IMG/VR virus record: IMGVR_UViG_3300035145_001308
Span: 1,911 to 65,910 of that record
Strand: one strand, 5' to 3'
Origin: a virus
Lineage: Duplodnaviria; Caudoviricetes
DNA length: 64,000 nt
Shown: positions 1 to 64,000 of the stretch, in pieces
Numbering within the stretch: the stretch's first letter is position 1
Layout: every line of letters starts with the position of its first letter
Program-made: the position numbers and the translations under genes
The notes under the pieces: model-generated
What the model was told of the DNA's origin: nothing
Seen by the model: only the letters and a program-made list of their open reading frames with translations
Database searches by the model: none

Positions 1-2
1 CA

Positions 3-620
3 GTGCAAACAGTCAAAGCAACAGAAATTACTACCGAACAAGTTCAAACTGCACAGAACTTGTTGAGTGATCAAAATGCAGAACTAGCAAGTGCAACGCA
101 ACGTGTAGAAGATATGGTTGCAGCAGGATTCAACAATACAGATCCTCAACTGCAAGCTGCAAAAAGAGCAGCAGAAATAGCAGCAGAACGAGCAGCAGCA
201 ACTGAAAGAGCATTAACAAGTTTGTCTCATATGCAACGCACAGGCAGCATAAGAGGTTTTGCAGAAGGCGGAACTATCAAATCAGGAGAACTTGCACTAG
301 TAGGAGAAGACGGACCTGAGTTTATGGTTGGTAATAATGTTATGTCACAAAACACCAGTATGGGTGTAATGAACAACCTTATGAAAAGCATAAGACAACT
401 AGATGATAATGTTCAGAACCAGACGACAGAAACGCAAAATGCGATAAGTAATAATAACGATGTTGCAAATATTGAGTCTCTAATGTCAGGCAAATTTGAT
501 CAAATGATAGCACAACTACAGCAGTTAGTGAGTATAGAAACCAGCAGTGTAGCAACACAGCAAAGAAGTTTAAGGGCAACCAAAGGGTTACAGGGCAATA
601 TGTTGAAAGGTGTAGTGTAA
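3..620 (+). CDS. Tail tape-measure-like protein, C-terminal part (5' end outside the window)
   Basis: Helical Ala/Gln-rich stretch followed by GFAEGG...ELALVGEDGPE, a motif typical of phage tape-measure C-termini; the frame is open from the window edge. Confidence 0.55.
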   Translation: MQTVKATEITTEQVQTAQNLLSDQNAELASATQRVEDMVAAGFNNTDPQLQAAKRAAEIAAERAAATERALTSLSHMQRTGSIRGFAEGGTIKSGELALVGEDGPEFMVGNNVMSQNTSMGVMNNLMKSIRQLDDNVQNQTTETQNAISNNNDVANIESLMSGKFDQMIAQLQQLVSIETSSVATQQRSLRATKGLQGNMLKGVV

Positions 621-621
621 T

Positions 622-2373
622 ATGAGTTGGAAAAAATATTTTACTCCAGTACCTACTACAGATAATAGGAACGGAAGTTATTCACCGTTTAGTCTCAAAG
701 GCAACAACGGTGTTGGTCCAGCGGCAGCAAACTATTCATCACACCTTCCGGATGTATATGTTGGATCACCTAATCGTATTGAGAGATACAATCAATACAA
801 CACAATGGACAGCGACAGTGAAGTAAATGCTGCACTAGATATTCTAGCAGAGTTTTGCACTCAAAAGAACAAATCAAACGACACACATTTTCAAATAGAT
901 TTTAAAGGCAATCCTACTAACAGTGAAATACAAGTTATTGGACAGTATTTACAACAGTGGTGCAAACTTAACAAGTTTGAAACAAGAATGTTTAGAACTA
1001 TCCGTAATGCATTCAAGTACGGCGATCAGTTCTTTATTAGAGATCCAGAAACACAAAAACTGTATCATGTTGATCCTAGCCAAGTTACAAAGATTATTGT
1101 TAATGAAAGCGAAGGTAAAAAACCTGAGCAGTATGTTGTAAAAAATCTAAACTTTGCATTTGATGCATTAGAAGCAACACCTCTTAATACACAAAACAGT
1201 TATGGTCCGGGTGGTACTAATGGTTATCAGCAAGTTAAACAAACAGGTATGACTGGTACTAACAATCATACACCTAGCGGTAACACAAGTAGATTTGCTC
1301 AAGAACATGATGAAACATATATTGATGCCAATCATGTATTACATTTAAGTATGAGTGAAGGACTTGATCAAAACTATCCATTTGGTAATAGTTTGCTTGA
1401 AAGCATTTTTAAAGTATACAAACAAAAAGAACTATTAGAAGATGCGATTATTATCTATCGTGTCCAACGTGCGCCAGAGCGCAGAGTATTCTACGTTGAT
1501 GTGGGCAACATGCCTTCACACCTTGCTATGCAGTTTGTGGAGCGTGTTAAAACGGAAATACACCAAAGACGAATCCCATCCAAGACAGGTGGTGGCACAA
1601 ATGTCATAGACAGTTCATATAATCCACTGTCAATCAACGAAGACTACTTCTTTCCACAAACTGCTGAAGGGCGTGGATCAAAAGTTGAAACTCTACCAGG
1701 CGGTACTAACCTAGGAGAGATTGATGACCTTAGATACTTTACTAATAAGTTGGTACGCGGCTTACGTATCCCAAGTTCGTACTTACCAACTGGAGCAGAT
1801 GACGGCGCTTCACAGTATAATGATGGACGTGTGGGTACTGCCTATATACAAGAACTACGCTTCAACAAATATTGCGAACGTTTGCAATCCATGGTTGAAG
1901 AAGACTTCAACAAAGAGTTCAAACTATTCTTACAAAGCAAAGGCGCAAACATAGACTTTAGTATGTTTGACTTGAGGTTAACACCTCCACAAAACTTTGC
2001 AGCATACAGACAAGCAGAACTTGATAACAATCGTATTAGCACATTTACAAGTATGGCAGCAGTGCCTTACATTTCAAATAGATTTGCACTACAACGTTTC
2101 TTAGGACTAAGCGAAGAAGAGATTGCAGAGAACGAACGTTTATGGCAAGAAGAAAATGATGAAAACTTAACCGACTTAATTTCAGATGACATGGCAGGTG
2201 AAATGCGTGGCGCTGGATTAAGTGGTGCTGACTTAGCAGGAGATCTCGGAGGGCTTGAGGACGAGTTAGGTGGCGATGCTGGTGGCGTAGATGGCGGCAC
2301 TGGAGATGCACCTGAAACAAATACTGAAGCTGAACTTGGTGGAGCAGAAGCTGATACGGCACAAACTATATAA
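622..2373 (+). CDS. gp20: Portal vertex protein (T4 gp20-like)
   Basis: Motifs YNTMDSDSEVNAALD, LLEDAIIIYRVQRAPERRVFYVDVGNMP, EDYFFP...GRGSKVETLPGG.NLGEIDDLRYF; acidic C-terminal tail. Confidence 0.95.
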   Translation: MSWKKYFTPVPTTDNRNGSYSPFSLKGNNGVGPAAANYSSHLPDVYVGSPNRIERYNQYNTMDSDSEVNAALDILAEFCTQKNKSNDTHFQIDFKGNPTNSEIQVIGQYLQQWCKLNKFETRMFRTIRNAFKYGDQFFIRDPETQKLYHVDPSQVTKIIVNESEGKKPEQYVVKNLNFAFDALEATPLNTQNSYGPGGTNGYQQVKQTGMTGTNNHTPSGNTSRFAQEHDETYIDANHVLHLSMSEGLDQNYPFGNSLLESIFKVYKQKELLEDAIIIYRVQRAPERRVFYVDVGNMPSHLAMQFVERVKTEIHQRRIPSKTGGGTNVIDSSYNPLSINEDYFFPQTAEGRGSKVETLPGGTNLGEIDDLRYFTNKLVRGLRIPSSYLPTGADDGASQYNDGRVGTAYIQELRFNKYCERLQSMVEEDFNKEFKLFLQSKGANIDFSMFDLRLTPPQNFAAYRQAELDNNRISTFTSMAAVPYISNRFALQRFLGLSEEEIAENERLWQEENDENLTDLISDDMAGEMRGAGLSGADLAGDLGGLEDELGGDAGGVDGGTGDAPETNTEAELGGAEADTAQTI

Positions 2374-2376
2374 ATA
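2369..2376 (+). promoter_or_regulatory. T4-type late promoter TATAAATA, 5 nt upstream of the ATG at 2382
   Basis: Exact T4 late -10 box; no Shine-Dalgarno between the box and the ATG. Confidence 0.7.
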
Positions 2377-2381
2377 ATAAT

Positions 2382-2630
2382 ATGATACTACGAGAACTAT
2401 ATTACTTTGACCAAGATACAATGGAACCAGTTGAGGATCAAACATATGATCCTGAAAACGATAAAAGTGTGGTCGATATAGATGATAGTCGTAAAAGTAA
2501 ACTTTCATTAAAGGATATTAATCGCGCCCGCAAAGCCAGTGATGCTCATAGAGAGCAAAAAGCTAAAGACTTAAACTACATTAGACAAATGTATGGATTA
2601 GCAGCACAGGCAGCCGCCGGTGGGATGTAA
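2382..2630 (+). CDS. Small hypothetical head-module protein (82 aa)
   Basis: ORF directly after the portal gene with its own late promoter; acidic N-half and basic helical C-half (RKSKLSLKDINRARK). Confidence 0.7.
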   Translation: MILRELYYFDQDTMEPVEDQTYDPENDKSVVDIDDSRKSKLSLKDINRARKASDAHREQKAKDLNYIRQMYGLAAQAAAGGM

Positions 2631-3223
2631 TGAGCAGAAAAAAAGCGTTTGTATTAGGCAACGGTACTAGTCGCCAAAAGATAAATCATCATAAACTAAA
2701 AGAACACGGAACTGTATACGGTTGCAACGGACTATACAGAGAGTTTGTTCCTGATCATTTAGTAGCAGTAGACACTAAAATGATTATTGAAATAGCTGAA
2801 ACCGGATATCATGCTAAACACAGTGTTTGGTCAAACAGAAACAAACTAACAGAAAAACATCATGATGTAAAAATTATGGAACCTAACAAAGGCTGGAGTA
2901 GCGGACCTACTGCATTATTGTTAGCTTCTCAGCATGAACATAAACAAATATTCATTTTAGGTTTTGATTATGTAGGTATAGGTAAAGATAAAGAACGTGT
3001 AAACAATGTATATGCTGGTACTAGAAACTATAAAAAACTAGAAGATAGAGCAACATATTATGGTAACTGGCAAAGACAAACTATGATGTGTATAAATCAG
3101 TATCCTAGGACTAAATACTATCGAGTGCTTGAAACAGCAGAGGATTACATACCAGATCATTTAAAAGATTTATCTAACCTATCGCATATAACTATAGATG
3201 ATTTTAACAAGATTTATGGGTAA
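2630..3223 (+). CDS. MptE-like/Maf(DUF115)/CstII-type glycosyltransferase-like protein
   Basis: AFVLGNGTSR, YGCNGLYRE..PDHLVAVD, GWSSGPTA, IFILGFD: the GNGxS/GxD pattern of the Maf/CstII sialyltransferase-like fold. Confidence 0.6.
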   Translation: MSRKKAFVLGNGTSRQKINHHKLKEHGTVYGCNGLYREFVPDHLVAVDTKMIIEIAETGYHAKHSVWSNRNKLTEKHHDVKIMEPNKGWSSGPTALLLASQHEHKQIFILGFDYVGIGKDKERVNNVYAGTRNYKKLEDRATYYGNWQRQTMMCINQYPRTKYYRVLETAEDYIPDHLKDLSNLSHITIDDFNKIYG

Positions 3224-3320
3224 AACCATAAAACGGGCTGTTTTGACCCCATTTTCAGCGTATATTTTAAATAATGTGTAAATATAATAGACAGCCTTGT
3301 AACATATAAAGGAGATTAAC

Positions 3321-4295
3321 ATGACTGATCGCAACAAGTTTGAAGAAATGCTTGAGCGTCTTGTCAACGAAGACAAAGAAGGTGCAGAAGCATTATTCCA
3401 CGAAATCGTGGTAGAAAAATCAAGAGATATTTACGAATCACTACTTGAAGATGAAGAAGTAGAAGAAACAACTGATGAAGAAGTTGATGAAGCTACAGAT
3501 GAAGAAGTAGATGAATCAGAAGAAGATTTAGACGAAGCAACTGATGAAGAAGTTGATGAAGCTACAGATGAAGAAGTAGAAGAAACAACTGATCAAGAAG
3601 TAGACGAGTTTATCGAGCCAGCTTTAGAAGGTGACCCAGTAGATGACATGATGGGTGACGTAGAAGACCCAGATATGGGCGGAGACATGGACATGGGCGG
3701 CGACGACATGGGCATGGGCGACGAAGAAGAAGATCTAGCTGACGAAGTTGCAGACCTAAAAGACGAACTAGAAGCATTAAAAGCTGAGTTTGAAGCAATG
3801 ATGGGCGACGAAGAGCCAGGAGACGAAGAGCCAGCTGACGACATGCCAATGGACATGGATTCAGAAGAAGGCGAAGACGAAATGGAAGCCTTTGAAGCAA
3901 CAGACGAAGAAGTTGAAGAAGCAACAGACGAAGAAGTTGAAGAAGCAACAGACGAAGAAGTTGAAGAATCAAAAACTGCAAAGTCACAAACAGAAATCAT
4001 GCGTGAATACACAGATAAAGTCACAGCATCAATGGGCGACAATGGCGCAAATGCAACATCACCAGTAGCAGGCAAAAACGATATGGGCGGAACAGCATCA
4101 AATATCGTAGCAGGCGGCGAAGCTGATACAAAAGGCACAGGCGCAAGCTCACCTAAAGAAGATAACGCAGGGAACAGAAACGTTCCAGGCGGTACAAGTG
4201 CTAAATCAGGCACTAAAAACGAACCTGGCCACGGCGCTGAGAAAAAGGGCAAGCCAGAGCAAGCAGCTAATACTAAACCAGTAATTGGCGGCTAA
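3321..4295 (+). CDS. Very acidic prohead core/scaffold-associated protein
   Basis: AAGGAG RBS; located just upstream of the prohead protease; E/D-rich with tandem (V/L)-x-E-A-T-D-E-E repeats. Confidence 0.7.
   Translation: MTDRNKFEEMLERLVNEDKEGAEALFHEIVVEKSRDIYESLLEDEEVEETTDEEVDEATDEEVDESEEDLDEATDEEVDEATDEEVEETTDQEVDEFIEPALEGDPVDDMMGDVEDPDMGGDMDMGGDDMGMGDEEEDLADEVADLKDELEALKAEFEAMMGDEEPGDEEPADDMPMDMDSEEGEDEMEAFEATDEEVEEATDEEVEEATDEEVEESKTAKSQTEIMREYTDKVTASMGDNGANATSPVAGKNDMGGTASNIVAGGEADTKGTGASSPKEDNAGNRNVPGGTSAKSGTKNEPGHGAEKKGKPEQAANTKPVIGG
3895..3968 (+). repeat. 24-bp in-frame tandem repeat (about 3 copies, EATDEEVE); related degenerate array at ~3453-3607
   Basis: gaagcaacagacgaagaagttgaa is repeated. 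Confidence 0.85.
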
Positions 4296-4311
4296 ACTGA
4301 AGGACTGACGC

Positions 4312-4935
4312 ATGAAACTACTTAACGAACATCTGAGTTTCGACCAGGCTAAAATTGTTGTTGAGTCTGCCAACGAAGGCAAAGATCTTTACATGAAAGG
4401 TATTTGCATTCAAGGCGGAGTACGCAACGCAAATCAGCGTGTTTATCCCGTTAACGAGATTGGCAGGGCTGTCACCACACTCAACGAACAAATTAGTGGT
4501 GGCTACTCAGTGTTAGGAGAAGTAGATCATCCAGATGGACTTAACATTAACTTAGATCGTGTAAGCCATATGATCACAGAAATGTGGATGGATGGACCAA
4601 ACGGTTATGGCAAGTTAAAAGTTTTACCTACCCCGATGGGACAACTAGTTAAAACAATGCTAGAAAGCAGCGTTAAACTAGGTGTTTCATCGAGAGGTAG
4701 CGGTAATGTAAGCGAAAGCGGTAACGGTGAAGTATCAGATTTTGAGATTATCACTGTAGACGTTGTGGCGCAGCCAAGTGCGCCAGGCGCATACCCAACA
4801 CCGATATACGAACATCTTATGAATAGCCGAGGCGGTTATAGGGCGTTCCAAACATCAAGGGAAGTTCAAGGCGACAAACAGGCACAAAAGTATTTAAAAG
4901 AGAGTCTATTACATATAATAGACAAACTCCGCTAA
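4312..4935 (+). CDS. gp21: Prohead core protease (T4 gp21-like)
   Basis: GICIQGGVRNANQRVYP, LGEVDHP, VSHMIT, TPMGQ, LGVSSRGSG, TVDVVAQPSAPGAYP. Confidence 0.95.
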   Translation: MKLLNEHLSFDQAKIVVESANEGKDLYMKGICIQGGVRNANQRVYPVNEIGRAVTTLNEQISGGYSVLGEVDHPDGLNINLDRVSHMITEMWMDGPNGYGKLKVLPTPMGQLVKTMLESSVKLGVSSRGSGNVSESGNGEVSDFEIITVDVVAQPSAPGAYPTPIYEHLMNSRGGYRAFQTSREVQGDKQAQKYLKESLLHIIDKLR

Positions 4936-4952
4936 CTAGGAGAGGATAGAAA

Positions 4953-6044
4953 ATGTTAGATGCACTAAAATCACTCTTCGAAAACTCAGCACTATCGGAA
5001 GAAGTGCGTACTGAACTAGAAGAAGCATGGAACGCAAAGGTGAAAGAAAATCGCCTGCAAGTAACAGCTGAACTACGTGAAGAATTTGCTAAAAAGTATG
5101 AGCATGATAAATCAACAATGGTTGAAGCCATTGATGCTATGATGACAGAAAAACTTAGTGAAGAAATCGCAGAGTTTGCTGAAGACCGTAAACAATTAGC
5201 AGAAGCTAAAGCAAAGTTTGCAGTTGCACAACGTTCAAATGCTAATCTAATGAAGAACTTTGTTTCTGAGCAACTTGCAAAAGAAATCAAAGAACTACAC
5301 GCTGATCAAAAAGCAACAAAAGATAAGTTTGTTGCTCTAGAAGAGTTTGTAGTAGAAGCACTTGCAAAAGAACTTGCAGAGTTTTACGAAGATAAAAAAG
5401 ATCTTGCCGAAACAAAAGTACGTCTTGTACGTGAAGGCAAAGCTCATGTTGATAAAGTTAAACAAACTTTTATCAAGAAAAGTGCAGCATTAGTATCTGA
5501 AACAGTGTCAAAAACTCTTACAAAAGAGATTTCAGCATTAAAAGAAGATATTGACGCAGCACGTGAAAATGATTTTGGTCGTAAGTTATTCGAAGCATTC
5601 GCTAATGAATATCAACACTCATATCTTAACGAGAAGAGTGAAACTTCAAAACTTCTAAAAGTTGTAGATACTAAAAATCAACAGCTATCAGAAGCTAAAG
5701 AAGCAGCGGCTAAAGCAATCAAACTTGCAGAAGCACAAGCAAATCAAAATAAAATGATCACTGAAAGTGTGAAACGCAAAGAAATGATCGACGATATGGT
5801 TTCGCCATTAAGCAAAGACCAACGTGATATTATGATGGACTTACTGGAATCAGTTCAAACACCAAAGCTACGCTCGGCGTTTGACAAGTATCTACCGGCA
5901 GTAATCGACGGTAACACTCCAGCAAAGAAGAAGGCAGTACTAGCAGAGGCAAAAGAAGTAACAGGCAACAGAGAAAACAAAAATGACATCAAAGCAGACG
6001 TAGACCACAATGTGGTTGACCTAAAACGTCTTGCTGGATTATAA
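4953..6044 (+). CDS. gp22: Prohead core scaffold protein (gp22-like)
   Basis: Long coiled coil between the protease and major capsid genes; strong GGAGAGG RBS; ends VVDLKRLAGL. Confidence 0.8.
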   Translation: MLDALKSLFENSALSEEVRTELEEAWNAKVKENRLQVTAELREEFAKKYEHDKSTMVEAIDAMMTEKLSEEIAEFAEDRKQLAEAKAKFAVAQRSNANLMKNFVSEQLAKEIKELHADQKATKDKFVALEEFVVEALAKELAEFYEDKKDLAETKVRLVREGKAHVDKVKQTFIKKSAALVSETVSKTLTKEISALKEDIDAARENDFGRKLFEAFANEYQHSYLNEKSETSKLLKVVDTKNQQLSEAKEAAAKAIKLAEAQANQNKMITESVKRKEMIDDMVSPLSKDQRDIMMDLLESVQTPKLRSAFDKYLPAVIDGNTPAKKKAVLAEAKEVTGNRENKNDIKADVDHNVVDLKRLAGL

Positions 6045-6057
6045 AGAGGAGAAACCA

Positions 6058-7227
6058 ATGTCAGAACTATTAGAAAGTCGCTGGCAAGATACAAAAACAG
6101 CACTTCTTGAAGGCCTTTCAGGCAACCAAAAAGCTGTAATGGCATCAACTCTAGAAAATACTCGCAAGTATCTTTCAGAGACAGCAACAGCTGGTGCTAC
6201 ATCTGCCGGTAACATCGCAACTTTAAACCGTGTGATCCTTCCAGTGATCAGACGTGTTATGCCAACAGTCATCGCAAACGAGATTGTTGGTGTTCAACCA
6301 ATGACTGGTCCAGTTGGTCAGATCCACACTCTACGTGTACGTTACAGTGATTCATTCACTGGTGCATCAGGTGGTTCAACAACAGCTGGTGAAGAAGCAC
6401 TTTCACCTTTCAAAATTGCAGAAGGATATTCAGGTAACACTAACGGTGTTGCTGATTCAACTGCAACACTTGAAGGTAGTGCAGGTAACAGACTAAGCAT
6501 TCAGATCTTGAAACAGACTGTAGAAGCGAAAACACGTAAGTTAAGCGCACGTTGGACCTTCGAAGCTGCTCAAGACGCTCAGTCACAGCACGGCATCGAC
6601 GTAGAAGCAGAAATCATGGCTGCATTAGCACAAGAGATTACTGCTGAAATCGACCAAGAGATTCTTTCATCTCTAAAAACATTAGCAGGTACAGGTACTG
6701 ACACATATAACCAAACAACAGTATCAGGTACAGCAACATTCGTAGGTGACGAACATGCAGCATTAGCAGTTCTAATCAACCGCGCAGCAAACAGAATCGC
6801 ACAGCGTACAAGACGTGGTGCTGGTAACTGGGCAGTTGTGTCTCCAGCAATGTTGACTGTTCTACAGTCTGCAACAACTTCTGCATTTGCACGTACAACA
6901 GAAGGCACATTTGAAGCACCAACAAACACAAAAATGGTTGGTACATTAAATGGCGCAATGAAAGTATACGTAAACACATATGCAGCAGATGATGACGTAT
7001 TAGTCGGATACAAAGGTACATCAGAATCAGACGCAGCAGCGTTCTACTGCCCATACATCCCATTGATGTCAAGCGGTGTTGTACTAGATCCAACATCATT
7101 CGAACCAACAGTGTCATTTATGACTCGTTACGGATATGTTGAGCTATCAAACAACGCATCGTCACTAGGTAACGCAGCTGACTACTTGGAAACAGTAGAG
7201 CAAGCAGGCGCATTGTCTTTCAGCTAA
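6058..7227 (+). CDS. gp23: Major capsid protein (gp23-like)
   Basis: ILPVIRRVMP, VGVQPMTGPVGQI, VEAKTRKLSARWT.EAAQD, FYCPYIPL, FMTRYG; start set at the ATG at 6058 after a GAGGAG RBS. Confidence 0.97.
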   Translation: MSELLESRWQDTKTALLEGLSGNQKAVMASTLENTRKYLSETATAGATSAGNIATLNRVILPVIRRVMPTVIANEIVGVQPMTGPVGQIHTLRVRYSDSFTGASGGSTTAGEEALSPFKIAEGYSGNTNGVADSTATLEGSAGNRLSIQILKQTVEAKTRKLSARWTFEAAQDAQSQHGIDVEAEIMAALAQEITAEIDQEILSSLKTLAGTGTDTYNQTTVSGTATFVGDEHAALAVLINRAANRIAQRTRRGAGNWAVVSPAMLTVLQSATTSAFARTTEGTFEAPTNTKMVGTLNGAMKVYVNTYAADDDVLVGYKGTSESDAAAFYCPYIPLMSSGVVLDPTSFEPTVSFMTRYGYVELSNNASSLGNAADYLETVEQAGALSFS

Positions 7228-7247
7228 GTTTTTACCAAACAAGTTTT

Positions 7248-7274
7248 AAAATAGGCCCTACGGGGCCTATTTTT
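7248..7274 (+). terminator. Rho-independent terminator after the major capsid gene
   Basis: aaaataggccc-TACG-gggcctattttt, a perfect stem with a UNCG loop and U tail. Confidence 0.9.
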
Positions 7275-7288
7275 ATGATAACTACTAT

Positions 7289-7987
7289 ATGGACATAAGT
7301 GTAGAAAAAACCCCAAAACAAAAACTAAGTCAGTATGCAGTTGACACAGCAAGTAGTGTAAGTATTACACATTTGCCTAAAACTGATTTATCTCGTGTAA
7401 AAGATGCAGCAATAGAGTTAAACCAACAAGCAGGTAGTGCAAAAGCAGTTGCACACATTGCTGCACGTAATATTCAAAGCCAAAGTGAACTACATGAAAA
7501 CTGTATTGCTATGCGCAAAGCAGGTGTAGATAAGGTTTTGCTTATAGGTGGTAGCACATACGAAGGCAAAGTATATCAAACTTTTTATGAAGTACGTAAC
7601 GAGATCGAAGAATATGGATTTAAAATGTATTGTGGTGTGTATCCACAAAGCGAAACATATTCAAATATGCAATGGACAAAATACATGCATTTTGAAGGCG
7701 GCATTAGTCAACTTTGTTTTAATCCAAGACTACTTAACACTTGGGAAAAGAAAACAAGATTTGGCGTTGCCACAAATTGCACACTGAACGGGCTTTGGAA
7801 GTATGCTAAGTTATGCGGACTTACTGATAGTGTTGCATACGCTGTAGGTAACTTGAGAGGACTTACTTATGTTAGTGCCAAAGGATTTAACACAGTAAAA
7901 TTTGTAAAAGATTTAAGAAATAATCCTATTCATTTATATAACTTTGGCAAGTTAGATCAAACACTTTTACAACTGGAGATGATGTAA
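7289..7987 (+). CDS. Methylenetetrahydrofolate reductase (MetF)-like flavin TIM-barrel protein
   Basis: ISVEKTP, VAHIAARN, VLLIGG, GVYP, ISQLCFN and HLYNFG match, in order, the MetF motifs SxE..P, HxxAR, LxxxG, xYP, ITQxxF and HFY; shorter than cellular MetF. Confidence 0.65.
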   Translation: MDISVEKTPKQKLSQYAVDTASSVSITHLPKTDLSRVKDAAIELNQQAGSAKAVAHIAARNIQSQSELHENCIAMRKAGVDKVLLIGGSTYEGKVYQTFYEVRNEIEEYGFKMYCGVYPQSETYSNMQWTKYMHFEGGISQLCFNPRLLNTWEKKTRFGVATNCTLNGLWKYAKLCGLTDSVAYAVGNLRGLTYVSAKGFNTVKFVKDLRNNPIHLYNFGKLDQTLLQLEMM

Positions 7988-8181
7988 TGTTAGAAAAAGG
8001 ACAAGTATACAAGTTCACAGGAATATGGGGACATATTAAACCAGACACATGGGGACAGAATCGTGTTGATGTGTTATTCAAAAGAAACGAACATAAACTA
8101 GTTTTAGGTGACCATGTGCAGTATGATCTTACTGAAAGAAAAGAAAGAAAATATGCAGAAAATCTTAAAAAAATAGGTTGA
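7987..8181 (+). CDS. Cold-shock-domain (OB-fold)-like small protein
   Basis: G.VYKF..WGHIKPD...DVLF....L..GD.V.Y....YAENL follows the CspA strand pattern; 64 aa. Confidence 0.6.
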   Translation: MLEKGQVYKFTGIWGHIKPDTWGQNRVDVLFKRNEHKLVLGDHVQYDLTERKERKYAENLKKIG

Positions 8182-8206
8182 CCTTTAGAGATTCTTTTGT
8201 TATATT
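8178..8206 (+). promoter_or_regulatory. Sigma70-type promoter driving the downstream ncRNA
   Basis: TTGACC (8178-8183), 17 bp spacer, TATATT (8201-8206); A-rich UP-like tract upstream. Confidence 0.7.
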
Positions 8207-8212
8207 ATAAAC

Positions 8213-8424
8213 ATAACAAAGACGACGGTCCTAGTTAGATAGTGCAAGGAAACGCTGCTAACCCAGGCAGTAACTTGATTCACACGCTGTGGTGGCGCTG
8301 TAAGACTTAGGTGACTAAGAGTTGCAGAGAAAGTAGAACTAACCATTCTATTGTGAAGTTCCGTGCTGTTTTGAGCCTGATGGGGCATAGTGCGGTTGTT
8401 GGTAATCAGTAGTCCAACCTATCA
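8213..8424 (+). ncRNA. Candidate large structured ncRNA (multi-helix, possible kissing loop; possibly manA-like class)
   Basis: Nested helices found by eye: GATAG/CTATC closing, CAAG/CTTG, CTGCT/GGCAG, TTCACA/TGTGAA, CGCT/GGCG, CTGTAA/TTGCAG, CTTAG-GTGA-CTAAG (GNRA loop), TAGAA/TTCTA, CCGTGCTGT/ATAGTGCGG, GTTGG/CCAAC. Bounded by a promoter and terminator, GC-richer than its flanks, no sensible ORF. Confidence 0.75.
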
Positions 8425-8432
8425 TATATTAT

Positions 8433-8462
8433 AAAAAGGTCTATTTTGATAGGCCTTTTTTT
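8433..8462 (+). terminator. Bidirectional-type intrinsic terminator after the ncRNA
   Basis: aaaaaggtctat-tttg-ataggcctttttt. Confidence 0.85.
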
Positions 8463-8492
8463 ATGAACATTATAACCCATTTTTTCCTTTTT

Positions 8493-8500
8493 GATAAATA
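8493..8500 (+). promoter_or_regulatory. Late promoter GATAAATA for the fibre/virion operon
   Basis: Same octamer as before several other structural genes (17941, 34640, 40146, 40891, 43018, 43526, 47608). Confidence 0.7.
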
Positions 8501-8582
8501 CTTATGTCATGATAAGAGCCTCATGATGAGGACTTATGCGGAACCAACCGCGTAGACCTAGAACGTCATAAAGGAGAAACAA
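8501..8582 (+). promoter_or_regulatory. Structured 5' leader of the structural operon
   Basis: Hairpins ATAAG..CCTCA-TGA-TGAGG..CTTAT and GCGG-AACCAA-CCGC just before the AGGAG RBS. Confidence 0.5.
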
Positions 8583-8936
8583 ATGGGACGTCCTATTAAT
8601 AAAAGATTCTTCGGTGCAACCGGAGACAACTCACAACCAACAATACCAGTAAGATATCACAATGGTTCATCAAGTGTAGAAGGATACATTGTAAATCAAA
8701 AAGGTACAAACAAATTTACAGTAACAACTAACGGTACAGATACATTTATTTGCAGACTAGTTAACGAAATGGCACCAAACGCAGCAGGCGAAATGTCATT
8801 AGTAGGTTTAACAGGTAGTGCTGTTATCCTCAAAAAAATGTTTAACAGAACAGCAGTTGACTGGAACGGAAATCGTTATTCATGGACTGTAGAAGATGAC
8901 TCAACAGAATCATTGATTAGACTTACAGCACTTTAA
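8583..8936 (+). CDS. Small virion structural protein (beta-rich, 117 aa)
   Basis: Strong RBS; late promoter; MGRPINKRFFG N-terminus; first gene of a structural operon. Confidence 0.6.
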   Translation: MGRPINKRFFGATGDNSQPTIPVRYHNGSSSVEGYIVNQKGTNKFTVTTNGTDTFICRLVNEMAPNAAGEMSLVGLTGSAVILKKMFNRTAVDWNGNRYSWTVEDDSTESLIRLTAL

Positions 8937-8946
8937 GGAGTCTTAA

Positions 8947-9996
8947 ATGGCTGAACGTATTAATCGTATAGGTGCAGACAAGTATACCATCAAAGTTAAT
9001 GCTGATGGTGATATTGTACTTGATGTCGGCGACGGCGGCAAGGTTACAGTTAGTGGTAACCTAGACGTTCTTGGCGAAACAACCAGTATTGGTTCAAGTA
9101 CACTTGTTGTTGATGATAAAACTATTGTTATTAACAATAATGATCCTGGCGGAGACGCTGGTATCACTGACCTATTAGACGGATACAACAGAGGCGCAGG
9201 TATTATTATCGAAAGAGGTCCTGACGCTTTTGAAGCCAGACTGTTCTATGATGAAGATTTAGATTCAATAAGAGCTGGCGCAACACCTGTTAACGAAGGT
9301 GCGTTTGTATTTAAACTAGGAAATGGAAATCTATCAGGTATCCATACAACTAGTATTTTTACAGACACTAACGAAGACTTGTACTTACTAGGTACAGGAA
9401 CTGGTGTTGTAACTGTTGTAGGCACAACTGACTACGAAAAGCAAGTTTGGCCTTATACAGGAAGTGCAATCACTGTAAATCCATCTGCAGACGATGGACT
9501 ACAACCACCTATTGACGACGATGCACTTGTTAACGCAAAAGGTTTAAAAGACTATATAAGAGATTATAATCTTTATAATTTCCAAACTAAAATTTTAGAT
9601 GGCGAGTTATCAGTAACAAGTGTTGAAGCACTTGATCAAGAATCGGGTGCAGGAACTAGTAGAGTTGAAGTAACTGTAGACGGTGCTGTAATAGGTACAT
9701 TTTATGAAACTAGATTTGAAGTAGACAACTTACGTTTCAGCGGACAAACAATCACAAACAATGGTATAAACCAGGATATAATCCTTACCGGCTCAGGCAC
9801 AGGTAGAGTACAAGTAGACGGTTGGCAAAACTTCACAATTGAAGCTGATCCAGCAGCAGCACCTTCTGAAGGTGTTACTATATATTCAAAGACACTTGCA
9901 GATGGCGGTACAGGATTGTTTTTTTACAATGAAGACGGCACTAATGACGAATTTGTAAGCAGAAACAAAGCATTACTTTATAGTATTATTTTTTAA
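8947..9996 (+). CDS. Virion structural protein (fibre/baseplate-associated)
   Basis: V.GNL.V.G.TT.I.S..L.V.D..I fibre-shaft motif; hydrophobic C-terminus KALLYSIIF. Confidence 0.6.
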   Translation: MAERINRIGADKYTIKVNADGDIVLDVGDGGKVTVSGNLDVLGETTSIGSSTLVVDDKTIVINNNDPGGDAGITDLLDGYNRGAGIIIERGPDAFEARLFYDEDLDSIRAGATPVNEGAFVFKLGNGNLSGIHTTSIFTDTNEDLYLLGTGTGVVTVVGTTDYEKQVWPYTGSAITVNPSADDGLQPPIDDDALVNAKGLKDYIRDYNLYNFQTKILDGELSVTSVEALDQESGAGTSRVEVTVDGAVIGTFYETRFEVDNLRFSGQTITNNGINQDIILTGSGTGRVQVDGWQNFTIEADPAAAPSEGVTIYSKTLADGGTGLFFYNEDGTNDEFVSRNKALLYSIIF

Positions 9997-10005
9997 GGAA
10001 GAACA

Positions 10006-10338
10006 ATGGCAGTAGTAAATAGCGCAATAGCAACAACAGATACAACCTTAATAACTGTGCCAGCAGAGAAAAAATATGCTTTGACAACACTTCTTGTATG
10101 TAACACAGGCGCAGACGATGGAGCAGGAACAAATGACACTAGTGTAGATGTACACGTTGTACCAAACGGAGACACTAAATCTACAACTAACCTGATTTTG
10201 AATGACTTGGAAATCGCCGCAGCAGATACATTTACTTTTTCTGCAGAACGTTTAATATTGGAAGCTGGAGACAGACTTATTCTAGTAGGACAAAGTCCTA
10301 CTAATCTTGTCGCTACATTAAGTTATTTGGAAGTATAA
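10006..10338 (+). CDS. Small beta-sandwich virion protein (110 aa)
   Basis: AAGGAAG RBS; all-beta pattern (TLLVCNT...ERLILEAGDRL); tightly coupled between structural genes. Confidence 0.6.
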   Translation: MAVVNSAIATTDTTLITVPAEKKYALTTLLVCNTGADDGAGTNDTSVDVHVVPNGDTKSTTNLILNDLEIAAADTFTFSAERLILEAGDRLILVGQSPTNLVATLSYLEV

Positions 10339-13300
10339 ATGAGTTTTATTAAAAGACAGTCATTACATCAAAGGAAAGTAGGAGATAAAACATTTATCTT
10401 GACTGCCGACGGTAATGTTGAAATGAACCTCGATGAGGGTAAAACATTTACAGTTGCCGGTGACATGCAAATTACAGGTACTCGAGCAGGACCTACAACA
10501 ACAAACATCTATTACGTGTCAGAAGAAGGTAGTGATGATAATGACGGAAGAAGTTTTGATGCTAATGGTGCTTTTGCAAGTGTTAAAAAAGCAGCAGAAG
10601 TAGCACCATCAGGATCAACTATTATTGTTGCACCTGGTGATTATTATGAAAACAATCCAATCACTTTAAGAGACTTTGTAACTGTTAAAGGTGATGGCGA
10701 GTTACGTAACACAAGAATATTTCCTAAAAACAACACAGATGACTTGTTCTTTATGGGTAACGGTTGCTACCTATTCCAAATGACATTTAGAGGATTACGT
10801 TATCCAGGATGGTGTGCAAGAATACGTCCAGGCGCTCTAGTAACAACATCACCTTATGTACAAAACTGTACTAACATGAACGGTCCTTGGTTAAACGACG
10901 GAACAGAATTTATTCCGTTTGAAACAGTGCAAATCGAAGGCATCGAACCAGGTGCAAGACCGTTACAAGTATCAGATTATCCAGACTTACCGACTGAAAA
11001 ACAAGTTAACGACACAGGCGGCGGTGGAGGTATATTAGTTGACGGTGACGAATATGATCCAGCATCACTTGTGTTCTCATTCGTTGCTGACGCATTTACA
11101 CAGATTTCACAAGGTGGTATTGGCTTCCACATTACAAACTTTGGTTATACACAGATTGTTAGTTGCTTCTCAGTTTTCTGTTCTGTTGGTTTCTTAACTA
11201 CCAAAGGCGGCTACCTATCAATTTCAAACTCAGTTAGTGACTTTGGACTAGAAGGTGTAAAAGCAGATGGATTTTATCCTATTGCATACACAGGTGCTGT
11301 GCCTGCTGCAAACTATTATTCAAGTGTTGCAAGTATTACACTTGATTTTGCAGGTCAAGGATATACAAGCACACCTACAGTGACATTTGATGCGCCAACA
11401 GGAGTCGGAGGAGTAACTGCTACAGGTACAGCGACAGTTGATTTAACAACAGGCGAAATTGCAGCAGTTAGTATTACTAATCCAGGTAGCGGTTATAAAA
11501 CAATACCAAATGTAACATTTAGCGGAGGTGGAGCAGCCATTGATGCTACTGCTGATGTAAACCTTAGAACAAATGGAAGTATTGAGATTTCAAGTTTGCG
11601 TGATAAACCTGCAACAGGTAGTATTATTAAGTTTGAAGGAGATGATACATATTACTATATTACAGGTAGTGAAGTATCTGTTAATCCATTTACATATAAT
11701 GAAGAGACATGTAAACGTGACGTAAGACGCATTATTGATGCAGTAACTGGCGATATTGTAATGGGTACATATTATCAGAGTACAGCAGCAGCAACAAGTT
11801 ACCTAAGAAGCACATCAAGAAAAGTTATACTTGATCAGCTTGCTCCTACAATATTTGCTATAAACTCTGTAAGAGATGAAATGAAAGCTCTTACATCGAA
11901 CTTAGCTATGAAAGAAGAAATAGATCAGCGTATTGCTATTATTACAAGCACATTGGCAGCAGATGATAGTAGTGTGACTGAGTTTATAGGTAGCGATTAT
12001 TTAGATAGCTTAAATGATTTATCAAGTATCGACGACGAGATTATTCAAGCTAAAGATAATATTTTACAAAACAGAGATTTTATTTTAGATGAAATCTCAG
12101 CATACATTAATGACCAGTTTACTGAACTAAGTTATAACACTGCACACTACGAAGAAGACTTAACAGAATTTTTGAATGCCTTAGCTGAGTATATGGCACA
12201 CGGCGGCGATCACTTGGTTATTAGAGCAGCACAAGAATTTAGATTCAGAACAAGATTTGAAGATTTACTTTTATCAAGTTTTGATTATTTGAGACAACAA
12301 GTTTTAGGCTACTCAAATGTATCTGCGGATGCGACAGCAGTTGAAAGAACAAACGAAGCATTTAATGTTTTGAAAAATGTTGTCGACGATGGCGATAGTG
12401 CTGGATTAGTAGCAACTTTTAATGAAAGTGCAGGAGCTACAGCAAATGGTATTGATACTAAAGATCAGTTACAAGCAAACAAAGAGTTTATTAAAGCAGA
12501 GTTTGTTGCATACCTAGATACACTAGATTCAACAATAACTTACACAGAAAGTGAATGGTTAGGTTATGTTGAAAATCTTGTAGATGCATTAACTTATGAT
12601 ATGTTATATGGTGGTAATAGTGCGACTGTACAAGAAACAAAATATATTTTTAATGCAGTAACATGGAGCGACTTTACAACATCGAATATACAAGCAATAG
12701 AAGATGCATTTGCTAGAGTAAGATTTATTGTACAACGTATTGTTAGAAACTTAACAGTAACAAAAACAGCAGCTAATGCTGAAAACCAAGATTTTTCAAG
12801 TGGTAGTGCCACACAAGTTGAAGCAACAGCTCTTGATGCATTAATACAAAATTTAGAGTTAGTCATTGACGAACAAGCCTTAACTAATCTTGCTACTAAA
12901 ATATATCCTGTAACAGAAGATGAACCTGCAGGACAACAAAATGCTAAACTTACATTGCAACCACAAGTTGCAAACTTGATTAGCCTTGCAGCAGATTATA
13001 ACCTTACAAACAATCCTGATTTAACTTATAATATAGAAAAATGTAAAAGAGATGTTGGCTATATTTTTGATGCTATATATAGAGATGCTCAGTTAGGTAC
13101 AAATCATAACAGTATTACAGCAGGACTTGCTTATACGAGAGCAAATGTTGCTTACTTGAATACACAACAAAAACCAGCAACTATTATTGCACTTAGAGAA
13201 GCAAAAAGATTACAAGTTGCAGCAGCTAACGGCGAAGCAGCTTTCCAAGAAAAAGTTGGAGATTTATGGGATAATGTACTAGATATTATCGAGTTTGAGC

Positions 13301-16300
13301 AACAGCCTAGCGAAGGACTTGAATATCCAGAACCAGGACCTGCAAGTACAAATCTTATCAACGCACATGCACAACTAGTAGCCAACAGGGACTTTATCAA
13401 AGCTGATGTTGTTGCGTACATTAATGCAAACAACTTTACATATAATGAAGAAAAGTGTCGTAGAGACACAGGACTTATTATAGACGCAGCAGGTTACGAT
13501 GCATTACTTGGCACAAACTATAATGCAGTAACAGCAGGACTTGCATACCAAAGAGCTAACAGTGCAAAAGTTTTAAGTGATCAGTTGACTGAAACTGTTG
13601 CAGGTATTACTTTTGCTAAAAATGCAGCGAGTACAGCAACAGCAAGTGATGCAACAGCACAAAGTGATGTTGAAGCAGCATTTGACGAAGTGCTAGATAT
13701 TTTACAGAACGGCGTATCAAATGCCGATGCACTTACATGGACAAATCCAACTGCTGCAACAACAGGACAAATTAATGCTAGACTACAACTGCAAAATAAC
13801 AGAAACTTTTTAGCAGCAGAAGCAGTCAGTTACATACAAAACAACTATGAAAACTTCACATACAATCAAGCCAAGTGCGAAAGAGACATTGGGCTTATAA
13901 TGGATGCAGTTGCACTTGATGTTGCACTAGGTACAAACTACAACGCAGTGACAGCGGGTCTTTCATATCAACGTGCAAGTAGTGCCGATTTACAAGATGA
14001 TCAAAAAATACAAACACTAGATGCATTACGTGAACTTAAAAAAGAGATTGTATTATTAGGGTTAAGTGACGATGCTGAACCATTAGCTGAAGCAGCAATG
14101 GATGAGATTATTGATATTTTAGATAACGGTGTATTAAGCACAGATACAGCAGCAGATGCGCTAGTATTTCCTACTCCTAGCTCATTACCAACTACAAATG
14201 CCGTTGAAGCAAAAGATCAACTAATAGCAAACAAGACCTTTATTGTTGCTGAAATCACTGCATGGATAGCAGTCAACTTTCCAAGTTTAACTTACGACAG
14301 CACAAAATGTGAACGTGATGTTGGTTATATTGTTGACGCAGTTTGCCATGATATTTTATACGGTGGCAACAGTGCAACTATCACAGCAGCAAGAAGTTAT
14401 TTTGTTGACGGTACAGGACAGTTAGGATCACCTAGTGAAGAAGCTGCAACAGCAGATGCTTATAACAGACTAGCTGACATTATGGGCGATATTGTAATGG
14501 AACTACCTGTAACAAAGTCTACAGGCAACTCAGAAACACAAGATACAGCAGGAACTCCAGCAAGCTCAACAGAAGCAGATGATGTTGAAGGTTTGGTAAC
14601 AATCATCGAAGATGTTATTAGAGCAGACGACTTAGATGATATTCCAGCAACAGTATTGCCAAGTGTAACTTGGGCAGCAAATGATTTACAACAAGCATAC
14701 AACACAATAAAATCTAACAAAGAAGACGTAACAGAAACAGTTATTATACACATTGCAAACACATTCCAGTCATTCACATATGACGAAACAAAGTGTCGTA
14801 GAGATGTAGGAATAATGATTGAAGCAGTTGCATATGATGCATTGTTCAATACAAACTACAATCAAGTTACTGCTGGTCTTGCATATCAAAGAGCTAATAG
14901 TGCATATGTTTTAAGTGATCAAAACTTGCAAACTGTGAAAGCGATTGAATACTTAAGAGACGAAATAGATAACAGTGGTTTTGGATTGACCAGCTTGTAT
15001 AAAACAAGAGTAAAAGCTGGCTTCAATGAGATACTTGATATTATTAACAATGGTACTGTAAGCACAGATACCGCTGCTGATACAATAAATTTTCCAGATA
15101 GTGGACTAGATGCAGAATATCCAAAAGCAGTTACGCAGATACAAGCAAACAGAGATTTCTTAGCTGTTGAAACAACTGCATATGTAACAAACAACTATCC
15201 TCTTCTTACATTTGACAGCGACAAGTGTGCAAGAGATGTAAAGTACATTGTTGATGCAATATGCTATGATATCATGTATCGTGGTAACTTAGCGTCAAAA
15301 CAAGCGGCAGAAAGTTATTTTGTTGGAACCAGTAGTCAACTAGGTGCAGGACAACAGGCAGCAACAGTAGCAGCGTATCAAGAACTTGCAAACGTTCTAA
15401 GTGATGTTGTGCAACAAATCTCACATGGCACACTAGAACAAGTAGGAACTGCACAAGATACTAGCAATCCTGGCGCTACACTTGCTATTGCTAACGAAGC
15501 AGAAGCATTGCTACAACTTGTTGAAGATGTTATTGCAGCAGGCAATATCAGCACACTACCAGCAGACGATTTGCCAAACACAACATGGCCAACAGCAAGT
15601 TTACAAGCAGACTTTGGATTGCTATTCACAACATCAAGGGTAGAGTTTTACCAAGATGAAGTGATTGATTACATTAATAGAACGTTTACACGTAGTTTTA
15701 CATTTGATGCAACTAAGTGTAACAGAGATACAAAATATATTATTGATGCACTCACATATGATATCTTATATGGCGGCAATAGTGCTACACACCAAGCAGC
15801 ACAAGCATACTTTGTTGGTGCTACAAGCCAAGTTGCAGGACAGCAAACTGAAACAGCTGATGCATTAGGATGGGTTGATACCCTATTAGGTAGTGTGTTA
15901 CTTGATACAGTGTATGGAGATCCAGAACAGACAGCTGAAACACAAGATACCACCGCAGGTGCAGCTACTTCAACCGAAGTTGATAGAGTAGGAGAGCTAA
16001 TAGGCATATTCCAAAATGTTATTAAAGACGGTATTGATCAGCTTCCAACAGAGACATATCCTGATACAACATGGGCAACTAGTGGTGCTCAAACTGCAAT
16101 CGCAGCATTGAATACTGCGAAGGATACTATTGTTGCAGATACTATTACAGAACTAGAAGACAACTATAATGCTCTATCATATGATAGTGACAAGTGTGCA
16201 GAAGATACCGGACAGGTATTAGATGGAGTTGCGTTTGATTTGTTATATACAGGAAACATTGCTACACTTATTGCAACTAGAGCGTATTTCTTAGGTACTA

Positions 16301-17916
16301 CACAATATTTGCCACAAGAACAAAGACAACCAACTGTCGATGCATATGCTCACTTCCAAAGTATTGCAAGTAGCTGTATTCAAGGTATAGCGGTTACACC
16401 ACAAGCCGGAAACACTGAATCTCAAATATTGTCAGGAAACTACGGTACAAGTTTAGAAGCAAGTGATTGTACGTCTCTTATAGGTATTGTAAAAGATGCA
16501 GTAGACAACGGAACACTTGTTGGCACACCAAGCGAAATAGAGCCAGACTTTAGTTGGTTACCAGCAACTACAAGAAGTGCAGCAGCAAGTATGTTAGCAC
16601 AAAAAGTAACAATACAAAATAGTGTTATCGACTTTATTAACAGTGATATTATTGGATTTACTTATAATATTGAGAAATGTAAAAGAGACACAGGTTATAT
16701 TGTTGATGCAGTAGTATATGACCTAATGTATGGTGGTAACAAGCAATCACGTAGGGCAGGATTAGCATATTACAGTGGTGCAATACTTGGAGCAGCTAAG
16801 GTAGGAAACACCGATCAAGTTGATATTACAGCGTATTCATACTATTACTTAGGCGATATTATGAATAAAATAGCACAAAACGAAACTGTGACACCAAGTT
16901 ACAATAACAATACAAGCCAAATACAAACCACACCTGATGCAGACACAAGCGTTGGTGCTAGTGTAGAGTTGCTTGTAGATAGACTTGCATTGAGTGTTCT
17001 ACAAGGATACACCACAGGATGGAGTGAAGTTAACCATAACTACGAACTTGGTAGTAGTGTATACAATACAGAACGCACAACTATCGTAAATGCTACTGAA
17101 GATATTGTTGACACAAGTATTGCTGCATTGAATGCAGAATACGGTGGAACAGCACTTATTAATGTATTCCCAGGTATTGTTTCAGTAGAAACTACACAAT
17201 CTGCAGGACTGTATAATGTGTCAACAATCAGTACTTCAGGACATGCTTTTGAGTATGTAGGTGCAGGTGTAACTTATAATGCACTTCCGTTCTTCGGCGG
17301 CACAGCTATACCTGAAAAAGAGATTATTGAGTCAAACCAGGGTAAGGTTTTTGCTGGTGGTACAGTTGACCAAATAGGTAACTTTAGAGTTGGTAACTTC
17401 TTTGGTGTTAATGCTCTAACAGGTGCTATTACCCTAAACGCTAACGAAATTGACTTGTCAGGACTTACAAGTGTAGGACCATTTATCAGAGACGGCATTC
17501 CAGTTGGTGTTGAACTAAAAGAGGTTAGTGATAACGCAAACTTAGTGGCAAGCGTTGGTACACAAGACTTTAACACTGTTCCAACACAGAAAGCAGTTTC
17601 AACTTACGTTGAGAACAGATACCTAAACAAACTTACAGGTGGTACTGTTGAAGGCAACACTACATTTGAAATAGATGTAAACATAGAAGGCAACTTGGTC
17701 TTAGTAAATAATGACCTTGAGGTGCAGTACGGTGGTACTGGTGTAAGCACATTTACTGAAGATGGTATATTATACGGTGACACTGCTAACCCTGTAAAAG
17801 TTACAGCCGCAGCAGGCACAAGTGATGCAAGCAACAGTTTCCAAATACTAACAGTCACAAGTGGTGCTGATAGCACTCCGGTATGGACAGATACTATCGA
17901 TGGTGGTAGCTTCTAA
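10339..17916 (+). CDS. Giant virion/fibre protein (2525 aa): beta-helix (pectin-lyase-like) domain, 12 helical KCxRD-type repeats, C-terminal IDGGSF
   Basis: YYVSEEGSDDNDG...IIVAPGDYYENNPI beta-helix cap; repeats (F/L)TY..xKCxRD.GxI.DA..YD...GxN; C-terminal SGHAFEYVGAG and DQIGNFRVG segments shared with the next gene. Confidence 0.75.
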   Translation: MSFIKRQSLHQRKVGDKTFILTADGNVEMNLDEGKTFTVAGDMQITGTRAGPTTTNIYYVSEEGSDDNDGRSFDANGAFASVKKAAEVAPSGSTIIVAPGDYYENNPITLRDFVTVKGDGELRNTRIFPKNNTDDLFFMGNGCYLFQMTFRGLRYPGWCARIRPGALVTTSPYVQNCTNMNGPWLNDGTEFIPFETVQIEGIEPGARPLQVSDYPDLPTEKQVNDTGGGGGILVDGDEYDPASLVFSFVADAFTQISQGGIGFHITNFGYTQIVSCFSVFCSVGFLTTKGGYLSISNSVSDFGLEGVKADGFYPIAYTGAVPAANYYSSVASITLDFAGQGYTSTPTVTFDAPTGVGGVTATGTATVDLTTGEIAAVSITNPGSGYKTIPNVTFSGGGAAIDATADVNLRTNGSIEISSLRDKPATGSIIKFEGDDTYYYITGSEVSVNPFTYNEETCKRDVRRIIDAVTGDIVMGTYYQSTAAATSYLRSTSRKVILDQLAPTIFAINSVRDEMKALTSNLAMKEEIDQRIAIITSTLAADDSSVTEFIGSDYLDSLNDLSSIDDEIIQAKDNILQNRDFILDEISAYINDQFTELSYNTAHYEEDLTEFLNALAEYMAHGGDHLVIRAAQEFRFRTRFEDLLLSSFDYLRQQVLGYSNVSADATAVERTNEAFNVLKNVVDDGDSAGLVATFNESAGATANGIDTKDQLQANKEFIKAEFVAYLDTLDSTITYTESEWLGYVENLVDALTYDMLYGGNSATVQETKYIFNAVTWSDFTTSNIQAIEDAFARVRFIVQRIVRNLTVTKTAANAENQDFSSGSATQVEATALDALIQNLELVIDEQALTNLATKIYPVTEDEPAGQQNAKLTLQPQVANLISLAADYNLTNNPDLTYNIEKCKRDVGYIFDAIYRDAQLGTNHNSITAGLAYTRANVAYLNTQQKPATIIALREAKRLQVAAANGEAAFQEKVGDLWDNVLDIIEFEQQPSEGLEYPEPGPASTNLINAHAQLVANRDFIKADVVAYINANNFTYNEEKCRRDTGLIIDAAGYDALLGTNYNAVTAGLAYQRANSAKVLSDQLTETVAGITFAKNAASTATASDATAQSDVEAAFDEVLDILQNGVSNADALTWTNPTAATTGQINARLQLQNNRNFLAAEAVSYIQNNYENFTYNQAKCERDIGLIMDAVALDVALGTNYNAVTAGLSYQRASSADLQDDQKIQTLDALRELKKEIVLLGLSDDAEPLAEAAMDEIIDILDNGVLSTDTAADALVFPTPSSLPTTNAVEAKDQLIANKTFIVAEITAWIAVNFPSLTYDSTKCERDVGYIVDAVCHDILYGGNSATITAARSYFVDGTGQLGSPSEEAATADAYNRLADIMGDIVMELPVTKSTGNSETQDTAGTPASSTEADDVEGLVTIIEDVIRADDLDDIPATVLPSVTWAANDLQQAYNTIKSNKEDVTETVIIHIANTFQSFTYDETKCRRDVGIMIEAVAYDALFNTNYNQVTAGLAYQRANSAYVLSDQNLQTVKAIEYLRDEIDNSGFGLTSLYKTRVKAGFNEILDIINNGTVSTDTAADTINFPDSGLDAEYPKAVTQIQANRDFLAVETTAYVTNNYPLLTFDSDKCARDVKYIVDAICYDIMYRGNLASKQAAESYFVGTSSQLGAGQQAATVAAYQELANVLSDVVQQISHGTLEQVGTAQDTSNPGATLAIANEAEALLQLVEDVIAAGNISTLPADDLPNTTWPTASLQADFGLLFTTSRVEFYQDEVIDYINRTFTRSFTFDATKCNRDTKYIIDALTYDILYGGNSATHQAAQAYFVGATSQVAGQQTETADALGWVDTLLGSVLLDTVYGDPEQTAETQDTTAGAATSTEVDRVGELIGIFQNVIKDGIDQLPTETYPDTTWATSGAQTAIAALNTAKDTIVADTITELEDNYNALSYDSDKCAEDTGQVLDGVAFDLLYTGNIATLIATRAYFLGTTQYLPQEQRQPTVDAYAHFQSIASSCIQGIAVTPQAGNTESQILSGNYGTSLEASDCTSLIGIVKDAVDNGTLVGTPSEIEPDFSWLPATTRSAAASMLAQKVTIQNSVIDFINSDIIGFTYNIEKCKRDTGYIVDAVVYDLMYGGNKQSRRAGLAYYSGAILGAAKVGNTDQVDITAYSYYYLGDIMNKIAQNETVTPSYNNNTSQIQTTPDADTSVGASVELLVDRLALSVLQGYTTGWSEVNHNYELGSSVYNTERTTIVNATEDIVDTSIAALNAEYGGTALINVFPGIVSVETTQSAGLYNVSTISTSGHAFEYVGAGVTYNALPFFGGTAIPEKEIIESNQGKVFAGGTVDQIGNFRVGNFFGVNALTGAITLNANEIDLSGLTSVGPFIRDGIPVGVELKEVSDNANLVASVGTQDFNTVPTQKAVSTYVENRYLNKLTGGTVEGNTTFEIDVNIEGNLVLVNNDLEVQYGGTGVSTFTEDGILYGDTANPVKVTAAAGTSDASNSFQILTVTSGADSTPVWTDTIDGGSF

Positions 17917-17940
17917 TAAAGCTGCCACTTTTACTCCTAT

Positions 17941-17948
17941 GATAAATA
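17941..17948 (+). promoter_or_regulatory. Late promoter GATAAATA
   Basis: Intergenic octamer upstream of the 3156-aa gene. Confidence 0.65.
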
Positions 17949-18024
17949 ACATTACAGCGATTTCTATCGTGTAGTTTTGGGCGTCTATATAGACCTGACC
18001 CGTACCTAAATAGGAGGCAGCCGG

Positions 18025-21000
18025 ATGGCAACAACAATCAAACACAAGCGATCTGCGATCGCAGGTAAAAAACCTATAGTTTCGCAACTTGAATCTGGTG
18101 AACTAGCAATCAACACAGCAGACGGTAAAGTATTTTTACTACGTGACGATAGCACAGTTCAAGATATCACAAAACGTATTTTTGTTAATGATACTGAGAT
18201 TACTATTGATGATTTTGGAGATAGTGCTTCAGCTGAAATCAACATGCGTGTTAATGATAATGATGCATTAAATGTAACAGATGCAGGTTTTAACTTTTTT
18301 AAAGACGTTGATGTTGAAAATGCCAACACACTTACATTCAAAGAACTTACTGCTTCAGGTGACGACGGTGTTTCATTAAAGGCACCAAACACACTAGACT
18401 CTGGTTACACCTTGACATTGCCTCCGACTCAAGGTTCAATCGGTCAGTTATTAAAAGTAGATGCCACAGGTAACCTTAGTTTTACAGATCCAGACGTGTT
18501 TGGCGGTAACGTTATCTATGTGTCTCAAGAACAAGGTGATGATGCTAATGACGGACAGAGCGCTCCTGTTAGAACAGTTAAGAGAGCATGTAAACTTGCT
18601 TCAGCATTGGTTTACAATGCAGACGGTACAATCAACTTCAAACGTGTCAACATCAAAGTTGCGGTTGGAGACTACACAGAAGACAATCCAATCATTGTTC
18701 CAGATAACACAGTTATTAAAGGTGACGGTTTGCGTGGTTGTATTATCCGTCCTGCTAATGCTAACCAAGACATGCTTCGTGTACGTAATGCATGTTACTT
18801 TGGTGAATTTACTTTCCGTGATGGTGTAGATAACAACTTTGTTCCTACATTGACAGCAGACTATGCTGTGGCATTTGATGATCCGTTTGATACAACTATT
18901 ACAGACAGAGCAGATTACACAAACTTGCCTAGCACAAGACCAACTATTACTACGTCACCGTATATCCAAAACTGTTCGATTCTTTCGTTCTTAGGTATGA
19001 ACGGTGCTAAGATCGACGGTGCAAAAGTTGAATCGCCCAACGTTCCGGCATTTGGTATCGAGGCTGAAAATCCAGTCGTCGGTGCTATACCTGAACAAGG
19101 TAAGTCAATGGTTGCTAACGCATTTACTATTTTATCGTTTGGTGGTACAGCGTGGAGATTACTGAACGATGCCTATGCACAGATCGTGTCTTGTTTTGAA
19201 ATCTTCCTACTCAACGGTGTTTACTGTCAGTCAGGCGGATATTGTTCTATTACCAACTCTGCTACAAACTTTGGTTTGTATGCTCTACGTTCATCAGGTT
19301 ATTCACCAAAAGCATTTAGTTTTGATAGAAGTCACGTAACTGCAACTGGTCAAGCAGATGGTAAACAAACTGTAAGTATTGTAGGTATCAATCGTGATAG
19401 TCCTGTTGAAGAATTTATTTTAAGATTCCGTGAACCAGAATATAAAACTGCTCACGACTTGTTGATATTAAACAAAGATTTGATAGCAGATGATGTTGTG
19501 ACTTGGATTAATGCACAGATATCTGGTGCGTCACCAAGTATTTGGGCTGGTTTTACTTATAGCGAAGATAAGTGTCGTAGAGACACACAACTATTACTAG
19601 ACGCTATCAGATATGACATTATTTTTAACTCAAACTATAGAACTGTTAGTGCAGCCTTAAGATATTTTAGTGGTAGTTTTCCTACATTTACTGATCAAAA
19701 AGATCAGCATATTGCAGCATTTGGACAAGCAAAAACATTAACTGCAAACTATCTAAGTGACGCAACTGCAACAAGTAGATCTAATGCATTGTGGGACGAA
19801 ATCATTGATATCTTACAAAACGGTAGTAGTGATCTTACACAAGCAGGCAATGATCCAGCTGATGCATATACATTTCCAACACCAACAGGTGGTACAGATA
19901 ACGCTAGTGATAGCGGCTATGCAAATGCTGTACAGCAACTTCTTGCTAACAAAGAGTTTATCGTATCTGAAATTACTGCATATATAAATGTTCAAATAGC
20001 AGCTGGTAATGCACCGTTTAGTACTGGTTTTGTATACAACGAAGAAAAATGTGAACGTGATACTAGACTTATTATAGATGCACTAGTTTATGACTTAACT
20101 TATGGCGGTAACCTACAAACTAAGATAGCAGCTGAAGCATACTTTGTTGACGGCACTGCACAATACGGTACAGGACAACAAGAAGAAACTATCGCTGCAT
20201 ATGAGCGTTTAAAAACTGTTGTTGAACAGGTTATCCTAGAAACCACAGTTTCTGTAAGTGCAGGCAACGCATTAACACAAGACACATCAAATGCTGCCGG
20301 TTCGAGCGATGCTAGTACTACAGCAGGAACTCGTGTGCAAACTATTTTAGATTTCATTGACAACGCTGGTGCAGTTGCGGTAACACAGATCGATCCTGAC
20401 GTAAGTTGGGTATCAGGTAATGCTGAATATTCAGCATACGACGAACTAGATTTAGAAGGCCGTATCAATGTTGCACAAAATGTTACACAATATATAAATG
20501 AGCAGATACAAGCAAACATATGGTATAACTTTACATACAACGAAACTAAGTGTAACAGAGACACACAACTTATTGTTGAAGCAGCAGCAAAAGACACATG
20601 GGATACTGGTAACAGATATTCACGTAGTGCTGGTTTGGCATACTATACTAGAAACCTTCAAGACAGTTCTCAAATTAGTATTAGTGGTCAAGAATTACAA
20701 ACTATAGCAGCTATTGATCGAGCAAAAACTGAGGCACTTACATACCTAACAGCATTAACATCAGACTTACAAGACTTTGTAGGATCACGTTTTGATATAG
20801 TAACAACAATCATTAATGATCCTTTAGACTTACCAGATCCTACAGAAGTTAGTGCAGAAGGTGATATTACAAATGATTATAAAACTACACCAAGTGAAAC
20901 AACTTTTAATGCTGCTACTGCTGTAAATGCTATAACTAATACATTTACTATTGTTGGACATGGACTAACTAACGGATTAAAAGTTATCTACGACACAGAC

Positions 21001-24000
21001 GGAAACGCACCAGTAGTTGGTCTTGACCAAGAACAAACTTACTATGTTGACTTAATAGACGAAGACAACTTTAAACTAGCATTCGATGATAGTTTAGAGT
21101 TTCCTGTGAATATTATTTCTGCAAGTACAGGAACACACAAGTTCCTATCTGGAGTTATTGAATTTTTTGTAGAAGAAATATTAAGCTCGCACCAAACATA
21201 TCAAACTTTGATATTAGAATCAGGTGCAGAAAGTTATAACTTTGTTGCAGGTCGTGTTATTACAGGTACAACTGGTGCAAGTAATAACAGTGCTATTGTA
21301 CACAGTTGGGAACCACGTGAGCGTAGACTTGTTGTAAGTATTGAAGAAGTAGCTGTTGGGGCTAGTTTGCTGAGAATCCAGTTTGACGAAACAAGTGTTA
21401 TTGCAGAAGACCATACAAGTGGTACACCTAACACAAGTATTGGTGTTAACGAAGCAGCAGCACGTACTGGTTTAGGCACAGCAACATTCAGTATCACAGC
21501 AACAGATGGTAGTTCAAGTCTTAGTAACCTAGTTAATCTATTAGAAAAACAGTGTTGGTTCCACAGACCTTCTGTTGTTAACTCATCTGCACATACTTGG
21601 GAATATGCAGGTTCAGGTACAGACTATAATGCACTACCACAAAACGGTGGTAACACTAAATCAGAATACGAACAGTTTGAAGAACTACCAGGGCGTGTGT
21701 ACTCATCAGGTACAAACGAACTTGGTGACTTTAAAGTTGGTGACTTTATTACAGCGTTCAACAGAACAGGTAACATTACATTTAGAAACAAAGTGCAGGT
21801 GGACGAACTTGATGCTTTGAGACTGAGCTTGTCAGATGTTGCTATTGAAGAAATCTCAACAAGTGTCAACTTAGGTGATGATGAGATTGGTGGACCAAGC
21901 GATGGCAGATTATCTACACAGTTAGCAGTTAGAAGTTTTATTAGTAATAGACTAGGTGGCTTTGTTGACAAAACAGTGAGTACTGCTGCTGTTCCAGGTG
22001 CTATTGTTCAGTTGAACACAAACGGTCAGTTAAACGGCGACTTGATTCCTGCTACTAGACAGTTTACAAACACAAACACAAATGGTTATCAATCACGCCT
22101 AGAGCAAGTTGATGACATTCCTGCTATCGACTTGAAAGCTGGTGACATTGCTACTGAGAACTATGAACAAGTAGAACTTACACTGAGTGGTAACATTAAT
22201 GCAGCAGATGGTGCTGAGATTACACAGCCTGGTATCGCTGGAGCGGTTGCATATGCTAAAGGTAGTTATACTGCAAGTGGTAACATACTTGTTGTTACAC
22301 AAGACGGAGCATGGAACGATGAAGACGACTCAGTTGGTGATCCTTGGGATGTAAGCGGCACAGCACCTAACTTGTTTGTTAACGGTGTTGACTCAGGTGT
22401 GCGCCCAACTTCAAAAGGTCCAAGCACAGAGATCGTTGACAACTGGTTCTTACGTAGTTCGAATACAAGTCAGTATTTAGAGTTAGACCCAGGCGAAGAC
22501 TATACATTTACAAGCGCAACACTTACAACTATTGAACGTAACAGTAATGTAGCTACAGCAACAACTAGCACAGCACACAACCTACAAGTAGGAAACAATG
22601 TTCAAGTTTTATGTGTAGAAGATACTACATTTGATGAAAACACACTTGTTATTAGTACTCCAACAAGTACAACATTCACTTATGCTAACACCGATAGTGC
22701 TGATCCAACAAAAGCAAGTGCAAGTGTTACAGGTACAGTACGATCTATAGTAACAAGTGCTGATGGCGGTGCTCAAGGTGCGGTAACCGAAGTAAGATTT
22801 GGTATTGCGTCAAACTTGGATAATGCAAACATCACAGGAGGTAGCGGATACACTCCTACACTAGGAAACAAAGTATATGAAAATGTTGATCTACAAGCAA
22901 AGACTGGTTCTGGTACTGGTGCAAGGGCTGACATCACAGTTACGGCAGGACAGGTTACTGATGTAGATATTGACAGAGGCGGTACCGGATACGAAGTCGG
23001 TGATTTGCTTGAAGTAAATGCAAGCGATGTAGGCGGCACAGGTAGTGGATTTGAAATTGAAATCACTGGTATTGAAAAACGTGCATATGTTAATATCTTA
23101 GGTGGTGAACTATTTGTTGCAAGTAGTTCTAGTATTGACTTTGTTGAAGACAATACTGCGGTTGCCACAGGAAAAGATATAAACTTAGATGACATTCTAT
23201 CGCACAACTTTTTAGCAGGTGTATCAGGATCTGGCGGTGCTGTAAACTATACAGACAGTCGTATCATCATTACTAATCACGGCTTTGGAAACGGTGATCC
23301 AGTATCTTATGATTCACTAGCAAATACTCCTATTGGAGGTTTGTTAAATGGTAGTGTGTATTACGTAAAAGTTATAGACGCAAATACCATTGAACTATAT
23401 AACGGTTTTGCTCTTCTTTCAAAAGTAACATTTACAAGCACACCAGCAAACAACAACCATAACATCACACGTAAGACAATAAACATTACTGATAACAGTG
23501 TTGTTGTTATAGGACACGGTTATACAACAGGTGACGCTATACGTATTGAAACATTAAGCGATGGATCAACTTCTAATGAGTTGCCCACTATTGATGGCGG
23601 TGATCCTATAGACAGCGGTTCAAGATTCTTTGTAGGATCTCTTACAACAAACTCATTTACACTACACACACTCCGTTCAGATGCTATTAGCAGTATCAAT
23701 GACTTGGTTACAAATGCAGAAGATATTACTGCAATTGGTACAGGTAGTGCGCAGGTTATCCAAAACAATGTTCAAGTAAATGCTGTTATCAACACATCAA
23801 GTAGATTACTTGCAAACTGGAACACACTTGCTGTTACAAATATTGACGCAGAAAATATTATTTCTGGTACAATATCTCCAAGCAGACTTGGCTCTGGCAT
23901 ACCAAACAGTGACTCGGTGCTATTTGGTGATAGTGCATATAAAACTGTTGTTCAGAGTTTGAAAAAAGCAACTACAACTGACAACCCAATCACTCTTACT

Positions 24001-27000
24001 GGTTCTAGTTTAAGTGGAGAGTTCTACGGTGATCCAGTTAACATTGGTATTGCTAACGCAGACTATGATCCACTTGGTACATTCTCAACACTTGGTGTAA
24101 GTAGATTCTTGCAAACACAGTTTGATGTTGATTCAGCAGGCACAGGTCAAGTGTTTATTAAAGACGGTGTAGTTGATGCAGGTACACTTGACGGTTTAGA
24201 TAGTGCTTACTTTCTTAACCCTGCTAACTTAACAAGCAACGTTCCAGTTACAAAAGGTGGTACAGGATTAAGCACTTACGCTGTTGGTGATATCTTATAT
24301 GCAGAAACATCAGGTTCACTTAACACTGTAAACATTGGTAGAGCTAACAACTTCTTAAAGTCAAATGGTACAAATCCTGAATGGGGTACAGCACTTGATC
24401 TTGCAGAAGGCTTAGACGTTGGTTCTGCTGCACTTACTTCAACAAGCACAGGTGCTGGTAGACTTTATAATGATAATGTTACAAGTTTAGAAATCGGTGG
24501 AGACGCTACAAATATTATAATGGGTAATGGCTCAGGACCAAGAAACTTGTTTACATTTGTAGCCAGTTATGAAGCAGATACAAGTAGAGATGTTGCAGTA
24601 AACTTAGAAAATGTGGTTCAATCGACTGCTGAGGTTACTGATAATGGTATTAACGAAGTCATTATGTCAGACACAACAGGTATCTTATCAGGAATGATTG
24701 TTACAGGTAGTGCAAGTATTCCTTCTAACACAACTGTTAGTGGTGTTACAGAGGATGCTATCTATCTAAGCGCAAATACAACAGGTTCAATCTTAAGTGG
24801 TGTGTCATTATCATTTACATACACTCCATATACATTAGGTATAAATGTAGGTGATACTGTAAATATTAGCGGCAGTGGAGTTTCTAACTTAGATGGTACA
24901 CATCCGGTAAGTGGTGCAACAGATACAGCAACTTCTTTTACTATTAGAACTGAAAACTTAGTAGTAGCACTAGCAACTGACATTCCAGCAGGTGCTATAA
25001 CTATTAACAATAACTTAGTGTTACGTAATAACAATGTAATCATTGGTAATGCTGAAACTAGCACAGCACCTGTTGATGGTGCTATTAGAGGCGCGGATGG
25101 ACTAGGAGCTGACGTAGGCGGTGGTTCATTAACAATAGAAGCTGGATTAGGTACTGGTAATGCAACCGGAGGCGATATTATTATCAAAACTGGTGAAGTA
25201 GGAAGCACAGGTGATTTGGCACAAACAAGCACAACAAGACTTACTATTGACACAAGTGGTAACACGACTATCACAGGTTACACGAACTTCTCAGATGATA
25301 CAGCAATCAAAGTGCCCGTTGGTACAACAGCACAACGTCCAACAGCGGCAACAGGTCAGATTAGATTTAACTCAACTGATAGCACATACGAAGGTTACGA
25401 TGGTACTGCTTGGTCATCACTTGGTGGAGTTATCGACCAAGACCAAGACACAAAAATTATTGCGCAAACAGCAGCTGGTGACGACAACGATGACTTGGAT
25501 TTCTTTACAGCTGGCACACAGCGTATGCAGATTGACGAAAATGGTGATCTCAAGTTTGGTGATAGCTTAGACAAGTTCACAGTTGCATATTCGTCAGGTA
25601 ATATGACAGTAGCTGGTAACTTAACATTGACAGGTGATTTGCAAGTTGATGGTACAACCTCAACAATCAACTCAACTACATTACAAGTTGATGATAAAAA
25701 TATAGAACTAGGTACTGTAGATACTCCAACTGATACAACTGCTAATGGTGGTGGTATCACATTGAAAGGTACTACTGATAAAACTATTACTTGGGATGTT
25801 TTACAAACAAGTTGGGATTTTAGCGAGCATGTCAATCTTGCAAACACCAAAGAATTTAGAATCAATGATGTAGCAGTGCTAAGTTCAACTACATTAGGTT
25901 CAGCAGTTGTAAGCAGTAGCTTAACAGGAACAGGCATACTTAACTCAGGTAGTATTAACACAGGCTTTGGTAATATCAATATTGGAACAAGCACATTTAC
26001 TGGTAACGGTAGTGGACTTACTACATTAAATGGTTCAAACATTTCAAGCGGTACTGTCGACGGCGCTAGACTAGGCGGCAACCAAACAATGGCTGGTGTG
26101 AAAACATTTAGCGATACAAGTGCTGCAACTAACACAACCACTGGTGCGATTAGAGTTGGCGGCGGTATGGGTGTAGCAGGCGCAATATATGCAGGCAGCT
26201 TGAACACCACACAAGGTGGCGGTATCCAAAACTTGAGTGCAAATAACTTAGGAACTGGTACTGTACCAAATGCCCGTATATCAGGCACATACAGTAACTT
26301 AACAGGTACTGGTGCATTAGATGCTGGTGAGATTACAAGTGGCTTTGGTAATATCAATATTGGTACTAGCACCTTTACTGGTAATGGTAGTGGATTAACA
26401 AACGTAGATGCAGAAACATTAGATGGTATTGACAGCGCAAGTTTCTTACGCAGTGACGCAGCAGACACTATGGCTGCACTACTTACTATAGAACACGCCG
26501 GCGACGAACTTTTAAGATTGACCGATACTAGTGCAAGTGGTTCTCCAGCAATGACTTTTTATCAGTCAACTACAGAAAGAGCTACTATCGAATATCTAGA
26601 TAGTGGAGATGTGTTCCGTTTTACTAATGAAACTAGTGATGAATACTTACAAATTGGATCTGGTCATACCGGTCTACAATACAACGTGAGTGGTGTAACT
26701 GGTGGACTTTACACAGTTTGGCACAGCGGTAACGACGGTGCAGGAAGCGGGCTTGATGCTGATAACTTAGATGGATTAGCATCTACAAGTTTTATACGTA
26801 GTGACACTAACGATGCATTCTCAGGAACACTAAGTGGTACAGGTAGCATTAGTATTACTGGTAACATTGGAGCAACTGCATTTACAGGTGACGGTAGTGG
26901 ACTTACAGGTATCAGTGCTGACGATGCGCAAACGCTTGACGGTATTGACAGTACAGGATTCTTACGTAGTAATGTATCTGATATAAAAACAAATGGTAAT

Positions 27001-27495
27001 CTAAGATTTGACGATAGTGTATTCTTAAACTTTGGTACTGGAACTGATGCAGAGATGTATTTTAATGGTACTGATTTCTTTATTGATATGAACAGCGATG
27101 CAGATATTCGCTTTAGAGATGGTAACAGCAGTAATAACACTAGATTCTTCTTTGATATTAGTGCAGGCGATTTTACTGCTGACGGTGAAATAACAGCTTA
27201 TTCCGATGTTACACTTAAAGACAATATCGAGGTGATTGCAGATCCTCTTACTAAAATACTAAGTGTAAGAGGTGTTACATTTACACGTAAAGATAAAAAT
27301 GATGGTCAAGTTCATATGGGTGTGATTGCACAAGAGATTGAAGAATACTTCCCAGAAGTTGTTAACACAAATGACGAAGGTATTAAGTCAGTCAACTACG
27401 GTGCAATGGCAGGTGCATTTATTGAAGCGTTTAAAGAGCAACAGTCTCAAATCGATGAACTGAAAGAAATGGTGCAAAAATTACTAGATAAATAA
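18025..27495 (+). CDS. Giant tail fibre (3156 aa) with C-terminal intramolecular chaperone (peptidase S74) domain
   Basis: N-terminal IKHKRS...GELAINTADGK anchor; beta-helix; 3 KCxRD repeats; H(G/N)(L/F)xxG(D/N) beta repeats; DA.TLDGIDS..FLRS repeats; S74 signature YSDVTLKDNI...RGVTF...GVIAQEIE..FPEVV...SVNYG from ~27199. Confidence 0.85.
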   Translation: MATTIKHKRSAIAGKKPIVSQLESGELAINTADGKVFLLRDDSTVQDITKRIFVNDTEITIDDFGDSASAEINMRVNDNDALNVTDAGFNFFKDVDVENANTLTFKELTASGDDGVSLKAPNTLDSGYTLTLPPTQGSIGQLLKVDATGNLSFTDPDVFGGNVIYVSQEQGDDANDGQSAPVRTVKRACKLASALVYNADGTINFKRVNIKVAVGDYTEDNPIIVPDNTVIKGDGLRGCIIRPANANQDMLRVRNACYFGEFTFRDGVDNNFVPTLTADYAVAFDDPFDTTITDRADYTNLPSTRPTITTSPYIQNCSILSFLGMNGAKIDGAKVESPNVPAFGIEAENPVVGAIPEQGKSMVANAFTILSFGGTAWRLLNDAYAQIVSCFEIFLLNGVYCQSGGYCSITNSATNFGLYALRSSGYSPKAFSFDRSHVTATGQADGKQTVSIVGINRDSPVEEFILRFREPEYKTAHDLLILNKDLIADDVVTWINAQISGASPSIWAGFTYSEDKCRRDTQLLLDAIRYDIIFNSNYRTVSAALRYFSGSFPTFTDQKDQHIAAFGQAKTLTANYLSDATATSRSNALWDEIIDILQNGSSDLTQAGNDPADAYTFPTPTGGTDNASDSGYANAVQQLLANKEFIVSEITAYINVQIAAGNAPFSTGFVYNEEKCERDTRLIIDALVYDLTYGGNLQTKIAAEAYFVDGTAQYGTGQQEETIAAYERLKTVVEQVILETTVSVSAGNALTQDTSNAAGSSDASTTAGTRVQTILDFIDNAGAVAVTQIDPDVSWVSGNAEYSAYDELDLEGRINVAQNVTQYINEQIQANIWYNFTYNETKCNRDTQLIVEAAAKDTWDTGNRYSRSAGLAYYTRNLQDSSQISISGQELQTIAAIDRAKTEALTYLTALTSDLQDFVGSRFDIVTTIINDPLDLPDPTEVSAEGDITNDYKTTPSETTFNAATAVNAITNTFTIVGHGLTNGLKVIYDTDGNAPVVGLDQEQTYYVDLIDEDNFKLAFDDSLEFPVNIISASTGTHKFLSGVIEFFVEEILSSHQTYQTLILESGAESYNFVAGRVITGTTGASNNSAIVHSWEPRERRLVVSIEEVAVGASLLRIQFDETSVIAEDHTSGTPNTSIGVNEAAARTGLGTATFSITATDGSSSLSNLVNLLEKQCWFHRPSVVNSSAHTWEYAGSGTDYNALPQNGGNTKSEYEQFEELPGRVYSSGTNELGDFKVGDFITAFNRTGNITFRNKVQVDELDALRLSLSDVAIEEISTSVNLGDDEIGGPSDGRLSTQLAVRSFISNRLGGFVDKTVSTAAVPGAIVQLNTNGQLNGDLIPATRQFTNTNTNGYQSRLEQVDDIPAIDLKAGDIATENYEQVELTLSGNINAADGAEITQPGIAGAVAYAKGSYTASGNILVVTQDGAWNDEDDSVGDPWDVSGTAPNLFVNGVDSGVRPTSKGPSTEIVDNWFLRSSNTSQYLELDPGEDYTFTSATLTTIERNSNVATATTSTAHNLQVGNNVQVLCVEDTTFDENTLVISTPTSTTFTYANTDSADPTKASASVTGTVRSIVTSADGGAQGAVTEVRFGIASNLDNANITGGSGYTPTLGNKVYENVDLQAKTGSGTGARADITVTAGQVTDVDIDRGGTGYEVGDLLEVNASDVGGTGSGFEIEITGIEKRAYVNILGGELFVASSSSIDFVEDNTAVATGKDINLDDILSHNFLAGVSGSGGAVNYTDSRIIITNHGFGNGDPVSYDSLANTPIGGLLNGSVYYVKVIDANTIELYNGFALLSKVTFTSTPANNNHNITRKTINITDNSVVVIGHGYTTGDAIRIETLSDGSTSNELPTIDGGDPIDSGSRFFVGSLTTNSFTLHTLRSDAISSINDLVTNAEDITAIGTGSAQVIQNNVQVNAVINTSSRLLANWNTLAVTNIDAENIISGTISPSRLGSGIPNSDSVLFGDSAYKTVVQSLKKATTTDNPITLTGSSLSGEFYGDPVNIGIANADYDPLGTFSTLGVSRFLQTQFDVDSAGTGQVFIKDGVVDAGTLDGLDSAYFLNPANLTSNVPVTKGGTGLSTYAVGDILYAETSGSLNTVNIGRANNFLKSNGTNPEWGTALDLAEGLDVGSAALTSTSTGAGRLYNDNVTSLEIGGDATNIIMGNGSGPRNLFTFVASYEADTSRDVAVNLENVVQSTAEVTDNGINEVIMSDTTGILSGMIVTGSASIPSNTTVSGVTEDAIYLSANTTGSILSGVSLSFTYTPYTLGINVGDTVNISGSGVSNLDGTHPVSGATDTATSFTIRTENLVVALATDIPAGAITINNNLVLRNNNVIIGNAETSTAPVDGAIRGADGLGADVGGGSLTIEAGLGTGNATGGDIIIKTGEVGSTGDLAQTSTTRLTIDTSGNTTITGYTNFSDDTAIKVPVGTTAQRPTAATGQIRFNSTDSTYEGYDGTAWSSLGGVIDQDQDTKIIAQTAAGDDNDDLDFFTAGTQRMQIDENGDLKFGDSLDKFTVAYSSGNMTVAGNLTLTGDLQVDGTTSTINSTTLQVDDKNIELGTVDTPTDTTANGGGITLKGTTDKTITWDVLQTSWDFSEHVNLANTKEFRINDVAVLSSTTLGSAVVSSSLTGTGILNSGSINTGFGNINIGTSTFTGNGSGLTTLNGSNISSGTVDGARLGGNQTMAGVKTFSDTSAATNTTTGAIRVGGGMGVAGAIYAGSLNTTQGGGIQNLSANNLGTGTVPNARISGTYSNLTGTGALDAGEITSGFGNINIGTSTFTGNGSGLTNVDAETLDGIDSASFLRSDAADTMAALLTIEHAGDELLRLTDTSASGSPAMTFYQSTTERATIEYLDSGDVFRFTNETSDEYLQIGSGHTGLQYNVSGVTGGLYTVWHSGNDGAGSGLDADNLDGLASTSFIRSDTNDAFSGTLSGTGSISITGNIGATAFTGDGSGLTGISADDAQTLDGIDSTGFLRSNVSDIKTNGNLRFDDSVFLNFGTGTDAEMYFNGTDFFIDMNSDADIRFRDGNSSNNTRFFFDISAGDFTADGEITAYSDVTLKDNIEVIADPLTKILSVRGVTFTRKDKNDGQVHMGVIAQEIEEYFPEVVNTNDEGIKSVNYGAMAGAFIEAFKEQQSQIDELKEMVQKLLDK

Positions 27496-27500
27496 TAAAA

Positions 27501-27524
27501 AGATAGTCGCTTTGGCGACTATCT
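27501..27524. terminator. Hairpin after the tail fibre gene (terminator-like; U-tract on the minus strand)
   Basis: agatagtcgc-tttg-gcgactatct, a perfect 10-bp stem preceded by an A run. Confidence 0.7.
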
Positions 27525-27527
27525 ATA

Positions 27528-27556
27528 TTGACTTGTATTAAATAATGTGCTAGTAT
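27528..27556 (+). promoter_or_regulatory. Sigma70-type promoter with an embedded late-like ATTAAATA
   Basis: TTGACT, 17 bp spacer, TAGTAT; same layout as the gp32 promoter at 49606. Confidence 0.6.
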
Positions 27557-27577
27557 AAGAACACTAAAGGAAAGTAA

Positions 27578-27754
27578 ATGGCATTACCTGAAACCGGCTT
27601 AACTATTACAATGTCAGAGATTCGTAACTATTTTGGTAGTAGTACGACTCCTGTATCGTTAAGCGCCGACTTAGCACCGTTTCTTAGCATAGCCGTATCG
27701 ACAACTATTACAATGAGTAGTACATTTGGCGGATATTACTTTCCAGCTACATAA
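27578..27754 (+). CDS. 58-aa Ser/Thr-rich protein resembling a stand-alone fibre-tip (adhesin N-terminal) docking domain; missing from the ORF track
   Basis: AAGGAAAG RBS; translation MALPETGLTITMSEIRNYFGSSTTPVSLSADLAPFLSIAVSTTITMSSTFGGYYFPAT; MALP.TG..I.MS.IR..FG pattern seen in proteins encoded after S74 fibres; stop overlaps the next RBS. Confidence 0.7.
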   Translation: MALPETGLTITMSEIRNYFGSSTTPVSLSADLAPFLSIAVSTTITMSSTFGGYYFPAT

Positions 27755-27763
27755 GGAGTTGAA

Positions 27764-28141
27764 ATGAAAACATTATTTGAAGTCATTAATCTTGACTTAG
27801 CACAAGAATATACAAAGGCACGTAAACGTGCTGTACTTGCAACAATCGAAATGGATGCACAAACACAGATTGAAGCAAACAAAGCCATTGACGAAATGGA
27901 TATTCCAGAAGACGATGAGAATCATCACTGGGTGCAAAAGATTGGTAAAGCAGCAGGTGCAGACTTGCTAACACTAGGAAAAGTACAACCTGAAAACATG
28001 CTGGCAATGGCAAGTTTAGGTAACGAAGGCTTTAGTGCCTGTGTGAAGGTTGCTACAAGTTCAGCCCGTGAATGGAACAACTTAACAATCGCAGCTGAAA
28101 AAGAACTTAATCAAGAATCTATTCCTAGCACAATGTTGTAA
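27764..28141 (+). CDS. Hypothetical helical protein (fibre-associated/chaperone-like)
   Basis: AAGGAG RBS; HWVQKIGKAAGADLLTLGKV.PENMLAM helical motif. Confidence 0.65.
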   Translation: MKTLFEVINLDLAQEYTKARKRAVLATIEMDAQTQIEANKAIDEMDIPEDDENHHWVQKIGKAAGADLLTLGKVQPENMLAMASLGNEGFSACVKVATSSAREWNNLTIAAEKELNQESIPSTML

Positions 28142-28725
28142 TGCAACTTAGTATTTGTGTACCGGCAGGTGATACATTACATACTGTATTTGCAAATAGT
28201 TTAGTTAATCTTACAAATAGATTGACAAAGCTAACAATACCTTGGAATCTACACATTGTTACAGGAAGTGTTATCTGTCAATCAAGAACAAAACTTGCAA
28301 ATGAAGCACTTGATAGCGGCGCTACACATTTGCTATGGCTAGATAGTGACATGTATTTTCCTGCGAATGTTTTACTTGATTTGGTAAATCACAAAAAAGA
28401 TATTGTCGCTGCACAATATAGCACAAGATATTCTCCTTATCAAACTGTTGCTTTTACAAATCCTGATAACATTAACGAAAGACTAAATGCAAGTTTTGGC
28501 TTACACAAAGTTTGGGCAGTAGGAATGGGATGTATGCTAGTAACAAGAAAAGTATTTGAAGATTTACCCAAGCCTTGGTTTGCACACGAATACAATAAAA
28601 CTTTAGACTCGCACAGCGGCGAAGATATATATTTTTGCAACCAAGCTATGCATCATGGTTACGATACATACATAGATGCTAGTATAAAAGTTGCACACAT
28701 AGGAACAAAGGCACATACATTATGA
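28141..28725 (+). CDS. Glycosyltransferase, GT-A fold (GT2-like)
   Basis: LSICVP, SRTKLA, THLLWLDSDM (DxD), VGMGCMLV, GEDIYFC, AHIG. Confidence 0.8.
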   Translation: MQLSICVPAGDTLHTVFANSLVNLTNRLTKLTIPWNLHIVTGSVICQSRTKLANEALDSGATHLLWLDSDMYFPANVLLDLVNHKKDIVAAQYSTRYSPYQTVAFTNPDNINERLNASFGLHKVWAVGMGCMLVTRKVFEDLPKPWFAHEYNKTLDSHSGEDIYFCNQAMHHGYDTYIDASIKVAHIGTKAHTL

Positions 28726-31334
28726 GAGCTATTGATAGATTTGAAAGATTTTCACAACCTACACATAATGCCCAGGACTGGCTAAAGAATCATATTTTTG
28801 ACCGTTATCCTGTTATTCATACAGAAGAAGAAATAGGAGACTGGCAAAATAGCACTGATTATGTTTGGCTTGTAGATCCTGATATTCAAATCTATGATAG
28901 TTTTCCTTGGTACTACAAACCTAGAGAAAATGACGAAGTTGCTATACATGCATTTCCTTATGTATTCAAAGAAAGTAGGAAAGTCAAGTCTTGGGAAAAG
29001 GTAAGACTTGTTCCAACAACACCTGGATCATATAAGACTTTAGAACATGCACATATTTGTGGCCATTATGATCCTTATAAGGGCAAAGAAAAGTTTGACA
29101 TCTTTTTTATAGGAAATGACAAAACAGTTCATGATAATCTTATAGACAGAGGCTTTGGTGTTCAAGTTGTTGACAGTATTCAACAAGCACAAGATCAAAG
29201 TTTTAGTGATATGTTTTGGGTTGTATATGATGACACAATCATAAGAAATACATTCAAGTTTAGTTACAAACCAGATGAATGGAGTTACGATATTCCACAT
29301 GTATTTTGTAACGGTGATATGGATAGATTAGATGGTATTGTTCTTATGCCACGTGATTATTATATTTCACAAAAAGAAGCTGAACACAGATTCTTTACAA
29401 ACAAAAAAGAAATACGTATCATGGCAAGCGATCCAAGACCATACGATCAGTTTGTTATTAATACCTATTCAGATTATAAACATGCAATGAATGTTACTAC
29501 TACAGACATGTTTTGGGGATATAGTGACAAGATTATTGTTAACGAAGAGTTCAAGTTTGATTATTATATAAGTCATCATAGCACAGACAAGAAAAGTAAT
29601 CATGCATGGTTAAATGGCAACAAATACGATGGTGTGTTTTTGTTTAGTAAAAAAAGTCCGGTAAGTGAAGAAGAAATTACATTTCGACAACTAAATGAAA
29701 AAATAGATCATGAACAAGTTGCAAGTGTGCCAAAAAACTTTGAACGTTTTACTGTAGAAACCTACGAACAATACTTAGAGGCAGTAAAGTCGTGTGGTAC
29801 AGACATGATGTGGTTAATACCAGACGATGTTGAACCTTGTGAAGATTTTATTTGGGATAGATATTTTCATGAACAAGAAACTATAGATTTATCTACTAAT
29901 CATGTGTTTTTGAACGGGGAAAATTTTGACGGTATTGCATTACTTACTACTGCAATGGAAATAACTGAAAAAGAGTTTGAACATAGATTTTATGTTAATA
30001 AAAAAGAACACAACATTGTTGCAAGTACTCCTAAAAAATATCCTGTGTTTACAATAAACAACTATGAAGATTATACAGAAGCATTGTACAACACACATAC
30101 AGAAATGTTTTGGGGTGTTCCAAGTGACGTAGAAATAAAAGACGACTTTGATTTCAATATTACTTTCAGTCATCAAAATAGATATGACAGAAATATAAAT
30201 CATGTATTTTTAAATAATGAAAACTATGACGGAGTTGTTCTTTATAGTAAGCACGTATTGGTAAGTGAAAAAGAAATAGAGCACAGATTCCTTGTAAAGA
30301 AAAAAGAATGGGACGTTGTTGCAAGTATGCCTAAACAATATCCTATATACACAGTTAATAACTATCAAGATTATTTAGAGGCAAAACAAGATTGTAACAC
30401 AGATATGTTTTGGATTGTAAATGATCATATTTTACCTAGTGCTGATTTTGATTGGAACTTTTATATAAGTCATCATAATCAATATGAACGTAAAATAAAC
30501 CATGTTTGGAAAAACGGAGACTATTACGACGGTGTTGCACTAATAAGTAAAAAACTAAACATTAGTCAGCGTGAAATAGATTATAGATTTTTTGTAACAA
30601 AAAAAGAATATAACGAACAAGCAAGTTTGCCAAAGCCTTATGACATTGTGTTTATTAGTAACGGCGAACCTAATGCAGATGAAAACTATGCAATGCTGTG
30701 TGATAAGTTTCCACGAGCAAAAAGAGTTATGGATATTAAAGGTATTCATGCAGCACATAAACGTGCAGCAGAGCTAGTTGAAACAGAAATGTTTTGGGTT
30801 GTAGACGGCGATGCAGAAATCATTGACGGTTTTGAGTTTGATCATTATGTACCTGCATACGATATTGATGGTAAAGATACTGTGCATGTGTGGCGTAGTT
30901 TTAATCCAGTTAATGGACTTGTTTATGGATATGGTGGCGTCAAACTATTGCCTACTGTTCTTACAAGAAACATGGACGAATCTACTACAGACATGACAAC
31001 TAGTATCAGTGACAAGTTTAAAGGTGTTGACGAAATGAGCAACACAACAGCATTCAACACTGATGCATTTAGTGCATGGCGCAGCGGATTTAGAGAGTGT
31101 TGTAAACTTAGCAGTAGAGTTATTGATAGACAAAAAGATGATGAAACTGAGTTTAGATTAGATGCATGGTGCTCACGTGGTGATGATAAACCTTTTGGCA
31201 AAGCAGCAATCAACGGTGCGATCAATGGAAGAAAGTACGGCGAAGAAAATAAAAACAATCCAGAAGCACTTAGTAAAATTAATGATTTTGATTGGTTGCA
31301 AGAACAGTTTACGCTATTATATCAACAAGTTTGA
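28722..31334 (+). CDS. Multi-repeat glycosyltransferase-like protein (7 tandem GT-A-like units)
   Basis: Units with (T/S)(D/E)MFW...NH(V/A)(F/W).NG..YDG..L...(V/A)AS.PK; last unit complete with MFWVVDGD, YGYGGVKL, AWRSGFRECCKL. Confidence 0.65.
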   Translation: MRAIDRFERFSQPTHNAQDWLKNHIFDRYPVIHTEEEIGDWQNSTDYVWLVDPDIQIYDSFPWYYKPRENDEVAIHAFPYVFKESRKVKSWEKVRLVPTTPGSYKTLEHAHICGHYDPYKGKEKFDIFFIGNDKTVHDNLIDRGFGVQVVDSIQQAQDQSFSDMFWVVYDDTIIRNTFKFSYKPDEWSYDIPHVFCNGDMDRLDGIVLMPRDYYISQKEAEHRFFTNKKEIRIMASDPRPYDQFVINTYSDYKHAMNVTTTDMFWGYSDKIIVNEEFKFDYYISHHSTDKKSNHAWLNGNKYDGVFLFSKKSPVSEEEITFRQLNEKIDHEQVASVPKNFERFTVETYEQYLEAVKSCGTDMMWLIPDDVEPCEDFIWDRYFHEQETIDLSTNHVFLNGENFDGIALLTTAMEITEKEFEHRFYVNKKEHNIVASTPKKYPVFTINNYEDYTEALYNTHTEMFWGVPSDVEIKDDFDFNITFSHQNRYDRNINHVFLNNENYDGVVLYSKHVLVSEKEIEHRFLVKKKEWDVVASMPKQYPIYTVNNYQDYLEAKQDCNTDMFWIVNDHILPSADFDWNFYISHHNQYERKINHVWKNGDYYDGVALISKKLNISQREIDYRFFVTKKEYNEQASLPKPYDIVFISNGEPNADENYAMLCDKFPRAKRVMDIKGIHAAHKRAAELVETEMFWVVDGDAEIIDGFEFDHYVPAYDIDGKDTVHVWRSFNPVNGLVYGYGGVKLLPTVLTRNMDESTTDMTTSISDKFKGVDEMSNTTAFNTDAFSAWRSGFRECCKLSSRVIDRQKDDETEFRLDAWCSRGDDKPFGKAAINGAINGRKYGEENKNNPEALSKINDFDWLQEQFTLLYQQV

Positions 31335-31743
31335 TAACAGTTTCTAACTTTTGCTGATTAGTTTTGCTACGTAATGTATTTGCTAAACCGTTGTGTAATG
31401 GTTTTGGCCAACTACCAAAGTTTACCCATGCATACCCGTTGTGTTCTTCATTAAGTTTTGGAATAAACTCTTTATCTATTACACACAAATAAGTATGAAA
31501 GTGAAAATGTTCGTCACTGCTTATAAAAGTTTCTAATGGTACAGTTTTTTTAATATCAGGAAGTAGCCCAAGTTCTTCTTCTATTTCACGTTGCAAGCCT
31601 TGCCATGGTGTTTCTTTATCTTCATTAGTGCCTCCAACTAATCCCCAAAGATTTTTTGTTTTACTTTTACATCTGTGTAAAAATAAAAAGCGTTTTGTAT
31701 CTAATGTATAAAATAAAGCACCGCTGCAAATGATTTTGTTCAT
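31309..31743 (-). CDS. Nudix hydrolase
   Basis: Nudix box GGTNEDKETPWQGLQREIEEELG. Confidence 0.9.
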   Translation of the reverse strand: MNKIICSGALFYTLDTKRFLFLHRCKSKTKNLWGLVGGTNEDKETPWQGLQREIEEELGLLPDIKKTVPLETFISSDEHFHFHTYLCVIDKEFIPKLNEEHNGYAWVNFGSWPKPLHNGLANTLRSKTNQQKLETVIKLVDIIA

Positions 31744-31756
31744 ATAGTATATTATC

Positions 31757-33469
31757 TTATAATACTATAGTCCATGTTCCTCTTGGATACAATCCATCTA
31801 CTGCACTTTGCCAATAGTAGTTGTTCCAATAAAACTGTTGTCCAGTTGTAACATTAGTAATATATGTGGTAGTATTGTTTGCACTTGCATCCCAAATAAT
31901 GTTCCATTTAGTACCGTCCCATTCACATATATCATTTGCATCAGCAGTAAAATCTGTATTATCAGCATTTTTCCATGCTGCTGCACCGTCTTCGTTAAGA
32001 GAAAGTATGTATTGAACTTTATCGCCAATATCGTAAGATGCATCAAGGATAATAACAAACTTGTCATTTACATTTGAACCTGTTGCAGATACTTCTGTAC
32101 CATTTACCAATACTCTAAAACTAGTAACAGTTTCGTCTCCAACACGACTGCCTAGTGACGCACTTATACTTTGGTCATCGATTAGAAAATCTAAATCAGT
32201 ATCGATACGATTAGTTTTTGTAGTAGCAGTAAACGCTCTATCTACTTTGTAACCTAAAGGTCCAAGTGTTAACACACGTACACCTGGAGTTTTTATATTC
32301 TCAGGATTGAACTTAATAGGATCTACAATATAATCTACAGTGCCAGATGTTGTTACAGGACCTGTGATTATAGTATTACTCGGTAATGTATCTTGATCCC
32401 AAGTAATGTCCATTATAAAACTATCGTTTTCTCTTATTTCAAATGTACCAATAATCTCTGTATTAAGTTCTGCTCTACGCAATCTTATCTGACTAATGTT
32501 TGGTTGATATTTACTTGGAAGTTCTGCTTCTAATACATTTAACCAAGTAATCTCACCTAAACGTAGTTTTCTATTAATAGCAAGTTTTGCAGTTTCGTCT
32601 TCAACAATAATATCAAAGTTTCTATAACTAGTAACTTGTGGATTGCTTAAATCTAATTGTCCGCTTGTAATGCCAACAATAGAACTGTTATTACTATCTT
32701 GTCCAACAATAGTTCCATCTGGCAATACAGTGGTTCCGCTTGCTGCACCTTGATCGCCTGATGTAGGTGGATTAAATCCTTCTAGACTAATAGTACCTGC
32801 TGTTTGATCATACACACTTGTAATAATATCTGTAATAATACCTAACTTTTTAACTTTTGTTGGAGGTGAAACATATATAGGTGCAGTAAAACCTAAAGTA
32901 GCAACATCTATTTCATCTTGTGTTCCTACAGGGATTGTCCTACTACTAAAGTTAATATCTTCTAGATATAAAAATGTTAAACTTGTCCAATCAATATAGT
33001 TGTCATTTGTTTGAAACTCCATGTCTGGATTGAACAACATAAAAATTTGTTCTAGTATTTGTAACTTTTGATCTGTGCTTGTGCTCCAAACATCAACATT
33101 TACTGACAAAGTATATGGAGTAGGATGTAATCTTTCAACCGTATATCCTTTTGCTTGAGCTGCAACGTAACTATTTGTTTCTTGGTCAAACTCTTTTTCA
33201 CGCAGATTTATTTTACTGATGAAACTGCTATCACTAAGTCTTGCTCTATCCATTTGTAGACTTGTGATGTAGACACCCATACGTGGCGCACTAGGTATTT
33301 TATTTTCACTATTTTCTCTAATAATACTTGCAACTTGTCTTGATATATCACCATACATAACTGGCACACGTCTAAGATCTCCGTCGCCGTCTTTGTAGCT
33401 AAAGTTGCTAAATGCCCTAACTATCTGCGTAATATATCTACGTATTTGTCCATCATAAAAAAACTGCAT
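31757..33469 (-). CDS. gp15: Tail terminator/tail completion protein (gp15-like) with C-terminal extension
   Basis: FFYDGQIRRYI.Q..R.FS, VPVMYGD, PRM, PTPYTL, DQKLQILEQI..LFNP. Confidence 0.8.
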   Translation of the reverse strand: MQFFYDGQIRRYITQIVRAFSNFSYKDGDGDLRRVPVMYGDISRQVASIIRENSENKIPSAPRMGVYITSLQMDRARLSDSSFISKINLREKEFDQETNSYVAAQAKGYTVERLHPTPYTLSVNVDVWSTSTDQKLQILEQIFMLFNPDMEFQTNDNYIDWTSLTFLYLEDINFSSRTIPVGTQDEIDVATLGFTAPIYVSPPTKVKKLGIITDIITSVYDQTAGTISLEGFNPPTSGDQGAASGTTVLPDGTIVGQDSNNSSIVGITSGQLDLSNPQVTSYRNFDIIVEDETAKLAINRKLRLGEITWLNVLEAELPSKYQPNISQIRLRRAELNTEIIGTFEIRENDSFIMDITWDQDTLPSNTIITGPVTTSGTVDYIVDPIKFNPENIKTPGVRVLTLGPLGYKVDRAFTATTKTNRIDTDLDFLIDDQSISASLGSRVGDETVTSFRVLVNGTEVSATGSNVNDKFVIILDASYDIGDKVQYILSLNEDGAAAWKNADNTDFTADANDICEWDGTKWNIIWDASANNTTTYITNVTTGQQFYWNNYYWQSAVDGLYPRGTWTIVL

Positions 33470-34623
33470 TAGTTAGTTGCCTTTGCTCTTAATGCTTTAC
33501 TTAGTGCTTGTCTTTCAACTACTTCTTCACCAGATATGGTATTTACATTTGTATTGTTAATAAATGTGCCTTTTAGAGTATCTCTATTGCTATCTGGTGT
33601 TAGTGATGTTCTTACATCGTCTTCTACCTTACGCCAGTTATTACCGTCGTATCTAAATAATCTGTTTGGCAATAAATCAGTCCTTAAAAAGTATTGTCCA
33701 AGGTCTGCACTTGATGGAAAACTTACACCGCTTCCAAAAGGTGCTCCGTTAGGAGGAATACCGTCACCTACAAGATATCCTTGATATCCGTTACCATCAG
33801 GAGTTAAAAACACTGTGTCAGCTGTTATTGTTTCGTCTGATAATAATGTATCATAATCAGCACTTACAATAGCAACTTCACCTAAATCATTGATAGTCAG
33901 AGTATAAAACTGTATTGTACTATATCCACTTTGATTAGCATATGATTCTGCTTGAGCAATAACAGCATCATTGATTTGCATTTCTTTTTCGTATGTGCTG
34001 AGTATATCTCTTAATGTATTATTAGCATCATCCTCTGCAGGTAAATCTAAAATATCTTTGTATTCTTGTGAATCTAGTATTTGTTTTGCACGTATTCTGT
34101 ACAAATGAGGATACCAAGTTTGACTAAATCCTTCTGCTGCTCTTGTTACTTCGTCAACGACATAAAAACGTTTGAGAGCAACAGAATAATCATTTGCTGC
34201 AAACTCGTCTTTCAAATGTGGTAGTTCAAATACATCTCCTGGCATAATCTTTCTACCAAGTGTTTTTACACTGCTATTAATGTGTATTGTCATAAACAAT
34301 GTGTCGTTTTGTAAAAATAAACCAAACTGGCTTAAATCAAAATCTTGGTCCTGAACATTATAATGTCCACGTATTGTATAGATATCTTCATCGTATTTTC
34401 TATCTCTATTTTCTAAAAACAACAAGTCTTGGATATTTGTTTCACTAACAATATTGTTAGCAGGTTGCTCATCAGTAACATTTTCTGTTGCTGTTGCTTT
34501 TGGTCCTAAGTATTTGTGTATCAAAAAATCAGTACCGCCAACTGTAAACTGCTCTAAGATTACTCGGTCTAAGAACTGGAAATCATGTGTTTTTGTTGGT
34601 CTATATAAACTTAAACGTGGCAT
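33469..34623 (-). CDS. gp14: Neck/head-closure protein (gp14-like)
   Basis: IQDLLFLENRDRKYD, FDLSQFGLFL, GRKIMPGDVFELPHL; adjacent to gp15 and divergent from gp13. Confidence 0.75.
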   Translation of the reverse strand: MPRLSLYRPTKTHDFQFLDRVILEQFTVGGTDFLIHKYLGPKATATENVTDEQPANNIVSETNIQDLLFLENRDRKYDEDIYTIRGHYNVQDQDFDLSQFGLFLQNDTLFMTIHINSSVKTLGRKIMPGDVFELPHLKDEFAANDYSVALKRFYVVDEVTRAAEGFSQTWYPHLYRIRAKQILDSQEYKDILDLPAEDDANNTLRDILSTYEKEMQINDAVIAQAESYANQSGYSTIQFYTLTINDLGEVAIVSADYDTLLSDETITADTVFLTPDGNGYQGYLVGDGIPPNGAPFGSGVSFPSSADLGQYFLRTDLLPNRLFRYDGNNWRKVEDDVRTSLTPDSNRDTLKGTFINNTNVNTISGEEVVERQALSKALRAKATN

Positions 34624-34628
34624 AGTTA

Positions 34629-34647
34629 TATTTATCGCCGATAAATA
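34629..34647. promoter_or_regulatory. Back-to-back (palindromic) late promoters for gp14 and gp13
   Basis: TATTTATC-GCC-GATAAATA in a 41-bp divergent intergenic gap. Confidence 0.8.
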
Positions 34648-34664
34648 CTATTGGAGAACAATCA

Positions 34665-35429
34665 ATGGATAGCAATCTAGCAACACAAAAACAACACATA
34701 TTTGATTACGTAAATGCTTTCTTAGGCGGAGGCATGATTGATGTAGAACTTGATCCAATGCACTATGAGACTGCCTTAATGAAATCATTAAGCAAATACA
34801 GACAACGTAGTGAAAATAGTGTTGAAGAAAGTTATGTAACAATGAAAATCAATGAGAATCTCAATGAATATACATTGCCTCATGAAATCATTGAAGTACG
34901 TAAAATCTATAGACGCAGCATAGGCAGTAGACTAGGCGGTAGTGCAGATGGTGGTAGTTTGTTTGAACCGTTTAACTTAGCATATACAAATACCTATTTG
35001 TTAGCAGGTAGCGGTATTGGTGGTCTTGCAACGTATGATTTCTTTTCACAACAACAAGAACTTGTAGGACGTATGTTTGGTAGCTTTATCGAATTCACGT
35101 GGAACACAAGCACAAAGAAACTAACTATATTACAGCGTCCGAGAGCAGAAGAAGAAGTGTTGCTTTGGTGCTACAACTATAGACCAGATTTTGAAGTGTT
35201 TAATGATTACAAGGCAGTGCAGTGGATCAAAGATTATACTCTAGCAAACTGTAAATACATGCTCGGCGAAGCACGTAGTAAGTTTGCAACCATAGCTGGT
35301 CCAGGTGGTGGTACAACACTCAATGGAGATGCTCTAAAGTCTGAAGCTCAAATGGAGATGGAAAAACTTGAAAAAGATCTTGATTTAGCAGCAGCGGGCG
35401 GAGTAGGCTATGGGTTCTTGATTGGATAA
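34665..35429 (+). CDS. gp13: Neck protein (gp13-like)
   Basis: LGGGMIDVELD, WIKDYTLA.CK..LGEARSKF..I.GPGGGTTLNG..LK.EA..E. Confidence 0.85.
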   Translation: MDSNLATQKQHIFDYVNAFLGGGMIDVELDPMHYETALMKSLSKYRQRSENSVEESYVTMKINENLNEYTLPHEIIEVRKIYRRSIGSRLGGSADGGSLFEPFNLAYTNTYLLAGSGIGGLATYDFFSQQQELVGRMFGSFIEFTWNTSTKKLTILQRPRAEEEVLLWCYNYRPDFEVFNDYKAVQWIKDYTLANCKYMLGEARSKFATIAGPGGGTTLNGDALKSEAQMEMEKLEKDLDLAAAGGVGYGFLIG

Positions 35430-36234
35430 TGTAAAAAAACTTATTGTAGGAGGATGTAGTTTTACAGCTGGAGATGAACTAGCTGACTACAACGATGACT
35501 TGCCAACACAAGGCATTATACGTCCAAGGAGCAACAGCACTTGGGCTAACTGTTTGCAACGTGAACTTTTTCCAAACGCAACAGTTGATAATACTGCAAT
35601 ATCAGGTTGTGACTTTGGCGCAATAGTAAGACGAGTTATATATCAAACTAGAAGAGCAATGCACGTTTGGCCTGCAGAAGATATCCGTGTTGCAGTCATG
35701 TGGACAAGTATAATACGTAGAGAATATCCTAGCATATATCCAGATGGTCATAAAATAAACGACGACGAAGATAGATTTCTATATTCTTTGCCTTCGGACG
35801 GAGACGGTGTAACATTAGGTCCTAATGGTAGCTGGATGGTAGCACGTAGAAGAAAATGGGCAGCAGAGAAACTTGTTAGAACACATGTTGAGTTTTATTC
35901 AAGACGAGCAACAGCAGATAATCATATCTATTATCCATTACAACAACTAGAATACTTGACCAGTTGGCTAAAAGCAAACAATATAAAGTTTTATTATACA
36001 GCAGCATTTGATGATTTGTTACGAGTAAAGCCGCATCCTGATAATATATTCTATAATGATATGTTTGCAAGATTAAATATTCCAAAACTTGTATATCTAA
36101 AAGACGGAACAGGATTCTGGGAATATTCTAAAGAAAACGGTTATCCATGTGGCGATTTTGCTGACCATCCGTTAGAACAAGCTCATATAGATTGGGCAAA
36201 AGATTTTGCAAAATGGATCTTGACAAAGCAGTAA
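35422..36234 (+). CDS. SGNH/GDSL hydrolase-like protein
   Basis: N-terminal GCSFTAG (GDS-like), N.AISG, C-terminal DHP...H; TTG start is uncertain. Confidence 0.55.
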   Translation: MDNVKKLIVGGCSFTAGDELADYNDDLPTQGIIRPRSNSTWANCLQRELFPNATVDNTAISGCDFGAIVRRVIYQTRRAMHVWPAEDIRVAVMWTSIIRREYPSIYPDGHKINDDEDRFLYSLPSDGDGVTLGPNGSWMVARRRKWAAEKLVRTHVEFYSRRATADNHIYYPLQQLEYLTSWLKANNIKFYYTAAFDDLLRVKPHPDNIFYNDMFARLNIPKLVYLKDGTGFWEYSKENGYPCGDFADHPLEQAHIDWAKDFAKWILTKQ

Positions 36235-36248
36235 AAAAATGTTATTTT
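36220..36248 (+). promoter_or_regulatory. Sigma70-type promoter for the dNMP kinase gene (leaderless spacing)
   Basis: TTGACA, 17 bp spacer, TATTTT; ATG 5 nt downstream. Confidence 0.5.
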
Positions 36249-36253
36249 AAATA

Positions 36254-36772
36254 ATGAATAAAAAGAAGCTGTTGGTAATCGGACATGGCAGGCACGGTAA
36301 AGATACTGTCTGCGAAATACTTAGAGACAAGTACGGATATAGTTTTGAAAGCAGCAGTGCTTTCTGTTCAAAACTTTTCATTTATGATTTGTTAAAAAAG
36401 AAGTACAACTATGATACTGAAGAACAGTGCTATGCTGATAGACACAATCATAGGACTGAATGGTATAATGCTATAAGCGACATGAACAAACGTGATGCTG
36501 CTACATTAGGCAGAGCTATCTTTAATGAGCATGATATTTACTGCGGACTAAGGAACAAACGTGAATATTTTGCAATGCGAAACACAAATGTTTTTGATTA
36601 TGCTATTTGGGTAGACCGCAGCGACTACTTACCCAAAGAGCCAGTAGAAAGTATGACACTAGAACCTTGGATGGCTGACTTTTATATAGACAATAATGGC
36701 ACACTTAAAGACTTAGAGTTTTGGGTAGATGAACTGTATAAAGGCAAGTTAACTACGCATATAACCCCTTAA
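36254..36772 (+). CDS. Deoxynucleoside monophosphate kinase (T4 gp1-like P-loop kinase)
   Basis: IGHGRHGKDT P-loop, GLRN.RE, IWVDR, IDNNGTL.DL. Confidence 0.8.
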   Translation: MNKKKLLVIGHGRHGKDTVCEILRDKYGYSFESSSAFCSKLFIYDLLKKKYNYDTEEQCYADRHNHRTEWYNAISDMNKRDAATLGRAIFNEHDIYCGLRNKREYFAMRNTNVFDYAIWVDRSDYLPKEPVESMTLEPWMADFYIDNNGTLKDLEFWVDELYKGKLTTHITP

Positions 36773-36836
36773 AACCGCTATTTTCACCTAGATCTGCTAA
36801 ATAATACAGTAAAGCATTTTTATAGGAGAAAAGAAA

Positions 36837-39800
36837 ATGGCATTAACATCACCAGGTGTAGAGGTCAGCGTTATTGACGAGAGTTTTTATACTCCAGCAG
36901 AACCAGGCACAGTACCGATTATATTTGTCGCTACAAGCGAAAATAAAACTAATGGCGCAGGAACTGGTATCGCACCAGGTACAACTAAAGCCAAAGCAGG
37001 TGTCCCATATCTACTAACATCACAAAGAGATCTTGTAGATACTTTTGGAGATCCTGCATTTTATACAGACGCAAACAACAATCCAATCCATGGCGGAGAA
37101 CAAAACGAATATGGATTGCAGGCAGCATACAGTTACTTAGGAGTAGCTAACAGAGCGTATGTTGTAAGAGCAGATATTGATTTAGGTGCATTGAACGCAA
37201 GTGCAGATGCAACTACAGCAAATCCAGCAGACGGCACATATTGGCTAGACACTGGTAACTCAAAATACGGTATTTTTGAATGGGATGGAAGTGCTCTATC
37301 AACAACAAATACCACAGGACAACAATTCACTAACAAAACTCCTATTGTTATTACAAGTAAAACTAACACAGCAAGTAGCTCACCTTTTGCTCCAAAAGCA
37401 GCAGTAGGTGGCATTGGTGATTATGCTATTACTGCGGTTTCAACTGTGATCCGTTTATGGTACAAAAACAGTTCAGGCACATGGGTACAAGTTGGTAGTG
37501 CAGACTGGAAAAACAGTTGGCCAACAGTAACAGGCACAGCAGCAACACCAACATTTACTGCAAGTGATAGTATTACATTTGTGAATGCTGCTACATCATT
37601 AAACGCAACAGTAACATTGTCGGGTACAGCATTGGCAACTGTTGTTAGTGATATCAATACAGCATTAACAGGCACCGGTATTACAGCAGCAGCGGTAAAC
37701 AATAAGTTAGAAATTAAAAATAACGGAAGTAACCATCCTAAGTTTACTATTGGTAATGGAGTTGGTACACCATTAACAGACGCAGGTATCACTGCTGATG
37801 AGTATCATACCCCAACATTACAAGCAAGTGCGCACACAAGCGTTCCTGCATTTAAAGATACTGATGCAGATCCAAAACCAACAGGTAGCATCTGGGTCAA
37901 AACAACTTCACCAAACGCTGGTGCAAATTGGAAAGTAAAAGAATGGAATGGTGCTACAGGACTTTGGGATACAATCGCAGCACCTATCTATTCAACAACA
38001 CAAGATGCATTATTAGGATTAGATAAGTCAGGCGGCGGCGCGAACTTAACAACTGATAATCTATTTGTAATGACAAATGTTTCTGAAGCAGATACAAATG
38101 TAGGCGATTTTACAATCTACAAGCGTAATACCTCAGGCGCAACAGCAATCACAAGTGCTATTATTACAGCAAGCACATTTACATCAGGCACAGGTGATTT
38201 CACAATCAGTGAAACAGTAAAAGGCAGTGCAACACTAAGCACACCAGTAAACGTTTCATTTGCTCCAACAGGTGCAACAACAGATGCTGATGTACTTGCA
38301 GGTGCAATCAACACAGCAGGTTTAACTAATGTAACAGCAAGTGTTGATGCAGCAAACAAAGTTGTCATTACACACGCACTAGGCGGCGATATTAGATTTG
38401 TTGACACAAACACAAAACTAGCAAATGCGTTTACTGCATTTGACTATACAACCAGCACAGGAACTGCAAACTTCTATGATGCACCAGATGCTGCACCAAA
38501 TGAATATATTGCAACACTTTGGAAAGAGTTGACATACACAGCAAGTGCAAGTGCTCCTACAGCATTAGCCGCAGATGGCGCACTATGGTATAGCAGCACA
38601 GTTGATGAAATCGACATCATGGTACATGACGGTACAACATGGAAGGGTTATCTAAATGAGTATGCAAGTTCAGACCCAGAAGGTCCTATTGTAAGTGCTA
38701 CAGAACCAACTGAACAATCAGATGGTAGCGCACTTGTCACAGGAGATTTATGGATAAGCACAGCAGATTTAGAAAACTTCCCATTAATCTACAGATACAA
38801 TTCAACATTATCAAGTTGGGTGGCACTAGATACTACAGACCAAACAACTGAAAATGGTGTACTATTTGCAGATGCACGTTGGAGCACAGATGGCGGTACT
38901 GCAACTGCACACGAAGCAGGAAGTATTGTAGACTTGTTATCAAGTGATTTCCTTGATCCAGATGCTCCAGATCCAGCACTTTATCCAAAAGGCATGTTGC
39001 TATGGAACTTGCGTAGAAGTGGATTCAATGTAAAACGTTTTGAGCGTAACTATATTGACTTAACTGATACAAATGCTCGTGCAGGAGATGCTAGTATGGC
39101 AGCATATTATCCACATCGTTGGGTAACAGAGTCAGGCAACCAAGCAGACGGCACAGGCAGTTTTGGACGTAAAGCGCAACGTAAAGTTGTTATCCAAGCA
39201 TTGCAATCACTAGTAAATAGCAATGAAGATATCCGTGATGATGAATCACGTATCTTTAACTTGATTGCAACTCCAGGTTATCCAGAACTTATTGGCGAAA
39301 TGGTTACACTAAACTATGATAGAGGCTTAACAGCATTTGTTGTAGGTGACACACCAATGCGTTTGACACCAGATGCTACATCATTAAACGAATGGGCAAC
39401 TAACGTTGCAGTGGCTACCGAAGATAACGATGACGGACTTGTAACAAGTGACGAATACTTGGGTGTTTATTATCCAAGTGGTTTCACAAGTGACAATGCA
39501 GGTAACAATGTTGTTGTTCCAGCTTCGCACATGGTACTACGCACTATTGCACTTAATGACCAAGTTGCTTATCCATGGTTTGCACCAGCAGGTACAAGAC
39601 GTGGTGGCGTAACTAACGCAACATCAACAGGTTATATTAACAACGAAGGCGAGTTTGTTGCAGCAGCATTAAACGAAGGTCAAAGAGATACACTGTATCA
39701 AAACAACGTTAACCCAATCACGTTCCTAACAGGAGCAGGTTTAGTTGTATTTGGACAGAAAACTCGTGCAAGAAATGCAAGTTCTCTAGACAGAGTAAAT

Positions 39801-40106
39801 GTTGCAAGACTTGTAATATTCCTACGTAGTCAGCTAAACACACTAGCAAAACCATACTTGTTTGAACCAAATGATAAAATCACACGTGATGAAATCAAAC
39901 AACAAGTTGAAAGTTTACTAGTAGAACTAGTTGGACTAAGAGCTCTATTTGACTTCTTAGTTGTATGTGATGAAACAAACAACACACCAACAAGAATAGA
40001 TAGAAACGAGTTGTATGTAGATATTGCTATTGAACCAGTCAAAGCAGTTGAGTTTATTTACATTCCGCTACGCTTGAAAAACACTGGAGAAATCGCAGGA
40101 TTATAA
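36837..40106 (+). CDS. gp18: Contractile tail sheath protein with large insertion domains
   Basis: MALTSPGVEV, L...FGDP.F, YPWFAPAGTRRG, LYQNNVNPI, FGQKT, LDRVNVARL, FEPND, NNTP..IDRNEL, IEPVKAVEFIYIP; late box GCTAAATA at 36796. Confidence 0.95.
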   Translation: MALTSPGVEVSVIDESFYTPAEPGTVPIIFVATSENKTNGAGTGIAPGTTKAKAGVPYLLTSQRDLVDTFGDPAFYTDANNNPIHGGEQNEYGLQAAYSYLGVANRAYVVRADIDLGALNASADATTANPADGTYWLDTGNSKYGIFEWDGSALSTTNTTGQQFTNKTPIVITSKTNTASSSPFAPKAAVGGIGDYAITAVSTVIRLWYKNSSGTWVQVGSADWKNSWPTVTGTAATPTFTASDSITFVNAATSLNATVTLSGTALATVVSDINTALTGTGITAAAVNNKLEIKNNGSNHPKFTIGNGVGTPLTDAGITADEYHTPTLQASAHTSVPAFKDTDADPKPTGSIWVKTTSPNAGANWKVKEWNGATGLWDTIAAPIYSTTQDALLGLDKSGGGANLTTDNLFVMTNVSEADTNVGDFTIYKRNTSGATAITSAIITASTFTSGTGDFTISETVKGSATLSTPVNVSFAPTGATTDADVLAGAINTAGLTNVTASVDAANKVVITHALGGDIRFVDTNTKLANAFTAFDYTTSTGTANFYDAPDAAPNEYIATLWKELTYTASASAPTALAADGALWYSSTVDEIDIMVHDGTTWKGYLNEYASSDPEGPIVSATEPTEQSDGSALVTGDLWISTADLENFPLIYRYNSTLSSWVALDTTDQTTENGVLFADARWSTDGGTATAHEAGSIVDLLSSDFLDPDAPDPALYPKGMLLWNLRRSGFNVKRFERNYIDLTDTNARAGDASMAAYYPHRWVTESGNQADGTGSFGRKAQRKVVIQALQSLVNSNEDIRDDESRIFNLIATPGYPELIGEMVTLNYDRGLTAFVVGDTPMRLTPDATSLNEWATNVAVATEDNDDGLVTSDEYLGVYYPSGFTSDNAGNNVVVPASHMVLRTIALNDQVAYPWFAPAGTRRGGVTNATSTGYINNEGEFVAAALNEGQRDTLYQNNVNPITFLTGAGLVVFGQKTRARNASSLDRVNVARLVIFLRSQLNTLAKPYLFEPNDKITRDEIKQQVESLLVELVGLRALFDFLVVCDETNNTPTRIDRNELYVDIAIEPVKAVEFIYIPLRLKNTGEIAGL

Positions 40107-40115
40107 TATCATAAA

Positions 40116-40141
40116 GTAGGGTGAAAATAAAATCACCCTAC
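40116..40141. terminator. Stem-loop after the sheath gene
   Basis: gtagggtga-8nt-tcaccctac; no + strand U-tract, so it may be a stabilising hairpin instead. Confidence 0.45.
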
Positions 40142-40175
40142 AAATGATAAATACTTGTGATAAGGAGAAATATAG

Positions 40176-40814
40176 ATGGCAATCTCAACTCTATTAAATT
40201 TAACAGTACCATTAGCAAACGATACTACTTCTAGTACACAAGGTTTGTTAATGCCAAAACTAGCTTACCGTTTTCGTGTAACGCTAGAAAACTTCGGTAT
40301 TACTGGAAACACTACAGAGCTTACAAAACAAGTTATGGAAGCTGGTAGACCAAACATTCAGTTCGATCCAATCGTACTAGATGTTTATAACAGTAAAATC
40401 CAAATGGCAGGCAAGCATACATGGCAGCCTGTAAGTTTAATGCTACGTGACGATATTAATGGTAACGTGCAAAAATCAGTTGGTGAACAACTACAGAAGC
40501 AGTTTGATTTCTTTGAACAAGCAAGTGCTGCTACTGGTCAAGACTATAAGTTTACACAACGTATTGAAGTTTTAGACGGTGGTAACGGTGCAAATACACC
40601 AGCTGTACTCGAAACTTGGGAACTATACGGTTGTTACTTAACTAACGTGGACTATGGATCAATGAACTACTCAACACAAGATCCAATGACAGTAAGTTTA
40701 ACTATTCAGTATGATAATGCTGTACAACTTAATGTTGGTGTTGGTGTTCCAAATAACTTCCAAGATAGAAACACTGAAACAGGCACAGGCGCAACAGGTG
40801 GCGCTTCTCTTTAA
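40176..40814 (+). CDS. gp19: Tail tube protein (gp19-like)
   Basis: PKLAYRFRV, AGKHTW..V...RDD, ETWELYGC....DYG..NY; directly after the sheath gene; late box GATAAATA at 40146. Confidence 0.9.
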   Translation: MAISTLLNLTVPLANDTTSSTQGLLMPKLAYRFRVTLENFGITGNTTELTKQVMEAGRPNIQFDPIVLDVYNSKIQMAGKHTWQPVSLMLRDDINGNVQKSVGEQLQKQFDFFEQASAATGQDYKFTQRIEVLDGGNGANTPAVLETWELYGCYLTNVDYGSMNYSTQDPMTVSLTIQYDNAVQLNVGVGVPNNFQDRNTETGTGATGGASL

Positions 40815-40842
40815 TATTTAAACGAGATTGCCTAAAGAATAG

Positions 40843-40870
40843 AAGGAGCCTTAATGGCTCCTTTTGTTTT
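40843..40870 (+). terminator. Intrinsic terminator after the tail tube gene
   Basis: aaggagcc-ttaat-ggctcctt followed by ttgtttt. Confidence 0.85.
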
Positions 40871-40902
40871 ATACGCACTTATTTTGTGAGGATAAATACT
40901 AT

Positions 40903-42201
40903 ATGCCATTAAACAGGTTTTTTGATAACTTTAGTAACTTTGACTCTAACAAAGGAATCATGGGTGATTTTACTCATGCAGCAAACGTCTATAGACGAAA
41001 TAATTTTAGACTTGCACCAAAATCAAAGTTTCTTTATCATGTTGTAATAGATGTTAATCAAACTGCATTATCTACATTAGGTAGAAGTGTGAGTAATAGA
41101 CTTGCAGCTCGCGAGTTTAATATACTTGCATCAAGTGCAGATTTACCTACTTACACTGTAAACACAGAAACACTTATACAGTATAATCGTAAAAAGAATA
41201 TCCAAACAATGATTAACTATAATCCTGTAGGTATAGAGTTCCACGATGATTCAGCAGGGCTTACAACACTGTTATGGGAAGCATATTATAGATATTATTA
41301 TGAAGATGGCAACTATGCTGACCAAGGTACAAAACCTAGAGCATATTACACGGGCTTGTATGACAGTGAGCCACAAAATACTTATAGACATGGGTTTAAC
41401 AGAAGCAGACCTGATATTCCATTTTTCAATAGTATAACAATACATCAGCTGCATCATCAAAACGTTGACAGTCATTTTACAAGTTTTACTCTTGTAAATC
41501 CTATTATACAAGAATGGCAGCATGACAGAGTTGATCAAAGCGACGGTTCTGGTATGATGAAAAACACAATGAGAGTACAGTTTGAATCTGTATTGTATGA
41601 TAGAGGATATACTGAAGAAGGTAATCCTGCCGGCTTTGCTGACGATGCACATTATGATAAATCGCCTAGTCCTTACGAAAGTGTAAGTTCTAGTGCTATT
41701 GATAACGCTATTAACAGCACAGACGAAGGCTGGATTGGATTGTTTAAAGACATATTTGATACGATTGTAGGACTTACTGATGTAAACTCACAACAACAGG
41801 AAGACATAAGAAATACTATTCCTACACAGCCTGTAATTATAAACACAGTTCGATCATTAAATAGTTTTAATTTGTTTCCAGTGAACAATCAAAATCAAAA
41901 CTTAGTATTTGCTCAACCTGCACAAACATTACCAACACAAAGTTTAGCTACACAAGAGTTTGTTAGACAGTTAAATACCAATCCAAAAAAACTTGCAGAT
42001 TTTGGCAAAAGCGAAGCATCAATATCAATCGCAGTTGCTTCAGGTTTAAACATACAAGAATCAAAAGCATTTTATGATAATCTGTCTCCTAGTGTAAAAG
42101 CAGGAATAGAACAGGCAGCTTTAGAAAACGCAGCTGAGTTATCCAATAAAGGATTCAGTACTGGCTTCCAGCAATCATTGAGTGCATTAAATATCATATA
42201 A
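40903..42201 (+). CDS. Tail-tube-fold baseplate/tube initiator protein (gp54/gp48-like)
   Basis: PKSKFLYHV, ADLP.Y....QYNRK.....I.Y.PV.I.FHDD, LVNP.I..W.HD; start corrected to the ATG at 40903 after GATAAATA. Confidence 0.65.
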   Translation: MPLNRFFDNFSNFDSNKGIMGDFTHAANVYRRNNFRLAPKSKFLYHVVIDVNQTALSTLGRSVSNRLAAREFNILASSADLPTYTVNTETLIQYNRKKNIQTMINYNPVGIEFHDDSAGLTTLLWEAYYRYYYEDGNYADQGTKPRAYYTGLYDSEPQNTYRHGFNRSRPDIPFFNSITIHQLHHQNVDSHFTSFTLVNPIIQEWQHDRVDQSDGSGMMKNTMRVQFESVLYDRGYTEEGNPAGFADDAHYDKSPSPYESVSSSAIDNAINSTDEGWIGLFKDIFDTIVGLTDVNSQQQEDIRNTIPTQPVIINTVRSLNSFNLFPVNNQNQNLVFAQPAQTLPTQSLATQEFVRQLNTNPKKLADFGKSEASISIAVASGLNIQESKAFYDNLSPSVKAGIEQAALENAAELSNKGFSTGFQQSLSALNII

Positions 42202-42210
42202 GAGATAATC

Positions 42211-42585
42211 ATGTCAAGTATTACAGATCCAAGTATAAACAAATCAAATGATAGCGCAGCTGAAACAAGAAGTTTCTTTGACAGGTATTTTACAAAAAGT
42301 ATTAGTATTACTAGTAACGAAGTTGATAGTGTTATAGGATTCTTTCTAAAAAGACAGTTTGACAGAAGTGCAGCTATTGCTGTAACAACAGTTTTATTGC
42401 AACAAGCAAAAGCAGAAAAGAAAAATATCTTTGATTTACTAGATGGTTTAGAAGGATTAGATAGTGTCAAACTCAGTCAACTTGTAACCGCAATCTTAAA
42501 TAATAATAGAAGTAAAGTAAGTGCATTAGGTTACACAGCTCCTTTCGAAATCCAAACATTAGATAATAGGAATGTGCTTGTATAA
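42211..42585 (+). CDS. Hypothetical (probable baseplate/virion) protein
   Basis: ORF translationally coupled between the tube-like gene and gp4. Confidence 0.6.
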   Translation: MSSITDPSINKSNDSAAETRSFFDRYFTKSISITSNEVDSVIGFFLKRQFDRSAAIAVTTVLLQQAKAEKKNIFDLLDGLEGLDSVKLSQLVTAILNNNRSKVSALGYTAPFEIQTLDNRNVLV

Positions 42586-43022
42586 TGGCACGTTTTGCAC
42601 AGGGTAAGTATACTCTAAAAAACCCTGAAAAATACATTGGCGGTAGAACTCCAACATATCGAAGCAGTTGGGAGTTTGCATTTTGCCGTATGTGTGATAC
42701 AAATGAAAACATTACCAAGTGGGCTAGTGAATCAATAAGGATACCTTACAGACATCCTTTCACAGGCAAGTACACAATATATGTGCCTGATTTTTTTATT
42801 GTGTACGGAGATAGAACAGGTAAACAACATGTTGAGCTAATAGAAGTAAAACCTGCTAATCACACCTTCAAAGAACAACTAGGACGTAGCCAAGCTAACA
42901 AAGCACATTATGTTGTTAATCAAGCAAAATGGGCAGCGGCTAGACAATATTGTAAACAAAAAGGCATGTACTTTAGAGTTGTAAATGAACAAGATATTTT
43001 CCATCAAGGAAAACGTAGATAA
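42585..43022 (+). CDS. gp4: Head completion nuclease (T4 gp4-like, TnsA-type endonuclease)
   Basis: NPEKY.G, YRSSWE, WASE.I.IPY, YVPDF, IEVKP, NQAKWAAA. Confidence 0.9.
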   Translation: MARFAQGKYTLKNPEKYIGGRTPTYRSSWEFAFCRMCDTNENITKWASESIRIPYRHPFTGKYTIYVPDFFIVYGDRTGKQHVELIEVKPANHTFKEQLGRSQANKAHYVVNQAKWAAARQYCKQKGMYFRVVNEQDIFHQGKRR

Positions 43023-43048
43023 ATACTAGCATATAATGGAATAGTACT

Positions 43049-43534
43049 ATGACTAAGAAACTTGAAGAAATGTTAAATTTGCCAGATAATGAAGACATTG
43101 TAGCACAAGAAAAAACCACACAAGAAGTTGTTGCACACGAAGATACATTTCGTGATATTGCAGAGTTTGATAAAATTGCAAGTGCGTTACCTGCTGTAAA
43201 AGGTTTAGGACAAATGGCAGATGACGAACTAAACGAAGTTGCAGACAAAGCAATGACCGCATATGACGACTTGATGGATTTAGGAATGAATGTTGAAAGT
43301 CGTTATAGTGGTAGAGTTTTTGAAGTTGCAGGTACTATGCTCAAAACTACACTAGACGCTAAAGTTGCAAAACTAGATAAAAAACTTAAAATGGTTGAGC
43401 TACAACTCAAAAAAGAAAAAATGGATAGAGACAGCGGACCAGGGGACGGCGACATTGTAAGCGGAGAAGGCTATGTTGTTACTGATAGGAATAGTCTACT
43501 TGAGCGCCTAAAAGGCATGGATAAAGATAAATAG
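43049..43534 (+). CDS. Hypothetical helical protein, possible small terminase subunit
   Basis: Helical core with RVFEVAG.ML and C-terminal V.DRN.LL..L, reminiscent of T4 gp16-type small terminases; upstream of the large terminase. Confidence 0.45.
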   Translation: MTKKLEEMLNLPDNEDIVAQEKTTQEVVAHEDTFRDIAEFDKIASALPAVKGLGQMADDELNEVADKAMTAYDDLMDLGMNVESRYSGRVFEVAGTMLKTTLDAKVAKLDKKLKMVELQLKKEKMDRDSGPGDGDIVSGEGYVVTDRNSLLERLKGMDKDK

Positions 43535-43556
43535 TAATATAGTTTAGGATACGTCA

Positions 43557-44111
43557 ATGAAAAATTTCGCAGATTATTTAACAGAGTCTAAAAGGACTTA
43601 TGATTTCAAAATCGGTGTAGCTGGCGAGCTACCAGAAGGTTTTGCAGATAAACTAGAATCTAGTTTACAAAAATACGGATGTTCAGGAATAAGTGCAGGT
43701 AAATCAACACCTATTCAAAAACGTCCATTAGATTTTCCACAGTTAGAAAATGTAGAAGCAACATATTATGAAGTAAGTTGTATGTATCCAACAACTGTAC
43801 AAGTGCTACAAGAATATGTAGGACAGTGCTGTGGTGTTCCACAAAGTCATATTATTGTGCGTAATCCTAACGAACCACAAGAGCTTTATCAAGAAGAAAA
43901 AACCGACGAAGAATATGTAGCTAAACTAACACAAGAAGACATGGGCGGAGAAAGCGCACAAGAATCTGCAGGCGCAAACCGTGTAATGGACTTGTTGAAA
44001 GAACTTGAAGCATCACGTAAAGAAAGATCAAATGATTATGTAGGTGATGCACCAGTTGGCGAAAGTAAAGACATTGGCGATACTGAAAATACAAAGGCGG
44101 TGGTATCATGA
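43557..44111 (+). CDS. Hypothetical protein, probable head-internal/virion protein
   Basis: N-terminus MKNFADYLTES resembles T4 internal-protein capsid-targeting sequences; late box at 43526. Confidence 0.55.
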   Translation: MKNFADYLTESKRTYDFKIGVAGELPEGFADKLESSLQKYGCSGISAGKSTPIQKRPLDFPQLENVEATYYEVSCMYPTTVQVLQEYVGQCCGVPQSHIIVRNPNEPQELYQEEKTDEEYVAKLTQEDMGGESAQESAGANRVMDLLKELEASRKERSNDYVGDAPVGESKDIGDTENTKAVVS

Positions 44112-45973
44112 AAATCACTGAAGTAACAAAGCCTTTAACAGAAGCACCAACAACATTTACACCAACACACTATGGCGGAGCATTTGGTGCAAATAGATTG
44201 ATGGCACATAGCGATGGTAAAATATATTGGATGGGCTCTGATCGTAAAATACAACCATGGCAAGGTAATCCAAATGCCAATGGTATACTAGGAAGATTCA
44301 ATCCAGCAACTGTTAGAGGTAAAATTGTAAACGGTCAAAAAGTTCCATATGGACCAGGCGAAAACTTTGCTAATGATCCAACCAATAGAGGACCACAAGC
44401 ATCTACATGGAAAAATCCAGATGCGCAAGGTGCTCAAACTCAAGCAGCAAAGCCAGTTACTGGTGCGAAATATGATCAAGGTTTACTACGTAGAGGCAGC
44501 AGAGGCGCTGGTGTAAAAGAACTACAAGCAAAACTAGGTATGCCTGCAAGTGAACAGGATGGTATCTTTGGTCCTAAGACAGAAGCAGCAGTTAAAAAAC
44601 TACAGCAATCACAAGGTATTAAAGTTGACGGTATTGTAGGTCCAGAAACACGCGGTGCTATTGCAAAACTACAAGCACCTGAAAACAAAAAAGCCACTGT
44701 TGTTAATCCACCGGTAGTGAAGAAACCAGAACCAAAAACACCTGGAGGTGAAGAAACACCTGGAGGTGAAGAAACACCTGGTGGTGAAGAAACACCTGAT
44801 ACGTCGGCAAACGATAATCAAAATAATGCTAATAATGCTCAAGGTGATCCAGCAACGTATAATGATGACGAAGACGATACACAAAATGATACTAGTGAAC
44901 CTGTTGCGTCAGGAGTAGTAGCAGCAGATACTATTAAAGATCGGTTGTCTCCAGAAGCACAAGAAAAGTTTGACGATCAAATGCAAGAGTTTGACGGCGA
45001 CCTACTTACTATGCTAATAGATGCAAAAAAACAATCAAAGGATTTTTGGCAACGTCCAGCATGGAGAGCATTTTACGAAGAAGTATTTGGTATCGAGGCG
45101 TCATTAGGCAAAGTTACTGATATACCAACTAAGGGTATTATCGACATAGATACTATTCCTGATAAAAGACCAGGAGATCGTAGCAAAAGAGGTGTAGTAT
45201 TTGCAGCACCTGGCGATGCAAAATACGATAATGCATTAGGAAGTATAAAATACAAATCCATAGACGATATGGAAGAATCAAGAATACTAGACTTAGCAGG
45301 AGTCAATATGAAAAAACTAGATGAAGAAATAACTATTACAGGCAGTGCAGATGATTTACTTCGCATGATGCAACTAGCTGGTGCATCAGGAGCAAAAGCT
45401 ATAGATGCAGATGATATTAATCCTAAACCAATGCCAATGCCTACACCAGGCGGATGCGGATCTAAACCAAAAGAACCTGGCATGAGTGACATGATAAAAA
45501 TGATGTCAACAGAAGAAGAAGGTCCAATGGGCGACGAATATGACGATGATCCTAGTTCACCAGCTGACAACTATGCAGATGGAGGCTTAGACACAAATGT
45601 AATAAATGGTGATGATTTACATAAACAAAAAACACCATATCCGCCTACAGCAAGTAAAGGCGATAATCCAATGGCTCTTGAAGATGAAATCAAAGAGAGA
45701 TTAATGAAAGCATTTGAAACATACAAAGATAGAGATGCGTATGATGCTTCACAACAAAGTGGTAAAAAAGTTACGTTACCAAAAGCACCATGGGAAAAAG
45801 ATCATGATGCAGAAAAAGGCGAAAAGCCAGATTATGCAGATTTAGACGGTGACGGCAACGAAGACGAAGCAATGAAAGATGCTGCAAAAGATAAAAAAGA
45901 TAAAATGGCAGCTTTGAAAAAAGCCGGCAATGCTAAAGCTGATGCAGAAGCAGCCGAACGTAAAAATAAGTAA
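44108..45973 (+). CDS. Peptidoglycan-binding-domain protein with low-complexity acidic regions
   Basis: LRRGSRGAGVKELQAKLG...DGIFGPKTEAAVKKLQ...DGIVGPET is a PG_binding_1 pattern; TPGGEE x3; LAG motifs. Confidence 0.75.
   Translation: MKITEVTKPLTEAPTTFTPTHYGGAFGANRLMAHSDGKIYWMGSDRKIQPWQGNPNANGILGRFNPATVRGKIVNGQKVPYGPGENFANDPTNRGPQASTWKNPDAQGAQTQAAKPVTGAKYDQGLLRRGSRGAGVKELQAKLGMPASEQDGIFGPKTEAAVKKLQQSQGIKVDGIVGPETRGAIAKLQAPENKKATVVNPPVVKKPEPKTPGGEETPGGEETPGGEETPDTSANDNQNNANNAQGDPATYNDDEDDTQNDTSEPVASGVVAADTIKDRLSPEAQEKFDDQMQEFDGDLLTMLIDAKKQSKDFWQRPAWRAFYEEVFGIEASLGKVTDIPTKGIIDIDTIPDKRPGDRSKRGVVFAAPGDAKYDNALGSIKYKSIDDMEESRILDLAGVNMKKLDEEITITGSADDLLRMMQLAGASGAKAIDADDINPKPMPMPTPGGCGSKPKEPGMSDMIKMMSTEEEGPMGDEYDDDPSSPADNYADGGLDTNVINGDDLHKQKTPYPPTASKGDNPMALEDEIKERLMKAFETYKDRDAYDASQQSGKKVTLPKAPWEKDHDAEKGEKPDYADLDGDGNEDEAMKDAAKDKKDKMAALKKAGNAKADAEAAERKNK
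44738..44797 (+). repeat. 18-bp in-frame tandem repeat x3 (TPGGEE)
   Basis: acacctgg(a/t)ggtgaagaa is repeated. Confidence 0.85.
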
Positions 45974-45991
45974 TACATCCCCCCAGAACTC

Positions 45992-46018
45992 AATAGCGCC
46001 TTAGGGCGCTATTTTTTT
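45992..46018 (+). terminator. Intrinsic terminator
   Basis: aatagcgcc-ttag-ggcgctatt followed by ttttt. Confidence 0.9.
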
Positions 46019-46031
46019 GGTTAAATACAAT

Positions 46032-47609
46032 ATGAGCAAAAGTTTAGACGGCGTATTAACAAAAAAAGCAAATCAAAAAGAAACATTTACAAATGAACAA
46101 GTTGAAGACTTGTTAGCGTGTATGGATCCTAATGAGGGGTACTTGCATTTTGCAAGGCATTTTGCTTACATACAACACCCTGTGCAAGGCAAACTTATGT
46201 TTGATCCTTATGAATATCAACTTCGTTTGTTGCACAGTTATCATAGTTATAGATTTAACATTAATATGATGCCTAGACAAACAGGCAAAACAACTTGTGC
46301 TGCTATCTATCTTGCTTGGTTTGCAATGTTTAATCCAGATCAAACTATTCTTATTGCTGCACACAAATACACAGGTGCGCAAGAGATTATGGCACGTATA
46401 CGCTATGTGTATGAAACTTGTCCAGATCATATTAGAGCAGGTGTTACTAGTTATAACAAAGGTAGCATAGAGTTTGAGAATGGTTCAAGGATTGTAAGTC
46501 AAACAACAACAGGCAACACAGGACGTGGTATGTCTATCTCACTACTATACTGTGACGAGTTTGCGTTTGTTATGCCTAACATTGCAGAAGAATTTTGGAC
46601 TTCTATTTCACCTACACTAGCAACAGGTGGTCGTGCTATTATTACAAGCACACCTAACTCAGATGAAGATACATTTGCTACCATATGGAAACAAGCAGAA
46701 CAAAAGTTTGACGAGTTTGGAAATGAAAGTGAAGTAGGTATAAACGGCTTTCATAGTTTTAGAGCAGAATGGCATGAGCATCCTGACAGAGACGAAGAAT
46801 GGAAAAAAGCTGAGATTGGTCGTATAGGCGAAGAAAAGTTTAGACGTGAATATGGCTGCGAGTTTTTGATTTTTGACGAAACACTTATTAATAGTATTAA
46901 ACTTGCTGCAATGGAAGGTATTGAACCTATTATAAAAATGGGTCAAATACGTTGGTACAAAAAACCAGATCCTAAAAAGTCATATGTAGTAGGTTTAGAT
47001 CCGAGCATGGGCACAGGTGGAGATTTTTCTGCTATACAAGTTATTGAACTTCCTAGTTATGAACAAGTAGGCGAGTGGCAACACAATCTAACAGCAATAC
47101 CAGGACAAGTTAGAATACTTGCAGATGTATGTAAGTATCTTGCAGAAGAAATGAAAAGCTCTAGTAACATTTATTGGAGTGTAGAAAACAACGGCATAGG
47201 AGAAGCATGTCTACTAGTAATACAAGACTTTGGCGAAGAAAACATTCCAGGCTTGTTTATTAGTGAACCAATACGCAAAGGACATGTAAGAAAGTTCCGA
47301 AAAGGATTTAACACAACACACGGTTCAAAAACCACAGCATGTGCTAGACTAAAAACAATGATTGAAAACGACAAACTTACTGTGCGTAGCAAAGCACTTA
47401 TAAGTGAACTCAAAGCATATATTGCAGCAGGAAGTAGTTTTCAAGCTAAGCCAGGACATTACGATGATTTGGTAAGTAGTTTATTACTAACATTAAGGAT
47501 TATGAATGTTATGAAAGATTGGGATCCTACAGTGTACAATACATTCAACCAAATAGAACATGACGAGGAATACGAAATGCCAATGCCAATCTTTATAAGC
47601 AGTTATTGA
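46032..47609 (+). CDS. gp17: Terminase large subunit (gp17-like)
   Basis: Walker A MPRQTGKTT, Walker B LLYCDEFAF, ITSTPN, GLDPSMGTGGDFS, VENN, YDDLV; start set at the ATG at 46032. Confidence 0.97.
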   Translation: MSKSLDGVLTKKANQKETFTNEQVEDLLACMDPNEGYLHFARHFAYIQHPVQGKLMFDPYEYQLRLLHSYHSYRFNINMMPRQTGKTTCAAIYLAWFAMFNPDQTILIAAHKYTGAQEIMARIRYVYETCPDHIRAGVTSYNKGSIEFENGSRIVSQTTTGNTGRGMSISLLYCDEFAFVMPNIAEEFWTSISPTLATGGRAIITSTPNSDEDTFATIWKQAEQKFDEFGNESEVGINGFHSFRAEWHEHPDRDEEWKKAEIGRIGEEKFRREYGCEFLIFDETLINSIKLAAMEGIEPIIKMGQIRWYKKPDPKKSYVVGLDPSMGTGGDFSAIQVIELPSYEQVGEWQHNLTAIPGQVRILADVCKYLAEEMKSSSNIYWSVENNGIGEACLLVIQDFGEENIPGLFISEPIRKGHVRKFRKGFNTTHGSKTTACARLKTMIENDKLTVRSKALISELKAYIAAGSSFQAKPGHYDDLVSSLLLTLRIMNVMKDWDPTVYNTFNQIEHDEEYEMPMPIFISSY

Positions 47610-47622
47610 TAAATAGTATACA

Positions 47623-49569
47623 ATGAGAGATTTAAACGTAGTAGCAGAACAACTTTTTAATGAAATCAGAGGACGTTATCCAAGCGTTACCATCGGCGAC
47701 GAAGAAGGTAACGTAACTAATGAGCCTCGTTTGGCTAGATTTTATGAGTTTGATTTTAAAAGCAATGATACAAATGTAGGCAAAGTAAGCATATCACTAG
47801 ATGAAAAAACTGGTGTAACTATTATGTACAATAAAGATTTTACAGCAGAAGTAGGAGATGCTGAAACAAAAGATTGGTATAACTTTTTAAAGCAAGTACG
47901 TAACTTTTCTAAAAGACGTTTATTAAACTTTGAAGTTAGAGATATTAATAAAACAAACTTTACAAAAAGAGATTATGGCTATATGGCAGCAAATCGCGGA
48001 GAAACACAAATGGCAGAGTCAAAAATGTATGGCACTCACAAAACCAGCTTTCAAAAGTTTGGTGGTGCTAAATTATCTATTAGGCACACAGGTGCAATAG
48101 CTGAAGGCGAAAGCAGAAACAAAAAGATTGGTGCATTGTTTATTGAAAATGCAGATGGTGAAAAATTTAAATATCCATTCAAACATTTAGCAGGTGCAAG
48201 AGCAATGGCAATCCATGTAAGCGAAGGTGGACACCCATTTGATGATTTTGGCAAACATATTACTAGCCTAAGTGAAGAACTTTCAAATCTCCGCAAGTTC
48301 AAACAGTATATGGGCAAAAGCAATGTTATGGCTGAAAGTTTAGCTGAACATATGGATACTGTAAATGAGCGTGTTGCCACAGTAAAAAAAGAAATGCAGA
48401 CACTTCAAAAACTTGCAGGTTATAGAACTGTATTTGAAGAGTTTGTTCCTATTGAAGAATCAGAAGTACCAGAAGAAGTACAAGAAGATTGGATCAATCA
48501 ATTAACTATTAAGCAGTTTAACGAAGAACTTAAAGATGTATTTCCTTACATTTACAAACTAGTTAGTGAAACAACTGCTGTAGAAAGTATAGGATTTGAT
48601 GATATTGTAAATGAAGTTGACAAAGCTAGTATTGATGCTGCTGTTTCTAAAGCATTATCTTCAGAGCCACAAAGGACAGCACCAACAACAAGTCCACGTC
48701 CTAAGGTAAGACCAAAAGTATTTGCAAGTCCTCGTCAAGCAAGAGACGCAGCAATGAAAGCTGGCTATCGTCAAGAAGGCAAAGACTTCAAAGTTGAAAA
48801 GTTTGGTAATGGATATATTTTCTCACAGATAGGACCAGATCAGAGCAACATTGGTAGCACAGAGATTGGTCCTGATGGAAAAATGACAGGCAGCACAAGA
48901 GGCTTTAACACAGAGTCAGAAATAGATATGGCATTTGATAAACTACTAGGCCAGTTTGCAGACAACTTTAGTGCTCAAGTAGAAGGCAGTTTAGACGAAG
49001 GATCAATGAAAGACATGTTGATCCAAGCAATGGAAAAGATTGCATCTGATAACAGCGGAGAAGAACTATATAAAGCATTGAACAAAGGCTCAATGGGTAA
49101 AGAGATCCAAAAATACTTACAAGACATGTATGACGAAGTAGCAGTTGACAATGGATGGCATCCAGATGATGATCATGAAGAAATCGAACAACGCATGTGG
49201 GATGAGATTCACGACGAGTATGGTATGGGCGAAGGCAACGCATACGCACACGCTGTAAGAAAAGCAAAAATGAATGGCGCAGAAAAAGGCGATAAAATAG
49301 ATCATCCAGATTCAGACGAAGATGATATTGTAATTGAAAAAGACAAAACACCATTAGGCGAGTTTATCCTAAGTTACTTTGATAGACATACAGGCAAGTT
49401 TCCAAAAGGCGAAACAGCAGTATTGACAGCAATAGAAAAAGACTATGGCGATCAATACGTCAAGCCAGCGAGTCAGTTCATAGAACGTCTAGGTCAAGTA
49501 TATGAAAAATATCAGGCACGTAAAATGGCAGACTTTACACGTATTCAAGAGTTAGCTGGTTTAAGATAA
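47623..49569 (+). CDS. Hypothetical protein, probable head-internal/structural protein
   Basis: Late box at 47608; multiple (L/V/M)-x-E-(S/G) sites; ends RIQELAGLR like the scaffold. Confidence 0.6.
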   Translation: MRDLNVVAEQLFNEIRGRYPSVTIGDEEGNVTNEPRLARFYEFDFKSNDTNVGKVSISLDEKTGVTIMYNKDFTAEVGDAETKDWYNFLKQVRNFSKRRLLNFEVRDINKTNFTKRDYGYMAANRGETQMAESKMYGTHKTSFQKFGGAKLSIRHTGAIAEGESRNKKIGALFIENADGEKFKYPFKHLAGARAMAIHVSEGGHPFDDFGKHITSLSEELSNLRKFKQYMGKSNVMAESLAEHMDTVNERVATVKKEMQTLQKLAGYRTVFEEFVPIEESEVPEEVQEDWINQLTIKQFNEELKDVFPYIYKLVSETTAVESIGFDDIVNEVDKASIDAAVSKALSSEPQRTAPTTSPRPKVRPKVFASPRQARDAAMKAGYRQEGKDFKVEKFGNGYIFSQIGPDQSNIGSTEIGPDGKMTGSTRGFNTESEIDMAFDKLLGQFADNFSAQVEGSLDEGSMKDMLIQAMEKIASDNSGEELYKALNKGSMGKEIQKYLQDMYDEVAVDNGWHPDDDHEEIEQRMWDEIHDEYGMGEGNAYAHAVRKAKMNGAEKGDKIDHPDSDEDDIVIEKDKTPLGEFILSYFDRHTGKFPKGETAVLTAIEKDYGDQYVKPASQFIERLGQVYEKYQARKMADFTRIQELAGLR

Positions 49570-49605
49570 TCAGCTAACCTTTTGAAAATCTTGGCAAAAA
49601 AATAG

Positions 49606-49634
49606 TTGACAAGATAAATAAGATTGTGTAGTAT
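49606..49634 (+). promoter_or_regulatory. Composite sigma70 plus late promoter for gp32
   Basis: TTGACA, 17 bp spacer containing GATAAATA, TAGTAT. Confidence 0.7.
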
Positions 49635-49694
49635 TATAAACATGTGCTACACATTTAAGGCACAATGCATAGGCAAAAAACAGGAGGCATAACT

Positions 49695-50711
49695 ATGGCA
49701 TCATTAGCAGAAATCCGAGCGAAGCTCAAAGAACAAGAAAATCGTACAAGCGGTGGCAACACAGGCGGTGGCGATAACAGCATTTACCCATTTTGGAATA
49801 TGAAAGAAGGCGAGCAAGCAACGCTACGCTTTTTGCCTGACGGCGATGATTCAAACACTTTCTTTTGGAAAGAACGTTTGGTTATTAAACTTCCATTTGC
49901 AGGAGTAAAGGGCGAAACAGATTCACGTCCAGTACAAGTACAAGTTCCGTGTATGGAAATGTATAACGAATCATGTCCAATCCTACAAGAAGTACGTGGT
50001 TGGTTTAAAGATCCAAGTTTAGAAGACATGGGTCGTAAGTATTGGAAAAAACGTTCTTATATCTTCCAAGGCTTTGTTGTTGATAATCCACTTAATGAAG
50101 ATACAACGCCAGAGAATCCGATTCGTCGATTCATTATTGGTCCACAAATCTTCCAACTAATCAAAGCAGCACTAATGGATCCAGATATGGAAGAACTGCC
50201 AACAGATTATACTGCTGGTGTAGACTTCCGTTTGTCTAAAGGTTCAAAAGGTGGATATGCTGACTACGGTGCAAGTAACTGGGCACGTAGAGAGCGTCCA
50301 CTAGGCGATACTGAAATGAACGCAATCAACACAAATGGATTGTTTAACCTAAATGACTTCCTTCCTAAAAAGCCAGGCGAAGTAGAACTAAAAGTTCTTA
50401 CTGAAATGTTTGAAGCAAGTGTTGACGGAGAAGCATACGATGCTGAACGTTGGAGTCAATATTTCCGTCCAAGCGGAATGCAAGCACGTACAGGTGATCC
50501 TGTAACTGCAACTCCTGCTCCGGCACCAGCAGCACCAGCAGCACCAGCAGCAGAAACAACATCTGATACAGGCTGGAAAGAACCTGCTCCGGCAGCAACA
50601 CCTGAACCAACTCCTGCTCCTGCTCCGACAGCAGAGGCAGCACCTGCAGAAGAAAACGCAGGCGGCGCACAAGACATTCTAGCAATGATTCGTGCAAGAC
50701 AAGGTCAATAA
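49695..50711 (+). CDS. gp32: Single-stranded DNA-binding protein (gp32-like)
   Basis: LRFLPD, CPI, YWKKRSY, FIIGPQIF, G.DF...K..KGGYADY..S; Pro/Ala linker; GGAGG RBS before the ATG at 49695. Confidence 0.9.
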   Translation: MASLAEIRAKLKEQENRTSGGNTGGGDNSIYPFWNMKEGEQATLRFLPDGDDSNTFFWKERLVIKLPFAGVKGETDSRPVQVQVPCMEMYNESCPILQEVRGWFKDPSLEDMGRKYWKKRSYIFQGFVVDNPLNEDTTPENPIRRFIIGPQIFQLIKAALMDPDMEELPTDYTAGVDFRLSKGSKGGYADYGASNWARRERPLGDTEMNAINTNGLFNLNDFLPKKPGEVELKVLTEMFEASVDGEAYDAERWSQYFRPSGMQARTGDPVTATPAPAPAAPAAPAAETTSDTGWKEPAPAATPEPTPAPAPTAEAAPAEENAGGAQDILAMIRARQGQ

Positions 50712-50789
50712 GATAACAACACCCCCCAGGCTTGTCATAGACAGCTCAATACCGGGGGGTTACTTACGCTTTTTAGAATAGGAGAAAAT

Positions 50790-51881
50790 ATGGCTACTAA
50801 GGCATTCGATCCTTCAAAGTTTCGAAACAGTTTAACAAAATCTATTAAAGGTATGAGTTCAGGGTTCAATGATCCACAAGATTGGATCAGCACAGGTAAC
50901 TTTGCACTTAACTATTTACTTAGTGGAGACTTTAGAAAAGGTGTTCCATTAGGAAAAGTAAGCGTGTTTGCAGGCGAATCAGGTGCAGGCAAATCTTACA
51001 TTGTGTCTGGTAATATTGTAAAGTCAGCACAAGAACAAGGTATTTTTGTTGTATTGATTGACAGTGAAAATGCACTTGATGAAAAGTGGCTACACGCATT
51101 AGGTGTAGAAACAACAGAAGACAAAATCCTAAAACTTAACATGGCAATGATTGATGATGTTGCTAAAACTATTTCAACATTTATGGATGACTATCGTGCA
51201 ATGGACGAAACAGACCGTCCTAAAGTGTTGTTTGTAGTTGATAGTTTAGGTATGCTTATGTCACCAACTGAAGTTAATCAGTTTGAAGCAGGTGATATGA
51301 AGGGTGATATGGGTCGTAAGGCCAAAGCACTGAAAGCATTGGTTACTAACTGTGTTAATATGTTTGGTTCACACAACGTAGGTATGGTTGTTACTAACCA
51401 CACATACGCATCGCAAGATATGTTTGATCCAGACGACAAGATCTCAGGTGGTAGTGGTTTTATCTATGCAAGCTCGATGGTGGTTGCTATGAAAAAGCTG
51501 AAACTAAAAGAAGATGCAGATGGTAACAAAACTAGCACTGTGAATGGTATTAGAGCAGCGTGTAAAGTTATGAAAACACGTTACGCAAAACCGTTTGAAG
51601 GTGTACAAGTAAAAATCCCATACGAAACAGGTATGGATCCATATTCAGGTATGTTTGATTTGTTAGAAGCAAAAGGCTTACTTGAAAAACAAGGTAACCG
51701 CTACAAGTATATTGATAGCAAAGGCGAAGAAACTCTAGAATATCGCAAGAACTGGACAGGTGACAAACTCGAAATGATCATGGCCGATTTACCGGCAAAA
51801 GAAGAACAAATGGTAAATATCGCTAACGCAGACGAAGAAGCTGTGGTTGATCATGAAGAGGGACTTGCGATAAATGAATGA
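50790..51881 (+). CDS. uvsX: RecA-like recombinase UvsX
   Basis: ISTG..ALN..LSG, FAGESGAGKS, IDSENA, VVDSLG, NHTY, SGG.G..YASS. Confidence 0.95.
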   Translation: MATKAFDPSKFRNSLTKSIKGMSSGFNDPQDWISTGNFALNYLLSGDFRKGVPLGKVSVFAGESGAGKSYIVSGNIVKSAQEQGIFVVLIDSENALDEKWLHALGVETTEDKILKLNMAMIDDVAKTISTFMDDYRAMDETDRPKVLFVVDSLGMLMSPTEVNQFEAGDMKGDMGRKAKALKALVTNCVNMFGSHNVGMVVTNHTYASQDMFDPDDKISGGSGFIYASSMVVAMKKLKLKEDADGNKTSTVNGIRAACKVMKTRYAKPFEGVQVKIPYETGMDPYSGMFDLLEAKGLLEKQGNRYKYIDSKGEETLEYRKNWTGDKLEMIMADLPAKEEQMVNIANADEEAVVDHEEGLAINE

Positions 51882-52101
51882 AGACTTTGTAGCCGATTTA
51901 TGGAACTTGTTTAAAGAGTATCTAGACAAGAAACATACGGATATGGCAGCTGAAAGATTTGTTGACATGCTAGTTGATTACGGAATGACTGATGTTCAGT
52001 TACAAGAAATACTAGGACAAGATAAAATACTAGACGCTGCTATACAATATTACTTAGAAATGGATTCCGACGACGACGAAGATTATGATTGGGATGAGTA
52101 A
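51874..52101 (+). CDS. Small acidic hypothetical protein
   Basis: Coupled ORF between uvsX and uvsY. Confidence 0.65.
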   Translation: MNEDFVADLWNLFKEYLDKKHTDMAAERFVDMLVDYGMTDVQLQEILGQDKILDAAIQYYLEMDSDDDEDYDWDE

Positions 52102-52556
52102 TGGGTTGGTACAGCCGAGTAAGCAGAGATATTGGACAAATACCTTCTGCTGTACAATATTTTGAAAACGAACTTATTGAAGCAAAACGTGAATGTAATA
52201 TCAGCGGTAGCATAGAAAAAGCTGCCGCTGCTATGCCTGGTATTGTTGAACACAGATTTAATCAGTTACAAGAACTTGAGGCAATCTTAGAGTATCTCAA
52301 TATTGAACTAAGACGTTTGCGTAGTCAGTTTTTTAAGAAATATTTAGAAAACTATCAACGTGCATTAAGCAGTCGTGACGTAGAAAAATATGTCGACGGC
52401 GAAGCAGATGTTGTTGATTATGAAAAGATTATAAACGAGTTTGCTCTAATACGTAACAAATGGTTAGGTGTGTTAAAAGCACTTGATCAAAAACAATGGC
52501 AACTAACTAATATTGTAAAACTACGAGTCGCAGGAATGGAAGATGCAAGTTTATGA
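52101..52556 (+). CDS. uvsY: Recombination mediator UvsY-like
   Basis: Helical protein with LSSRDVEKYVDGEADV and KQWQL.NIVKLR.AG; follows uvsX. Confidence 0.8.
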   Translation: MGWYSRVSRDIGQIPSAVQYFENELIEAKRECNISGSIEKAAAAMPGIVEHRFNQLQELEAILEYLNIELRRLRSQFFKKYLENYQRALSSRDVEKYVDGEADVVDYEKIINEFALIRNKWLGVLKALDQKQWQLTNIVKLRVAGMEDASL

Positions 52557-53266
52557 GCATAACAATAGTTTCTACTTGGAGTGAAAAGAACTATCAAGAA
52601 TATGCAAAATACTTTTTAGAAAGTGCAAAAAAATACATTTCAGAAGATATAAATGTTCGGGTATATACTGATGTTCCTTATAAAGACTTACCTGGACATT
52701 TTGAAAATCTACCATTAGAAGCAAGTTGTCCCGATTTAGTAGATTTTAAAAGACGTAACGAACATAGAAAACCTACAGGCAAAAAAGCATTTATGCAAGA
52801 TGCAGTAAGATTTGCACATAAAAGCTATGCCATTATACATGCAAGTAGAACTGTTGACACTGAACAGTTAATATGGTTAGATGCAGATACAGAAATATTA
52901 TGCCCATTAACAAGCGATTGGTTTAAATCTTTTTTACCAAAAAAATACTTTTGTGCATATCTAGGACGTGATAACAAATATAGCGAAACAGGATATCTAC
53001 AGTTTAATCTGAAAAAAGCAAAATCATTTTTTGACAAATGGGATTGGTATTATAAGTCTGATGAAATATACAACTTACGTGCCCAGTTAGATTGTCATGT
53101 TTTTGATGCTTGTTTAGAACATTTTCCAAAACTTAATGGACACAATATTAGTCCTCCTTGGACACAAAAAAGACATTTTGATATAGCATTTGAAAAATAC
53201 ATGTGCCATTATAAAGGCAGTGATAAAGAGAAACGAGATATATATTTTTGGAAAGCAACTAGATGA
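52553..53266 (+). CDS. Glycosyltransferase, GT-A (nucleotide-diphospho-sugar transferase-like)
   Basis: DAVRFAHKSYA, LIWLDADT (DxD), YLGR..YSETG, DCHVFD, HYKG. Confidence 0.7.
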   Translation: MSITIVSTWSEKNYQEYAKYFLESAKKYISEDINVRVYTDVPYKDLPGHFENLPLEASCPDLVDFKRRNEHRKPTGKKAFMQDAVRFAHKSYAIIHASRTVDTEQLIWLDADTEILCPLTSDWFKSFLPKKYFCAYLGRDNKYSETGYLQFNLKKAKSFFDKWDWYYKSDEIYNLRAQLDCHVFDACLEHFPKLNGHNISPPWTQKRHFDIAFEKYMCHYKGSDKEKRDIYFWKATR

Positions 53267-54123
53267 AAACAATACTTACAGGACATAACGGATTTATTGG
53301 TGGTCATTATCATAGGTATTTGAAAGATAAAAATATCTCGCCTATTACTGTGGATAAAAGATCAGGACAGGATTTGTGTGATGTTAATATTACAAACGAT
53401 TTGCCTGATTGCGATGTTGTAATACACTTAGCAGCAACAAATGGCACAAAACTGTTTTACGAACAACCTACAGATGTGTGTTTTAACAACACACTTCCTA
53501 CATTTAATCTTGTTGCTAGATATAGACACTCTAACACAAAGTTTGTATTCGCAAGCACATGCGAAATATTTTCAGGAGCAATAGATGCGGGTCATTACCA
53601 TATTCCAACTGATGAGCAAGTACCAGTTATGTTTAACGACATTCTCAATCCGAGATGGAGTTATAGCGTTCCGAAAGCTGTCGGAGAAAACCTAGTTGCA
53701 AACTGCGGATTGCCTTGGTTGATTATTAGATATTTTAATATATACGGTCCCGGACAAGTTGATCATTTTATAAGTGAGTTTGTAGAACGTTGTAAACAAG
53801 GCGAATATTATATCAAAGGCGATGACACTAGAAGTTTTTGCTATGTAGACGATGCTATTGAAATGACAGACCGTCTTGTTAATAATACAAATAATAAAAT
53901 AGTACACGTAGGTAATGATCAAGAAGTAAACATTAGTGTTGTTGCAAAACTTATAATGGGGTATATGGATATTAATCCTGCTAAACTGGAAGTTTTACCT
54001 GGTCCTAAAGGCAGTGCTAAACGCAGATGTCCTGATACTACACTTGTACAAACATTAACAGGTTTTTTAGATTATACACCGTTAGAAGTAGGTCTTAAAA
54101 AGACAGTGGAAAGTTTATTATGA
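53263..54123 (+). CDS. NAD-dependent nucleotide-sugar epimerase/dehydratase (extended SDR)
   Basis: TGHNGFIG, VIHLAA, ASTCE, YSVPK (YxxxK), RYFNIYGPGQ, TRSFCYVDD. Confidence 0.9.
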   Translation: MKTILTGHNGFIGGHYHRYLKDKNISPITVDKRSGQDLCDVNITNDLPDCDVVIHLAATNGTKLFYEQPTDVCFNNTLPTFNLVARYRHSNTKFVFASTCEIFSGAIDAGHYHIPTDEQVPVMFNDILNPRWSYSVPKAVGENLVANCGLPWLIIRYFNIYGPGQVDHFISEFVERCKQGEYYIKGDDTRSFCYVDDAIEMTDRLVNNTNNKIVHVGNDQEVNISVVAKLIMGYMDINPAKLEVLPGPKGSAKRRCPDTTLVQTLTGFLDYTPLEVGLKKTVESLL

Positions 54124-54914
54124 ATATAGGTATTATTGGTTTAGGTGCAGTAGGATCTGCTAACAGACATGGCTTTGTACAGTTAGGGCACAGTGTTGTA
54201 GAACATGATATAAAACTAGATACAAAAATAAATGATGTATTAGATTGCGAAATATGTTTTTTATGCGTTCCTACTCCGCAAGCAGATGATGGCAGTTGTG
54301 ATACAAGTATTATTGAAAATGTAATCAAAGAACTAAACTTGTATAGTTACAAAGGTATAGTTGCAATACGCAGTACAGTTGTTCCAGGTTTTACACAACG
54401 CATGATTGACACTTATAAAAATCTTACAATATGTTTTGTGCCCGAGTTTTTGCGTGAACGTTGTGCAGAAGAAGATTTTATAAACAACCATAAGTTGCTT
54501 GCTATTGGAACACATGATATTCAAGTATATAGGAAACTTGTACAAGCACATGGTAGTTATCCTGAACACACAGAACACCTTACACCAAATGAAGCAGAAG
54601 TATTAAAGTATTATAACAATGTATATGCAGCATTGCGTGTAACATTTGCAAATGTAATGTATGAAGTTTGTGAAAAACTAGATTGTGATTATACAACTAT
54701 AAAAAATGCTTACATTAAAACAGGCAAAGCAAAAGACATGTATCTTGATGTTAATCCAAATTTACGTGGATACGGTGGTATGTGTTTACCAAAAGACACA
54801 CAAGCAATAATGAGCTTACTAAACAAACTAGACTTAGATTATGATTTGATCGATAGTATTGATGCAGATAATCGCAAGTTCAAAAAAACAGTATTTAATG
54901 GCATGCGTGATTAA
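54120..54914 (+). CDS. ugd: UDP-glucose/GDP-mannose 6-dehydrogenase family (lacks the C-terminal domain)
   Basis: IIGLGAVG, CVPTP, RSTVVPG, PEFLRE, AEVLKY, GYGGMCLPKD catalytic Cys motif. Confidence 0.85.
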   Translation: MNIGIIGLGAVGSANRHGFVQLGHSVVEHDIKLDTKINDVLDCEICFLCVPTPQADDGSCDTSIIENVIKELNLYSYKGIVAIRSTVVPGFTQRMIDTYKNLTICFVPEFLRERCAEEDFINNHKLLAIGTHDIQVYRKLVQAHGSYPEHTEHLTPNEAEVLKYYNNVYAALRVTFANVMYEVCEKLDCDYTTIKNAYIKTGKAKDMYLDVNPNLRGYGGMCLPKDTQAIMSLLNKLDLDYDLIDSIDADNRKFKKTVFNGMRD

Positions 54915-54921
54915 ATAATGT

Positions 54922-55692
54922 ATGAGCAAAGTTATTCTAGTAACAGGTGGATTTGATCCATTACACAGTGGACATATTGAATATTTTAAAGCGGCAAAAG
55001 AACTAGGGCAACATTTAGTTGTCGGGGTTAATAGTGACGAATGGCTTGCCCGTAAAAAAGGTAAGCCTTTTATGCCCTTTACAGAACGTACAGCAATCAT
55101 AAAATCTTTAGAATGTGTTGACGAAGTTATTGGCTTTGACGATGCAGACGATAGTGCATGTGCTGCTATAGGACAAGTGTTAGCAACAAAAGGATCAAGC
55201 TGGAAACTTGTGTTTGCTAATGGCGGAGACAGAACAAAAACAAACAGTCCAGAACTTGATATATATGGTGATCATCCTGATGTTGAGTTTGCGTTTGGTG
55301 TAGGCGGCGAAGATAAAAAGAATAGCTCAAGCTGGATATTAAAAAACTGGGATAAACCAGTAACCAAACGTGCTTGGGGTGAATACAAAGTACTAGATAG
55401 CAACGGAGAATGGCAAGTCAAAGAACTTACATTTTATGAAGGCAAAGCACTTAGTGATCAAAGACATTTCAAACGCAGCGAACACTGGCACGTTGTTGAT
55501 GGTGTTATAGCAATGTTGCTTGAAGATAGAAAAGGCAACAAATACCAACAACTTCTTGTGCCTGGAGATAGTATTGATATTCCTACTGGTTATTGGCACA
55601 AAGCAATCAACATGGATAACAAAGCAGCCAAAGTAATAGAAGTTTGGATGGGTAAAGATTTAACTGAAGAAGATATTGAAAGAAGAGACTAA
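54922..55692 (+). CDS. HxGH cytidylyl/adenylyltransferase fused to a cupin (type II mannose-6-P isomerase-like) domain
   Basis: GGFDPLHSGH, VVGVNSD, FANGGDR, KNSSS; then RAWGEY, LS.QRH..RSEHW, IP.G.WH, IEVW.G...EEDIER. Confidence 0.85.
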   Translation: MSKVILVTGGFDPLHSGHIEYFKAAKELGQHLVVGVNSDEWLARKKGKPFMPFTERTAIIKSLECVDEVIGFDDADDSACAAIGQVLATKGSSWKLVFANGGDRTKTNSPELDIYGDHPDVEFAFGVGGEDKKNSSSWILKNWDKPVTKRAWGEYKVLDSNGEWQVKELTFYEGKALSDQRHFKRSEHWHVVDGVIAMLLEDRKGNKYQQLLVPGDSIDIPTGYWHKAINMDNKAAKVIEVWMGKDLTEEDIERRD

Positions 55693-56366
55693 TGAAAGTA
55701 TTTGTAGGATATGACACTAGAGAAGATATTGCTTATCAAGTGTGTAAGCACAGTATAATAAGCAAACAGCCAGCAGCTGATGTGCGTCCATTAAAACAAC
55801 AAGAGTTACGTGATGCAGGATGGTACAAACGTGATGTAGATAAACTTGCAAGCACTGAGTTTACATTTACACGTTTTCTAATACCAGAACTCACAGATTT
55901 CAAAGGCTGGGCATTGTTTATGGATTGTGATATGATCCTTACTACAGATATTAAAGAACTTTTTGATCAAGCAGATGACAAGTATGCTGTAATGTGTGTG
56001 CAGCATGACTATACTCCAAAAGCAGGCATAAAAATGGATGGGCAAAAACAAACTATCTATCCACGCAAAAACTGGTCAAGTGTCATGTTGTTTAACTGTG
56101 GTCATCATGCTAATCGTAAAGTTACACAAAGTCTAGTTAACGATCCTGAAATCACTGGTGCATACTTACACAGGTTTAGTTGGCTTAACGATTTTGAAAT
56201 AGGAGAACTACATCACACATGGAACTATCTTGTTGGCGTATATGACGATATTGAAAAACCTAACCTTATACATTACACAGAAGGTGGTCCGTGGTTTGAA
56301 AACTATAGAGATTGTGAGTTTGCAGATTTATGGAAAGCAGAACTACAGGATATGATGAATGGCTAA
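55692..56366 (+). CDS. Glycosyltransferase (GT8-like)
   Basis: FVGYD.RE, STEFTFTRFL, FMDCDM, YPRKNWSS, WNYLVG, HYTEGGPW. Confidence 0.8.
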   Translation: MKVFVGYDTREDIAYQVCKHSIISKQPAADVRPLKQQELRDAGWYKRDVDKLASTEFTFTRFLIPELTDFKGWALFMDCDMILTTDIKELFDQADDKYAVMCVQHDYTPKAGIKMDGQKQTIYPRKNWSSVMLFNCGHHANRKVTQSLVNDPEITGAYLHRFSWLNDFEIGELHHTWNYLVGVYDDIEKPNLIHYTEGGPWFENYRDCEFADLWKAELQDMMNG

Positions 56367-57159
56367 AGACAAGCCTAAGTTTAGAATGCACATAGAGTAT
56401 CCTGATGGTACTGTACATAGAGGCAAAAAAGACTTTAGAGTTTGGACTGATCTTATTGGCATAAGTGATGTAGATTTTACAGGCAAACGTGTATTAGACA
56501 TTGCCACAGACGAAGGTTGGTGGGCTTTTTGGACAGAAATGCGTGGCGCAGAATATGTAGAAGCAAGCGATGTAGAAAGAGGAGAAGATTACGATTGGGG
56601 AAATAAAAAAGACTGGAACTGGATTAACGAACTAAATGCAAACAGAGGTGGACGAAATGTCTTCGATTTTCATCATAAAAATCTCAATAGTAAAGTTGTA
56701 GTTAAAAAAGAAAGCATATATCAAGCAGATGGAGAGTTTGATTGGATATTTGCACACGGTCTTATGTATCATCTACGCCATCCTTTATTAGCTATAGATA
56801 ATATGTATCGAATATGTAAAGGTGTGTTTATATTTGAAACTATGGTAGATATTCATAATAATCCTATGGTAGCAGAAGCAAAGTTTTATAGAACAACAGA
56901 ACTTGGACCAATATCAAACTGGACAGGTGCAACAACAGCATGTTATGCTAGTTATTTAAAAGATGCCGGATTTGAAGATGTATATTTTACACAAACAGGT
57001 ACACCTCTAGGCACACCCAGACAACTCTTTATAGCTGTTAAAGATCCAATATACAATAGGTTGTTTTGGAAAAATAAAAACTTAACATATTGTGACTCAA
57101 AATATTGGGATTATGTTTTTGAACAAACAAGATTTAATAGCAATGATAATATCGCATAA
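56359..57159 (+). CDS. Class I SAM-dependent methyltransferase (CmoB-like)
   Basis: GKRVLDIA..EGWW, FDWIF..GLMYHLRHPL, L.DAGF. Confidence 0.8.
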   Translation: MAKDKPKFRMHIEYPDGTVHRGKKDFRVWTDLIGISDVDFTGKRVLDIATDEGWWAFWTEMRGAEYVEASDVERGEDYDWGNKKDWNWINELNANRGGRNVFDFHHKNLNSKVVVKKESIYQADGEFDWIFAHGLMYHLRHPLLAIDNMYRICKGVFIFETMVDIHNNPMVAEAKFYRTTELGPISNWTGATTACYASYLKDAGFEDVYFTQTGTPLGTPRQLFIAVKDPIYNRLFWKNKNLTYCDSKYWDYVFEQTRFNSNDNIA

Positions 57160-57739
57160 ACATAAGTTTATATTTGTAAAAACTTTCAAAACAGCAGGGT
57201 CTAGTATTGAAAACTATTTACAGAAGTACCTTGGCCCAAATGATATTATTAGAGGTAGTCAGTATGACAACACACCTTCGTTAAATGCTCCATCAAAAGG
57301 AAGACATGCATCAGTACAACAAATAAAAGAATGGTATCCAAATGATTGGAACGATGAATATTTTTCTTTTTGTGTTGAAAGAAATCCATGGAACGTAGCA
57401 GTTAGCTATTATTTCTATATGAAACATGCAGGCAGGATAAAATCACAAACATTTGATGAATGGATAAAAGTTGAAGATTTACAAAAACTGAATAACTACA
57501 AAAAATATACTATCAATAATAAAGTTGTAGTGAACAAAGTTTTAAAATATGAAAACTTAGAAAGTGATATTAATAATATACCTGTACCGTATAATGGAGA
57601 ATTAAAAACTATTTTTCTAAAGAAAGGGCATAGACCTTCCAAAGATTATAAAATACATTATACAGATGAAACAAGAAAGTTAATAGAAGATAACTTTGCA
57701 GAAACAATAAGTATGTTTGGATACACGTATGAAGATTGA
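57143..57739 (+). CDS. Sulfotransferase family protein
   Basis: MIISHKHKFIFVK.FKTAGSSI (5'-PSB loop), F.VERNPW..AVS.Y (3'-PB), KYENL, FGY. Confidence 0.8.
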   Translation: MIISHKHKFIFVKTFKTAGSSIENYLQKYLGPNDIIRGSQYDNTPSLNAPSKGRHASVQQIKEWYPNDWNDEYFSFCVERNPWNVAVSYYFYMKHAGRIKSQTFDEWIKVEDLQKLNNYKKYTINNKVVVNKVLKYENLESDINNIPVPYNGELKTIFLKKGHRPSKDYKIHYTDETRKLIEDNFAETISMFGYTYED

Positions 57740-58202
57740 ATTTGGAGCAGGAGAAACACCAACAAAAACAGACTTTCTACAGCAAGATATAAGAGCAGTA
57801 GAAGGTATTGATTTTGTGTGTGCTGCCTGGGATATAGATAAACATGTGAATTTGAACTCTGTAGACGAAATATTTTCAAGACATTTCTTTGAACATTTAA
57901 CATTTAGACAAGGGGAATATTTGTTGGAAGTTTGGCACAAAATATTAAAGCCAGGAGGCAGAGTAGAAATGATGTTGCCAAATATGTTATGCCATGTGCA
58001 TCAATGGATAAATGGTGATCCAAGAGCAGCAGAAAATATATACGGACATCAACGAGGCGAGTTTGAAGATACATGGGATACACACAAAAGCGGATACGAT
58101 GCATACAGTATGCAAGAACTAGTAGAAAGAAAAAACTTTGTTAGATATAAATCGTTTAACAAAGATAAAAGCAAACACTTACATGTAGAGTTTTATAAAT
58201 GA
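57729..58202 (+). CDS. SAM-dependent methyltransferase (type 11-like)
   Basis: IEFGAG, SVDEIFSRHFFEHL, ILKPGG. Confidence 0.75.
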   Translation: MKIEFGAGETPTKTDFLQQDIRAVEGIDFVCAAWDIDKHVNLNSVDEIFSRHFFEHLTFRQGEYLLEVWHKILKPGGRVEMMLPNMLCHVHQWINGDPRAAENIYGHQRGEFEDTWDTHKSGYDAYSMQELVERKNFVRYKSFNKDKSKHLHVEFYK

Positions 58203-58975
58203 TTTGCCTTAGTAAAAATAAAAAAGATGTTTTTATAAACAGATTTGCAAAAGGATCTAATCTTCCTATACAAGATTATGACGAACCAATACCAGATGGT
58301 CCAATATTAATACGCAGTATTGCAAAAAAACTTTTGATAAGAGAACGTTGGAAAACAGGCAAACCTTTTTATTATATGGATAGTGGATACTTTGGCAACT
58401 ATAAATCAAGGGCTAATCCAAATGGCTGGAAGTTATGGCATCGTATTGTTAAGAATGATTTACAACACAGTGAAATAAAAGAACGTCCAGATGATAGATG
58501 GAAACGTTTAGATATCGAACTGAAGTTTAATAACTATGGTGGTAGACATATATTACTTGTTTTACCAAGCGAAAAGCCATGTAAGTTTTACGGCATTGAC
58601 TTGGACGAATGGACAGAACAAACAATACACGAAATAAAAAGACATACTGATAGACCTATTGTGGTAAGAGCAAAAGGCACTAGAGGCGAAAGACTAAAAA
58701 ATACAATATGGCAAGACTTGGAAAAATGTCATGCCATGGTTACATATCAAAGTATTGCAGCAGTTGAAAGTGTTATTGCAGGAGTGCCTGCTTTTACACT
58801 TGCACCGACAGCAGCAGACCCGGTGTGTGATAAAGATTTAACTAAACTAGAAAATCCTACTGTACAACATAAAGAAAAGCTACGTGCTTGGGCACATCAT
58901 TTAGCATATGGACAGTTTCATACAGATGAGTTTCTAAATGGCAATGCATGGAGAATATTAAAAAATGAAAGTTGA
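58199..58975 (+). CDS. Capsule-biosynthesis (KpsS/KpsC-like) GT-B protein, paralog 1
   Basis: YMDSGYF, DRPIVVR.K, VTYQS.AAVES..AGVP, W..HLAYGQF...E...G.AW. Confidence 0.6.
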   Translation: MICLSKNKKDVFINRFAKGSNLPIQDYDEPIPDGPILIRSIAKKLLIRERWKTGKPFYYMDSGYFGNYKSRANPNGWKLWHRIVKNDLQHSEIKERPDDRWKRLDIELKFNNYGGRHILLVLPSEKPCKFYGIDLDEWTEQTIHEIKRHTDRPIVVRAKGTRGERLKNTIWQDLEKCHAMVTYQSIAAVESVIAGVPAFTLAPTAADPVCDKDLTKLENPTVQHKEKLRAWAHHLAYGQFHTDEFLNGNAWRILKNES

Positions 58976-59990
58976 TGTATTTTTATCGAGCACGTTCAAC
59001 AACACAGAACGTGAAACGCTTGTAAAGTTTTACAATGGTATCAAACGAGATTTGTGGCCAGACGATGCTTTATTAAAACAAAAAAAGATGATGGCACATA
59101 TTAACAAAGAAAACGGATTACGTTCAGGTGTTGAACTTAACTATCATGAAAAAGGTCGAGGCAAGTATGACTTAGCAGTCATAATGGGTAGTTGGAAACC
59201 AGAAAGATCAAGTGTGCATCATGGAGTTAGAACTGCTATTGCTAACAATGAAGAACAAAAACCATTTTTAGTTGTAGAAACACAACTTGTAGGTAGAAAA
59301 GTATTCCAGCCTAATGCGTATCATAGAATAGGACTAAATGGTTTCTTATGTAACCAAGGTATATTTGGTCCTGTAAAAGATTATCCTAGCGACAGATTTG
59401 ATAGACTAGATCTGCCTTACAATGGATGGAATAAAAATAGAGGCGATAAAGTTATTATTGCTTTACAATTACCAGGTGATGCTAGTATGCGTGGCGTCGA
59501 TATTACTAAATGGGCTATTGAAACTGTAGGTAAAATAAGAGCAGTAAGTGATCGTCCAATAGAAATAAGAACACATCCAGGTGCAAGTGCTAAAGGTGTA
59601 TCTTCGTATGCAGAACTATATGAATATCTTGCGTTTGCAAATCACCCAAATGTGCATTGTGTAAATGGTAGAGACATACCCTGGGAAGATCATATACTTA
59701 CAGCTCATTGTGTAGTTGTATATTCTAGTGGATTAGCTATTGATGCAATACTAAATGGCATACCTGTTATAGCACATGATAGCGGTAATTTTGCTTATCC
59801 AATTTGTGATTGTAAAGCAGATCAAGTTGAGAATCCAAAAATGGCAGATGAAGACATTGTTAAAAACTGGCTCAACACCTTAGCGTACTCTCAATGGTCT
59901 CCTAGTGAAATGGAGTCAGGAGAAGCTTGGCAACATATCAAGCCGTGTGTATATGAATATTTAGAGTTTATAAAAGATGAAAGTAGTTAG
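58965..59990 (+). CDS. KpsS/KpsC-like GT-B protein, paralog 2
   Basis: LQLPGDAS, RPIEIRTHP, VVYSSGLAIDAILNGIP, LAYSQW...E...GEAW. Confidence 0.65.
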   Translation: MKVDVFLSSTFNNTERETLVKFYNGIKRDLWPDDALLKQKKMMAHINKENGLRSGVELNYHEKGRGKYDLAVIMGSWKPERSSVHHGVRTAIANNEEQKPFLVVETQLVGRKVFQPNAYHRIGLNGFLCNQGIFGPVKDYPSDRFDRLDLPYNGWNKNRGDKVIIALQLPGDASMRGVDITKWAIETVGKIRAVSDRPIEIRTHPGASAKGVSSYAELYEYLAFANHPNVHCVNGRDIPWEDHILTAHCVVVYSSGLAIDAILNGIPVIAHDSGNFAYPICDCKADQVENPKMADEDIVKNWLNTLAYSQWSPSEMESGEAWQHIKPCVYEYLEFIKDESS

Positions 59991-60906
59991 TTATTTAAAA
60001 GGCATACCTAATAGCAAAAACCAAGAAAAAATAGATGTTTTAAATCATTTTATTACTGGTGTAAATCGTTGCGGAGATATTGGTATAGCAAGTCAAGACA
60101 GAGTTTGGCAACCTAGTGATGCAGCGATATTACAGGGTTTTATCAGCGATCATAGTAGCAAACTACCTAGATCTCCTCATTTGTTATTGCGTAAACAAGT
60201 ATATGATCAACAACTTGCAAATAAGAAACACACTATTATTATTGATAGTAATCTATTTTTATATGCAGATCCAGGTAACACAAAAAGGTATTTACGATAT
60301 AGTATGAACGGAGTGTTTCCTACAACAGCAAATTATTTCTGGGATAAGCCTGATCCTAGAAGATGGGAAAGTATAAGTAAAAACTTGAACTTGGATTTGA
60401 AACCAGTTAGACAAACTGGAAAACATATCCTTATTTGTTGCCAACGTAATGGCGGTTGGAGCATGGGCGGACTAGAAGTAATGGATTGGTTAAGACAAAC
60501 TGTAAAAAGATTGCATAAGTTTACTGATAGACCTATTGTAGTGCGAGGACACCCTGGAGATAAAAAAGCACCCGGATATCTAAGACTACCAAAAAAATGG
60601 ACTAATGTACGTATTAGTAAGAACGAACATATACAACAAGATTTTAAAAACTGTTGGGCAGTTATAACATATAACAGTAGTCCAGGTGTTGCAGCAGCTA
60701 TAGAAGGCATACCTGTATTTGTTACAGATCCTGTTCCAGAAGTTAGTCAAGCGTTTGATATTTGCAATACAGAAATAAGAAAAATAGAAAGACCTAGGTT
60801 ACCAGATAGACAAAGGTGGATAGAAAAAATATCAATGTGTCATTGGAACTTCGACGAGCTTAAATCCGGAGAAGCGTGGCGTCATATGAGGAGATATATT
60901 TGTTAA
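59977..60906 (+). CDS. KpsS/KpsC-like GT-B protein, paralog 3
   Basis: ILICCQR, RPIVVRGHP, ITYNSSPGVAAAIEGIP, HW...EL..GEAW. Confidence 0.65.
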   Translation: MKVVSYLKGIPNSKNQEKIDVLNHFITGVNRCGDIGIASQDRVWQPSDAAILQGFISDHSSKLPRSPHLLLRKQVYDQQLANKKHTIIIDSNLFLYADPGNTKRYLRYSMNGVFPTTANYFWDKPDPRRWESISKNLNLDLKPVRQTGKHILICCQRNGGWSMGGLEVMDWLRQTVKRLHKFTDRPIVVRGHPGDKKAPGYLRLPKKWTNVRISKNEHIQQDFKNCWAVITYNSSPGVAAAIEGIPVFVTDPVPEVSQAFDICNTEIRKIERPRLPDRQRWIEKISMCHWNFDELKSGEAWRHMRRYIC

Positions 60907-61817
60907 AAATAGCAGGTATTAGAGGATGTACAAAAGCAGTAAAAAATATTTTGAAAGGTATACAAAGACATGGTGATCAATATATACTTGCTGAAAAACA
61001 TTCTGAAGAAGCTAGAAACGCAGATGCATACCTACAAACTAATCTTTTAAAACCAAAGTATGCTACAAAAGATAGATCTGGTTCATACGAATATGTTTTA
61101 GATAGTGGCAAGCCTTTCTTAGTGCAAGAAAGTGCTAACTTTAGAAACTATTACAAAGAATGGCAAAGACTAGGATGGTACAGTTACAAATGGACGGATG
61201 GCATATTCGGCAATGAAAAATCTCCTCCAGATAGATGGAACAAGTTTGTAAAAATGACAGGCTGTAAAATAAAAAATTGGCAAAGTCATGGTGGCAAAAT
61301 TATTCTCATGGGTCAGAAAGAAGGAGATAGTAGTCTTACAGACTTGTATGATCAAGGTAAAACTTTTGCACAATGGACACAAGAAACAGTAAATGAAATA
61401 AGAAAGTATTCAGACAGAGATATAATCATAAGACCGCATCCAAGAGGACTTAGCAGAGGAATAAAAGTTGCCAATAGCATAAAAGGAAAAAATGTATATG
61501 TATCTGAAAACATAAGCCACGGAGGAAATCAAGGCGGTGAAGGATTGTTAGCAGATTTACAAAATGCACATTGCGTAGTTACATACAATAGTTTAAGTGC
61601 TATTGAAGCTGTATGTGAAGGAGTTCCTGTTTTTGCTTTGAACAACGGAAGTATGGTCTGGCCTATAGCACATAGAAAGTTGAGTAGAATAGAAAACTTG
61701 AACTATTCAATAGATATTACGCAATGGTGTAACGATATTGCATATACACAATGGCATATTGACGAAATGAGAGCTGGCGAAGCGTGGGAACATTTACGTC
61801 CATTAATGTTCAAATAA
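60900..61817 (+). CDS. KpsS/KpsC-like GT-B protein, paralog 4
   Basis: GQKEGDSS, IIIRPHP, VTYNSLSAIEAVCEGVP, IAYTQW...E...GEAW; TTG start at 60900 after GAGGAG inferred. Confidence 0.65.
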   Translation: MLKIAGIRGCTKAVKNILKGIQRHGDQYILAEKHSEEARNADAYLQTNLLKPKYATKDRSGSYEYVLDSGKPFLVQESANFRNYYKEWQRLGWYSYKWTDGIFGNEKSPPDRWNKFVKMTGCKIKNWQSHGGKIILMGQKEGDSSLTDLYDQGKTFAQWTQETVNEIRKYSDRDIIIRPHPRGLSRGIKVANSIKGKNVYVSENISHGGNQGGEGLLADLQNAHCVVTYNSLSAIEAVCEGVPVFALNNGSMVWPIAHRKLSRIENLNYSIDITQWCNDIAYTQWHIDEMRAGEAWEHLRPLMFK

Positions 61818-62544
61818 ACATTTCTTCGTTTATATATTTTTTCCAATACGGATGTTCTTTTAACATTTTACAATATTGTTCTTTAGACATACTTCTATCT
61901 CTAACTCTATCAACAGTGTGTATAACATCTTTTGTTAATTTATTTTCATCAACACATTCTGGTTTGTAAAAAAATGCATTTAATCCTGATGTACAAAGTG
62001 TAAAAAACTTATATCCTTTAGACTCTAAATATGTTTGATATTTTTTTAAACTTACTCCGTGTAATATTTTTTTATCAAATACACCTTGATGCATGTAAGG
62101 AAAACTAAACTCATAATCATATCCCATTACTCTATTTGTTTCTACACACATTGTTTTAGGTTGGAAGCCAGCTTCTAATAAATTATACATTATTACAAAA
62201 TCATAACTATCAATATCTAAACTAAAAAAGTCAACATCTTTGCCAAACCTTTCTATATAACTTTTAGTGTTTTGAGGCACAACAGCTTCTCTAAAGAAAG
62301 ATACATTAGCTGGTATACTTGATTGTTTTTTTAAATCAAATGCAAATCCTTTATAACCATGATTTTGTATTAAGTTTTGTGTACAGTTAATGGCATATCC
62401 ATTTATTCCGCCTTTTATATTATTACCCCAGCCCATTTCAACACATATTTTATTAGGATTATGTAATGCATTTAACATATGAGCTATAATGCCATCCTCG
62501 CCTGCTTGCGAATAGTTTTGATATTCTATCGATAAGTTATACAT
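61810..62544 (-). CDS. FkbM-like methyltransferase
   Basis: YSQAGEDGII, CVEMG, DFFSLDIDSYD, CVETN, K.Y......NAFF. Confidence 0.65.
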   Translation of the reverse strand: MYNLSIEYQNYSQAGEDGIIAHMLNALHNPNKICVEMGWGNNIKGGINGYAINCTQNLIQNHGYKGFAFDLKKQSSIPANVSFFREAVVPQNTKSYIERFGKDVDFFSLDIDSYDFVIMYNLLEAGFQPKTMCVETNRVMGYDYEFSFPYMHQGVFDKKILHGVSLKKYQTYLESKGYKFFTLCTSGLNAFFYKPECVDENKLTKDVIHTVDRVRDRSMSKEQYCKMLKEHPYWKKYINEEMFI

Positions 62545-63103
62545 TTATAAGTACCGCTAACTTCTTTTTGCTAGGCCATGTTATTAAGTTTGTTGCTCCT
62601 ATCTCATCACATGCTTTTTTTGTATCAGGTATATCGTAGTCGTCAAAGAAAATAACTTTACTTTGCTTTACTCTTTCATAATCTTCCATTACAGTTTCAT
62701 ATTTGTGTCCGCCGTCAATAAACACCATGTCGTATGCTTTTGTTGGCAAAGTATCTGTTGTAAATCCTTTGTGTAAAGAATACACAAAACTCTTTTTATT
62801 TTTTGCTGCCCTCTTTTTAAGTTTTTCCATACGTTTGAAACATGCATCGTAACTACCAGTTCCTTTGCCGTTTATTTCTTCTTTATGTGTTTTTTCATTT
62901 GCTAAATCAAATAAATCATATCCTTCAAAACTTACCTCGTGCATCATACTTAAGATATACGAACAAGTAACACTAGCCCACCTACCATTATGACAACCTA
63001 TTTCGCAATACGATTTTGGTTTAAAGACATCTATAGCAGTTTGAAAGTATTGTTGTCTCCAACCAATATCCATTTTTTCATCAATAGGCCATTCTATGTT
63101 CAT
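62537..63103 (-). CDS. Class I SAM methyltransferase (Methyltransf_24-like)
   Basis: EIGCHNG, GYDLF, DMVFIDGGH.YE.V..D, FFDDY. Confidence 0.8.
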   Translation of the reverse strand: MNIEWPIDEKMDIGWRQQYFQTAIDVFKPKSYCEIGCHNGRWASVTCSYILSMMHEVSFEGYDLFDLANEKTHKEEINGKGTGSYDACFKRMEKLKKRAAKNKKSFVYSLHKGFTTDTLPTKAYDMVFIDGGHKYETVMEDYERVKQSKVIFFDDYDIPDTKKACDEIGATNLITWPSKKKLAVLINV

Positions 63104-63828
63104 GCTACTTTTCTTTCATATTTACTTTTGCCTTTAGCATGTGTAAAATATTCACCAAGAACTGTTTTCTTCAAAGGCGTTCTGTTTTTCTTTGTTGGAT
63201 GCAAGTTAACAGTTTCTATACCATTTTCGTTTGCCCACTTTACACAATCAATAGTTGCCCAAGTATCATGTGGTTTTGCGAATCTAAATGGATCGTGAAG
63301 TTCTCTACTTTCGTATATGTGTTCGTATCTTTGCATGAACTGTTTTGCATTTGCATGTTTATTGTTATAAAAGAAAATACAAGTTTCTGAATTATCTGCG
63401 TGTACTATTTCTCCATTACGATTAGTTATAAGTCCAGGTGCATACATATATGCAATAAGTTCGTTATTGGGAAGTATTGTATCTAGGAATGTTTCATTTA
63501 CATCCACAGTTGTTTCAGTGTCAGCATCTAACCAAATAAGTGTATCTTGCGATAATGTTTTGCAGGCGTGCATCCATGAATACGCTTTGTATGCAAACTT
63601 ACGAAATCTACGTTTTGTATCGTTAATAAAACTTTGCATATTTGGATTACAACATTCATCAATATTTAATGTTATAATATTGGGCTCACTATAAGGCAGT
63701 TCAAAGTCTTCTAAATATACATACAAGTTTATATTCTTTGGCCAATGTTTGATGTAGCTTTCTATCATTTGATAACCTATGTTATCAAAATATTCTTTAT
63801 TCATCGTTGTAACTGTTGCATATGTCAT
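63100..63828 (-). CDS. Glycosyltransferase, GT-A; paralog of 52553-53266
   Basis: RKFAYKAYS, LIWLDADT, SET, HDTW, HAKG; ATG at 63828 overlaps the upstream stop (ATGA). Confidence 0.7.
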   Translation of the reverse strand: MTYATVTTMNKEYFDNIGYQMIESYIKHWPKNINLYVYLEDFELPYSEPNIITLNIDECCNPNMQSFINDTKRRFRKFAYKAYSWMHACKTLSQDTLIWLDADTETTVDVNETFLDTILPNNELIAYMYAPGLITNRNGEIVHADNSETCIFFYNNKHANAKQFMQRYEHIYESRELHDPFRFAKPHDTWATIDCVKWANENGIETVNLHPTKKNRTPLKKTVLGEYFTHAKGKSKYERKVA

Positions 63829-64000
63829 TGCCAATATCCTTCTGTTCTATTCACAATCAAGTCTTTTGGTTTGTTACTTTTACCGATATCTTTTCTATCA
63901 CCTTTCAAGTGATCAAAGTATTTTCCTAAATCGCTATTGATAAAAGGATGACCTTCACCGTTAATCAAGTCTCCACTGATATTATAATAAGGAAATCCGT
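63825..64000 (-). CDS. C-terminal fragment of another GT-A paralog (5' end outside the window)
   Basis: Minus frame reads GFPYYNISGDLINGEGHPFINSDLGKYFDHLKGDRKDIGKS...GYWQ*; the H.KG..K ending matches the two GT-A paralogs. Confidence 0.6.
   Translation of the reverse strand, partial: GFPYYNISGDLINGEGHPFINSDLGKYFDHLKGDRKDIGKSNKPKDLIVNRTEGYWQ

Follow-up and report, generated by a model that had tools for sequence, protein, structure and literature searches.

A divergent manA RNA with predicted transcription signals of its own in a giant uncultured marine phage

The locus and its source genome

The window, i.e., the whole stretch of DNA that was analysed, covers 64 kb of a 65.9-kb IMG/VR virus record with a CheckV completeness of 18%. 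It carries a T4-type major capsid gene (6031-7227, Pfam Gp23), whose nearest capsid genes at the DNA level are those of 300-470-kb phages, and related contigs of 113-257 kb have completeness values of 32-72%. The source is a giant uncultured marine phage with relatives whose genomes measure about 350 kb, and its own genome is probably of about that size.

The RNA gene presented here sits between a 64-aa ORF (7987-8181, +) and a 117-aa ORF (8583-8936, +). Searches of Pfam and PHROGs returned no family for the 117-aa ORF, nor for the two ORFs directly upstream of the RNA gene, i.e., the 64-aa ORF and a 232-aa ORF at 7289-7987. When positions 8178-8600 were compared by blastn with 50,697 phage records, no match was obtained.

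The features of the locus are presented in Table 1, in which the helices are numbered P1 to P9 from 5' to 3', a numbering of our own. An earlier note on this DNA had proposed a functional, independently transcribed RNA enclosed by a promoter and a terminator, and each of the promoter, terminator, helices and loops it listed is present where it had been placed. The promoter, whose hexamer TATATT occupies 8201-8206, presents 10/12 matches with the TG present, and lies about 12 nt upstream of the fold; from the spacing, transcription is predicted to start near 8213. The terminator follows the fold at a distance of about 10 nt, and its stem is extended by A-U pairs.

Table 1. Features of the manA RNA gene and of the region up to the downstream gene.
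Feature	Position	Strand	Basis or remark
Sigma-70-type promoter, extended -10 (TTGACC, 17 nt, TG-n-TATATT)	8178..8206	+	Boxes kept and spacer varied in relatives
manA-family RNA core, nine helices P1-P9	8218..8428	+	RF01745, model R1, covariation
P1, 5' hairpin, GACG loop	8218..8233	+	Rfam alignment; 6/6 pairs changed on both sides; only 76.8% of cells paired
P2, closing stem GAUAG/CUAUC	8238..8242 / 8419..8423	+	99.2% of cells paired; 4/5 pairs changed on both sides
P3, hairpin, loop L3 AACCCA; CCCA 8262-8265 complementary to L8 UGGG 8381-8384	8245..8277	+	
Four-way junction, closed by P4 UUCACA 8279-84/UGUGAA 8352-57	8279..8357	+	Rfam alignment, MFE, covariation
P5, loop UGGU 8290-8293	8285..8297	+	
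P6, GNRA loop GUGA 8311-8314	8298..8327	+	
P7, loop ACCA 8342-8345	8333..8351	+	
P8, hairpin, large apical region; CUGAU 8377-8381 (against L9), UGGG 8381-8384 (against L3)	8361..8395	+	
P9, hairpin, loop with AUCAG 8405-8409 complementary to L8 CUGAU	8398..8418	+	
Intrinsic terminator: A-tract, stem GGUCUAU/AUAGGCC, loop UUUG, U7	8433..8462	+	MFE fold; conserved position in relatives
Late-promoter-like box GATAAATA	8493..8500	+	Serves the downstream 117-aa gene; outside the RNA gene
Freshwater-2 RNA motif (RF02980) leader	8517..8585	+	Whole model; ends in the Shine-Dalgarno and ATG of the 117-aa ORF

Family membership and conservation of the fold

The Rfam family manA (RF01745) matches positions 8218-8428 (+) along its entire model (1-192 of 192) and scores 53.8 bits, with an E-value of 5e-13 in a short search and of 6e-11 in a search of the whole window. 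Given that the manA gathering score is 55.2 bits and the window copy stands 1.4 bits under it, a default Rfam scan of the window at the gathering level is empty, and the match is seen only when E-value thresholds are used. The earlier note had suggested a likeness to the manA RNAs of marine phages and had named an Rfam search as a check on it; the search gives a full-model match, though one that standard annotation misses at the gathering level. By the standard set in the same note, such a match establishes the RNA while leaving little about it that is new.

Ten cyanophage manA copies score 169-193 bits against the Rfam model, while ten scanned members of the window's clade score 30-61 bits. 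Only three of those ten, the sister loci L019, L018 and L033 (60.8, 59.1 and 55.5 bits, respectively), reach the gathering score. A covariance model, R1, was used in the opposite direction, being built from ten members of the window's clade only. R1 scores the window RNA at 246 bits and, in a search of 11 classical manA copies, recovers 10 (nine of the ten cyanophage loci and the metagenomic locus L043), with 29-45 bits and E-values of 1e-9 to 1e-16; cyanophage locus L057 was not matched by R1 at E 0.01 or better. Because of these reciprocal matches, the window RNA is filed in manA despite its score below the gathering level. Positions 8218-8428 (+) are a divergent member of manA, in a clade that is carried on contigs of uncultured giant marine phages and straddles the Rfam threshold. 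The RNA belongs to a known family, so it is not a new kind of RNA.

The manA architecture is found throughout, i.e., a 5' hairpin, a closing stem around P3, a four-way junction formed by P4-P7, and the hairpins P8 and P9, as seen in the Rfam alignment, the MFE fold and the covariation. The window also agrees with the manA loop consensus of the Rfam alignment (GUGGUG, UAACCA and GGUA...CAGUA.UCC). The closing stem, the four-way junction closed by TTCACA/TGTGAA and the GUGA-capped stem that the earlier note had described are in agreement with the same alignment. With classical manA, the window RNA shares the architecture, the loop words, a phage carrier and a marine origin. A sigma-70-type promoter lies directly upstream of the window RNA and of the ten cyanophage manA copies inspected, and the position after the major capsid gene is that of manA in P-RSM4, P-HM1 and S-SSM5. 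The differences from the cyanophage copies, besides the lower score, are a lengthened P6 and different P3 and P8 sequences; moreover, the carrier is a giant uncultured phage and not a T4-like cyanophage. The family has been described as a 5' UTR element, yet here the terminator, the late-type box and a leader intervene between the RNA and the next gene, which is a difference of context and not of structure.

The plus strand folds with an MFE of -74.2 kcal/mol and a z-score of -2.32 (6 of 200 shuffles fold as well), compared with a z-score of -0.65 for the minus strand, in keeping with the plus-strand RNA that had been proposed. Covariation among homologues had likewise been named in the earlier note as a check on the RNA, and it is found: across 27 aligned relatives, both partners have changed in 60 of 70 pairs, a count that 0 of 500 shuffles reached. 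In the same alignment, 90.1% of cells are paired, against 62.9% in shuffles, and only 32-44% are paired when partners are slid by 1-3 columns. The count covered 12 helices, including L5-L7 as helix 7. The alignment was fitted to the structure by our own covariance model and hence favours that structure; the fold is nonetheless secure, given how large the effect is and given the Rfam alignment, which is independent. This comparison of sequences shows that compensatory changes preserve all nine helices of the manA fold.

Single-sequence MFE folds retain the closing stem in only 16 of 42 members. We read this as a weakness of MFE prediction for a 5-bp stem and not as a switch, a reading that is not proof. 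In the MFE folds of 10 of the 42 members, at least 4 pairs form between the core and the downstream sequence. In regard to coding potential, all three minus-strand frames of the core carry a stop codon in 10/10 close relatives checked, and the longest stop-free stretch on either strand in 78 members is 28-70 codons, with a median of 52.5. The core region is not coding.

Transcription signals, relatives and the downstream gene

Two sets of relatives were considered: 34 viral loci encoding a homologue of the 117-aa ORF, and viral loci matching sequence patterns of the RNA. The first pattern scan yielded 16 loci, 11 of which carry manA of the type seen in the window; among the other five, L043 has a classical manA, and L037, L041, L047 and L051 look like chance matches in coding DNA and were set aside. 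A second pattern matched at least 119 viral stretches, and R1 confirmed 76 of 79 new loci.

Between positions 7000 and 10500, 11 promoter-like sites were found against 10.4 expected from shuffles, so that the window promoter alone is not above chance. Given that a single promoter-like match means little by itself, the case for the promoter is made on the relatives. In an alignment of 18 distinct cassettes, the -35 box and TG-n-TATAnT are conserved, with free variation in the 17-nt spacer between them, and an intrinsic terminator closes every type except one, with stem and loop sequences that differ between types. Kept boxes and positions amid drifting sequence are the pattern expected of working signals. 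The upstream promoter is present in 52 of 69 distinct full-length clade members, the terminator in 44 of 67 members with enough downstream DNA, and both signals in 41 of the 69. These counts uphold both signals proposed in the earlier note, the promoter with its boxes kept and the terminator at the same place with different sequences; together with the full-model Rfam match, they bear out its proposal of a functional, independently transcribed RNA.

The terminator starts 7-27 nt (median 15) past the closing stem and never overlaps the fold; the MFE structures of 41 of 42 members contain the terminator together with the fold. A simple terminator scanner did not list 8433-8462, we think because the A-run pairs with the U-run; the terminator is accepted because of its fold and conservation, not because of the scanner. 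Genes for tRNAs adjoin 7 of the 69 clade members. In nine of the 69, a Shine-Dalgarno and an ATG follow directly after the fold, without a terminator, and a start codon adjoins several cyanophage manA copies; there is room for a leader role of manA in such other contexts.

The 117-aa gene has signals of its own. Among 21 distinct regions upstream of its homologues, 19 have a box of the form [TAG]ATAAATA that precedes the ATG by 89-103 nt, and this box looks similar to the T4 late promoter, TATAAATA. In the window, the box is followed by the freshwater-2 leader, which scores 49.8 bits in the window against a gathering score of 49.9 and 42-72 bits at the same place in relatives; a literature search on 'freshwater-2' found no paper describing the motif. 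This leader is an element distinct from the manA RNA; it lies behind a late-type box of its own and is found both at loci that have the manA cassette and at loci that lack it. Indeed, 18 of the 34 downstream-gene loci have no manA yet keep the late-type box and the leader, and in L013 and L031 the homologue of the downstream gene stands directly after the capsid gene and its terminator. Given that the downstream gene, box and leader occur without manA, the manA cassette is a separable insert. An RNA with its own promoter and terminator, before a gene that has its own signals, supports a free-standing RNA of about 250 nt and not a riboswitch leader.

Fourteen RNA runs had small word shares of positions 7900-8950, and four of them, from four studies, were examined for contigs. 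Contigs on the fold cover 8228-8412, 8221-8407 and 8256-8425, as well as several pieces within 8234-8376 from a small-RNA library; such contigs indicate that the sequence is present in RNA libraries, which may also contain DNA, but they do not reveal strand or level, and their ends (8221-8256 and 8407-8425) do not mark those of the RNA. The four runs presented no contig on 7900-8187 or 8440-8950, a lack of cover that is no evidence of silence. Loose ends in the small-RNA library match the P6/P8 variant of locus L033, which means that this library also contains variants of the RNA.

Loop complementarity and the nature of the product

Three pairs of loops are complementary in the window, i.e., L5 UGGU with L7 ACCA, L8 CUGAU with L9 AUCAG, and L3 CCCA with L8 UGGG. 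The first had been noticed in the earlier note as TGGT and ACCA, and proves both conserved and co-varying in the relatives. Its loops correspond to the conserved GUGGUG and UAACCA of the Rfam consensus; the two central G-C pairs are invariant in 27/27 sequences, the flanking pair changes from G-C to A-U (UAGU/ACUA) or to G-U in some relatives, and the match is only 2 bp long in some clade members (L002, L003 and L017). For L8-L9, at least six sequence solutions are found (CUGAU/AUCAG, AGGAU/AUCCU, CAGAA/UUCUG, AUGA/UCAU, UGGU/ACCA and CUGUA/UACAG), and for L3-L8 at least five.

Cognate loops were compared with permuted partners in terms of duplex energy, over distinct loop-type pairs and with relatedness ignored. 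In the 27 sequences, the permutations that paired as well were 2-6 of 5000 for L8-L9, 4 of 5000 for L3-L8 (0 within the clade) and 85-91 of 5000 for L5-L7; in 78 clade members, they were 0 of 5000 for each of the three. L8-L9 alone, in a small first sample of the window's clade, was not significant (523/5000). Most control loop pairs were non-significant, and the low ones (L3-L5 with 0, L5-L8 with 3, L1-L9 with 11 and L5-L9 with 17 of 5000) are low because one subgroup reuses the words UGGUA and ACC. The CaCoFold paper, in the part available, places manA among RNAs with extra covarying pairs, and part of the manA loop covariation may already be on record. Covariation cannot separate pairing within one molecule from pairing between molecules.

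Pairing between molecules has been described for other manA RNAs. According to the accessible part of a preprint by Ren et al. (bioRxiv 10.64898/2026.07.01.735769, July 2026), manA RNAs observed by cryo-EM self-assemble in vitro via kissing loops into decamers, octamers and a 60-subunit icosahedral-like cage, all of which are built from pentamers. The pentamer contacts are L5-L7' and L8-L9' in one construct (the 60-mer former has L8-L9'), and L5-L7', L3-L8' and a GNRA contact of L6 in another, with L3-L8' found in the decamer former. As given in that part, the oligomers are formed in vitro only, at 10 mM Mg and about 3 mg/mL RNA, and never from the window's clade. Matching our numbering to that of the preprint as we infer it, the window RNA is complementary at all three inter-copy contacts (L5-L7', L8-L9' and L3-L8') and has a GNRA loop, GUGA, as L6. 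It thereby combines the L8-L9 complementarity of the 60-mer former with the L3-L8 complementarity of the decamer former. Given that both interface sets lie on one large L8, the clade may build a lattice different from those solved. Across the relatives, loop covariation at the three inter-copy contacts spans more than 50 distinct loop combinations. The statement of the earlier note that the function of manA is unknown is partly dated by the self-assembly reported in this preprint, so far as its accessible part goes.

The same preprint provides a wider comparison: as presented there, ROOL, GOLLD and OLE are, like manA, large structured RNAs, often borne by phages or prophages, with no known ligand, that form RNA-only multimers. 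They differ from the window RNA in being several hundred nt long and unrelated to it in sequence and fold, and the Rfam scan of the window gave no match to a family of the ROOL, GOLLD or OLE type at E 0.001 or better.

We consider it likely that the locus encodes a divergent manA RNA with its own transcription cassette, released as a discrete product and most likely acting as a self-assembling particle. Early in infection, the host RNA polymerase would transcribe roughly 8213-8462 into a discrete and stable RNA with a length of about 250 nt, and this RNA would itself be the product, with no switching of the downstream gene. The loop covariation and the cryo-EM structures of the 2026 preprint, as far as its accessible part goes, suggest that the RNA would act as a self-assembling particle, in which the pairs L5-L7, L8-L9 and L3-L8 would clip copies into pentamer-based closed oligomers. 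In the infected cell, the assembly could serve as a scaffold, a container or a decoy. A broader proposal, which we put forward tentatively as somewhat short of probable, is that the manA fold is a building block made by phages, that RNA-only pentamers or cages are real in infected cells, and that no gene switch is involved. That proposal includes the manA RNA being cut out of tRNA arrays in some relatives.

The family was introduced in another light. In the accessible part of Weinberg et al. 2010 (Genome Biol 11:R31, PMC2864571), manA is seen in potential 5' UTRs of genes from marine phages and is classed as a probable riboswitch candidate. For the window, this would make the manA fold a ligand aptamer and 8433-8462 an expression platform that governs read-through into the 117-aa structural gene. 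The order of the elements is suitable, as the terminator comes after the fold; in the window, CCUAUC, on the 3' side of the closing stem, also has a possible partner in GAUAGG of the terminator's 3' arm, and the clade members and cyanophage copies that stand directly before a start codon are placed as leaders would be. The pairing between CCUAUC and GAUAGG, however, was dropped as an anti-terminator, since it is not kept in relatives, whose terminator arms read GCAGGCC, GUAGGCC and similar. The spacer of 7-27 nt and the coexistence of terminator and fold in nearly all MFE folds show that the two are not mutually exclusive. Moreover, a late-type box and a freshwater-2 leader belong to the downstream gene even where manA is absent, some members lie between tRNA genes with no gene to regulate, and the papers found by a literature search name no manA ligand. 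Hence, a riboswitch is unlikely for the window copy, and the attenuator arrangement just outlined is, in our estimate, quite improbable.

A single folded molecule acting in trans, for example on a protein or RNA of the host or phage that it would bind or titrate, with its loops engaged in intramolecular tertiary contacts, is harder to set aside, and we give it a small but real chance. The evidence for a free-standing gene applies to it equally, the loop covariation fits intramolecular pairing equally well, and a figure legend in PMC2864571 draws the loop pairing as a possible, questioned pseudoknot within one molecule. The preprint, in the part available, places the named loop pairs between neighbouring copies in five manA constructs, though, and an L8 with two adjacent sites for two partner loops fits a multivalent connector. 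There is also the view that the structure arose by chance or that the region holds a short coding gene. Two ORFs do exist (8200-8388, -, 62 aa; 8311-8412, +, 33 aa), promoter-like sites are no commoner than in shuffles, and the z-score of the fold is only -2.32. Against this stand the E-value of the full-model Rfam match, the pairs changed on both sides, the minus-strand stop codons in every close relative checked and the 1-nt indels between relatives, and this view is refuted for practical purposes.

The findings add a little to what is known of the family, in three respects. A large divergent clade of manA is mostly missed by standard Rfam thresholds. Within the clade, the RNA usually forms a transcription unit by itself, and for these members this speaks against the riboswitch interpretation first given to the family. 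Finally, the three loop pairs through which manA oligomers are joined in vitro are under selection in nature, which bears on whether RNA-only cages form in cells.

Elements between the manA cassette and the 117-aa ORF

The manA cassette is followed by a conserved word, a late-type box and then the 117-aa ORF, whose leader is the freshwater-2 RNA motif (RF02980). All ten related loci scanned carry this motif ahead of the homologous gene, with scores of 42-72 bits. The box, GATAAATA, is conserved, and we take it to be similar to the T4 late promoter. Of 21 distinct regions upstream of the homologous gene, 19 contain it and the remaining two contain near variants of it. The word CATTATAACCCATTTT is also found in L005, a viral locus without the manA cassette.

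Features of the window and of related loci
Feature	Position	Remarks
Conserved word CATTATAACCCATTTT	8468-8485	between manA terminator and late-type box
Late-type box GATAAATA	8493-8500	in L002-L035, at about -90 to -103 relative to the homologous gene
Freshwater-2 RNA motif (RF02980)	8517-8585	49.8 bits vs gathering score 49.9
232-aa and 64-aa ORFs	7289-8181	with the manA cassette, between capsid gene and 117-aa gene
2525-aa ORF	10339-17916	by eye, many repeats of a similar word in translation
Glutamine riboswitch aptamer (RF01739)	1585-1637 of L020	50.9 bits vs gathering score 35
manA members with tRNA gene upstream		L083, L089, L092, L116
manA members with tRNA gene downstream		L069, L089, L090, L101

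Gene order and neighbouring ORFs

Two ORFs, for which no family was found in Pfam or PHROGs, separate the capsid gene from the 117-aa gene in the window together with the manA cassette; in L013 and L031, the 117-aa gene comes immediately after the capsid gene. Elsewhere in the window, a Pfam search with the 2525-aa ORF returned no match, and by-eye inspection of its translation revealed a word like TYN..KC.RD.G.I.DA..YD repeated many times.

Contexts of manA in other loci

Within the divergent manA clade, some members directly adjoin tRNA genes rather than carrying a promoter or terminator of their own. The surroundings differ in L042, L045 and L049, where a promoter-plus-manA unit 92% identical to that of the window lacks a terminator; the next 30 nt or so contain the word TATAAATA, a Shine-Dalgarno site and an ATG. 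In the related giant-phage contig L020, the glutamine riboswitch aptamer precedes the manA cassette by about 500 nt.

Among the ten cyanophage loci inspected, at least six present a compact terminator-promoter unit ahead of manA. Just upstream of manA in L054, L056 and L058-L061 lies the hairpin GGGTGCTTGACACCC, followed by a T-run. This is the terminator hairpin of the upstream gene, and its loop contains TTGACA, the -35 box of the manA promoter.
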